Below are positions 1-64,000 of a stretch of DNA of 64,000 nt, piece after piece. The notes below the pieces were generated by a model. That model ran no database searches, was not told the DNA's origin, and saw only the letters and a list, made by a program, of their open reading frames with translations. The first letter of the stretch is position 1. Each line of letters starts with the position of its first letter. The position numbers were made by a program, and so were the translations under genes. The DNA is from Camelus dromedarius (lineage: Eukaryota), in the NCBI RefSeq assembly GCF_036321535.1, contig NC_087436.1, positions 43,526,001-43,590,000 on the forward strand, in the 5' to 3' direction.

Positions 1-499
1 GAAGTCAATTAAAGCAGAGGATACTGCCACCCCTGATTAGCAGTATAATAGACTTAAATAATGATGCAGAAATGATGATAAGCAAACACTAATCCCAGTC
101 CCAGAAGTAGCCAAATAAATAATAGCCAAGTAAACAACAGGTAGGAATATAGGAAAATAAACTGCCATGGAAAAACTGTAACAATTTTTCAAAAACAGAA
201 AGTAATCAGCATGAATATTGAAAATAAAAAAATTAAAGGACACAAAAAACCAATTTGTAATCCAAAACCAATAATTCTATTAGCATGCCAAACAACATAA
301 ATCTAAAATGCAAAGCACTAAGAAGATAGCAGAGAATATCATTAGTATTACTGTCACGCTTTTTTATTTTATTTGTTAGAATGTGGCATAATCTTCAGAT
401 TAAGAGATTTTGAGACAGAATGTAAATAGTGTCATCAATTTATGCCCTGCAGAATCCTTTGGGAACAACAGCACAAATAATTCAAATTATTGTATTTTG

Positions 500-1225
500 A
501 TGGAAAACAGAATGGAGATTCCTCAAAAAACTAAAAATAGACTTACCATATGATACAGCAATCCCACTCCCAGGGATATATCCAGAGGGAACTCAAATTC
601 GAAAACATATATGCACCCCAGTGTTCATAGCAGCACTATATACAATAGCTAAAACATGGAAACAACCTAAATGTCCATCAATAGATGACTGGATAAAGAA
701 ATTGTGATATGTTTATACAATGGAATACTACTCAGCCATAAAAATGAATAAAATAATGCCATTTGCTGCATCATGGATGGACCTGGAGATGGTCATTCTA
801 AGTGAAGTAAGCCAGAAAGAGAAAGAAAAATGCCACAGGATATCACTCATATGCGAAATCTAAAAAAAGAAAAAAGAAGATACTAATGAACTCACCTATA
901 AAACAGAAACAGACTCGCAGACATAGTAAACAATCTTATGGTAACCAAGGGGTAAGGGGGTGAGAAGAGATAAATTTGGAGTTCGAGATTTGCAAATATT
1001 AATTACTATATATAAAAATAGATAAAAACAAATTTCTTTTGTATAGCACAAGGAACTATATTCAATATCTTGCGATAACCTTTAATGAAAAAAAATATGA
1101 AAATGAATATATGTATGTATATGTATGACTAGGACATTATGTTGTACACCAGAGATTGACACATTGTAACTGAATATGCTTCAATTAAAAAAATTTTTTA
1201 AATGAAATTAAAAAAGGAAAAAACC
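500..1225 (+). mobile_element. 5'-truncated LINE-1 (end of ORF2, 3'UTR and A-rich tail) with perfect 17-bp TSD
   Basis: Typical L1 3' sequence (ggagattcctcaaaaaactaaaaatagacttaccatatgat...cagcaatcccactcc) ending in an A-rich tail; direct repeat caaattattgtattttg at 483-499 and 1226-1242. Confidence 0.95.
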
Positions 1226-2319
1226 CAAATTATTGTATTTTGCAAACTATACTCCCTCACATATGTTCCTATGAAGTTATAATGATTGTAGGTTTTGTCA
1301 TTAAATCAGGCCTGGGTTCCAATTTAAATATCACTTTTAGCTGTCTAAACTTGAGCAAATTATTTGATCGCTGTTCCTTATAATGTACATTTCAAAGTGC
1401 ATATTAATAATATTCCCTCAAAGATTAGATGTAGGGATGTAAAATTACATCCACAAAATGTCTAGCACATAAAAAGCATCTGGTTCATAAAAGGCCCAAG
1501 TCTACTAGCTTGTAGTTACTTGGCAAAATAGCCATGTCTTACAATAAATTATATCCTTAAGCAGAATGCCTCATATATAATATTTTATAAATAATCTTTA
1601 ACATGCAAATGAGACTCAAGTCATTAAAAAGTCTCCTATTTCCAGGAAAGAAATCTGCTCAAGAAAGTTTCTCAGCTTAACTCTGTTAGTGAGGTGTGCA
1701 CTCAACTCATCTGCAGTCCAGGGCTGCCTAATCCAACCAAAGCAAAACTGATGAAAATGACCCTCTTCGTCAATTAAATAGTCTTTTATCAAATTGATTC
1801 CACTTACTAATGAAATAAAGCAACAAACAGACTATAAATCTTTAGACGTGAACATAGAAGTGAGGTAGTGAGCATTAAAAGCTCTTAGTGGAATGGTCTG
1901 AACACTAGTAGTGTTCAAATTAAAAGGCACAAGTAGATAGATTTCAGCCATAAAATATGATGGACTTGTCTTTCAATAAACCATTTCTAAGAATTAAGTA
2001 GGAATGTTCCGCTTTATAATTGAGGAGTGTTGACCGAATTTAAAAAGTTCCTCAGTTTTGCCCAACAAAGCCAAGATTTTTAATATGCTTCTCATTATTA
2101 TTCAAACAGGAAAAAATAGTATACAATAGTATTCACTGGGACAACCAATGCCACCAGCCATGGTGAAGGTAATCACAGAGAACTAGTGTCTGAAGTTAGA
2201 TGTTTCCACTCTGTCCCTCAGCTGTTTCTAGTCCAATAGCTTGCGCTCAGAGTGGTACTGGGTGGAACAAATCTGGACAGGTGATTTGATCATCTTGTGT
2301 CCCTCCTTAAATGAGAATC

Positions 2320-2484
2320 TTTTTTTTTTACATTCTTTTTTTAAATTTCTTTCTTTCTTTTTTTGCAACTGGAGGTAATTAGGTTTGTTTATCTATTTAT
2401 ATTTTTAAGGGAGGTACTGGGAATTGAAACCAGGATGTCATGCATGCTAACCACTTACTCTACCACTGAGCTGGACCCTTCCCC
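2320..2484 (-). mobile_element. tRNA-derived SINE, camelid Vic-1-like
   Basis: Reverse strand reads ggggaagggtccagctcagtggtagag...ggtttcaattcccagtacctcc...aaacctaattacctcc followed by an A-rich tail; pol III A/B-box-like motifs. Confidence 0.85.
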
Positions 2485-3658
2485 TGAAAATCTGATGATG
2501 TTACTTTTCTGCTTATACTCTTTTTAGGTGCTGTGCATAATATGAATTATTCACGCATGGGAGGCAAATACAGTAACTCATCTTCACTCTCCCCCTTCAG
2601 AAGCCCAGAGCATTCCTCAACCACAACCTCCCAGGCACTCTGGTCCACTTAGCTTGCCTGAGTCTGGGAGTTTTTCTCCAGACTGCTTCAGGCAGCCACT
2701 TCCAATCAACCAAAGACGGCCATGAAATAAAACCTATTTGCCTCCTGAATACACTGCTAATTGGAAGAGTGCTCTGCCCAGAGGAGGGTCTAGGCAGCAG
2801 AGGATTCACAGGTAGGGCAGAGTCAGAGAAGAAAGATGTAGACAGTGCCAGTCCAAGTAAGGAAAGTGATGTGTGGGCCCCATGTCACCTGCATTTTTAC
2901 CCTGCTGGCCAGATAATCCTTTTATGCAGATGGTGTCTTGGGATCCTAGGCTGATGCCATTGACAATCAATTATATAATTATCTTCCTCTTCCTCTGGTC
3001 CCCTGCTTATGTAAAAATCTTCTGTTAATATTTCGTTCCCATACAATTTTATTTGCCTATAGAGTTAGAATACCACGCCCATGATGGCACTACTATTTAA
3101 ACGTTTTGTGACACATATATATCAAGTCACACAGTAATCAAGAAGCAGTGCCAGGACTCAAACCTAATTCTTTCCAGGTGTCAGATTTAGCTAGCTTTCC
3201 AATTTACATTACTGTGGCGCTAGTAGATAGGAAATGCTGCTTTGTTCTGCTTTGATCCGATGGTTTGATTTTGTAAAAGCAGATTTCCAAAAAGTTTTCT
3301 TTACAGTGACCTAGCCATTCCATTTGAGGTCTAGGCAAGCTTGGCAGCTTGGAGTCATAGATCTGCCCCATCCACTGACTCCACAGTAGGAGAGAAGAAA
3401 AGTAACCTCTAATGTCCAGAAACCGGTCTGATGCTCACAACTAGGTCTTACACGCACGCCACTTCAACTTGGACTATCATTAACAGCTAAGCTTTGCTCT
3501 GCTGTTGGAGAACATAACAGAACATGAACTTCAGTGTTAGACAAGGTCACTCTGGGACTGTAACGGAGTGAGAACAAAACGAGTTCACTCTGCAACCCAC
3601 ACAACCCCAAATGCCTTCCTCTCACTAAGCCGAAATAATGATACTTGTTTACCAATTA

Positions 3659-3735
3659 CAATTGACTCTTGAACACCATGGGTTTGAATTGCATGGGTCC
3701 ACTTATAGGCAGATTTTTTTTTCAATAAATACCTA
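3659..3735 (+). mobile_element. Tigger2/MER28-like DNA transposon terminal fragment
   Basis: caattgactcttgaacaccatgggtttgaattgcatgggtccacttataggcagattttttttcaataaata resembles the Tigger2 terminus and is preceded by TA. Confidence 0.7.
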
Positions 3736-5267
3736 CCACAGTAAAAAAAAAAAAAATGTTATGTGACAATACATTGGAACTCTGTTTTATACATCACTTC
3801 CTGTGAGGTCAGTTAACATGAATTCACCTCTAAGAAACTGGTCAATTCCTGATGTGTTGACAAACATAATTTCTGAGCCTACAAAGTAAGAATTCAATCC
3901 AGAACCATGATGCTCTCCCCAAAATCTATGTCATCTTATGATGTATCATAACAAGGAAATAGCTGGAGTTTATTGCTAATGCGACCTCTTTCCCACCAGA
4001 CCCTCAAAATTTAACACATGGAAGACAGGTCCCTTGTGATCTGAGCCTCATTTTTTTTAACCAATTTTACCTCTGATGAAGTCCAACAGTTAGTACCAAC
4101 AGCAGGAGTGTCACCCACTGCAGTGTTGGTGAAAGAAGATAGGATGCATAGAATCTCAAGTTAATGAAGCAAAATATAAAATAGGAGAATGATAAACAAC
4201 ATTGGAAGTTGGAAGCATCAAAAGCTTGTAGTATTAACCTGGTTGTAATATGATATGGAAAATGGGTCTAGATCCAAAAGCTCTGTCAATAAGGAGACTT
4301 TTAGGAGTTCTGTTGTATTGTGATGCTTCGTGCTTTGGCAGAAAGACGGTAGCTGAAAGCAGCTGCGTGACTCTTGTACCCCTCTACTCAAACCAACCTT
4401 GTGCACAAACCCTAGGCCTAGCTATCTTGATTACTTGCTGCTCTGGAATTGGTATGTTTCCCACACTCCTGTGCCTTCGCACATACTTTTCCTTTTTTCC
4501 AAAATATCCCTTTACTCAAGCCTTCCCCTCCTTCTGCTCCCACAGCATTTACGGAATTGGAATTTAAATTGTCCCTGTATATTTCCTTTATAATTGGGTA
4601 AGTTCCTTAAAAGCAGAGCCCTTTTTATGTCATTTTCATTTCATTAAAGTGCCTTTCACAGAACTTTATGTACAGCAAAGATATGTAATTTGATCATTGA
4701 ATTACTCATTATAATATATTGATGGGAAATCTTGATGCTTTTATAATGGTTGAAGATATTTATTCACTTATCTGACAAATGCATATTGAGGTTTTTGTTT
4801 TCTACTTCTTTAACGTGTCAGACTTTGTGCCAGGAATGGGAGATATGAAAGTGACTCAATCTTGACCATTAAGAAAACTACAGTCTTAGCAGAAAGTTGA
4901 CACTTTTACTCAGTCATGTTGCTATCCAAATTCCCACAAAATACACATAGACTATAAATGTTTCATTGAACTATTTAAATAATAGATTAAAGGTGAGAAT
5001 TTTAATTTATGCATTGGTTATTCATCAAGTCTTTATGTAACTGAGCAGGACTATATTGACATCATTTGTGACCATCTGATATCTGTAATGGTGCTCATAA
5101 CTGCTTAACTGCATAATGGTTTAAAGGGTTTTTCTCATGCTCTTGCTGACCAAGGTTGGGCTGGAGAGGAGGGAGGCTTGGGTGGTCCACCCAACTACCT
5201 CATGGTGCTGTGTGCAGGGATCCTGCTCAGTGCCCTGCTCTTGACTCTTTGCGACTTCCTTGTATCC

Positions 5268-5765
5268 TGTTGTTCAAGCTGCAGGCTTCAGCCTGTAGCA
5301 GGAGGTCCCAAGCCTCAGCCTGCCTAAAAGTCTAAAAGCATTTATCAGCCTGACTTTAAAATGCACAAGTTTTTCACTAGAACTCTCTTCCATGGAGCCC
5401 CTTCCTAGGCATCCTTTGTTCCAGGTACAAGAATATTAAGAGAATCCCAAAGCTGGAGGTAGACTTCACACCCAGCAGAGGGAAGGGGACCACTGCATCT
5501 GCGAAAACAAGAACAACTTTGCAACAATTCTTTACCTTGTATATGATCTCTCTATGGAAACTAGGTCTGCCCCTTGAACTCTTGGACTTTTACTGTAAAA
5601 CCCCTTGTCTTCTTTCCCCAGTAGGCTGATAGTCTTAGAAGCATTAGCCCACGGTGACCTCCTTTGCCTGGCAAAGAAATAAAGCTGCCTCTTCTACTTC
5701 TTCCAAAACTCTGTTCTTGAGTCTCAATTCAGTAAGTGGGGTACGAGGGCCAAGTTTTGGCAACA
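5268..5765 (+). mobile_element. Solo ERV LTR (ERV1-like; left boundary uncertain)
   Basis: TGTTG...CAACA termini; AATAAA near 5678 followed by a U5-like segment ending ggcaaca. Confidence 0.65.
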
Positions 5766-8700
5766 TTTATAGATTAATTTCCTCTGCTTAATAAATATAG
5801 TTTCAGCATAGAACTACAATGTGCATCAAAGATGAATTTGACAAATAACCCCACATTCTCCCAATTTTCCATTACTGAGACTCACTGACTTGCTCAGTGA
5901 TAATGATGAAACAGTACATTTAGTGCATTAACCTTCAATAACCAAATCAAAGGCAGATTTTTATTACTTATGTCCAAACTATTCAGTTTAACGTTAGCCC
6001 ATTTCCTCTTCAAAACCACATCAAAAAACAAAAATGCTACAGATTCATGTGTCTGGTTTATTAATTCAGTAATTGTAACATTTAGAATCCACAAAACAGA
6101 AGTGTTGTTTGACCCCTAAAAAGAATATATTTACTATAGTTTAACAACATTTTTTTATCTTAATGAAATTCATATATCAGCTTTTCTCAATGCAGCATCT
6201 AAATATCAATTAAAAACACTAAAAAGTATACAGAAAAGGAAAAAATTTGCATGCTAATTTTTTACATTCTAGGTATAAAATTCTGTGCTAACAGGCAAAT
6301 GCTGTACAAAGTTATACAAAGTATACTTAATAATTATACTAAGCAAAGTCCTGGGCCCACAAACAAAATTGCAAAGCCTAGATAATGACAGCAAGTGCAA
6401 GACTAAAACACAAAACAAATTGAAAAACAAGTCATGTTACCTTGTTACCAGTTTTTAAAACTGAAAATATTATTCAAGATACACTCCAGCCTATATTTTT
6501 CTTTGACAATTTTAACTTTTCCTTTAAAAAATTTTTCTTTGGAGTCTAATTTTCCTGTCAAATCTCATGTTCTTGGTAAAGATTTCTTTAAATCAAGTTT
6601 GACATTTACCACTTACTTGTTTATCCCAGTATGTTTACTGAGCTCCCATCATTAGCTTCCAGGCACTGAGGATCCTGAGACTGAAAAAACAGATAAGGCT
6701 CCTGCCACAAAAAAGCTTTCTCTAGAACACACAAGGAAGTAGAAAGAGAAATAATAACCAGAGAAGAAATCAAAATCTAATTTCTACAACTCAATTCAGT
6801 TCCCTGGAGTCATATACCTATCTTGAGGAAAATCAGAAAATATAGACCCTAAATTTAGTCACAAACCTTAGTCTAGATGTATTTTCTAGTAACTATTTAG
6901 AAGAAATCAGCAGTCACTGGGACTCAGCCCCAGCAGCACTAGTCATCACCCTTATCCTTAAGACTGTGTTGCATTAAGCTTTCCAAAAATAGGATTCACA
7001 TTTTCAAATTCACATGTTCCTTTATGTATCCCCAACAGATCTCTCCTCCAACAGAGAAACATTATGTTCTTCCTAGACTATCATTTAAACCACAATTCGG
7101 AGACTTGAATGTAAAAAAATCAGGAGCTGGACTAGCTCTCTAAGGCCCCTATTGGCTCGAAATTTTAGGAAACAGCAGGTGCCACTCCTTCACAATCTGA
7201 ATACCCACATGCTGGGGCCTTTTCTCCCTCAGGTTACAGAAAGATAACTGAGCAGGTGTGCAATCAGATTGTTATTCACATTAGAAACGCTATGGAATCA
7301 CATCTGATTTTACCCTACGTCATTTCCATCAATGATAGGCTGCAATAAAGGTTACACACATTATTATGTTGACATAGGACAGTTATCTATGTATATAGAT
7401 ACATAGGCGACAGTTTGATTTTACGATTAACCACGTGAGTTTTGAAATCAGGCAAGTGTGGATCTGAAGCCTAGCTATGTCACAGTTGATGTGATCTACA
7501 CAAGTTCTACAGCCATGCTGTGCTTCAGTTTCCACTTCTATGAAATGGGAATAATAAAAATCTACATCAAAGTATGATATGTCTGAGGTCCTTAGTAGGC
7601 ACTAAAGATGTCAGCTATTACTGCAATAACACATTGCCATTGAAGAGAACACAGAATAAGTATCTGTGGAAAGTCCCCTAATATAAGAAAACATAAATAC
7701 AGAAAAAATATCTTGAAGATGCTATTATCTCTAAATGTCATAGCAAATTGTCCCATTTCCATAAGACTTGGATCTCTTTTCAAATTCCATTCCAAACACT
7801 AAAACTTCTCTATGGTTTCCAAATAGGGCTTTTAAGCTATTGAACAAAAATAGGTATATCTGAACAACTTTATGGTATATGTCTAACACATTTATAGATG
7901 AGGCCAATACAGATAAGGAGAATAGAATCTATAGAAGAGACTTTTGAAACATTTAGAGAATTCAAGGTGTTGAACTCAAATATAGACTCCAAAATCTAAC
8001 TGGAAAAATTCAAGCATATTATTTTTCAAAATATATTACTCAAAAATTAATCCTGATCAAAAAAATGTTAAGAAAATAAGTAAAAAGTACAAACTCAAAT
8101 CAATTTTCAACATTAAAATATTCCATTTAAAAGGGGCTCATATGGACTTGATAAAGTGCTCATATGATTCACTGGAAAGTCTCTCTCACTTTCTTTCTCT
8201 TCCTCCATCTCTCCCTTCCTTTCTTTCTACCTATTTTGTTTTTAGAATGGTAGAGATTGTATTCATTTTTTTAAACTTTTATTAAGGATTATTATATTGA
8301 GCAAATCTCTTATCCTCTCAGTATCCTAATTACCTTGCTTAGAAAGTAGGAATGATAGTAACTTTACCTATTGAACAGGGAAAGGAATTATACTTGTCTA
8401 AAGCCTTTAAAACAAGCTTCATCTTGCCATAAAACTGTACACAAAAAGATACTGAAGTGCTGATCACTGAAATTTTATATAAATATTTCATATCATAAAT
8501 ATTAACTATTCAGGCAATATTTAATATAGCACAATTCTAGTGTTATCAGATAGTGTGGATAGTTACAATGGGAAGAACTAGCAACAACAGATGTGAACAA
8601 CTATGTAAACTACCCCAACACACAAGCTAATGTTAGTTCTTTTACTGTGACACAGGCAACCTGGGCCTCATGGTGTATCTTGTTCTAATCATTGATTGAG

Positions 8701-10698
8701 CTATTATATCAGAAAATTATACATCTGGAAGAAACCTTAGAGATGTCAATGGATTTTCAGTCCAGTAGATTTTTTTTTCCCTAATGATGATTTCCTAGAT
8801 GTAGTCATTATCATGTTTCTGAAGGATACAGTCTGTATGCAGTTTTAATGTAGATTTGTAGTAAGTGAAACTGATGGACCCAAACCAAAACTACATATGT
8901 TATGTAGGAAAATAAAAACCTAATTAGTAATTATTTTTCCACTCATTAACAATGGCTAATGATGTATTTTGTAACTCCACCAAATCCAATCTTTTCTATC
9001 ATGCTGATGTGTTTGTGATTCCCTAATTTTAGTCCTTTCAGAGTAATATTTACCAATAGAAATAACTTTTATGTCAGTGCTACTCTCGACACTACCCTAA
9101 TTCTACACTTTCTGCAAAGTCAATCAGACCTATAGGGTAAGTTCTTAGCCTAATTCTCTCAATAGAACTGACACATTTTCTAGTTGTCAGTGCCCTTATT
9201 TAACAGCAGAAAAGTTAATTTTCTCTTCCTGATCCATAATTTCAAATGAGTCTCATAATAACATAATAATTACAAAATATATAATTACATAATAATAATC
9301 ATGTAAAATAAATAGATCTGTTTACTTTTTTGGATGGTCACACACTCAATTGCAACGTCAGGACTAGTAGCCTTTCCACTGCATTATTCCCTTTAAAATA
9401 TATACACATTCCCTTATATGTGTGTGTATGTCTGTTTTAATACATATGTATTGGTAACACACTCATTGAAAAAAATCCAAGCAATACAGAATGTATTTAT
9501 TAAGATTGCTTATGTCAACTTGAGAGAGTCCTATTCACCAAAGGCAACCCACCATTGACAGTTTCGTGTCCTTCAGAGCTTTACTATGGCTACGCAGGCA
9601 ATGCACAGAAGCAGGTTCAAGCATAGTATTCTACACCTTTCTTTTCTTTCTTCTTTTTTCTTTTTTTACTTTGGCCATCTTTCCACCCCAGAACATACAC
9701 ATTTATTTATTTTATTTAAAAAGCTCTCTATTCACCAGTCCACTCTTAAACGTGCATATTTTCTTTTAAGGTGCCTATTTTAAGCACATTAAACATTTTG
9801 TAATGCCCCAACTGTAACTAAAAAATTCTACAGAGTGTGAAAAATCAAGGATTTGCACTTCAAATAAGTCATCCTCTCTACTGTTTTGTATGATTTAATT
9901 TTTATAATGAAATACTTTAAATATGTATATCAGAACTTAAAAACACTTTGGTCAAATTACTTTAAATTACTATAGCAATTTGTTCTGAAAGACCATGGCA
10001 TCACTCTTCTCATATATAGTCATGCAAACACATATAAAACATTTACTATCTGTTAATGTTGATATATACAGAACATTTTCATATATGCTAATATTTTCCA
10101 GAAAGTATTCTTTGGAGATAAACTCATTGTTACTCTTTTGTAGCTTGTTTTTCTGTAATGTAAGTCAGTAAACAGGGTTTGTTTCATATGGACACATCAT
10201 AAGAGAAAGGATGGCACTGGTTTCATAATGAAACTATAGCAATAAGCAGCGAGAAAAACAAAAGATAATGAAATAGAATTTTTCGTTAAAAGGCCAACAG
10301 CAAATAATAAACAAATGTCTTCAAATTGTAAACCATATGGCTTGGGTTTCTGTCAATTATAATAAATTATTTGAGGAACACAAGTGGGTATTAAAACCCT
10401 TTTTGAAAAAAGCTAAATACAGGTTTTTCTTTAAACATTTTTCAAACGCTGCTTCTAAAATCTCTTAGCAGTTAATTGTCTTCCAAATATTACCCTCGTT
10501 CTAAGGTAAAAAATACAAAAGATAATTAGTTCCTCTGGAAGTCTCCATGTTTGCCTTATTGTTCTGAGTAGAAATATGCATATTTGCAGATCTGCCAAGT
10601 TCAACCCATTTTGCTGGAGAATTCCCAGTGCACTGGATCTTGGCCAAAGAACTAAGCTGGATTGTTGAAAGTTCCTTTTTCTCCATCTGCAAAATTTC

Positions 10699-10717
10699 AC
10701 TCTCCCTCTGCTGGCGG
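10699..10717 (-). promoter_or_regulatory. CTCF-like motif
   Basis: Minus strand CCGCCAGCAGAGGGAGAGT matches the core CCASYAGRKGG, with mismatches in the 3' part. Confidence 0.35.
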
Positions 10718-10927
10718 TCACAGACACCCTTCACAGATATTAGGTTTGGACATGCGATGAAACACACATTTGTTCCCTTTAAGCTTTACGACAATGCATA
10801 CTACAGTATCCCCTTCTTATAAGTATTTTACTTTAGAGCAGCTCTCTAACTGGCGTTCACCGTTCCCTGTGGAGCTGAATAAAGCTTTTCTGTGATGAGC
10901 TCTTCCTATAAGTTTTGCAATTCTTAC

Positions 10928-11181
10928 CATTATTTGAAGAGTTCAGAAGCACTTCTAAAAGCTGTAAGCATTTTACAATGTTTTCTTTGCACCACTGAAC
11001 AGCCCCAGCTGATGAAAGCAAAATGAAAAGGGCCAGATGTATGCTGAGAAGGGCACGATCTTTTCTGTGAGATCAGTATTTCCAGCTTTAGTCCATTGTT
11101 GAGGGTAAGGTCCTGCTTTCCTCATATGCTTTGTCTCTAAGCATGGGGATTCAGACATCGGAGATCACTATGATTTATATA
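10928..11181 (-). promoter_or_regulatory. Candidate TATA promoter and first exon ending ATG|GTAAGA
   Basis: Minus-strand TATATAAA at 11181-11174 (fits TATAWAWR), then unique sequence, then donor ATG|GTAAGA at 10928/10927. Confidence 0.35.
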
Positions 11182-14100
11182 AGTTTGTAGGGGAAAAAAG
11201 CTCTCCAACTTGCCCAAGAAGAACATGCTTACTCCATTGTTTATTTGTTTACAAAATTTTAAACACTAAAGAACATGGTGGATAAAAATAACTAATACAA
11301 ATTTTACTGTTGTGCCCCTGATTAATTATGTGACCAATATGGTAACTGTAATAAAAAATTACTAGCATTGCTAGAATTACAAATAATTTGTACAAGTCAA
11401 ATGGAGGGACTGGGAGAGGAAGGCAAATTTTGCTTTGAAAAGATTAAGTGATCAATTAGCTCATTAGAGCTTTGTTCACTATATTGGATACCAATTCTTT
11501 CTACACGGTCCATGTTGTACATAGACTGAATACAGAATGAGGGATTGGTTCCAGAAAAATTCATCATAGAGCGAACACTTTCCCCCTCAAAAATCCTATT
11601 TTTTTTTCCTTTCAGAAAAATTGGTAGTACTTTGGTTTACTGAATTTTCATTTTCTCCGAATTTCACAGTGAGGACAGAAAAAGGGTTTTTATGCCAAAC
11701 ATAAACAGCTTTAACCAAAAACAAAATATAACAAAACAGGAAATAGGATGAAAGAAAAGATTCTTGTCTTCAGTCACAAGAATTGTATGTTACAATAATA
11801 TAAGGATAATATAGCTATTATGTTTGGCTGAAAGAAAAAAAGAGACTAGAAACTCCCACTTTGATTTGATGGTTGTTAACACTTAAATGGATTAAGAGGA
11901 ACAAATTTAATTCTGTCATTACTCCCAATTATATATAATCACCAGGGGAAAAATATTATAGAAAATACAGAGCCTGAGTTTTCTAAATTTAAGCAAATTG
12001 TTATAATTATTGATCAGAACAAAAGTCAGTTATCCATCACTGTAGGAAATGTTTCAATACTACATTTGATTTAAACAAAAAGATAAGAAATTGCCACCAC
12101 TGTGGTCTAAGCGTTTTTTGACACCACAGGCAAACAAAAATACACACATTAGCAATAATCATGTCAATGCAGGGTATTCTATTCCTTAACATGAGAGAAG
12201 TTTATTAGTCTTTGCTATTTTTTCCCAGTAGTCCTACACAGTTTAAATAAGCCTTGAAAAACCATTTAAAAACTCAAGACTGTAAATTTTATATCTGGCC
12301 CACATGATGTCACATTCAACCCTTTTAATTGTTCTCATTTCCTTCCATCACTTTCTTCTCTATAACTAGAACAAGATTTCACAGACCAGTAGATATGGAT
12401 CTTAATGTGTCACTCAGGGATATACCACTAAGTAGAAGATGTCAGGACATAACCCAGAACTGAACTCCCTCTCTTTTCTCAGGAAACGAATCTTGGAATG
12501 AAAAGACAAAGCTCTCCCCTTCAATGGCCAGATCACCAAGCCAAGGATATCACAAGGAGTGCTCAGCCAGCCAGAGTTCTTCCCACCTGACCTCAATATT
12601 AAAAGTTATTGGCGGCATAAGCCCCAAGTGGCCTGAGCCCTGAGAGACAGTCCTCTAATCAGCATAATATTAAAAAAGGATTGTTTGGAGGCAATGAAAA
12701 AGGCAATAGGTTCTAAGGAAACAAACCCTCATTGGACTGTCAGAGCTACTCTTTCTCAGTGAGCTGTTGGAGGTACTTAACTTCTTGGGAAGAACTCTGC
12801 AGTGAAAGACCAGCCCTCTTCTTGCTATGTCTCTAACAGTTTTGAATGTCGCCTTCACTTCAGTGACTTCTAACCCCAGCTGGCTGTTGGGTCTGACTTC
12901 ACTAGGCCACTCTGGTGATGAAATAAAATGATCTGGATCTAAATCTTGATTCCACTACATTTGCTGGTAATTTACTGTGCAAGTTGGAAGAACGACTTAA
13001 CCTCTACGAGAGCGCATCAAATATAAAATCAAGTCATAACATTTATCTCATTCAGTTGCTATGACTATCAAAAATAACTCAAGAAAACAATTTGGCATTG
13101 TGGCACCAATCACACATTCAATAATGTCCCATATTAGTCTGAGATTATTACCCTGAGTTCTATGTACTCCAATTTAGCTTTTTTTTTTTTTTTAACACCA
13201 TTCCCTGTATCTACCTTATCCAATGTCTAGTTCCCAAAAGGGTAATATTATTTTCTTGAAAACATCCAATTCCGTGTCTGTGGATACTGTTAGCCTTAGA
13301 CAAAGTCAAACCCTCATGGAAGAGCAACATCTTCATAACTTATACCACATACTTTCATGGCTGCTCAAGATCAAGGCAGTTAAATCCTCTTTGTCATAGT
13401 CATATGTTCATCCTTTGAAGACAATAAAGAAGAGTTCTACTCTGGAGCTTAGTAAACAGTTCCCATTTACAAACTTTTGTCATCCTGAAATGAGAACTAA
13501 TTAAATTGAGTACCTGGCCTTTCAAACCCCAGATTCGTAACATACATAGCAATAGTTTTTATGGAGTTTCTTTGGCCAAAATTAGTATCTATTATCACTA
13601 AAATTAGCAACATAAGATAATTATACACTTTGAGTCAAAATAGACACTAACCTATTTTATTAGAGAGAAAAAAACTTATCTTAAAACCACAGTTAATTTA
13701 TCTTAAGGACTTTATATTTTAATGAAATTCAATATAGTTGTGACCACCTAGGATTGTAATTTTCAAACAATGTTCCATGGAGGTTCAACTGTGATGTCTC
13801 AGGGGACCTACCCAAAAGTAGGATAAAGAAGAGAGAAAAGAGGTGACCCAAGTAAGTGGGTTCCAGTTCCCCCATGCCTACTGGAACCAGAATAGTTCTC
13901 TTTTTATCTTTATTTACACCAGGTTTTATCTTGCAAAGTGGTTTTATAGCTAAGAAAACATTTGAATGTCCCTGGACTAAAAGATCTCTTCAGTTTTATA
14001 AAAATCTCTACACTCTCAAGAAAAAACACTCTAAAAAATCAAAATGGGAAATGGAAATTTAGAGTTCCTATTTAAATGGGCATATTCAGAGTCAATGAAC

Positions 14101-14829
14101 CAAGTTTTCATCTTCAAGCCTGTTTAATACTTCAACAGTCTAACTCTACCACGCAAAGGTCATGCTCCAGAGTAGGAAGAACGCGCCAAGCCAAGGACAC
14201 TTGAGTAGCTACGAACAGCAGACTCCCTTCGGTTGTGGCAAACAAGACATAAGTTTTGGATTTTTAAAAAAGTCATCTATCCCTCAAGGTCAAATAGTGT
14301 TCTTAAATTTTGCCATACAAATATTATCATTAGGAGACACACACCAATAATGAGTACCTGAGAAAAGAATACTCGATATCTTTCTCATCCTTTACCTCCA
14401 AGCCAAAGATCTCTGATTTCTGACTTTTAGAAAGAAATATTCACACATATAGACTCTTACAAGCACACATATGTTCATGCAAATTACAGGAAAACACCTT
14501 ACTTAGGTTAAGGTCTTCTAGGTCTTCAAATATGGCTCTATTTTAATATGATCATATGTCTTTTAATATGGCTCTTCTTCTATGGGAGAAGGTCATTATG
14601 TATTAGGTTTAAAAAAATCCTTCTCCCACCTAAGGCTTGTCATGATCGACAGTGGCTGACTGAGAATTGTAACCAAGTTGGAAGCTTAAGACCACTGGAA
14701 AAATTTAAAGAGTTTGATGACACTACAAATTCCTAGTCATTGGTACCAGCCCTGTCTAACAACAGTGTCCCCAATGCAACTTCCCCTCTCTCGTCCTCCA
14801 CAAACTCTACTTCAAGCTTTCCTCCTTTC

Positions 14830-15680
14830 CTCAAATGCTTCCTAACTACTCTGGCCACACCCTTTTCACAGAGGAAATAGAAGCCTTTGTTGATACTCCC
14901 CTAAACCTCCCCTACCAAGTCTACAAGCCTATCTGTGTCTGTCCATTTCCTACCGTCATCGCCCAAGTTATGCTGAGGCGGATATCCTCCCATCAGCTCT
15001 GGGTAATGCCCCTTCCCGCACTGCTGCTCCATCCCTTCCTTCCCTCTCAGAAACCCTTTAAGCTCTCCCCTTCTCTGCACTGTTCCCATTAACATTTAAA
15101 CATGTTTGAGACCCTGTGTCACCCCAACATCCTGGTCCAGGTACTGGATTCTCTTCACTTTTATTCGCAGATGAAATTTTTCACAAGAACGATATTTTTT
15201 GCTAACTTTATCACTTTACATCCTATTTATTCTTCAGCCCACTCCAAGATGGCTTATGCGCCCACCATGCCACACAACTTCCCTTGGAATGAACTTCCCT
15301 AAGACAAAGGGACCCTAAGGACCTTTATTTGGAAAAATCCAGCGTAGGTTTACTGAAGTTTTCATCTTCCTTGACCTGTTGACAACATTTGCCACTCCAT
15401 ATCATCTTACCATTCTCTCCCTTTTTTAAGTATTGGAATTGGTCCTCTGTTCTTTATCAGATAAAGATATCTTACAAAAAGTGGTCTCTATACAAAAGTG
15501 GTCTCTATATAATCTCTACAAAGGTGGTCTCATGAACCCCATGGTCTTAGTTACCAAATGTGAGACAATGGTTTCCAAAATCTACCACAGATCTCTACTC
15601 TGAGTTTCTAAGACTCATCTACTTGACTGCCAGCTTAGCACTTACACTCAGAAGTCTTACTGGTGTCTCAAGTGAAGTAA
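14830..15680. mobile_element. Degenerate LINE-2 fragment
   Basis: Pyrimidine-rich L2-like text (ttcacagaggaaatagaagcc..., ttcatcttccttgacctgttgacaacatttg..., catctacttgactgcc). Confidence 0.5.
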
Positions 15681-16904
15681 ATTGTATTGTAATATAGTAA
15701 TACAATAAGACAGGGGAATATCTGCCCTTCCTAAAAATAGCCCAAGCTGATTAGTGCTCTCTCATCATCAGTACTAATTAAATTGCCTAATTTCTCATTT
15801 GACACTCAAAAAATTTCCACAAAGTAAATAAAATTCATGCTAATTAAATGACCATTAGAAGAGTATAAACTTATTGGTGTAAAATTATTTTCCTTTCTTT
15901 TAACTTCTCTCCAAATTAAGTCTCTTCATTGTACCTGCCCAGAGTTTTGTAAGGCCCTTCAGGAAATTTCTAAGCAAAAATTAGAAATTTTTTTAAAATT
16001 CTAATTTTATATAAATGTTGAGTTGGTTTCTTCTCTTTTAGTATTCTCATATATCTTTTATTCATTGTAATGAATTTTTAATTTACTATAAAGGACCAGT
16101 ACGCTTCATTGCATCTAAAATGTCACTGGTCTTTTGCGTGACTGCAGTTAATGACATCACACAGCTCATGCAATAGTTCATAATGCAATTGTTTCCTCGT
16201 AACCAGACACCATGGTTTCTATAATACTTTAAATATTTCTTTTTGGAAATAAAGAGATTCTTCTAGACAAGGTTTATAACTTTAGAAAGAAATCAGATTT
16301 CCCCAAACCATGCATACAATAGCTATCCAAGACATTTATGTTCTATTATTTCTTTAAGTGTAATATTTCCCCCCCTTTTATTTAAATTTTTTTAATATAA
16401 ATAGAATCTGGAGAATTCTCCACACTGATGCAATCTATTTGAATTATCCAGAATCAAACTGCCTTATTGACAAACTTAGAGCAATCAATTTTATGAGCTA
16501 AGCTATTTTGAAGATAATTTTTTGATCACAGAAAACAAATCATAAGCCCTTAGGGAAAATAAATGACTTTGATGCACAAATCCCAATATGTTCGTTTTAT
16601 CTGTTGTATCTAATTTCTTTCCCCCACCTCCCTCATTCCACCAATGAATATGTTGGCAATGTGATCAACTTATTCATCTTTCCCTTCCCAGATAATGCTG
16701 ACAACAATTTCCTAGACTACAGAAAGAAAAGCCCTATCATATAGGTGTTACATTTCTCATAATTACACTGTTATTAAAACTATAACATCTTTATATTTCT
16801 GTTTACACAAAAGTTTATTTTTACCAAACTAGAACTTATACATTCCAACCTCTGTGTCTTTTTATAGAATTCCTTCTACAATAATATTAAAATACTAAAA
16901 GTAC

Positions 16905-16965
16905 CTTTTGCAACATGGCTGTCATTTGAAATATCAGTTCTTCATGTCCCTGTTCAGTTACTTAC
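16905..16965 (-). other. Candidate recursive-splicing (RS) exon, 61 nt
   Basis: Minus strand cttatatttccttttttgttcttttAG|GTAAGTAACTGA...GCCATGTTGCAAAAG|gtactt: a strong acceptor followed directly by consensus donor hexamer GTAAGT, and a second donor 61 nt on. Confidence 0.55.
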
Positions 16966-17198
16966 CTAAAAGAACAAAAAAGGAAATATAAGTTTGAAAT
17001 CACTTCAATTTATCATTAAGAACAGCTTTTACATTTATAATAAAAATAGGTCTGTAGTATGCACTAATAAATTCATTTATAAGAAAATTGTGACTCCATT
17101 ATAAATGCAAAAGAGCAACTGAAAATATGTAAATATTTCAAGAGCTCAGAAAACTAGGCAAAACAGAGTAGATGAAAAGATGGAAAAATAGCATACAC

Positions 17199-17275
17199 AT
17201 TGTGCTGTACACCAGAAACTGACACAACATTGTAAACTGACTGTACTTCAATAAAAATATATTTTTTTAAAAAGA
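17199..17275 (+). mobile_element. Very short L1 3'-terminal fragment
   Basis: cattgtgctgtacaccagaaactgacacaacattgtaaactgactgtacttcaataaaaa matches the ends of the L1s at 500 and 20397. Confidence 0.8.
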
Positions 17276-17749
17276 GGAACAGATTTAAGAAACTATGAAA
17301 ATGTTTGTCTATTCATAAGGAACTTTAAGCAACATTAACAGATTTGAGATGGTCAAGATAATTGAGAACAAGATAAATTCTTGTGTTTATACTTGAGAAT
17401 TATTTTCATTGGTTCAAGTTTAGTATGCCAAACAATATTTAGCCAATACACTGTGGTTGATGCTTTTGTTATATTCTGTATGAAAGTTCACATAATCTAT
17501 ACTAAAACTTTTAATGTTAAACATTACAAAAATAGTAAAATAATTTTAGAAACAACAAAAAATCACTCTTATTCCACTATCTGAATTTAACACTGTTTTT
17601 ATTTATCCATGTTCTTTCTTTCAATCTATGAATATAAATATGTACTTGTTTAAACAGGTGAACATACATCTAGCACAAGTACAAATATGTTCTCCTTTAA
17701 ACATATCATACACAAGACATGTAAGTACAAAATGCATTATTTTTCTTAT

Positions 17750-17905
17750 TTATTGTTTATAATTATTATTTTATTATAAATAATTACAATATATTATAAA
17801 TTATATAACATATAATTTATATAATAAATATCATATAATAAAATTATATAACAAATATATGAGATGATTATTATAAATTATAATTATTAATATTATTATA
17901 ATTAT
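17750..17905. repeat. AT-rich low-complexity tract
   Basis: Almost purely A/T, with TTA/TAA/TA iterations. Confidence 0.85.
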
Positions 17906-18229
17906 TTTCCATGTCACTGCCTACTGTTCATACATGTCATTGTAACATCTGCAAATTTGTGCACTGAGCTGCTGTTTCCTAATTTTCTTAGCCATTATCT
18001 TTTTAATGATATTTAAATATTGTCAAATTTCTATAAATAATAATAATTTAAGTATGTGTGTATACATATCCTTTTTCTCTTTTCAGTTCCACTCATCCTT
18101 AGTCCTAACTTCTGCTGCTTTATGTGTGTCCCTACATCTAGTAAAATATATCCTTCCTCGTTCTTGTTGTTCCAGAATATACTTTTATAGTCATGCCTCT
18201 GTCTTTCCCAATTGAAGCTTAGTATCAAT

Positions 18230-18490
18230 TTGTTGACAGTTTAATTCCTTAAAGTCCAACTAGATTTATTACATTGCATTCAGTCTATAAATAGACTTGA
18301 TAAGAATCTACATCCCAATAATTGTCATCTCATCCATCCTTTATGTAAATCTCCCTTTTCATCTCCCCAAAAAAGTGTTCAGTTTTCTTTGTATGGTCCA
18401 TGCATACCCTTTGCTAAGTTCATTATGAAGTACTTAATACTTTTTCCAGCAATATCAACAGAATCTTCTTTCTCACTACATTCTCTCTCT
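18230..18490 (-). mobile_element. Old L1 ORF2 fragment, antisense
   Basis: attgcattcagtctataaatagacttg...gttttctttgtatggtccatgcataccctttgctaagttcattatgaagtactt resembles antisense L1M ORF2. Confidence 0.5.
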
Positions 18491-19899
18491 GATATACATT
18501 ACTACTACTAATTCCTACACTGTCATTTTGTGTTTATTCTCATTAGAAAGTTTACAGGCTTTTGAAAGTTTTTGACATTTCTCTAATTACATCACAATTT
18601 TTAAAACTATAAGGAAAATTCACAAATTCTTCCTGAGTATTCCTATTACAGAAGTTAATATTATTAGACAGACTATGATATGCAGAACAATATGGAGTTA
18701 ATGAGTGAGGATGATTAAGATGACTTACTGAGCCACATTTCAAAAGCAGGCTTTGATTCTAGTGTGTCCTTCCATTTGGAAATTGTATGACCTCATATAT
18801 AATATTCAAATATTCAAATATTTTATACCTTTGCATTAGGAGCCTGTAAGTACCAAACTAAATAGTTTCCCCGAACAGATTTTTAAAGAAAACTTACTAC
18901 ACAATTATATCCTTTGGCTTTTCTCAGAAAGCTATTTTAGGTGTGTTTGCAACTTATGGGAGAAAAAGTCAAAGGATGTGAACTGTGGTTTCACAGGAAG
19001 AGCCTGGCTTTGGAATCCCACTGGCTTGGCCTCAAGACCTGACTCTGCCACTTGCTAACAACAGGCCCCTCACAAAGGGCTTAACTCCGAGCCCAAGTTC
19101 TCCTGCAGTGAGTTTACTTGGAGGCTTAGAGATAGTAGGTAGGATATACCTGGCATAACTCTGGCACTCGAAGACTGGTAGGTATCATCATCCATTGACA
19201 GAAAGCTATGTCTTGACCTCATTCTAAGCATTTTACATATGTTTATTCATTTAATCTCACAATAGCCATGTGAAATATTATGCACATTTAGTCCATGATG
19301 AATGAGTTCAGAGTCTATACTGAACAAGTTCACAGTAATAATTAGTGCTGATTCAGAATTCTAGCCATTGGCTCTCTGATCCTAAGTCAATGTTGTCTCC
19401 ACGATGGCCACCTGTCTCCTGGTTTCATTACTTTCCCTACTAAGCTCTGGCTTTTCATAATATTCTACAGATTTCCTTTTAATTTAAAATGACTGAAAAA
19501 GAGTCTTTTCAAGTTTACTTTAAAATCCAGTGAATAATGTCTATAATCTTGAAACTGTCATTAAAAACCGTTATTATCTGTCTGATTCAAAATGCCTCTT
19601 CCAACATTAATCATCACTACTTCCCTTTATTTGTCCTACAACCAGACCAAATTCTTTGCTATTTCCTTTTACATACCTGCAAAATTTGATCTCATTTTCT
19701 TATCCTTAGGCTTTATCTCAAGACAATTCATTTTTTTTTAAATTTATTACAAAAGAAGTAACTGTTTGTGCTGGTTATTTTCTCAGCACTCTTGAGCTCC
19801 CATCTGCTCACTTTTCTTCTCTGCCCTGCTCTCATCCTGTGTGTGATCTCTACACACTGTGTCACACAAGCTCTCCTGCACACTGGCTTCCATTTGCAT

Positions 19900-20396
19900 T
19901 TGTTCAGTAGGATGTGCCAGCAATGGATCCCAAAGTGGAATGAGACAGAGATTGAAATCTGTATTCATGGCAGTAGCTGCATTCCTCTAGTACTATAGCC
20001 TCCACCAGGTGGTTCCCCTTCTACATTCGAGTAACATAGTTTCCTCCACCTTGGTCTTTCCTTTGGTCTTTCAGGTCTTGCCTAAGGGTTAGGGTGGTTG
20101 CCCCATGGTAATTCACCACCTCTTGATGGTTCCCTCAACCCAACTCAATTTTCTTTTTTGCTTTTTGTTTTTGTTTTGTTTGGGTTTTTGGTTTTTTGTT
20201 TTTTTTTTAATTTGTTGAGGTGGGGGGTAATTAGTATTATTTATTTATTTACTTAATGGAGGTACTGGGGATTGAACCCAGGATCTTGTGTATGCTAAGC
20301 ATACATTCTACCACTGAACTATATACCCTCCCCCACCCCGAGTCAATTCCCTTTAAACCATCTCTCCATTAAAGTCTCATCAAGAATCCTGGCTGA
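19900..20396 (+). mobile_element. Old ERVL-type LTR (LTR33-like) interrupted by a SINE and an L1; remnant continues at about 21532-21565
   Basis: ctttcagg...agggttagggtggt...caccacctcttgatggttccctcaaccc...cattaaagtctc...tgagcgtttcatctattcc resembles the LTR33 3' half. Confidence 0.5.
20152..20333 (-). mobile_element. tRNA-derived SINE, camelid Vic-1-like
   Basis: Reverse strand ggggagggtatatagttcagtggtagaatg...cctgggttcaatccccagtacctccattaag followed by an A-rich tail. Confidence 0.9.
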
Positions 20397-21531
20397 TGGG
20401 ACCTGATTAAACTTACAAGCTTCTGCACAGCAAAGGAAACCATAAGTAAAACAAAATGACAACCTACGGAATGGGAAAAAATTTTTGCAAAAAAATGAAA
20501 CCGACAAAAGCTTGATCTCCAGAATATATAAGCAGCTCATACGACTTAATAAGAAAAAAACAAACAACCCAATCCAAAAATGGGCAGAAGACCTAAACAA
20601 GCAATTCTCCAAGGAAGAAATACAAATGATAAATAGGCACATGAAAAATGCTCAGTATCACTAATTATCAGAGAAATGCAAATCAAAACTATGATGAGGT
20701 ATCACCTCACACCAGCCAGAATGGCCATCACACAAAAGTCCACAAATGACAAATGCTGGAGAGGCTGTGGAGAAAAGGGAACCCTCCTACACTGCTGGTG
20801 GGAATGTAGTTTGGTGCAGCCACTGTGGAAAACACTATGGAGATTCCTCAAACAACTAGGAATAGACTTACCATATGACCCAGTCATCCCGCTCCTGGGC
20901 ATATATCCAGAATGAACCCTACTTCAAAAAGACACCTGCACCCCAGTGTTCATAACAGCACTATTTACAATAGCCAAGACATGGAGACAGCCTAAATGTC
21001 CATCAACAGATGACTGGATAAAGAAGAAGTGGTATATTTATACAGTGGAATGCTATTCAGCCATAAAATGACAACATAATGCCATTTGCAGCAACATGGA
21101 TGTTCCTGGAGAAGCCATTCTAAGTGAAGTAAGCCAGAAAGAGAAAGAAAAATACCATATGAGATCTCTCATATGTGAAATCTAAAAAAAATTTAAAAAT
21201 GAACATAAATACAAAACAGAAACAGACTCATAGACATAGAATACAAACTTGTGGTTGCCAAGGGGGCGAGGGGTGGGAAGGGACAGACTGGGATTTCAAA
21301 ATTTGTAGATACTGACAGGCATAAGCAGAATAGATAAACAAGGTTACACTGTATAGCACAGGGAAATATATACAAGATCTTGTGGTAGTTCACAGGGAAA
21401 AAAAATGTGACAATGAATATATGTATGTTCATGTATAATTGAAAAATTGTGCTCTACACTGGAATTTGACACAACATTGTAAAATGACTATAACTGAATA
21501 AAAAAAAAATGTTAAAAGAAAAGAAAAAAAA
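20397..21531 (+). mobile_element. 5'-truncated, relatively young LINE-1 (ORF2 C-terminus, 3'UTR, polyA)
   Basis: ORF 20676-20915 [17 protein letters not shown]...[19 protein letters not shown] is the L1 ORF2 cysteine-rich C-terminal region; TSD aagaatcctg(g/a)ctga at 20382-20396 and 21532-21546. Confidence 0.97.
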
Positions 21532-22749
21532 AAGAATCCTGACTGAGCGTTTCATCTATTCCTTCTCATTCAAAAACAATGGAAGCATATAAAGCATAAA
21601 AGAAGACATTCTATGTATAAAGCATATAAAAGTAAAGAGAAAGATGCTCTTGGAATAACTAGGTATAATAAGAAACACTACTTCCAGAGTTCACTTTATA
21701 TACACACATAGAATTATTGTCTTAAATATTATATAATATTCTTATTATAAAACATTGCTCCTTTTATCCAGATGGACCTTGGCCAAGTCAGTATATACAA
21801 CCTCACTCATCTGTTTAAATATTTTCTAAGCATTCTAGAAAATATGCATATACCACATATCTATTTAATCAAAGAAAGATACATTTTCTATTATCTAAAA
21901 AAATCAGTTTAAAATTTTCTTAGTTTTAATTTATATCTTCAAGGGTTGTATTCATAATTCTTACATGAAAGAAACTTGATGGGAAATGTTTACTTTCAGA
22001 GTCAGTCTATCCTATCATTTCTTCTTCCTTTTATACCTACTATTTATTAAACATCTATAGTAAGTCTCTCTCTATATCTATATTATCTATTTATTCCTCA
22101 TGCCATGTGAGACAGGAATTACTAAATCCCTTTCACAGACGAGAAAACTAATCATCATATAGGTTAAGTAATGTGCCTAGGCTCCAAGTGCTGAAGCCAG
22201 GAACTGCCCTGTCCCTTTCCAAATTCCTCTTCTTTTTCATTATATCTTGCTGCCTCCTATAAAAGATTGGGTATACTTACATTTTACCTGATATCATGCC
22301 CAAGTTTTGTTATATTGTATCAGGTTTTGCTAAATGCTCATCTTATTGTATCAAAATACATCATATTTTCATAAGATGTGATTTGGTCCACGGTATTATT
22401 AAGTCATTAGAATATTGTGATGTTTCCATTTTATTTTCTCTTACTTGTCAAGAAATAGTAAAACTTCAACAGTCTTTACCTGATAGTCAAGCTGTAAATA
22501 GTTATGAAAATATGAAGGACTCAAGTACTAAAGGGTTAGTGATGTTCCAATGGCTTGGAGTTCCTACAGTGTCCCTGGACCAATTACAACAGAATATCTA
22601 AGGGTGTTTTTTTTTTTTTTTCAAACCACAGAGTCTTGAGCCTCACTCCAGTATAATTTTTAAGATGTTATACTTTTTACACCCTCTGCAAGGTGATCCT
22701 TCCACATATTAAAGTTTGAGAAAATAAGGCAAGAATAAAAGCCTTATTT

Positions 22750-22925
22750 CAGTGATTGCTGGGCCAGCAGTACATCAGCATCACCTAGGAACTTATTAGA
22801 GATGCAGAATCTTGGCCCCACCCCAGATCTTCTGAATTAGACATTCTGGGAATAGGCCCAGTAATCTGTGTTTTAGCCAGCCTTCCAAGTGATTCTGATG
22901 CAAGTGAAAGTGTAAGGACCGCTGC
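22750..22925. mobile_element. MER5A-like hAT-Charlie element
   Basis: catcagcatcacctaggaacttattagagatgcagaatcttggccccaccccaga...ggcccagtaatctgtgtttta...gtgattctgatgc. Confidence 0.8.
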
Positions 22926-23577
22926 CCTTTGTGAAGCCATTTCCTGGATCCTTTGTCCTATTCACATTTTTCCACTTATGGACTATTGAAGAGCCATTAT
23001 GGAGCCAAGGCACTGTCACTTTTCACTTTCCCAGGAGGCTCTTTAACTCCCCAAAACAGACCTCTCTGGTACATACAGTATTCAATGACCACCATCTCTT
23101 TCCCTGCCCTTATCTTATTTGATCTACGTATGTCTAGATTAAAAGATTAAAGTTTCAACAGGTGCAGAGCTCACATTCACATAATCCTACTAGGAGCCAC
23201 CAAAATCATCAACACTTAAATCAGAACGATCATTTCAGATTCCTTTAGAATCGTGTACGTAACCATAGAGACCACATAGTTTGTGTAATACTTCTTAGAA
23301 AAAGTCTTCCCCTGTTTCACTTTGTATGTGATGAACAATCCTCTCTGCGCCTTAGCACCAATTTAGAAAGTACAACATTTACGCATTCATAAGATGTTTC
23401 CATGGAAAAGACCAATCAAATTGAAAGAAAAACATTGCCTCCAGGTGTCAAAAGAATAAAAGATGTTCACAAAAAACCTTGCCCAATTAAAGTTCAAGGC
23501 AAATAGCAAATAACATCACAGAATAGTCATTGTGGACCGAGTTGCTTTCCAGCTCTTATATTTGTGAATGCACTCAC

Positions 23578-23646
23578 AGGGACCTGATTCAACATCTCAT
23601 GCAACAATGCAGAACACAACAGGAAAATTAACGTTGTACTCCGCAT
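23578..23646 (-). CDS. Candidate first coding exon MRSTTLIFLLCSALLHEMLNQVP (signal-peptide-like); host gene not identified
   Basis: agcATG (A at -3), 23 open codons, phase-0 donor CCT|GTGAGT; basic N-terminus then hydrophobic LIFLLCSALL; preceded by about 350 bp of locally CpG-enriched unique sequence. Confidence 0.45.
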
Positions 23647-24599
23647 GCTGAGCAAAGTGTTCCATCTGACCTTCAGAACTGGTTGCACTCAACTACTTTT
23701 AATTTTAGTCCCAATTTCAAGAGACTGCCAATGACACAGAGCTACTGCATGAAGTCCTCGCATCCAGCTCCCGTCGGGCTGTTCTGTGGAGCCTTTGAAT
23801 AGCTTGAGCTGCACTGACAGAATAGGCATTATTTCCTTTTGAAACTGAAAACCAGCTCCTGGGCCTCTGCAGACGTGTTTATTCGTCTCCAGGAGAATCG
23901 AGAGCAATTGACGTGCTCTCCTCTTCACTATGAGCCTGTAACTCTCTGCTCTTAATGAGGCAGTGTCTTATGCTTAGCTCGGTTTAAAATGTACTTTCTT
24001 GGCCTTCTTCAAATCCACAATTCAGTTGGATTCTCCTGGCCTCTGACTGTGAATAGCTTCCCATGTAGAAATATATCACACCTCTGATTTTTCTTCTTTT
24101 AAGACAGAGTATTTTGCTTTGAGGTTGGCAGAGAAACAGCTTGGAAAACCATATGCAACAAATAAAATATTAACAAGACAGATACTCTCAGCATCAGTTT
24201 CTCAACGCCTCTTTCCTTCTTAGTTAATAGAAATCCTACATGAAGATAAAGACTCACTAATTTGAATCATATTTTTTGCCTAATTTTAACAACTGCATTA
24301 ATAGGAATAATAAGTACAGTTGCTTTCCTTCATGTTCTAGTCATTTTTCAGAATATATGTTTTCATTCATAGCTTATAGTTATCTACTCACAACTGACTA
24401 CTAAAAACAATATCTGAACAACTGGATTAATATTTAGATGACTATGTAGGAACCCCAGGGGCTAAAAGTGGTAGGTCAGAAACCTGAAAAAATGACTGCC
24501 CATAAAATGATAGTATCAACAGTGTACAAGGTATTATTTAAGGGCCTTTCAATCCAGTTGGAGATGACACAAATAAATAAAAAGTTAATAATAATAATA

Positions 24600-24830
24600 A
24601 TAACCAATCACTTATAGAATGTTTCCAAGTACCAAAAACTGCATTGACTACTTTACATATATCATCTCAATTGCTCTTCAAAAACAGCCCCGTGAAAATC
24701 ATCCTATAGTTACATTCTATAAACAGAAAGTGAGACTCTGAGAAATAAAGGTATGTGCCCAAGACTATGTTGCTAATAAGTGATTGAACTGAAAATCAAA
24801 CCAGGTCTTTCTGATTTATAAAACAGAGGC
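24600..24830. mobile_element. MIR SINE
   Basis: ctttacatatatcatctcaattgctcttcaaaaacagccccgtgaa...aaagtgagactctgagaaataaaggtatgtgcccaag is MIR-core-like. Confidence 0.7.
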
Positions 24831-25529
24831 CTTTGCCGCAATTGGTTTTATAAATGAAGGTAATATAAACTAAGTGGCATATTGATGGGGATCAAGCATT
24901 AAATGGCTTGGTGGTGTGTAATCTTTACTGAGGTGATGACACTTGAGCTGAGCTTTGAAGTAGTAAAGAGGTGAGAAAAGAACAAGAAATTGGAGGGAAG
25001 GAGAGGGAAGAGAAGAGAAAGACCCAAAGAAGAAAGTAAGATGAGTTCAGGTTGGTTTAACGTAAAGGGACAGAACAAGACTTCTCAAGACAAGTTCAAG
25101 AAATCAGTCTGGCTGCAGTATAGTTAACAAAACAGAAAGATAAACTGCAAATGTAAGTTAGGGCCATTTAAAGGTCTTAGGTCTCAAGCTCTGCGGTTTG
25201 ACCTTTATTGATAGAGTATGATGAATCATACTTCAGGTTTATTGGAAAGGGAAAGACATAATCAAAATGGAGTTTTAAGGATATTCATCTAGTGAGTGGG
25301 CAGGCAGCTTGGACGGGGGTTAAAAAGGAATAACCACAACAGAAATAATATTCTAATAAGGACCTGACAACTGCCAAACACTTGGAGGCTTAAGAATTAT
25401 ACTTCAGCTCCTAAATGCCAAACAAATCTACATCAGTTAAATCTCCTGGATTTACTGGTGGTTGCACATCCTTTCCTCCCTCCAGGTCACATCTAGGGCT
25501 AACAACTGCAGAGGCCTCAGCCCCTAGAA

Positions 25530-25645
25530 TATGGGCTCCATGAGGTAGGGACTGCAGTTGCTGTTTTAACTGTTAAACCTCTGTGCCTAGAACAGCGCTT
25601 AACACTGAGTAGGCAACTCTGTAAACACGTATTGAATGAATGAAC
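25530..25645 (+). mobile_element. LINE-2 3' end
   Basis: ctccatgaggtagggactg...gtgcctagaacagcgcttaacactgagtaggc...ttgaatgaatgaa tail. Confidence 0.75.
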
Positions 25646-25814
25646 GCATGAGCCAAAATGCTCAATCATGTAAATGGCTAATTCTAGGCTTAATGTTATT
25701 AAATGTTTAGGTAGAATAGAGAAAAAGTGAAGAGGTTTTTATACAGACCATCATTTACCCATCTTTGACATAAATCACACTCCCCTATATGTGAAGATTA
25801 AATAAGGCCTCATT

Positions 25815-26195
25815 ATAACCAAATGGAATGTACATGCCCTACTTGGGTTCTGATTTGAACAAATCAACCATAAAAAAGGCAGATTTGAGACCATCATGAA
25901 AATATGAATATTAGATATTTGTTATTAAGTTATATTAAAGAGGTGCGATAATGACATGATTTTAAAAAGGGCTTTCTAGGTAGAGGCATAGTGAAATATT
26001 TACAAGTAAAATGACATGATGTCTGGTGTTCTCTTTCAACTAGTCCAGCAAAATCAAACCAAAAAATGTAAGATGGGAGACAGATGGAACAAAATTAGCA
26101 AAATGATGATTTTGAAGCTATTGAATATATGGGGATTCATTATAGTATTCTCCTTACTTTGGTCCATGTTTGAAAATGTCCATAAAAGATTTTTT
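25815..26195 (+). mobile_element. Old L1 (L1ME-like) 3'UTR
   Basis: tgaaatatttacaagtaaaatgacatgatgtctgg...ggggattcattatagtattctcc...gtttgaaaatgtccataaaa. Confidence 0.7.
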
Positions 26196-26594
26196 AAAGG
26201 CTTATAAAATATGGGCTGGAAAAAAAAATGCCAATATTTTAGTCTATGCATGAGGATGTCTACCAGGTGCCCTCCAAATACAGTTATACGCATTCATTCC
26301 TTCAGGCCACGGTTATTGAGTTTACAATGTGTTGGGGGTTATTCCAAGTGAATGAGACACTGTCTCTGCCCTCAGAAATCTCCCAATCTTGCAGAGGAGG
26401 CACGGCAGAAAACTAGTGACAGCAATCAGATATGGACAAGTTACAGTGGGGACACAAAGAACGTAATTAAATTTAACATTTAGAAAATTCACTCTAGCTG
26501 CAAGGTACTTACTAGACAGAAGAAAAGCAGAAAATGAGGGTGGGAACTGAGGCAGCAGCACTAAAGAAAGGATGGACACAAGAAATTTTAAGGA

Positions 26595-26776
26595 TTCCAC
26601 ATATAAGTGATATCATGTGATATTTGTCCTTCTCTGTATGATTTCACTAGTATATATGTATGTATAACTGAATTACTATGCTGTATATCAGAAACTAACA
26701 CAACATTGTAAATTGACTATACTTCAATTTAATAAATAAGTAAGTAAGTAAATAATAAATAAATAAATAAAATGTA
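26595..26776 (+). mobile_element. Short L1 insertion with 5' inversion and perfect 15-bp TSD
   Basis: 26595-26650 is antisense L1 3' sequence; 26651-26776 is the sense L1 end plus TAAA-type tail; TSD aagaaattttaagga at 26580-26594 and 26777-26791. Confidence 0.9.
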
Positions 26777-27642
26777 AAGAAATTTTAAGGAAGTAATAGA
26801 ATTCTTCATAGTACTTATAATTTTTCTTAATAAAATAGTTGTCTCTATTAGGTGCCTACTTTGTACCCAATTCTGTAAAGAAAATCACATTTTTGACCCT
26901 GCCATCTATGCTAATGGCTAAGAAAAGGGTGTTTGTACATGTGGGCCAGAGGAGGAAAAAGGAAATTGTATATACATATGCAGAGCAGTAATAATGTACT
27001 TACTAACAAAATGAGAAAAAAAAAGTATGGAGAAATACATAAATAAACATTATAAAAATCATTTTGGATGTCACAAAAAAGTATGTAAATACACATTAAT
27101 CTATGCAATGGGTTTTATTTAAAGGAAACTCCTTTTACTAAAGTCAAATATGTGATATTTAGAATTCAAATGCTACAAAGTAAATCTAATTACTAAGGTC
27201 ACATCTGTATTCTGTCAAGGAAATTTCTTTCTTAACTTTCACAAATATTAAAATATGTAACAGGACATTTAACTAACTACACACCTGGAATTAGTCTTCA
27301 TAATACTTCTTTCACTCAATTTTAAATAAAAATAATGAGCCACAGGAAAGGCTTCCCAACCCCATCAACCTAGGTAGAGTCAGGCTAGAAAGATGCAGAC
27401 AAGGATGAGGACATGCTTTGTCCCTCCTTCCCTCAGCAAGGTCTTTCAAAATGCTGCAAGTACCCCTGCATGGTCATTTCTTTAAATGTCTCTCAGACCA
27501 GAATGAAATATTTGAGTCAACAGTCACCATCAATAGGACAGTGAATCCTTCAAGGGGTTAACCCTTCCCAGAGGAAAAGATCATCTCTTGTTTCCTCCCT
27601 TTTTATCTTCTGGTGTGTCAACTACACACACACACAACTTAC

Positions 27643-27699
27643 CTCCCATGGAGAGAGTGGTCTGAGTAAGTCAGAAGCTTGGCTATCTAGGTCTGTGCT
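27643..27699 (-). other. Candidate 57-nt cassette exon (open frame STDLDSQASDLLRPLSPWE)
   Basis: Pyrimidine tract tctgttttccttcttccatct, weak AAG acceptor, consensus donor GAG|GTAAGT; length is a multiple of 3 and frame 0 is open. Confidence 0.3.
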
Positions 27700-27852
27700 C
27701 TTTAGATGGAAGAAGGAAAACAGATTATGTCATTTGTTTTGTATTATGCCAAAGGCCCTTTCCTCGGGTTATTTTCCAAATTAATTTCCAAATCTAGAAT
27801 CTAGAATGTTTATTTGAAGAAATAGTCAACACTGGTTTCAAACTAGTTGGTT

Positions 27853-28420
27853 TCAGTGGAGAAATCTGACAAACACTAATTCAAGCCAGGCAACCAAGGT
27901 TCACATCAACAGTGACAAGTCATATTGAGAGTAATACCCTTAATATGATGTAATGAGAACAGCACTTTATTCTGTGATCTTCCTCTCAAATACACAGAAC
28001 CCAATCTAATCATGAGAAAACCATCAGACAAATTTCCATGGAAGGGTATCCTACAACACACCTAACCAGAACTCCTCAAGACTATTAAGGTCACCAAAAA
28101 CAAGGAAAGCCTGAAGAAACTGCAGTGAGGAGACTTAGGAGACAGGACAATATGTAATGTGGTCTCCTGGATGGGATCTTAAAATAGAAAAGGAGCATTA
28201 GGTTAAACTAAGGTGATCTCTATGGATTTTAGCCAATAATAATATAACTAATAAATATAATTAATAATAATTTCTTATTACTTATAACAAATACACCACA
28301 CTATTGTAAGATGTTAATAATATGTGAAATACAAGGAGGGTGAGTAATATGGGAATTCTCTGTACTATCTGCTCAATTTTTTTGTAGATGCAAAACTACT
28401 CTAAAAAATAAAGTCTGTTA
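27853..28420 (+). mobile_element. Old L1 (L1MC/MD-like) 3'UTR
   Basis: cagtggagaaatctgacaaacact...ccaatctaatcatgagaaaaccatcagacaaa...gggaattctctgtactatctgctcaattttt. Confidence 0.8.
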
Positions 28421-28665
28421 ATTTTTTAAAAGGTTTGCTTCTCCCTTATGAAATAAGTCAAAAGATAGCCTTACCTTTTAAATTTATAGTTTATAAATTA
28501 ATACTATGACTGGATACTAAATCTCTGTTCTTTTGAGGTACTTGAGAAGAATATATATTTTTTCTCCATTACCCCAAAATAGATACCCCAGTCTCAGAAA
28601 TGAAATCTGGAGGAAACCAGCTCTTATATTATTCTTGGAAATAATAGGAATAAAAGGCTCTCCCA

Positions 28666-28824
28666 ATATATAAAATAGAAACAACAAGGTCTTACTGTAC
28701 AACACAGGGAATATATATTCAATATCTTGTAAAAGCTTATAATGAAAAAAATGCATATGAATTACTACGCTGGACACCAGAAACTGACACAATATTGTAA
28801 ATCAACTGTATTTTTCAATTAAAA
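28666..28824 (+). mobile_element. Short L1 3' end with degenerate TSD
   Basis: L1 terminal sequence plus polyA; flanks aaaaggctctccca and aaaaagctcttcca. Confidence 0.85.
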
Positions 28825-29466
28825 AAAAAGCTCTTCCAGAGACAAGAGGCCTGATGCCTCCTGGAGAGGCTTTCTGCTGCTACCAGCTGAAAGGGTGAGT
28901 GTGGGAATTGCGGTGCAGTGGGATCAGAGATCCCAAACAGATGTCCAACCCATCGATCAAAAAGATGCGCCGTATGGAAGCCGAGCCTCCATCTGTCCTC
29001 TCCCACAAGGAGACAGAACATAGTCAGAGCACGGCAATTTTGAGGGCTAGAAAGACCCTAAGAGGTCATTTGCTCGAATCTCTTCCTTTTCACAGATGAG
29101 AGAATTTTAACGGCCAACTAATTTCTGATAAGTAATCCTCTCAACCCTTTTTGAAACATGAAAAACAAAGAGGCTGATTCTAAGAGGTTAGAGGAAAATC
29201 AGCCTCTTTTCTTTATCGTCATGTATGCAAATAATTTTTGCTTGAGAGATTTTCCATTTGAACTCATCTCCTGGATTTGATTCCCGACAACTCCGTGCTG
29301 CCTACCCTTTACTCCCTCCTCTGGTTCTCAGTCTCAACGAGTTCAAATCAGTCATGCTTTTCAGCTCCCGTGGAACTGTTTTGTGCCTGTGTCTTTACGT
29401 GTCTACCCTAGGGCCACCCACCGGCTTTACTCCCTCTCTCACTCACACACACAATTTTAACTTGGA

Positions 29467-29494
29467 TTTTTCTTTCTCTTTCTCTTTCTCTTTC

Positions 29495-29554
<60 letters not shown>

Positions 29555-29684
29555 TCCTTCTTTCTTTCTTTCCTTCTTTCTTTCTTTCCTTCTTTCTTTC
29601 TTTCCTTCTTTCTTTCTTTCCTTCCTTCTTTCTTTCTTTCCTTCTTTCTTTCTCTCTTTCCTTCTTTCTTTCTCTCTTTCTTTT
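29467..29684. repeat. Compound (TTTC)n/(TTCC)n/(TTTCTC)n microsatellite, 218-bp pure pyrimidine tract
   Basis: Read directly; only C and T on the + strand. Confidence 0.98.
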
Positions 29685-31155
29685 GTAAATAATGTACATA
29701 CTGTCAATTTTTTATTAAAAGAAATATGCTTTGATGTGCTAGCAAAAAAGGGGGGTGCAAATGCAAACAGTAGCAAGCACACAGTCACAAATGGAGGCTC
29801 TGGGCAAAGAAAGAGAGGATTGGTAGACGATGTCAATGAACTTGAGACTCATGGGAAAACCCAGGAGAGGGGAGAAAGTTCTGTCATGGGGAACCAGAAG
29901 CCATGGCCATACAGCTTTTTGGAGGCAGATATGGTTTTTGTTTTGCTTAAGTGAACACCTGAATTCCCATTGCCAGACCTCTAAAGAACTGGCCACTTTC
30001 TCAGTGACCAGTTAACAGAAAAGCTCAGGGAGAGGGGACTCTAGCCTTGGCTGTAAGAAAAAGAAGACTTGTCAGATCACTAGCTGGAAGAGAACCAGCA
30101 GGAGAGTGCACTGGAGAAAGGAAATTGAAAAAGGGAAATCGTGACTGAGGAACGATCTTCGCCTGTAATACAAGAGGCTGCCCTTTAACTGGCATGTCTG
30201 TGTACCCTTAACGTGCTGAGCATCCTCCTACTTGGAGTGAAGTGGTTTGTTCTCTCAAGGAGAGATTGACTACAGAGTCAGTGATGACCCATAGGAAGAA
30301 GCTGTCCTTACAGCAGGGAAGTGGCCATGGCCATGATTTCAAGGTTGAAAACAGAGAGAAGCCCCTAATAAGGTCTCAGGTTGGTGACAACATAAGTGAC
30401 AATGGACAAAGCCACCACTGTGAGTCCAGCATTTATAGTGTTCATCCAAACCAGCCCCAGAGAAGCGATAAAAACCTTGGCCAAAAGCTCTTTAACCCCT
30501 TTCTCAGCATCTGATATGCCCTAAATGAGAACTCGAGGGCTGTCTTTCTTTACCTTGAGAAAAGGGTTACCAGCACCCAGATGTTCGTTTATTCTTTCTG
30601 CAAGGATAGAGCAGTCTCAATAAACTGAGAAGTTTTATGCTATGTCCCTCAATTTTTTTCTCCCTCTCTTTATTTTGTTCTGGTGAAAAAGATCTGAACT
30701 TTCTTAACAATGCACAGATTTATCTCTCAGAATTGTTACTTTCTTAGACAAAGCAAAGGGTTTGGCAACAAACGGAATGCAGGAGAAATTCATGTTTGTT
30801 GCACTTGAAAATATGACCCTGGTAAATAAATGGCTCTGTTCTAAACAGAACTTTTTCAATCCATAATCTATATCACACATGGCAAAAGAAGTAACTTCTG
30901 AAAGTAGTTCCTCCCCCTGTGGCTGGGAAACAACATACAAACAGCTTAAGCTCTCAAAATCACCAAGAGACAAAAATTAAGTCAGTGCTTTACTCCAAGT
31001 CCTGCAATCCTGCTGACCCTTCAGAGCACCCTAAAGTGGGTTCCTTTCTCTCCATTAGAGTTTGGGCATAGTGGCCTGGAACTGAAGCAGTGGGGTGACA
31101 AGAGACTGAGAACAAGCACTTCCATTGTGTGGCTTGCTGAGACAAAATGAGGGTT

Positions 31156-31389
31156 TGACTCACAAATACAACACAATTAGGGGCAGCGCAGAGGCCATGG
31201 TGCGCCAACTTTGAAACACAGACGGTTTGAATGCTTTCACTTTGACACACACCCCCAGAGTCGAATAGTTCTCTAGCTTGTTCCTGAAATTACTGCCAAC
31301 CAAGAAAACTATTTTTAAACTGCTTTTGTTCACATTTTGCTTTTGGAATTCATGAATACTTAAGAAGTTAGACTTGACTGGACATGTCG
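31156..31389. promoter_or_regulatory. Candidate enhancer with AP-1 site and p53-family response element
   Basis: TGACTCA at 31156-31162; AGACTTGACT-GGACATGTCG at 31370-31389 (two RRRCWWGYYY half-sites, zero spacer, one mismatch each). Confidence 0.4.
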
Positions 31390-34300
31390 CCTGGTTTGTT
31401 GTTGTTGTTGGCATTTTTTTAAACATCAGTCTTGCATGACTCTTTAGTTTGGGGACACATGGAAGGGCGTTAGGCAGAATTTCAAAGTAACTGAACTATG
31501 AAACGCAGTTGCTTATGACTTACAAGTGTTCCTTTGGGTTCTTATGGTGATTGTATCACTTGTCTGAAAAACAGACAAGTGCCAGCATCTCCAAGCTCTG
31601 GAACTATATGAGCATAAAAGTAAACCTGTGACCTCAGTGGAGCATTTAAAAAATCTATTTAATTCCCCCAAAGAATAGACAATGATGACTTTCTGCCACT
31701 CTGGGGAGAAGTTGATGGCATTCTTCACCGAAAAGGTCATCAAATTGGTGCAGAAAGTGATCCTGGATCTTTACTAATGAATAAAAATTCCTTTTGCAAA
31801 CCCTGTTTTGAATGATTTTTTTTCTTTTAAATTGAAAATAGGCATACCCACTCAGGTCTGTGAAAGGGAAGATTCACTGGCTTTATGGTGAGTGTATCAA
31901 GTTCTCCCTAAGTACTATATTGATGTCATCCACTGTGGCATTAGGCTAATTATGCTTTAGGCCTGTTTTTAGTGCCATCTGTATTTTCACTCAGACAAAT
32001 GGAATACAATCACAACGGTACTAAGTGGTTTAATGCATATCACAATAAAAATTTCCATTAGGAAAATGTGTTTAAGAGTACTCAGGATAAATAAATTACC
32101 CTTAGGTCACTTACCAGGATGTTGATGCTTCATTTCTAAGCGTCTCCCTCAGAAGTGGCCTTACAAAGCTACTGCATGAAATGTGTCTAATGCACCAGCA
32201 TCCTGATGTCACGAGAGGTATAATTTGTACATTAACCCTGCCTGGCATTTAGAGAATTGCTAGAAATTTTATCACTTGTTGGTCATGAAGATTGAGGAAA
32301 AAAAGAAATATTATATCTCAGACTTGGCATCCAGCCCATGCAGCCTCACCATATCCATGAGCCCTGCTGTTCTAAAGCATGTTTCATTGATGTGACTCAG
32401 AGATACCACAGCAAAATCATGAGTATAACAAATTCCCCTCTTGTTTTCACTCCTGTGAAGTCATGCTGGAACAGGCAGGGGGTCGTGGAAAGACTGGGGC
32501 AGCAACTAAATCCAAGAGAACATCATGCTTCCAACGAGGAATGACATGGTGCTTTGAGTATTTGTATTGTAGCGTCTTTTCTACATTTACCTTGCAGGCA
32601 CTAGTGGAACATTCCATAGCACACCCAGAGAAAACAAGTAGCCCCCAAACTTTTATCTCAGTCAATAATATCAGTCTCCTTAAAAAGAAAAGCCTAGAAG
32701 ATGCCATCTTATACAAATGCATGGAGTCCACCTTCCCCACAGAATTTCTCAAAGACAGAGCCAGTGTCGTATTCACTTCTACAGTGCTGGGGTCTGGTAC
32801 ACACCTGGCACACGGAAGGTGCTCAAGAAATGAAAGAATTAGTTTTTAAAAAACATGCTTACAAGTAGTCAATGAGGACATCTTCAATTGGGACTTCACG
32901 GGATTTAGAGACGAGGAATCAACATAACATGGTGGAAACTGCACAAGCTTTGGGGTCACACAGGCTTATGTTTGTATCCTGATTTTACCATTTCCTGTTT
33001 GTGTGATGTTAAATATATAACTCAACCTCTGTAGAGACTTTGTCCATCTCTAAGAAAAAAGAAGAATCTTGCAAGACTATTATAGAACAGAGAATACATG
33101 TAAAATGTAGAATTTGATAAATAGTATCAAAATGGTAAATTTAATACATTTTATCATTTCCTAAGGTTATTTATAGCAAATTAAGATTTGACGTAATTAT
33201 TATTCATTTTAACATTTAATATTAATATTATTATAATAATAATATTTCATGCTTATAGGTATAAAGTACTTTTCTAACCATCTTATAATGCTTATCATGT
33301 TAACCCAATCAACAATGTAGTATAATTTCCATTTTATATCTGAGAAAATTGAAGTTCATAATTCTAGGTATATTCACAATATTGAGTCAGACTATCAGAA
33401 TGGACTCTTAAAAAACCATAAAAACAATTTACTGAAAAACCCTTAAAGATTTATCCAAAATGCAGTTGAAATGACTATTTTTTGAATATATTATCTGTTT
33501 AATGAATAATTTGTTTAAAATATACATATATAAATAAGATACTTGAAGAGCATGTAAATGCATGAAGATTATCCTTTTCTCACCTTAAAATGCCACTGAC
33601 ATGGCACATTAAGTGGCCAAATATGTGAAGTCAAACTGGTTTTTCAAAAATTGTTACTAAGCTCAAAATGATTCAAGCCCCATATCTTATGACTCCAGGA
33701 ATCAAAGGGATATTTTTTTAAAGGGAATAAAAAAAAGTAATAATGCTTTCAAGTTTAACCTCAGTACCCTCTTAGCAAACACATCAGTCACAACCTCAAC
33801 TCTGAATCCTTTCTGCTCAGCTCATGTGAATATGGAACACTACTGTTTCTTAAGAACAGCACACCCAAGGGCCGGGACTTCTAACTGGGACAATGTCAGC
33901 ATTCATAGCAAAGCCATATCTTTGTCAAGCACTTTACAGTCACAAAGAGCTTTCAAGTACTTGACTGCAAAATTCTTCAAAATTCTACATCAGGTAGTTG
34001 TTGTGATCCTGAGGAATTATAAAGCTATTATTTGTTGAATTTCTACTGTGAGCAAACATTATATACACACAAGCACACACATACTTCATTCTCATCCTTC
34101 CAACAGCCCTATAAAATAAATACTATTACCCCTAGCTTTCCAGTGGAGCAGCTGAGGCTGCTTGCCCAAGGGACTTGCTCAAGATTAATAAAGATAATCT
34201 GATTTTAAGGGCTAAATTTTCCTGTTATGCCAGAGCTATTTCTCTTTTCTAAGCATATCATGCCAATAAAATCTTTGTGCAAATAACATTTGTCTGAGGG

Positions 34301-34973
34301 CTTCTTCCATTTGTACCCCTTCCTTCCACCCAAAATCCAGAAGGTTCACTAACCCGGAGATCTTGTCTAGAATGCCCGCATCCCAGTTGAGTCTGCCCTC
34401 CCAGAAGCTCCATACCACATTTTCCCCACCCAAACTCCCATCCTCCCACTGCCGTCGTCAGAACTTACTACCCATTGCTAGGCTTTTATGTCTCTAAAAT
34501 ACAGATTACCTTTGTAGCACAAATGCATGCTAATGCATTTTATTCCTCTGGAACAGTATATTCATTCGTTCATTTAATAAATATTTATTGAGAACTTATC
34601 ATGTAATACTTCCAAAAAACTAATGCTTTAATTCTAAGAACCAATGAAGCTATATTTATTGTCAGACAAGTGTTTGGATGGCACTCAAATTTCTCTGTGT
34701 ATAACAGTAGATAATATTCACCAAGTATTTACTGTGTTTTAATGCTATACATGTATTACCTCATTTAAAACAGACAATGACCTTATAAAATAGGTACTAA
34801 CAATATTATTCCCATTTTCTAGATGAGGAAATTGAAGCATAGTGGTGAGATATTTTGACAAAAATTATTTGGCTAACAAATAGCAGAATCATGTTTGAAC
34901 TAAGTTCTGTCTTGAGAGCTGCTACTCATAATAAGCTATACTTGCTCTAGGGTGTTTTGTTTGTTTTTATAAT

Positions 34974-35103
34974 TAGGGCATGCATACATTCTAATTTGCC
35001 TGGGATAATTCTAAGAGGAGCCTATTTTCTTAGAATATTTAGTAGTACCCCCTTTCACTCTCAAAAGTGACCTTCTTTGAAGAATAAATTATACTGTCAC
35101 CCA
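34974..35103. mobile_element. MER94-like hAT element
   Basis: tagggca...tttgcctgggata...cccctttcactctcaaaagtg...ataaattatactgtcaccc. Confidence 0.7.
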
Positions 35104-36909
35104 ATTTCCAATCAATGGCTGGAAGAGAAAAGAGCACAGGAATTCTATATAGCATAGTAACTGGGATAGAAAGGGAGTACAGAGAAAAAGGGAAAACAAA
35201 AAACTACAAGTCAATAGACCTTGATTCAAGACCAGGTTTTACAACTAGTTAATTATGTGGCATCAGCCAAGATGCATAATCTGAGTCTGAATTAATATCC
35301 TCTATAAAATAATGTTTAAAAAAACCAACTCCTAGGGCTGTGATGAAAAGCACATAAGATTACACAGGAAAAAAATTACATAGGATAAGTACCTGGAACA
35401 TGACAATGTCTCTGAAAAATAGATGTTAAGTCACTCTTTGGAACAGTTTCTCTTATATTCTACATGATTTTTCTGCTGCAAAGTGAAGATGAGTTCTTGA
35501 GGGATTAAACAGCCTTTGGATAGGCACCTAACATTCAGAGCCAACAGAACTTTATACCATTAAGTCTTGCTATAATTTGTGGTCTTCAGGGTGATAGCAC
35601 TGGGAATTATTATGTAAGTAAATCCATTCCATGAAGGCCACACAATATTCGGACAGCCCAAGTATCAGCTCATTGAGGGTGGTCTTACCATGTAGGTTGA
35701 AGTAGCAAAACCACACCATGGTTGTGGATACTCATTTTTATTCTAGACTCTGGGACTTCAAAGACTCAGGAGCCAAATTTCAAGACATCTTGAGGGAACA
35801 GGAAATCCCTGAACAGCAAGGTAAAATGAAACTCTTTCCCTTTCTCCCACTTGAAAGAACTGAACTATTTGGCAAGAAATACTGTTTGTAAAGGAAGAAA
35901 AAGAGGTAGAAAAGAATGGAGGGGGTCTAAATGTATTATAAACCATGAATTATCATTAGTTTAACATTTTCTAAGCCTATTTAATTGTTTATTTCATCTT
36001 TTAAGTAGTCTCTTCGTAACATGGCTTAGCTTGATAGTCATGACACACAGTGCTAAGGAATTATGTGTTTTCACCTATAAAAGAAGAAATAAATTTAAAA
36101 CTGCACTCAACTAAGAAAACATCCCAGTCCCACAGACCTCTGGAACACTGACTCCTTGAAGAATGTGGATTTATCCAGCACTGGCTATCATATTGTGGGG
36201 TGATTATGTTTCTTTAAACTTAAATAATTCATGCCAATAACATAACTCATGCAACTCCCTATGGATTTAGTAATTCCCTAACAGCTGGGATGTGAAATAA
36301 AGACCATAAATACAGTTCTTTTCAAGGACAAATTAAAACATAAACCTATTGTATCATAACATGCTTTACTAATAAAGAAAGTATCATGGTGTACTTTAAC
36401 TTCTCAGATAAACTTTGTAAAGTATAAAAAATTGGCCATTTTTTAAAAGGAAAAAAAAAAAAGAAAAACATTAGGAACCCATCCCAAAAAAATGGGGAAA
36501 AAAGAAAGTGCTTTAAAAATATGATACTCCAAATCTGAAGAGGGATATCTAAAATACAGTTAACATGAGTGTTTATTCTGTTCTACTCAGGGTAGCTCTG
36601 CAGAACTGTGGGCTCTACTGTCCCTAGAAGGATCACTGGAGGCCACATACAGCACACATCTCTAAACGTGTCTAACAGTCTGTATGTAGTGCTGTATTAC
36701 AAAAGCAACATCATACACCAGTCTCCCCAAAGGGAAAAGAGGCCAATGCCTCCCATAAAGAGAGCAGACCTAGTGTTCTAGTGAATTTAAAGTTTATCTT
36801 TTTGAATGAGTACTTCAAGAGAAATAGCACTTATAGAATTCAAGAACTGTAATTGAAATCATTTCTATTTGACAAGCTTAAAATATTAGAAAATATTTTT
36901 ATTCTATGA

Positions 36910-37003
36910 AAACCTTCAAAATTGAGATTTTTAAGAAGAGAAACATGTCATTTACAAATCTTCACAAACTGAGATTTTTAAGGAGAAGAGAAACATGTCA
37001 TTA
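36910..37003. repeat. Local tandem duplication, unit about 47 bp
   Basis: tgagatttttaa(gga)gaagagaaacatgtcatt at 36923-36952 and 36970-37002, each preceded by a similar aaa(c/t)cttca segment. Confidence 0.85.
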
Positions 37004-38759
37004 GAAGTTGCAGTTCACAGTTTTGTAACACCACTTGATGTAAGTTAGTTGGTAAATTTTCATCAAAGAGACCAAACATAATGTGGGTTTTAACCAGAGT
37101 CAATAAGGTTCAGGGTACTGGGGTCAGCATTCTGAATCATCCTCTTCTTTGTTGGGCTATCCTGACATGATACATGTTGGTACCACAACAACGACAGCTG
37201 ACCACTGCTTTTCCTGTTTGAAAAGACTTTGCCATTCAACTTGGACCAAAAACATTTGTCATGTTGTAGGCAGTGGATTAACTATAATCAGACCAAGCCA
37301 GTGGTAGTGCCAGTGCCAGGTTGAAAGAATCTGGTGGAACAAAGGCTGGATTTATCTCTTTGAGCATTGTTAGTTTGTTTCTTTTTTGGGGGGTGGATGG
37401 GTAAGAGGTTAGAAAACAGGATTCCCTTTCTGTAAAGTCAAAAGAAAATATCAACATTAAAGTAATTTAGAACTGTTTATCCTGCTAAAAATTTTCCCCC
37501 AAAATATGTTTTTATACTGAGTATTTATTTTAGTTATATTTTAAAACACAAACATTTGTTTATTTTCAGAATGCAAAAAAAACTTCCTTCTGTATTTTTG
37601 TTTGAAAAAAGTTTTATTAATTATCCAAAATATGTGAACCACTCTAACTTTCTGGAAATCATTTTTCATCACCTCTAGTGATTAAATGAATATCTTGGGG
37701 CCATTTTAGCTTTAGAATATGATGAGAGTAATTTTTATTAACCATTGCCACCAACTGATTTTTTTTAACTTGTAAGCTGTTATCAAAGAGAGAATAAAAT
37801 TACTGTCAGTATAATATGTATAAATAGCAAATAAAATCTACAGCTAAGAAAAAAACTAACTTGAAAAAAGTAACAAGGAAAAGACTACTTAATTTTTGTT
37901 AAAATATAGATTTTAGTTAATAGGCCTTATATTGCAACTATCATTTCTGAGAAAAATTGTTTGAAAACTCTGAAGGCTTTTCTTGACACACTCAAATGGT
38001 TTAAAATAAAGTATCATGAAATAGTAAAATGTGTACTGTATTTAGCAAAGTTTGGCCAAATACTAGTCAATGTAAGAAATTTAACAAATATTTATGAAGC
38101 ATATACTATGTGCCACAAATTGTTGAAAATACTGGGGAATACAAACAAAGTCTCTATCCTCAAGGAGCCTACATTTTAGTGGAAAAGATAAATAAATAAA
38201 TTTATATTCAGTATTTTAGGATAAGAACAATAAGCTATTACTTTTTTCATGCATACAAAGGGAAAAAAGATCCATCACTTTAGACTGTTAATTCATGGAA
38301 ACCTCTATGAAAACTCACAGTTCATGCTAACGCTGAGGAAGATTTTCCACTCATACATATAAATACACGAGTAAATACAAAGATTTCAAAAAGTAAATAT
38401 TTTTAAAACAGGACGAATACAGAACACATACATCTTTTACTCATATATTCAAAAATAATTTTTGAGTGCTTACCATACAACTTTGGCAGGTAAATATGTT
38501 AGTGGCTAAAAAGATATGGAAATGCAGTCCCTGACCTCAGCCAAGAAAATAAAATATACATGGAGGTAATTATAATGTAATACAATTAGGTACCATGGAA
38601 GAGACATAAATCAGTGAGAAGTCAAACAGGAAATAAATTATTTCAAGTAGGAGGAATTCAGGGCAGCCTCTTGAAATTTTTCTACCATTTGAATAGGATC
38701 TTGAAGGATGTATTAAATATTAACTGAAAAAAAAAGGGAAAAGGTACTACAGGGTTTTT

Positions 38760-39450
38760 GTGGGATGGCCATATCTGGGTCATCTCAGGTACTCTTTCTA
38801 TTGACTGTGTCTATTTCTTGACATAGGTTTTATTCAACTTCTCCACATGACTAGCAATATTTTTAATGTCTGGTGAACACCATGGGTGATATATTGTAGG
38901 AAGTCTGGATTATGACATCTTCCTGTAAAGTGTGTCAAGCTTTTTTTTTTTCTTGGAAAGCAGTTAAGTGATTCACAGATACTTTTGGTCCCATCAAGAT
39001 CAGTTTTGCATTCTTTGTTAGGGCAAATCTGTTCATTTTGACCTTAGATTTAAGGCATAGTCCTCATCCCTTCTCCACACACTCAATGAAATGTAGTCTT
39101 TTGAAGAGGTCAATTGAACACTTAAGGTGTCTCATGTAGTGTCTCCATTCTTGTTGGGCCAGAACTTGAAACACCTCCCAGCACAGCACAAGCTCTATCA
39201 TGTGCACCTCTCAGCCCTGCAGCAGGCACTTTCTGCTAGGCCCCATGGAGTCTTGGGTACACATGCAGGGCTGCCTTTGGCTGAGGATGCACAGTGAGTC
39301 TCTAAGAAGACTTCTGTGACTCTCCTCCTCTTCTCCAGAACCCTAAAACGTCCAGCTGCTTCTTCAGGCCCAATCTCTGATCTCTGCCTCCTAAGCCCAG
39401 TAAGACTGTGTTCCATTTGGGCTCCATCTCCATGTGTCATGGCAGGAAAG
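38760..39450 (-). mobile_element. Old L1 5'-region fragment, antisense
   Basis: atctgggtcatctcaggtactctttctattgactg...gaagtctggattatgacatcttcctgtaaag resembles the antisense L1M 5'/ORF1 region. Confidence 0.55.
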
Positions 39451-40164
39451 TGTTCTCAGAGCCACCTCCTCCCTATCCTATGATACCCAAAAAATATTAT
39501 CTCAGGGTAAAAACAAATTCCTTAACTCAGGAAGGAATGGATGAATACCAATACAAACAAAGTTTTATTGTTACTCTTGTTAGTTTTTCATAAAGAGGAG
39601 ACTTGAGCACGATTATGGGCGAGGAAGTAACTCAATGGAGAAAGATTAAGTAAAGATAGGTGAGGGGGAAAGGATATCGAGACCAAAGACCCAAATAAAA
39701 ATGCTCTAAAACTTAATGAAAGAATAATAAATACTGTATTTTGATAGCAAACATGCCAATCTAATAAGCATGTATCCTTCCATGTGCTCAGAACTATGCT
39801 GAGGGGAATTAGAGGGAGCATAATACATGATCTCTGATCAGAGAAGTTATAATCAAAAGAATCAAAGCTCACAGATTTGAAATAATAAAGGAATAATTCC
39901 CACTATTCACAGAAAAGAGACTGAAGGTACTGAAAAGAATTTGAAGGCCAGCGAGACTCCTGAGAGAAGCTAGGAAAACTTACGAGGAAGGACAGAGGAA
40001 ATAAGCTAATTCTGGATTAGAAGATACAACAGAAGTTATTCCAGGCAAGAAAAATATGAGTGAAAAATGTGTAAGCAAATATGAACACAATGTGCTTCTG
40101 TGATACTGAAACATTCTGATTAGGTCATGAAAAGGCAATGTCGGAAAACTAGAATGAGATCTAG

Positions 40165-40492
40165 ATTGGGGGGTAGCAAACAAGGGGTCTAGGGCCAAAT
40201 CCAGCCTACTGCATTTTTTTAACAGCCTGTGGGCTAAAAATGGTTTTTATATTTTTAAATGGTTGCCAAAAAATCTGAAAGAGAATAATATATCATGACA
40301 TGTGAAAATTATGTGAAAGTCAAATTTCAGTGCCCATAAATAAAGTTTTATTGGAGCACAACTATCCTGACTCATTTATGTGTTGTCTATAGCTGTTTTT
40401 GGTACAAGAGTAGAATTGAGTAGTAACCATATAATCCACAAAGCCAAAAATATTTATTTCTTGGTTCTTCACCAAAAAAGTTGCAACCCATA
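40165..40492. mobile_element. MER58B-like hAT-Charlie element
   Basis: gggccaaatccagcc...ctaaaaatggtttttatatttttaaatggttg...aaataaagttttattggagcaca...aaaaaagttgcaaccc. Confidence 0.85.
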
Positions 40493-43275
40493 GTCTAAAA
40501 AACTGAGACTCCTAATCTAGTCTATTACCCACAGACCAACAAGTTTAAAAAGTTAAGTCAAAATAGGTCAGTTTGTTTCATTTTTGTGATAAGACTACTA
40601 GAGAGAATTTTAAAGACTGTAAATTCATATTATTGTCTATCACTTTTTTGAAAATCTTTTACCAGAATTTCAAGTTTCTCTGTAATTACTTACCAAAAGC
40701 ATTGATGAGGCTAAGTCACATTTTCATAGTCACTCAGGGGAATTTATGAAATGAGACTAAATGTGGTTGAACCCTCACTGAATCTTTTTTTTGTTTTTAA
40801 TCTCTACTGAAAATCACTCACAGAGTAAACTCACTCTCTTATCTCCTAATGTAGAGTAATCAGGTCTAGGTGTTGACTGACAAATTGAAAAACTTAGGAT
40901 GGAGAATTATTTTAAAAGATACATAAATAGCTTAAATATTTTATTTTAATTAAACATTCATTTATTCACCATTTTATTAAATAGGGCCAAGACCCTTTGT
41001 TTAATTTCATGTCTACAATATGGAGTTCCCAGTCTTCTTCGTAGCTAAACCACATCTTCAATGGATAGTCTACTATTTCAAATTTCAGCTTCTTTAAGTG
41101 GAGGGAACATGTCAAGCCAAATGTGAGGCAATCTGAATACAGATCCTTCAAGATTTAAGAGGAACATCTCTCTAATCTTTTACAGTTTCTGGTCCACATT
41201 GACTCATCTTTATTAAAGCATTTCATTTTTCATAGAACTAACCTTTTTTCAAATATGTTTCCTCTGCCTATGTACCATTTAATCAGTTTGCCTAATTATA
41301 ATAACAAATACAAGTAGCCAGAAACACACCTGACTGTGAGTCAGCACACAACTCCCAGGCAAACCAGACAGTGGTCCCTAGCCACATGTATTCAGCGCAC
41401 TCTGGCCCCATTCAACATAATCTCCAGAGGAAAGGAGCATTAGGTTAATCCAGCCTGATGACTTTGTGAGCACTTACTGTATCCTGTTACAAGCTAACAA
41501 AGGTTTGTATCCTTTGTATAAGACACTGTTATTTTCATGGAATTTGTCTAGAAATATTTTTCATATTCTCAGAATTCCTAAAAAAATTAAATATTTTCAG
41601 CCTATATTAAGTGATGGAATCAACAGAATCTAGGGTTTTTGGTTTCTTTCTTTTTTTTTTTTTTTTGCTTTGTTTTGTTTTTCAGTCTTTCAAACATTGA
41701 TGCATTAGACCTGGTATTCTTGCTTAATTCTAGTTTGGGTAATTCTGTTTCGCCTACATAAAGTTGCCCAAATTTTCAGTGAGATATGGCATCCTTTGAG
41801 TCCAATCCTAAACCAACATTCTTATTATTCTGAACCACTGGACAGCTGTCAAATTCCATTACCCAGATCATTCCAATTTCCAACCATTCCAATTAGTAAA
41901 CACCATTCAGAGTTTGAAAATACGTTTAAACTACTAATGACTATTTCAGCAACTGAAAAAAAGATTTAATATTATCTTCTTTTCTAAGCTGGCAATCTTG
42001 CCCCTAACATTGCTGGAAATAACTTCTGTATAAATTTCCCTAAATGTGGGACTGTAAAAACAATTCAAGGGTCAGAACGTTAGGGAAAAGAAGTATGTAT
42101 TCATAGCAGCTAATATATTCAAATGTCATTAAATGACAGTATATAGTTCCATTGGTTATTTTAAATTTTGCTATAGAACATAGTTGATAACTTAAAACAT
42201 TCACAATATAGTAAGTAAGTAAGACTTAAAATGTGTAGTGTATTTTTATTCTTATAAAGAATGAGAATTCAGCTTTATACTAAACATAAAATAATTAACA
42301 AACCAATAATTATTTAAAAACTATATATACTTAGTAGTTATTCCTGTATTTAAGCATACTAATAATTTTTACTTTCTTTTTTTAGTTTATCTGTACATCT
42401 AATTTTTAATAATAAACTTTTTTATCAAGAAACAAATAAAATCAGAGCTATTCTCTAAGAAAAGACTGTATTATCCCATTTTCCCCTCAGTCTAGGCCTC
42501 CAAGTGAAGGTGAAAGGGACCGAACAAGACCCCTCCTAATTCCATCAATCTCTTTGAGGAATTTATAGGGAAGTTACCAACCTCTGGTCTAACCAAATAG
42601 AGAAAAGAGGGAAAGGAAAGAGGATCACAGGATATAAACAGAGGATACTCTGATCAAGTTCGTATGCAATAATTCAATGAATGCAACAAGTTCTGCTTTT
42701 CCCCCACCTCAATCAAAAACTTCAAATCTCTCTTTCAACCTAAAAAGCTAACTTTTCTAATTACAGTCAAGAGCTAGTTTCCTGGAGGAAACTGATGCTT
42801 TACTGTTGGCATTTCACACTGCACAGTGGTGGAAACTTCCTATATTTCACCCTATCTGGCAAACAGATCTCTAAAACGCAAGAGCTCTCTCATCAGCAGC
42901 TGTCAATGGATAGAATTGTTTCCCTGCACTATTAGGTTCCAACGCTCACTGACTTTGTAAGCAACTAGTATATTAACTACAACAAAATTCAATGGGGTAT
43001 TCTGTAACAGACTTACACAACCACTTTCCAATAGTACTTTCTGTAATGGTGGAAATGTTCTATAATTTATACAGAGAAGCATCATATGTCAAAGCAGTTT
43101 GGAGAAGACGGGGATGAAGTGAGAGGAGGGGGCTTGGCGGAAACTCTAAGCATAATAGATATGTTCACTGTCTTGAGCAGAGTGATGATTTCAGATGTAT
43201 TTTAAATTTATCAAAGCATATGCTTGAAATATGTAGTTTAGTTTATTTTAATTATACCTCTATAAAGCTGTAAAT

Positions 43276-43294
43276 GTGTGTGTGTGTGTGTGTG
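43276..43294. repeat. (TG)n microsatellite after an old L1 3' end (about 43120-43272)
   Basis: Read directly. Confidence 0.9.
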
Positions 43295-43674
43295 TCCCAC
43301 TGTGCTAGAAACACGGAGGGGATATCACTTTCATTAAAGAGCTGCTTTAGGGTATACAGCTGGAGTTTCAATTCAAGAGGCTGATCTTTGTTGATCCTGA
43401 AATTCTGAAATGTCAGAACATAGATGAAAGTCCAGGGGAACCAGCACTAAGTATCTCCTGGCTGGAGATGCAGAAGAGGGAAGCAGGAACCAGATCACAT
43501 AGATGGGTAAGTGCAAGGAATTCTCAGTGCAATGGGAAACCATTGGGGGGTTTAGGCAGGGATTTCATTTTCAGAGCTCACTTTGTAGTTGCTGTTGTGT
43601 TTGTTTTACAGATAATATACTCCCATGGTTCAAAAGTTCAATACCTCTAAAAATGTGTACAACAAAAAGCCTTC

Positions 43675-44163
43675 TGCATTAGTTATGTATTGCTATGTAA
43701 CAAATTACTCTAAAACTTAATGGTTTAGAACAATAAACATTTATCATTTCATGGTTTCTGTGGGTCAGGGATTTGAATGGTGTGGTTGGGTGATTCTGTC
43801 TCAGGGTCTCTCAGGAAGTTGCATCAAAACAGAGGCCAGTACTACAAGCATCTGAAGGTTTGCCTGGGGTAGAGGATCTGCATCCAAGAAGAGACATTCA
43901 CATGGCTCTTGTCTGGAGGCCTCAGTTCCTCAACAGATGACCTCTCTACAGAGCTGCTTGATGCCCCACACCAAGGAAGGTAGCCTCCTCTAGAGCTAAT
44001 GATCCAAAAGAACAAGCGAGAACTCGCATATCTTTTACAACCCCGCCTCAGAAGTCAAATTTCATTATTTCAGCAATATCCTATATGTTCACAAGTACTA
44101 CACAGGGTGTAAATATCAGGAGGTGGGAATCATTAGACACTGTCTTAGAAATTGGTTACCATA
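43675..44163 (-). mobile_element. MLT1-family (ERVL-MaLR) solo LTR
   Basis: attagttatgtattgctatgtaacaaattactctaaaacttaatggttta...tttctgtgggtcaggg...ggaggcctcagttcctc...cagggtgtaaatatcaggaggtggga. Confidence 0.85.
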
Positions 44164-44502
44164 ATCCTATCTTTTTTTTTTCCAAGAGAAGAAAAATGTC
44201 TTATCTGTTATGCAAATTCCACCTTACTTACATCTTTCCAAATTTAGTCACCTTTCAAGCCCTATTTCAGACTTGTCATCTTTCCTGAGCTCCTTACACT
44301 GGTCAGAAAATACAACTTCTCCCTCAGGGATTCCTCCCTAGTATTTTGTGCCCAGATATGCCATTTAAAAATAAGAACCACAGGAGAAAAAGAAAACTTT
44401 GGAGTAGGGGATAAAAATGAGTTTGATTTGGGAAATGTTGAATTTGAAGTATCGATTGATCAGCCAAGTAATGATATCTCAGAGACAACAAATATGTATT
44501 TC

Positions 44503-44534
44503 TGTGTGTGTGTGTGTGAGTGTGTGTGTGTGTG
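44503..44534. repeat. (TG)n microsatellite
   Basis: Read directly. Confidence 0.9.
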
Positions 44535-44921
44535 CGCCTAAAGTTAGGGGAAGAGTTAGACTAGTTTACATATAGATTTTGAAGTCACAAGCTTACGTGA
44601 AAACCTGGAAGGACTAGGGTAAAGGTATGGAGTGAGAAGACTGTAGGATCCTGAGAATCCAGTGAGCAGAAGTCTAAGAATGACCCCATTCATTCACTCA
44701 AGGGATAATTTTCTAGCAACCACAATGCATGAAAGGGAGTTGGGAATGGAAATATATAGCAAGATTAGGTAATGCAAAAGTTCAAAATAAGAACTGAAAA
44801 CTATTCACTGATTTTAGCTGGGTGATAATCACACATGGCATTAAGAAGGAGGTCAAAGATAGCTTGCAGCGGGGTGAGAGGTGAATGGGCACTCAGTGAG
44901 TAGGAGTGAGGCGTATAGACC

Positions 44922-45086
44922 CAGAGTCAACTTCATGACATGCAACCTATGAAGTTACACAAGCCCCAGTGCCCACACTTGGTTTACTAATCTGCTGTTG
45001 CCATCTAGAAATCCCGAAAAATTTTGAGCAAGAGACCTCGTATTTTCCTTTTGTACTGAGCTCTGCAAATTCTGTAGCCAGATCTG
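44922..45086. mobile_element. MER91A-like hAT element with 8-bp TSD, inside L2-like sequence
   Basis: CAG...CTG termini and MER91A-like body; TSD tatagacc (44914-44921) and tttagacc (45087-45094). Confidence 0.8.
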
Positions 45087-45624
45087 TTTAGACCGTACTT
45101 TAAAGAATCTTGACCAAGCAAGGCAAGAGAGATGAGGTAGTAGGGAGGAAGTACAGACAGCAGACATTCTTCTATTTAATTACTGTGGTTGTTCTGATTG
45201 TTGTTAGCATTTTTATTTTAGGATGAGAAAGACTTACAGGCTTAGGGAAATGAGGCAATGGTGGAAAGAAATTAAAGGTACAGAAGACAGAAGAGACGGG
45301 TGATAGAGTCAAAAAGTGATGAGAAAGAAGGGAACGAATACTACAGAGCCCAGGCGGACTTGTCATCCCTGAGACTAGAGAACAAAAGGTAAAAATGGGG
45401 AGAAAGTAATGTAGTTTTGTTCTGAAGGCTTATTTATCTCAATGAAGGGAAACAAAAGTCATGTATTCATAGGAAGGCAGAGGAGATTGTTGGGTAGAGA
45501 AGTTGAAAATTGATAAGAAAAAGATACTAAACCAGAAGGAAATGGGACAGAATGTTCACCAAAAGCAGGTGAAAGGGTTGATTTCAACTGAGAGTCTAAC
45601 TCGTATTTTAATATTTTTCCTAGA

Positions 45625-45922
45625 CAAATCTCAAAATAATTATGTTGAGTAGAAGTCAGATGAAAAAAAGTAGATTGTGTAATTCCATTTATATAACATT
45701 ATAAATGCAAATCAATCTATAGTGACAACAAGCCTGGGGGTAGAGGAGGGGCAGGATGGGGTGGGGGGGTGGGGAATCACACAAAGGGGCATGAGGAAAC
45801 ACTTGGGGTGATGGATATGATCACCATATTGATTGTGATAATGGTTTCATGGTTGTCCATACATGTCAAAATTTACCAAATTCTGCATATTAAATATAAT
45901 GTATATAACTTCATAAAGCTAT
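45625..45922 (+). mobile_element. Old L1 (L1ME-like) 3' end
   Basis: aatctcaaaataattatgttgagtagaagtcaga...ggggcatgaggaaacacttggggtgatggatatg...catacatgtcaaaa. Confidence 0.8.
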
Positions 45923-47255
45923 TTATTATAACCTAAAAATTATAGGTTAAGTAAATAGATCTGTGTCATTTTCAGAACAACCAGACTGCACTTCTCATCT
46001 CTCCAGTGCCACAAAGTATCTCGGCTAATGGGGATGGGGTACATCAGTGATCCTGGACACCGCAGTGTGTGTTACCTGACACCTGGGTGTATGGGGAGAG
46101 GAAGATTAACCCTATGTAGACCTGTGTGGGTGTCTCTGTGTCTACAATAAGCAAATTAAACTACTTGCTGTTTGACTAGAGGATGAGGATAACTTCTCCC
46201 CCTTACCAGCCAACAGGTCTTGTGAGAATCAAAGGCAAGAGTTAGTCCAGTCCCAGATAAGCAGCATGTGCTTTCCCATCACCTTTTCATTGCGATATAT
46301 CCATTTTTATGTCTGTTTGTTTAATCCTTTCTTGCAGGGTTGAAGGAAGTGGTACGCCTCATCTCAAAGTTAAAGCCTATACCTGTGCCCTCTATCCCAC
46401 ACGTATTTTTTTTCCTGCTTTTAAAATATCTGCCATTCCTCTGGTTTCCTCTTCCTCTTTATTTACCTCTGTAAATAGTTTCAACATAAATAAAACCTCT
46501 CCCTAATTAATCCTATTTTCAGTGTGCCAGCTAGCTGCTCTCTTTTGGAATCCTGATTCATAGGCTGCAAAATCTCAAAATACCCCCACAATATATGCAA
46601 AGTTACATCGATTTAAATTGATATGTTTCAAAGCAGTTAAGAAACTCCAAGCAGGATTCTCTATTTGAAAGAGATACTGTGATTATCACCATAGTGAATA
46701 CCTTTAAGGTGTTTTGTGCTCAGTTTACATATTGGCTTTCTATTTATTCAAAATAGAAACATCTGAAAAACAGCATTGGCCAAAGACTGATTATACTCAT
46801 TCAAGAAACCACTTTAAACTGTTGGAAAGACATTGAATGTTCTACAGGAGAAAACCTCCCAAATATCTAGGGACTATTTCACCTTTGCTTTAATGATAAA
46901 GAGAAATTAAAAAGTAACTGGAGTTGAAACATAATTTATCAGAATGGCTTTCATTCATCTAAACATCTCTTGCCTAAAATTCTAAAAACAAACTGGTTTT
47001 CTTGCCTCTGGTCTCTCAATGTTTCAATCCACACTTCAGACTATCAACCCACAAACATTTGCTGAGCTGCTAAGTACAAGGCTGCTCTACACCCCAGGGA
47101 TGCAGCAGATAATGTAATTATTCATTCCTTCTAAAAACTTTCACTGACTCCTATTGATTACAGAGGAAAGTCTATACTTACTGGCAAGGCAATCACCATT
47201 TTTCATAATCAGAGTCAAATTTATATCCAGAGTCATTTCTCACCATTCCTTTAGA

Positions 47256-47400
47256 TCAATGGTTATCAATCATTTTCAGCTTAGTACCTGTTCACATTCT
47301 TAAAAGTTACTGGGAACCTCAAAAAGCTTTAGTTTATGAGTTATATCTATCATTATTTATCATATTTAAAATTAAAATATGAATTTTTAAATGTTCACTA
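47256..47400. mobile_element. hAT-Charlie terminal fragment
   Basis: ttcacattcttaaaagttactgggaacctcaaaaagctttagtttatgagttatatctatc. Confidence 0.55.
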
Positions 47401-47407
47401 AGTCATT

Positions 47408-48135
47408 TGGCACATGGAATATTCTCCAGGATAGACAGTATATTACACCATAAAACAAGTCATTAACTTAAAAGGAATGAAATCACATGAAGTATACCCT
47501 CCAACCACAATAAAATGAATTAGAAGCCTATAACAGAAGAAATTTTAGAAATTCAAACATATGAGGAAAATAAACAACATACTTCTAATAACCAATGGAT
47601 CAAAGAAAAAATTACAAGGGAAAGTAGATAATACTTTGAGATGAATTAAAATGAAAATACAACACATCAAAACTTATGGGATACAACGATAACAGTGGGA
47701 AATTTATAGCTGTAAATGTCTATGTTAAAAAATTTCAAGTCAACAACCTAATCTTTCATCTTAAGAAATTAGAAAAAGAAGAGCAAACTAAATCAAAAGC
47801 AAATAGAAGGAAAGAAATAATAGAGATTAGAGCATAAATAAGCAAAATAGAGAAGAGGAAAAAAATCAACAAAACCAAAAATAGGTTCTTTGAAAAGGTC
47901 AACAAACTGACAAATTTTTAATAAATTGACCAAGAAAAAAGAGAGAACTCAAATTACTAAAATCAGGAATAAAAAAGGAGACTTTACTACCAATCTTACA
48001 GGGAATAAGAAAGGAACATAAGGGAACACCACAAACAACTGTAAATATGCTAAAAAAAAAAAAAAAACCCACTGAATTGTATGATGTAAAATGGTGAATT
48101 TTATGGTCTATCTATCACATCTCAATTTTTTAAAA
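47408..48135 (+). mobile_element. L1M ORF2 5' fragment joined to an L1 3' end
   Basis: cacatggaatattctccaggatagaca...aaccaatggatcaaagaa...ggttctttgaaaaggtcaacaaa (early ORF2), then cccactgaattgta...aaaatggtgaattttatgg (3' terminus). Confidence 0.85.
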
Positions 48136-51003
48136 CAGAATTTATACAAAAATAATGTGAAAAATGAAGGAAAAACAGAAGAAATAAATAACATAAATAA
48201 CAAATTAAGAGTATTGACCAGAAAAATGCTCCCCAAAAGAGACAAAATTAATCAAATATATTAATATAATTTTTTTAAACTTTAAAAAGTGATTGCCTTT
48301 ATAAAATAAGAGCACAAAGTAGAAAGTACTTAGGGAAGATAAGGAAATATTTTCAAAGAAGAAAAAACATGAGCTGGCAGAGTTCAAGAAAAAAATGAAA
48401 GAAAAAATTAAAATACCTCAAAAAGGAAAATCATTGTGAAAGCAGAAAGAAGTACATTACAGACAAAACATAAGGTCTTTTGAAGTAGATTGAAGAACTT
48501 AGAAACCAAGTATAGTGTGGATCTGGGAAATAGCTAGACCTATAGAAATACAAATAATTTTTTAACTGCATGAAAAGTAAGTTTGAAGTAACTGCAGAAA
48601 CATAGATTTATTTACAATTTATGATAAGCTTTGATACAAAGAAGTAACTATTCTGACACAGACCAAGATTAAACCACCACAAAAGATTATCAACAGACAA
48701 AGTAGAATTGTGAGGGAAAAGGAAAAGACCATAGTTTTCCTTTAGACATAACTCACTTTTAAGAAAAATCTAAGACTTTAACATCAGGATCAAAGCATAG
48801 TGCTGCCAGCTCTTTAAAAAGTAATAATAAACATGAGGAAAAATATATAAGACATTTATACTAGTGCTAATGTCAAAAATTAACTGTTAATTTCTGGGTG
48901 GTTGGATAATAAATGAACTTTATTATTTTCATTTTGCTCTTGTTTTGTTAATGTTTTTATCATTTTTCAGCAATAACCAAGTCATAATAAAAGAACATAA
49001 AAGAGCAATGCCATATATTAATCTTAGTTTGCTATGTAAATATAATTATGTTTAAGGTACCTGAAGCATTCTCATCTTCCTGTCGTTCCTATTCTGAAGT
49101 TTGGGTTTAGTCACTCTTTTTATTGTCATTCTATAATCTCACACAAATGGGTCCCTCGGGTATGTTGACTAGGACTTTAACAGGACCTCTGCTATGATCA
49201 AGATTTTGATGTTCTGACCCAGCAGCTGGATAAGCAGCACCCATTGTATCACACTGCTTAAGGATTTTTTTCCACCCAGGATTTACAAGTAGTAAGAGGA
49301 CATAAAATACAGTCACAAAGTAGATGCCAAATAGCAAATAGTTAAGAATATTTAATTCTCCAAAACATATTTTTTCTTTGCTGTTCCATATACCACATCC
49401 CAATTTAAAAAATAGTTATGGCTGGTGTTTAAGAAAAACAGCAGTGCTGACTCTTGTTAAAATGCTTCATAAATGTAGTAAAATGATCCACCCAAGATTT
49501 AAGGCCAAAAGTGTGTGTGTGTGTTTGTGTGTACCTGTGTGTAATTAATCTTAATTTCCCACAAAACATTATTAAACAATTGAAATGCACATTTCTATGG
49601 AAAATAACAGGGTACTTAATTTCTTTAAAACTTGGAGCATGACTTTTTTGGAATGAATGTATAAGAAGCCTAGTAGACCAATCCTACCAATCATAGAACT
49701 TTTTAGAGCTGTAAGGAAATATGTGAAACTCATTTATCTTCAGTGTTTCAAGTATTATGTCAGGAAATTAATCTTAGGTAAGTGACTATGTATACTTCTA
49801 AGGTTATGGTGTGTAATTTAATTAGATATCTATAGTATTTCCTATCATTTCACTTTTTATAAATTCTAACTGCAGCGAAACTTCATTCAACTTGATTCAC
49901 GATGCTCCCACCTCCACATCCCCACATCACACTTTGTTTTGCCCTCACCATTCCATAAGTATTTCATTCATCTATTTCTCATGGGTGAAACTGCAGTATG
50001 AAATTACTGCAACAAAGTCCATCCTCTTTATGTGACACAGTAATGCTTTTCATATACCCAGAAATGTTTTTAAAAGAGATTTAAAAAACAAACCTGAATT
50101 AAAAACAATACACAAGCATTCTCATTGACACCTTCTACAGCTGTGAGTTTGATATAAACCAAAATTCACTGTAATTGCAAGCAACAGAGCTCTCAAAAAG
50201 TTTTGAGAAAATGAAAGATGGGAAGGTTAATTTCTTTACTGCAGTTTTTAAAACTCTCCACATTAGTTTCAGGACTATATACATGAGAGATTATGACTTA
50301 AAATCCTGAGCTAGAGTTCTCCCCATTACTTTGGCAACAAATGAAGTTGCCTGTACACTGGGTGGACCAAAGCCATCACAACGCACAGGTCTCAGCTAAT
50401 GCCATTTCTAAGGCTAACAAATCCCTAGTTTCTACTCCTAGCAATCATTCGAATTAAAGGGCCATCAGCATAGCACCCAGTTGTTTTTATATGATTTCAA
50501 AATACAGCATGAGTTCATGAATCACTTTCGACCAAGTAAACATTAGAAAAAAAAAATCTTGGAGGTGTGGACTTCAAGACTGTAATCACCTGATGAACTT
50601 AACATGTCTTTCTCCCATTTCTAAAACCCTAATAAAAGGTATTGCCTATTTTTTTGTATTACAGGAAGTACATAATGTTAACAGTCACAAATGAGAAATT
50701 TGATTGCCTCGGAGAATTAACCTATAAAAGCAGCCCATAGTGCAAAGTCATCTTAAAGAGGTAGAGTAGCAGAAGTTAAAATAAAGAGAAGGAATGTAAG
50801 CCTCATGACTTGACAATATTTGTTTAATGAATGGGTGGCAAATTTCTGAGATCATTAACATTCTGAGATCTCATTTACTATATGAACTTATCTGAAGTAA
50901 GAATACACTATTTTGAATTAGAATTCATCAGTGGTGGAAGAACACAAAAGGGAAGTCATAGATGCAGATATAGGCAATGCCCGTCAAAACAAAATCTTAA
51001 ACA

Positions 51004-51143
51004 ATTCTTATCAATGCATTAATTAACTAGATGGGAGATTCCTTTCACAATGTATACATGTACCAAATCTCCAAGATGTACACTTTAAATATCTTACAAG
51101 TTTGTATGTCGATTATAAGTCAGTAAAACTTAAGTTTTAAAAA
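51004..51143 (+). mobile_element. Short old L1 3' end
   Basis: cctttcacaatgtatacatgtaccaaatc...gtacactttaaatatcttacaa; degenerate flanks aaaatcttaaaca and aaaatcctaacca. Confidence 0.7.
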
Positions 51144-52916
51144 ATCCTAACCATTTAATGAAAATGTTACTGGTCCTTCCCAAAATGTCATAATGTCAAA
51201 ATGATGAGCTGGCACTGAGAATCAGTAATGTATCTGGTTAAGGATACCTTGATCCCACTTTGAACAATATCTTTAATGAATGCTAAATGAATGTTAACAT
51301 TCATTTCTTAACCAGAACTCTTGTTTTAGTCCCTCTCTATTATTCTGACTCTGTTGTTCTTCTTTCTACAAATAACTTTTGGCTCTTCTTCATAATACCC
51401 TACCTAATCCCTGTCTCTTCTTCTCATGACCTCTCCATCTAGAGAGTCATTCTGGTTGCTATGTATTCCCACATAAATGTAAGGCTCGTGGGGATACCCG
51501 ACTGTACTGTCATTCATCTTTCATTAATTCTTTTAATAACAGTATTTTATTATATGATATGTGACCTTCCTTTATTTACAAATATTTGATTATTTTCCTT
51601 ATAATACACAAAATTGAGTTGACCAATTATAGTTATACTACATCAAAAATATATAAAAGTACACTAAAGTTGGAAGTTTTCCTAAAAGTTATGTAGGAAT
51701 AAAAAAATAAAAAACAAGATTTTTCAACCTTTAAGATGATGCTGAAATCTCAGGCTATTGAATTTAGTATACCTTACATAAAATTAGAAATGATGACTTT
51801 TTAATTTGGGAGTATTACATGATCATCAAAACAATTTTAATAAGAATATTGGAAAGATAAAAAAACTCTAAATCACCAATGCTTCCACTACCCTCACATG
51901 GCCACTCTTCTTCCTAGCCTTTTCTCTACTGAAAGACCCTTTAGATTTTCATTGTTACAATCACACTGACTACGTAGAAATTAGTATCTCAAAATCATTT
52001 TTTCAAAAATGAAATACAGTGTATTTTGGGGAAAAAAGATAATCTTTTGTTCTAGGAAAAAACACAAACATAGGTTAGAATAAATTACAACATGGCAAGC
52101 ATTTAATAGATTCCAAAATCTTCATCACTAAAGGTACACATATGATAACTTTACATATAAAAACTGTATTTACAAGAAAATTCAAATTCTGGGATTTCCT
52201 GAATCCTCTAGAGTAAATGGTTTTCATTTAATTTTTTACTCATAGGAAAAACATTTATCTCATGCCTTACGAATGCTTTCCAAGTCAAATATATAAAATA
52301 ATTGCAGAGAAAAAAAACTAGTTCATCTAAAATACAATTAGGTCATAAGACTTCACATTTGAGTATTAGATTGACTAATTTTATTGCCATATAATTTGAA
52401 GAGAAATAACCCTTCTCAAACTAGTGTCTATAAACATCTTCTCCATTAGTTTTATTTCTGTGCTTTTTAAAACAAAATCCCATAAAAACAACTGGGACTC
52501 TGGAATACAGCTGTCCTTGTTAGCATTCCAAAAATTAAAGCTCTGATCTGCCTTGGCCAGGAACACTCCAGAAATAATGAAGCCCAGCTTTCACATGAAA
52601 GATTAGCATGTTTAAAAATGTAGCTTAGAACTGTCCTCTTTGGACAAAACATCTCTCTCTTTATGAAATCAAAAAAGTAATTATTGGGTGCTAAAATATA
52701 ATGAAATGAATTTACTTTAAGAGGAGGCATCATTCCTTAAATCTGTCAAATACCACTGTATGAAAGCTGTTTGTCCCTATTTTTGATTTTGAGAGCTCAG
52801 CAGTTTAATGTTGGTGGTGGAGGTAATGATGATCCTTAACTTTTACTGGGTGCTGAGCACATGCCAGATGTTTTCTTTATAACTTTTATTTCCTTTCATC
52901 TTCACAACTACTCTAG

Positions 52917-53642
52917 TGAAATTGAGTCCCCCTAAAACTGAGTTCCCCTGTCGAGTTTATGATGAACCTCTCTATCCAAAACTTCATTCCTCTTCTTGTC
53001 CTGCATCTGTTCCCCCTCAAGCTTGAGGAGTATCTAAGAAAAAGGGGGACTGAAACTGAGCAGGATAGTATAAGGCCTTCCTGGGTACAAAAGCCCCTCT
53101 GTGCTCCCCCCGCCAGTTCTTGTTTGTAGGGGAATAAAAGGATTTAGTCTCCGAGGCCTCCCCTGAGTTCCAAGGAGCAGGCTCAACAGTTAACGATTGA
53201 TTAGGACAGTAGAGTCGCAGGCCTCCTAGTTCCTCCTGAATGGATATAGATAACAATCTGACGAATATATCTCTGAGTTGTTTTACAGAAACTAAGACCC
53301 CCCACCCAGGTGGAGGATGGTGGCCACATGCTGACCACAAGCACATAGACCCCATACTGCTTGGAACCAGAAGGTGGAGATTCCAGAAGCATCACCCTGT
53401 TATCTTACCACCTACCAATCAGAAGAAGGTCCACTAGCTGATCAGGCATCCTACAACCCTCTCCCCTCACACTGTCTTTAAAAATCCTGGCCTGAAAGCG
53501 AAGAGACTTTGGATCTTTTGAGCAAGAGCCACCCATTCTCCTTGCTCAGCCCTGAAATAGACATTTCTCTGCTCCAAACTCCAACATTTCAGTTTGTTTG
53601 GCCTCACAGTGCATCATGCTCACAAACATAGGTTGGACAACA
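52917..53642 (+). mobile_element. Solo ERV1-like LTR (726 bp) inserted in a MIR
   Basis: TG...CA termini; 4-bp TSD ctag/ctaa; LTR-like internal motifs (ccaatcag, cttgctcagccctgaaataga); MIR halves on both sides. Confidence 0.85.
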
Positions 53643-53669
53643 CTAAGACCACTATTATTGTCACCATTT

Positions 53670-53818
53670 AATTTAATTTTTTTCATTTCTTTTTTGAAGG
53701 GTGACAGGTTAGTAATTAGGTTTGTTGGTTTGTTTGTTTAATGGAGGTACTGAGGATTGAACCCAGGACCTCATGCATGCTAAGCATGCACTCTACCACT
53801 TGAGCTATACCCTGCCCC
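53670..53818 (-). mobile_element. tRNA-derived SINE, camelid Vic-1-like
   Basis: Reverse strand gggcagggtatagctcaagtggtagagtgcatgcttagcatgcatgaggtcctgggttcaatcctcagtacctccattaa. Confidence 0.92.
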
Positions 53819-56800
53819 CCAACTTCAGCATTTTAGAGGAGGAAATTGAAGCAGAGATGCTAAATAATTTGCTTCAGTCACTTAGTAAGTGACACACTAG
53901 ATTTGAATCTAGATTTGAACTCAGGGCCAAGTTCTTGATGTTCTTATAGAACAAGAAAAAATTTTCTTTGTTATATTCTCTACATAGCTCTGAGTCCCTC
54001 CCCCTCTTATCCCCTCTTTTCCCCTCACCATCTATTTGCTTGTTTTCAACAAAGAGTTACCTCAATGTGTGTTTATGATAAAATGTTGCCACCCTGAAAG
54101 AGCTACGTGTTAAAACATCGTACCAGGTAAGGGTTAGAAGCCCCATCAGGTGCCCTGGGACCCGAACCATACCGTCAAATTGTATTAATCCTTTCAATAA
54201 CCCTTTATGTACCCCATTTTATACATAAGCTCAAGTAATTCAAGTAACTCCCTTCAGAGCAAATAGCTATTTAGTAGCTATTTATAAAGCTGAGATTTTG
54301 TACAGCCGAATTTGAAAGTCACATATTGTTTACTCCAGAGTCCACGCTCTTTAATAGGCTAAAATATATGCACTACCAAGCCTGCGGTAAAGAGAATATT
54401 TAAAACAATCCTCAGTAAATCAGAGTAACCACATATATAGTTTGGGTCTCAATCTAAATCCTCCTTAGTCAAATATGATCAGCCTTTAGGAGAATCCTAC
54501 TTCCTCAGAAATGGATTTAGAAGTTCCAAATTTCAAGGAATCCCAACCTAATTAGTAGTCCATATGCAATTTCAACCTTTCCTTTCTCTAAGAAGACATA
54601 AATCCAAGAGCTTGAGTGTAGCCCAGCTAATTAGGTCTTTGTCAAACAATAGTCCTTTTCTTTAAAACTGTGGCTTCTCACCCAGATGATAAAAAGCTAT
54701 TTCAGCTCAAGACTTTTACTTAATTGGTTTGCACCCTCCCAGGGACCTCCTGGGTTCCTCCTGCATATCCCACATCAGAGTGTAGGGAGAATTCTCTGCC
54801 TCCCAGCAAAGCACAGTTCTTCTAAGATTTATGTGTGGCTTTCATGTTCACCCACTGAATAAAAAGGCTTGGCTCCTTTTAGCTGCAACTACCTTCCCTA
54901 AGGAGAGCACCGCTTTGGAAACTTGTGCATGTCAAAGGAAGTTTGTTTACCCTTAGAAAAGTCCAGCAGAATTCACAGTGAAGCAATTCTTTTGTACCCT
55001 TTGGCAGCCCCTATGGCTAAGGGCCCCAAATCACAATAGCCCCAGTCACCCAAGCTTGGAAAGCAAAACTTACATCCAAAAATTAGCCATTGTAAAATCT
55101 TTCCACTTTAAGAGGTTAACTTTTTAAATACTCTACCAGTACTTATTAAACCCACATAATGAAGCAAGCTCCTAATTTAGAGAGTATTGCCTTATGTTGT
55201 AACTCTCTGGTGATAGAATTTTAGACCTAAAGATAGATATCAGTAATCATTTTTCTAACTGCTTCATTTTTCTAATCAAAGGCCCAGAGGGTTCAAGTGT
55301 CTTTTCCAGTTAGTAGCAGGGTGGGTCCGGAACCCAGATCTTCTCAATTATTTCTTAGTGTTCAAATAAAGACTTTTTTTTTTTAAAGGAAGAAAAAAAA
55401 ACCTCTGTTAAAATCTTGGGTCACAATTAAATGGTAAATCTGACTCCAAGGGACTGTGTGGAGGAGAGACTGGGAAAAGCAGTACAGTGAATGGCACTTA
55501 ATCAAATAAACGTTTTATTCTCTGAGTGATAGGATGCTGTAATAATGAAACACTGACATAAACCTTCCTTTCACTAGAGCTATTTTCCCCAACAGAATGG
55601 ATCAGATTTGCTGGTAGGTGCCACCCAACCGATGTAGAGAATGGTACTCTGTATTCTGCAGAATGGTCGCTCCATGACCAGCAGAGCAGCAACCAGCCAG
55701 TGCAGTCCAGTCTGCTAGGGATCAAACCAGCATCATGGAAATCAGGACAAATTAAGTAAGCAACTAAAATTTCATCTTTTCATTGTTTTTGGTTTTTTTT
55801 CCAAGCAATAAAGGTCATCTGTTCAGGAGAGTACTAGCCCTTTGAATGATCTAAGCTGAAGCTGGCCAGGTGAGAGGGAGCCCCACAAAGGGGCTGAGGC
55901 TGGGCAGGGTGGTCACAGATGAGTAGCAATGCAGCTGCCCCCATGCTGATTGCTTCTCAGCAGAGACTTCATGAAAGAGACTTCAATCAGCAGAACAAAA
56001 ACCTCTGGCTTCCTGCCATAGAAGCTGACAGCAAATAAGAGACAACAGAAGAGCACAAGCTTAGGGCAAGACAGCTCCCCCGAGGGCTGGAGCCCGCCTG
56101 GACCCAGGGGAGGTGCCTGCTGAGGCCAAATCACTGAGAAAGCCTGACATCTATCTGGGTCCACCTCCCCTCATCCTTTCCCAAATCCAGAACACACAAA
56201 ATAAAGAGTACCAGGAGTGGAAAAGGCATGAGACTTTAATGTGAACATTGAAACAAATGATCAGAATGAACTTATCTAAAACCATAACCCTTTGAGAGAG
56301 CATAGCTAAGAGAACCCCTAAGTTCGCTCTTTAGCTTTGCACAGGAACTATTTAGCCAAGTGACTATTTAGCCCATGGCCCAAACACATTTATCTGTCAT
56401 TTACTTCAAAGACTTCAGAGTCGTCAGTGGGACAACGTGGTTGGACACTGATTTTAATCTACACTCTGAGGGCAGCTAAACCACGTTTCATGAGGGGTGG
56501 CTTTTCGCTTTGGACAAACCCTGACCAGGAGTCCAAATTCCCAAGGAAAAAACTTCAAGCATCTCCCTCTGAATCTATGCAAGACGGGTCATGAATTAAC
56601 ACAAGGGCCTGAGATATAATCTATGACTAGTGAACTGAGTGGTGCTCATGCAACGGGGACTGGCTGGAAATATTAGACAGACAGCTCTGCCCTGCAGGGT
56701 CTAGCACCTGTCTGCCCAGCAGCATAACAACTTTGAGGCAGTTCTTATGACTAGAACTTCATTTCTTCCTGTGTCTGTCACATATCAGAGGATTCTGTCA

Positions 56801-58338
56801 CCTGATCCAACTACACGGTTAGGAACCCTGCTGCCAGATCATCATAACATTTGCCTGAGATGGATCTCCCTTATGTTGGTGATCGCAGGAGTGCATGAAG
56901 GAGACTGCAGACTAGAAGCTGCATTCCAGGTTGTACGACTGCTTTTGTGTTTGCTCGCTATGAAATGTATGTCCATGGGACACAGTTTGGTCCGACACCT
57001 ATTTTTATTATATCATATCACATGGTAATGAGGGTGCAGATGGAATAGAAAACAACCCTCGCTCATTTCCTCTACTCAGAGCAGCTACTCTGTGCACAAA
57101 AAGAACCTGAGAACCATGGCTGGCCACGGCCCCAAGAGATGTGCCACTGGACCCACCCCACCACTGCCCATGTCTGCTTGTGTTTGTTTTTCCTGAATGG
57201 GGGGAAATTAAATGGGAAATTTCCTACACTTAGGTCCCCGTCTAGAACAAGGTACTGTAAAAGTTGTGAAGTTACATTTACTTCTAGAATCTCCAAGCTT
57301 CTTAGCAAAATGATAAAACAGTAAAGACAAGAATGGTATATATGGGTGACATACTCTGTTAATCCCACTGATTGCTGCTAAGATGATCAGGGTGGGAGTC
57401 CAGGATGGCTGGAGGCTGGGCCTCTGAAGGTCTGGTGAGCTGTGAAATGCACATCCCTTACAGTAAATAGGATCCTTCAGGTCCTTTGCTTTGGGTTTTG
57501 TTTTTAGACCTTGTCAGCTTATATATTAAGCCTTTAGCTGCTGTTTGTTTTTTTTTTTTTTAACCAGAACCCACTTCTGTGAAGAAAATACTTGTGTATG
57601 TGTGTTAATATACTTCAGAAGTGACTGATTAGCATTTGTAGTACGTAATCAAGAATCAAGACTCCAGGTCAAGAAAAGAGAAACTTTCAAGAGAGACAAT
57701 AAGAGTATAAATATTCTGTAAATCATCTATGTCCTCAATGATGTTACCAACAGCCACAGCCCTGAATGGAATCATTTAGCCAAGCTGGTCTTCCTTTCTA
57801 ATTTCCTTCTGTTTCAGTCAATACAAGAACTAAGATGGAATGTGAAGAACAGAATAAAATCCCCCTGGGAAAATAAAAGAGCATCATTCCTATTACTGCC
57901 TCCAAATTTGCTCTTATAGATTAAAACAACTTTGGAGTCAAGCAAGTCTGACTTCAAATTTTCCTTTTTTGATTGCAGGTACCTTAAGTTCTTTGAACTA
58001 CGATTTCCTCATCCATCAATCAAAACATATCTAACAATATATCTTGCAATGTTGTTGTAAGGACTTATAAAGATAATATATAAAGAGCATCTGGAAGAAT
58101 GCCTCACATATAGTCTGTGCTCAGTATGTGACACTTTTATTACTTTTGTGATTGACCTTATTTTTGTGAATAATAATATTGCTTATATCCACAAAAATGC
58201 TTCCTCTTAATAAGAACTACTAGAACGAAGGAAGCAGTGCTATCTATAAATAATGCACAACATATCCATGAAATAGTCACTTCCTGGAGGTAATAAATAA
58301 ATTATAATTCTGATTTTCTTCACTATGTGACAAGAATG

Positions 58339-58942
58339 TGAAGGGGATCAAAATATGCCACCCCAAAATATGCCACTCTGGCATCAGAATTGTTTCGAGC
58401 CGAAGGCAATTAAAATGTAGTGAATGTAGAATGTAGAAAGATATCTCTGCCTTCACCCTACCCGCCTAAAAGCAAAACAGAAATTTCCCTTTGTGAAGGT
58501 GTTCTCTCTTCCCTCTCCCATACCATAAAAAGGAAAACAACCATTATCACTGGAGACAGGAAGACAACACCAAGGTGAGTCTGCACAAGCAAACCTTACT
58601 AAAATAACCTTTATCTTCCATTGCTTCCTCCCATATATTTACCTTCCCACAGTCTACTGTTCCTAGAAGCCCAAACCTGTTTTCCTTTGTCTAATCACTT
58701 CTCCACAATTCACACCCTTTGTTAAAATGGTATATAAACTCTCAAGCCTAACTGCTTCTTTAGATCTTCTTTTCCTTTCTATGAAGGACTCTGTGCACAC
58801 AAAAATTAAAATATTGACATCAAATAAAATTTGTATGCCTTTGCTCCTGTTAATCTGTCTTTTGTCAATTTCAGCCTAATTTGCCAATCCCAATAACAGA
58901 AGGTAGAGGGTAGAGAAAAATTTCTTTTTCTCTTCCCCTACA
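58339..58942 (+). mobile_element. MER34-family ERV1 solo LTR
   Basis: TGAAGGGGA...TCCCCTACA termini; aaaatatgccaccccaaaatatgccact signature; perfect 4-bp TSD aatg (58335-58338, 58943-58946). Confidence 0.92.
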
Positions 58943-59059
58943 AATGTATATATGATTTGAAACTAAGAACTACTCATCTTAATTTTAGGGGAGACAAGTA
59001 AATAAAGAGCTCAAAAGAGCACTTAGTGCTATTTCTTTTGAGTTACATCTTTGCTGCAC

Positions 59060-59205
59060 ATCCAAGGACCAGCAGAATCAGCATCACATGGGAGCTTGAT
59101 AGAAATGCAAAATCTGAGGCCCCATCCCAGGGCTATGGAGTCAGAACCTGCATCTTCACAACATCCCAGGTGATCTGCATGCACTTTAAAGTCTGAGGAG
59201 CACTG
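59060..59205. mobile_element. MER5-family hAT-Charlie element
   Basis: ggaccagcagaatcagcatcacatgggagcttgatagaaatgcaaaatctgaggccccatcccag...aaagtctgaggagcactg. Confidence 0.85.
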
Positions 59206-59584
59206 AATCCCTTACTATCCATATTCCACAACTTGCATATTTAATGACACTCTAAACTCAACCAACTTGGAGTGGTAGCATGCTGTTATTCTGTTTCTAA
59301 TCAGTAAGAGGTGACTAAGTAAATCACTGCAGCATAGTAACATGTTACTTCTTTTTTAAAAACCCAATTAGGGCCTTGTACAAAGTGTAAAAGGCTCGGA
59401 ATATCCATGGTGCCAAATTCTGGACAAATATGTTCTTGTGGATTTAAACATGATGACAGTATTTCCTTATGGTTTTTCAAGCTGCCTAAGCCAAACCATG
59501 AGCATCTCTGCCTTTTATGCTATGGCCATTGTAGCAGAGAATACAGTTTACATAATATGGCTTTTTCAATTAAAAAAAAAAAAC

Positions 59585-60270
59585 ATTGTGGTATTAGTTT
59601 CTGGTGTATAGCATACTGGTTCAGTTATATATTTATATAAATGTGTATATTTATATATATATGTGTATATATATATATTCCTTTTCATATTCTTTTTTCA
59701 TAATTTTGTTTTTTATTGAAGTGCAGTTGATTTACAATATTAGTTTCAGGTGCACAGCAAAGTGATTCAGTTATACAGCTACATACATATATGTATATAC
59801 ACATATATTTCAGATTCTTTTCCATTATATGTTACTACAAGAAATTGAATATAGTTCCCTATGCTACACAGTAGGTCCTTGCTGTTTATCTATTTTATAT
59901 ATGGTAATATGTATCTGTTATTCTCAAATTCCCAATTTATCCCTCCCCAACCTCTTCCCCTTTGGTAACCACAGTCTGTTTTCTATGTCCATGAGTCTAT
60001 TTTTGGTTTGTAAATAAGATTTTTATCACTTTTTCAGAGTTCACATATAAATGACATCATACAATATTTTTCTTTCTCTATCTGACTTATTTCACTTACT
60101 ATGATAATCTCTAAGTCCCTCCATTGTTGCAATTGGCATTGTTTCATTTTTATGGCTGAGTAATATTCCATCATGTGTGTGTATACCACATCTTCTTTCC
60201 CTTTTATTCTTTTTCATTATAGGCTATTACAAAGTATTGAATATAGTTTCCTGTGCTATATGGTAGGACC
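59585..60270 (-). mobile_element. Two nested antisense L1 3' fragments (inner copy about 59702-60204)
   Basis: L1 3'UTR motifs occur twice (gaatatagtt(c/t)cct..gcta); the inner copy is flanked by tattcttttt(t)cat at 59688-59701 and 60205-60217. Confidence 0.85.
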
Positions 60271-60495
60271 TCATTTTACATAATATGTTAATGATGAACT
60301 CAGAAGGTAGATTATCTTACATGCACTGCTGATTCAATATCTCCTGACGTTCCCCTGACTTTTTGAAATATGAATGCTCAATAAGTCTGAGGAATACCTT
60401 CATCCATTTCTTAGAAAACTAATTTCATCCACATGTCTATTGTTCACAGTCCTTTTAAAATTTTTTATCTTTTTTTTTTTTCCTTTGGTACTAAT

Positions 60496-60936
60496 TGACA
60501 AAGAGTCTCTTTACCAAACTTTAGTTAGGCTCCCTTGAGCCTCAGTCTTGGCCCCTATCCTTGCTGGGGCTGGATAGCACACATTTAGAAATAATCCTGC
60601 GAAGTCAGTTTGGAGAGAATCTCTCACCTTGGACATCTGACCAAACTCTCCATCTCCCACTCTTGATGTCTAGTCACCCTGGCTTGCCTTCAGCAAGAAT
60701 CCTGTTAAGTCTGCTCAGCAAGAATCCTCCTACCCTTGATGTCTCCTCTTAGTAATTTTCTATCCACTGACCCCTCACTCTGCTCATTGGCTGTAAATCC
60801 CCAGCTCTCTTCGCTATATTGGGATTTGAGCCTGATCTCTCACCTCTATTACAATAGTCTTGACATCTTTCATAATAGTCCTAAATAGTCTTTCTTACCA
60901 TTTTAACAAACGTCAGAATAATTTTTTTCTTTAACA
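60496..60936 (+). mobile_element. MER31-family ERV1 solo LTR
   Basis: Starts TGACAAAGA.TCTCT..ACCAAACTTTAGT.AGGCTCC; repeated cagcaagaatcct and cttgatgtct; ends tctttaaca. Confidence 0.85.
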
Positions 60937-61627
60937 ATGCATTTTTTAAATTCTTATTAAGAAGCAGCCAGAGCACAGACACACTGGCAAGAACTATAGC
61001 TTATCTATAGACAGCTGTAAAACACTTGGAACAGTTTGTTTGAATAAAATTTATTTTATTAGAAGTATATTTGAGACTGTTGCACTTCACAAAAACAGGT
61101 TAAGTGATGCAAGGCTTTGACTTGACCCATAATGTTAGAGATAGTCTAAATAAAATCAAACATCTAAACAACAGTCCAAAAATGTGAAGCCCCAAAATGT
61201 TAATGATCTATTTCTGTTTGGAGTATAAATCGAAATGAGCAAGCTGAATAGAGGCCCAGTGATCCTGCATTAACTCACCTCTTGGCCAGGTCCCACATCT
61301 AAGTTTCACTCACACTGCTCTATTTAAGTCCCAGAACAGGAGACTCTTCTCACATCTCCCCAAAGGCTGTCAAGATGACATCAGGGCAGTCCATTTCCAA
61401 AGGGCCGGGCACTCTACACCACTGTCCCATCATATCAAGCAGCCCCACTGGAGATATTTTCTAAAAGACCTCTAAATACTCCCAGGTCCAAAAATTAACA
61501 ACATAGGTCAAAGTAGATGCAGATATTAAAATACGGTTAGATGATAAGACATTTTCAGGCCACTTTTACAGGCATCTCCTTGGTTGCGTGCTTCATTATC
61601 CACACCTGTTTCCCGAGGCCACGTTCT

Positions 61628-61628
61628 C

Positions 61629-61712
<84 letters not shown>

Positions 61713-61719
61713 TATATAT
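61628..61719. repeat. Compound A-run, (TA)n and (CA)n microsatellite
   Basis: Read directly. Confidence 0.97.
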
Positions 61720-62065
61720 GGTTCTTGATCAAGTAAACTTGGAAAAGAATGCATGCTCAATCCTCCCTGCTTAAAGATTCATGTGTTCATTAGTATATAA
61801 AAGATTCTAACTCACATGGGTCTGAAAAGTTCTGAAGGAAAGGAGCCTGTATAATTTTCTCTGATCCAAGGTTTTTTCAAATGCAATTGCCACAGAACAC
61901 TTCTTTAAATCTCACATTGTGAATCACACATCGAAAATTGTTGAACCTTATGGTAAGGACTTCATCTTCTTGGGGAAAGAAAAGGTGGAGGAGTTGGGAG
62001 GAAAGGGTGTGTTACATTATCAGTGAAGCTTATAAAGGATAGGACTAAGGTATGGCATTCACCAG

Positions 62066-62088
62066 ACACACACACACACACACACACA
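62066..62088. repeat. (CA)n microsatellite
   Basis: Read directly. Confidence 0.95.
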
Positions 62089-62509
62089 CCCCACCAGCAT
62101 CAATTTCTTATCTCTTAACAAATAGAATAATCAGGAAATTTTGCTTTTCCCTTAAAGGTGGAGAGCCTACAGGTAGATTATAGTCACCCAGAAGAGCCAC
62201 TACTGGTGACAGAGTTAGGAAGTGAGAGGAGAGCCCCACTGGGACAGGCACGAAGGATGAGAGTCATTTCAGGTGGCCCATGGGGCTGGAGTGACATACC
62301 TACACCTGACAGGACTGGGAAAGCCCAGCCTGGTGGCAGCAGCTCACAAGCAATTCCCATTCCCATGTATTCAGAAAGATGAAACACAATCACTGAGGGC
62401 ACTGAAAAATGGGAAGAGGACTGGAGAAAGCAGAGTACTGGGAGGAGAATAGAGGTGATCTCGGCACCTACGGTTGTTTGCCATTTGCTGTTTTATTGAA
62501 GAGATGGGT

Positions 62510-62735
62510 GCCATAGCGGTTAAGCGCAGGGACTCTGGGGCCAGACTGCCTGAGTCTGAACCCTGGTTCTGCCACTGTCCAGATGTGGGATCTTGGATGA
62601 GTCACTTAACCTTCCTGTGCCTCTAGTTTCCTTGCATAGAGTCGTACTTACTTACTTCATAGGGTTGTGGTGGTGTGTAACTCGAGAAGGGCAATGCTTG
62701 GCACACAGTAAGTCCTAGAGAGCTATTAGTTATTA
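62510..62735 (+). mobile_element. MIR SINE
   Basis: agcggttaagcgcagggactctggggccagactgcctgagtctgaaccctggttctgccact...gagtcacttaaccttcctgtgcctc...cttggcacacagtaagt. Confidence 0.9.
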
Positions 62736-62864
62736 TAATTAAAGGTACTTCTGCTATAGCTTGATGTATACCTTCTGGGAAAAAAAAATCCTGTATTCTA
62801 CACAACTGTGTTTTAAAATATGGTCTATGGGCGGGGGAAAAAGAGGCCTAGGGGGACCTCTCAG

Positions 62865-63185
62865 AACCTACGCATCCTGTCCTCAGGGCACTACCAAAAA
62901 CTACAGCTGGTACTGCTTGGACTGCCCGGGCAGACAACTTAACATAGCTGAAAGCGGTCCCAGCAGGTGCTTAAAATGCACAAAGACGACAGAATGGAAA
63001 TGTCGGTAACACTTTGGCCTGAGCAGGCTGGTGGGTGCTGAGAGAATGCAGATGGACACGGGGCTCTGGTCCCGAGGAGCTGTCACTGAGGTGATTGCAG
63101 GACGTGATTGCAGGAGGCGATGCAACCCGGCAGGAGTCATAACCACGTGAGGCCGGGCCGAGCCCACCTGGAAGGTAGCCCTCAG
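62865..63185. promoter_or_regulatory. GC/CpG-enriched unique segment, candidate regulatory element
   Basis: About 13 CpGs in about 320 bp against a CpG-depleted background; CACGTG E-box at 63144-63149. Confidence 0.4.
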
Positions 63186-64000
63186 TCCAGACACTTGTTT
63201 TCAATTTTCACAAAATACTGCAGAAAGTATCCCTTCTTACAGTGCAACTTATCTACTGCAGGGTCTCCACCGAGAGAAGGAGAATATTAGGAAGCTTCCC
63301 GTTTCCACACATCAGAGCCACATCCTTTCATTCAGCTTTTTCAGGGTTGAAGGTAGAATTTTGCTGTCCATTTGCCTGAACTCTTTGTCATTCTCAGCTA
63401 ATTCACAACTCATGGGGAGAAGAGGAGTATTCTATACTAGCCCCCTGCTTAATAAATTTTCCCATTTTAAAGTGACGACACTGAGGAAAGAATCATTAAT
63501 TTGTCCAGCGTCATGTAGGGCCCGAGTTCATGATCGGTGCCCAGAGACGGGACAGCCTATCTTAATCAATGTATTTGATGGATTAAGAAACTGAACTGCA
63601 AAGTCAACACTCATATTATTCCGAGCTTAATGTTTAGAAACCAACTGAAACTTTTTTGAGGTTCAGCTATATGCCTTCAACCTAAATCTTTAACACCCAA
63701 TCAGAAACACAAGCAATACAAAAACATAAATAACCGCCCCCCATGCTACCCCAGTCCTCCCATGCTGGGCACCTTCTCAGCACATGGTCCTCCCATTCTC
63801 ACCCCTGCCCCCACCTCTGTACCATCAGTCCTAAACTGAACCCTCCAGACACAAGTTCATGATGAATTCATCATAATGTTTTGCTCCTGAAACCACTCTT
63901 CCTTCTGTAACTCCAATCTTGGTCAATCATTTATCATTCTCTTTTAAGCAAGAACTCTTCGATGCCTTCCTAAAATACAACCTCTTCCAGACAGTTGAAC

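Follow-up and report, generated by a model that had tools for sequence, protein, structure and literature searches.

An alternative start exon of dromedary ANK2 that probably doubles as a promoter-dependent recursive-splicing exon

We find that a 61-nt exon on the minus strand of a 64,000-nt stretch of the dromedary genome (the window, by which we mean the whole stretch of DNA that was analysed) is almost certainly the known, annotated alternative start exon of ANK2, and that it probably doubles as a promoter-dependent recursive-splicing exon, in the manner of the CADM2 site with an overlapping alternative exon. The exon itself, and its human counterpart as a catalogued recursive candidate, are already known; what the dromedary locus adds is the donor logic and a one-base difference in frame between lineages. 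An initial annotation made from the letters alone had pointed to the same junction as an unannotated ratchet point. Its recursive-type overlap of acceptor and donor in a very long minus-strand intron stands, whereas the epithet "unannotated" does not, since many annotated ANK2 isoforms begin in this exon.

The host gene, which had been left unnamed with the proviso that a plus-strand host would speak against the reading, is ANK2 (ankyrin-B) on the minus strand. A ZU5 exon with 100% identity to dromedary Ankyrin-2 lies on that strand 394 kb downstream of the site, and additional ANK2 exons are found on the same strand and in order. Landmark searches of the contig recovered one Eph receptor match and no match for the claudin family. 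Splice-site and ORF scans of the surrounding 264 kb (the window with 100 kb of flank at either end) detected no CpG island or recognisable coding exon, which fits a giant intron. This intron runs for 407,789 bases from a CpG-island coding first exon to the first common ankyrin exon (the shared exon), and the 61-nt exon divides it into 159,322 bases upstream and 248,406 bases downstream (Table 1). Isoforms that splice a first exon of the CpG-island type to the shared exon are annotated (7 of the 120 matches listed in the search that identified Ankyrin-2, with a beluga-type start), and the site thus sits inside a very long intron from which the 61-nt exon is left out in some transcripts. The same CpG island also holds, on the minus strand about 290 bases upstream of the coding first exon's donor, a second ATG with a donor-like GAG|GTAGGT (L038:677-706), possibly another first exon.

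Table 1. Features of the ANK2 locus around the 61-nt exon. Positions without a prefix are those of the window.
Feature	Position	Strand	Basis or remark
CpG-island coding first exon, 24 codons	donor CAG|GTGGGT at G000:C1:43702288	-	GC 0.67, CpG ratio 0.84
Candidate non-coding inner first exon	L005:9648-9900, donor CCT|GTAAGT at G000:C1:43619648	-	77 kb upstream of the 61-nt exon
Start of the 61-nt exon	G000:C1:43542965	-	
End of the classical first exon	G000:C1:43411058	-	
Start of the shared (first common ankyrin) exon	G000:C1:43294498	-	phase 0
Branch-point-like CTTAT	16988..16992	-	sequence; branch A at -24; putative function
Polypyrimidine tract and acceptor TAG	16966..16986	-	sequence; rank by crude matrix
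Intronic donor half GTAAGT at exon start, recursive-type site	16960..16965	-	sequence, site scan, human orthologue
61-nt alternative start exon of ANK2	16905..16965	-	peptide matches to annotated isoforms
Three stops, one per frame, lineage-dependent	16954..16964	-	sequence; primate isoforms open in frame
Three-codon upstream ORF (MKN), in a different frame from the start codon	16934..16945	-	sequence
Coding part MTAMLQK, phase 0	16905..16925	-	in frame with the shared ankyrin exon at G000:C1:43294498
Weaker donor of the exon itself, AAG|GTACTT	16899..16904	-	sequence; human annotated intron start matches

The splice motifs are largely as first described. The TAG|GTAAGT junction is present on the minus strand at 16966/16965, as is a second donor, AAG|GTACTT, 61 nt further on at 16905/16904. 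The AG-free zone, given as about 36 nt, measures 35 nt (the nearest upstream AG is at -39/-38), and the pyrimidine tract with its single G is found at 16986-16968, reaching the 19 nt claimed for it when the T of the TAG is counted. Ranked with our own crude weight matrix, the acceptor is fourth among the 4370 minus-strand AGs of the window; both strands of the 264 kb hold two YAG|GTRAG sites with an acceptor score >5, this being the stronger of them. The site combines, by the same crude matrix, the YAG|GTRAG overlap with a strong acceptor and with a rebuilt donor that outscores the exon's own.

The first 12 nt of the exon do contain a stop in every frame (TAA 16964-16962, TAA 16960-16958 and TGA 16956-16954), which is expected in 1.4% of random exons starting with GTAAGT. 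One of the three (a TAA) is inherent in the GTAAGT motif, and stops in three frames anywhere in 61 nt would be met with in 55% of cases by chance, making the stop cluster less telling. MTAMLQK (16925-16905) closes the exon in phase 0, and its frame is open for 19 codons after the first TAA, a point that the initial annotation missed. This open frame matches 0 Pfam families and, among solved structures, a single designed repeat at 1.2 bits per stretch, which is of no use; extended into the intron, it returned no candidate in a weak search of a large protein database. A genome search found no second copy of the exon.

The case for a start exon comes from annotated isoforms. It had been remarked in passing that inclusion could supply a new start, and this is in fact an established role, as mammalian isoforms starting with MTTMLQK attest. 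This peptide opens 112 of the best 120 of 3009 matches to the N-terminal 40 residues of the horse isoform, a set that was chosen by identity to the horse query, has no camelid row and speaks to breadth and not to frequency. The species with MTTMLQK among the matches listed include human, rat, rabbit, rhinoceros, red deer, yak, warthog and two whales, and in three of the 120 matches listed in the separate search that identified Ankyrin-2 (horse, orangutan and colobus) the peptide stands directly before the first shared ankyrin exon. The dromedary MTAMLQK agrees with it at six of seven positions, is the sole 6/7 match in the six frames of the 264 kb and ends exactly at the GT; the exon matches a gorilla isoform with 13/14 identity (E 6e-11 within the 264 kb). 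Its strand, its position upstream and its short phase-0 N-terminus before the first ankyrin exon are those of a start exon. A full-text literature search for the start peptide found no paper. Of 24 sequencing runs, the 14 presumed to be RNA contained between 24 and 91% of the sampled sequence words, an observation that we do not use as evidence. Cunha et al. 2008 reportedly described an ANK2 alternative first exon some 145 kb upstream of the classical one and, unlike in our reading, did not present it as a recursive site. The ends of the alternative and the classical first exons are 145,298 bases apart in human (PMC6110456) and 131,847 in dromedary.

Comparison of the isoforms suggests that the exon differs in length among lineages. 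Gorilla and two macaque species account for seven of the best 120 isoforms listed, in which the CpG-island exon is followed by 20 in-frame codons of the 61-nt exon and then by the shared exon. The first three of these 20 residues (VSN) match dromedary frame 0 (3/3) and 14 of the 17 others match the next frame; thus, the exon seems to have one base fewer in primates (60 nt versus 61 nt in dromedary) and no stop in that frame. Since the exon starts are shared (VSN, the first nine bases), the dromedary-primate difference comes down to one base. A shrew isoform also reads through the exon from an upstream start, and we infer a length of 62 nt for the shrew exon if the GT at its start belongs to a split codon. 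The exon start looks to be kept while the exon length drifts. If the dromedary exon were joined to the CpG-island exon, the reading would be VSN-stop: the frame would close after 27 codons, at a distance of 29 bases from the MTAMLQK start downstream. The all-frame stops had been likened to the premature stops of known RS-exons, but they are not a conserved poison feature because the exon is read in frame in the gorilla and macaque isoforms.

The recursive reading turns on a competition between donors, which is a published mechanism (PMC6224609). As the CpG-island exon ends in CAG, splicing it to the acceptor of the 61-nt exon rebuilds a consensus CAG|GTAAGT donor of 8.9 bits and -13.7 kcal/mol versus U1, as against 2.1 bits and -5.6 kcal/mol for the exon's own AAG|GTACTT (both by the crude matrix); agreement with the consensus is 10 of 11 positions for the rebuilt donor and 7 of 11 for the exon's own. 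In the mechanism that we propose, the first cut would splice the CpG-island exon to this acceptor and rebuild CAG|GTAAGT, and in the second the rebuilt donor would beat AAG|GTACTT, such that the exon and the downstream intron are removed together to yield the first-exon isoform. Transcripts from an inner promoter would fare differently: there the upstream exon would end in CCT, the rebuilt donor would be much weaker (3.1 bits, -7.0 kcal/mol by the crude matrix), the exon would be kept and the protein would start with MTAMLQK. By the crude scores the rebuilt donor is still slightly ahead of the exon's own donor after the inner exon, and for this reason inclusion there is not predicted from sequence alone. 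The two donors score close together, and inclusion with an MTAMLQK start becomes possible; the exon junction complex may help, and perhaps be needed for, such inclusion. This complex keeps the minor CADM2 exon included (PMC6224609).

The candidate inner exon has GC and CpG above its surroundings and contains an upstream ORF of 47 codons, for which the first TAA of the 61-nt exon would serve as the stop. In 37,008 donor-and-frame comparisons with the shrew N-terminus, the top score fell within the candidate's stretch, at another GT 41 bases upstream of its donor; the match of the candidate to the shrew isoform protein is piecewise and not significant (E 1.9). A rival location for the inner exon, at flank position 98683 with a 7/7 peptide match, was rejected: its neighbour is SINE-like, it is without a start codon and a stop comes soon after.

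The orthologous human position has already been listed as a recursive site. In a recent preprint (Bass and Salzberg 2026, PMC13622621 Tables S1, S3, S5), hg38 chr4:112904455, in an intron of 468,198 bases, is a finalist of the class mutually_exclusive_exonic; it is supported by 449 target and 490 spliced reads, and its reads join the first exon to the orthologous acceptor in human brain RNA. The class denotes an annotated exon start that never co-occurs with the upstream exon in that study's annotation. An annotated human ANK2 intron, hg19 113825670-114095571 (Zhang 2018, PMC6110456), starts at the place that matches the exon's own donor; conversion via the shared intron end leaves 59 bases between the human site and the end of that annotated exon. 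The site lies in the same gene and the same intron in the two species, at the same relative place (39% in dromedary, 42% in human, with distance ratios of 0.80 upstream and 0.92 downstream). The conservation of AG|GTAAGT proposed at the outset is borne out as far as an AGGT at the human position with junction reads into it (PMC13622621) and the primate VSN start. In the preprint, ANK2 is named in the supplement and not in the main text; its GENCODE-based run does not call chr4:112904455, and by the Table S3 row the site is missing from the Sibley, Zhang, Hoppe and Wan lists. The Zhang 2018 pipeline discards annotated splice sites (PMC6110456). Another position of interest in Table S1 of PMC13622621 is human chr4:113374764. 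A literature search found no paper that treats recursive splicing and ANK2 together in its main text. ANK2 is absent from the supplements of PMC6224609 (5 files) and PMC10156609 (4 files), and across the 12 of 15 supplementary files of PMC6110456 that were covered it occurs solely in the putative-site table, at other positions among the rows listed.

These human data bear on the chief alternative, which we consider unlikely though still a serious contender: that this is an ordinary alternative exon, included after the inner promoter, at times also after the first exon, and in all other cases skipped in a single step, its GTAAGT start being incidental or silenced, e.g., by the exon junction complex. 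As we read the method, the human reads are evidence of the first cut only, and the same reads would arise from a mature isoform in which the exon is retained; given that gorilla and macaques have annotated isoforms with the exon in frame behind the first exon (the above seven of the best 120 isoforms), the junction reads do not prove recursive removal. Moreover, a donor is rebuilt at the upstream junction in 3.6% of human exons, 93.8% of which are constitutive (PMC6224609), and the tables searched in PMC6224609, PMC10156609, PMC6110456 and PMC13622621 hold no lariat or saw-tooth evidence for the ANK2 site. Against the ordinary-exon account, the rebuilt donor is well ahead of the exon's own in consensus positions (10/11 versus 7/11), strong rebuilt donors give skipping even with the exon junction complex present (PMC6224609), and the exon start seems kept while the length drifts from 61 nt in dromedary to 60 nt in primates.

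The version put forward by the initial annotation, a cryptic ratchet point whose poison exon is almost never kept, now seems highly improbable. The strong acceptor, the consensus donor half, the stops in all frames of the dromedary exon and the VSN-stop that follows its inclusion after the first exon would all suit such an exon; however, it is an annotated ANK2 start in many mammals (112 of the best 120 matches), and in gorilla and macaque the frame that enters it from the first exon stays open. Barely credible is a chance motif, or a 57-nt coding exon in decay that a GTAA duplication has disrupted, for which the tandem GTAA at the exon start and the 19 open codons after it might argue, and which we rejected on the frame comparison with the primate isoforms (VSN matching 3/3 and the other frame 14/17, with a shared exon start) and which also has the human AGGT at the same place against it (PMC13622621).

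The recursive reading can be extended, tentatively and with rather less assurance, to an ancient promoter-reading splice switch in ANK2, whose exon has drifted in length among lineages such that a stop in some corresponds to an in-frame insert in others. The exon would be a recursive stepping stone for transcripts of the outer promoter and a start exon for those of the inner promoter, its fate decided by the triplet with which the upstream exon ends (CAG versus CCT). Recursive removal would shield the first 40 bases of the exon from coding constraint and thereby permit the drift to 60, 61 and 62 nt; as a consequence of this drift, leaky inclusion after the outer exon would add 20 residues in frame in apes and Old World monkeys, and would lead to a stop with a short upstream ORF in camelids.

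Among known systems, the proposed promoter-dependent recursive exon most directly recalls its human counterpart at chr4:112904455, from which it differs in that the primate exon apparently measures 60 nt and continues the frame of the first exon, whereas the dromedary exon is 61 nt with an early stop. It shares with the second recursive site of CADM2 (RS2) a layout with a minor-promoter exon (10.1101/2025.08.14.666599), and one CADM2 site belongs to the same mutually_exclusive_exonic class (PMC13622621). CADM2 RS2 differs in having saw-tooth and reporter evidence, of which we found none for the ANK2 site, and the ANK2 exon differs in carrying a start codon; the read support of the ANK2 site is also about 15-fold below that of a comparable CADM2 site (449 versus 6864; PMC13622621). 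The cryptic RS-exons (CADM2 RS1, and CADM1 and ANK3 of Sibley 2015) resemble it in their very long first intron, the YAG|GTAAGT motif and an own donor that is the weaker one. The CADM2 RS1 exon is described as cryptic with a premature stop (10.1101/2025.08.14.666599), unlike the ANK2 exon, which is annotated, has a start codon and carries stops that are not conserved on inclusion.

If the recursive use is true, ANK2 would provide a second clear case, after CADM2, of a rebuilt donor reading promoter choice, and here the rebuilt donor would select the N-terminus of the protein. The balance of ankyrin-B isoforms could in that case be altered by variants in these few non-coding bases; ANK2 variants have been linked to cardiac arrhythmia, autism and epilepsy (PMC9386378; PMC5664424). 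The one-base difference between lineages constitutes a natural test of whether the stop matters.

A few other features of the stretch deserve mention. A motif scan marks a 57-nt phase 0-0 candidate exon in the ANK2 intron (window 27699-27643, minus), of which the donor, GAG|GTAAGT, is strong and the acceptor moderate, and an 81-nt candidate exon with one open frame and no Pfam match lies at 11008-10928 (minus). The segment at 22600-22290 looks coding by eye, has several stops in each minus frame and contains a 112-codon open frame on the plus strand. An AG|GTGAGT at 897-895 (minus) lies in a repeat with about 20 flank matches, has a low acceptor score and is probably incidental. Two plus-strand open frames in the surrounding sequence (L013:3978-4376 and L005:3733-4158) resemble what we take to be a ribosomal-protein L29 retrocopy and a cTAGE-like copy, and an array of TTTC-type units occupies about 215 bases of the window at 29469-29683.
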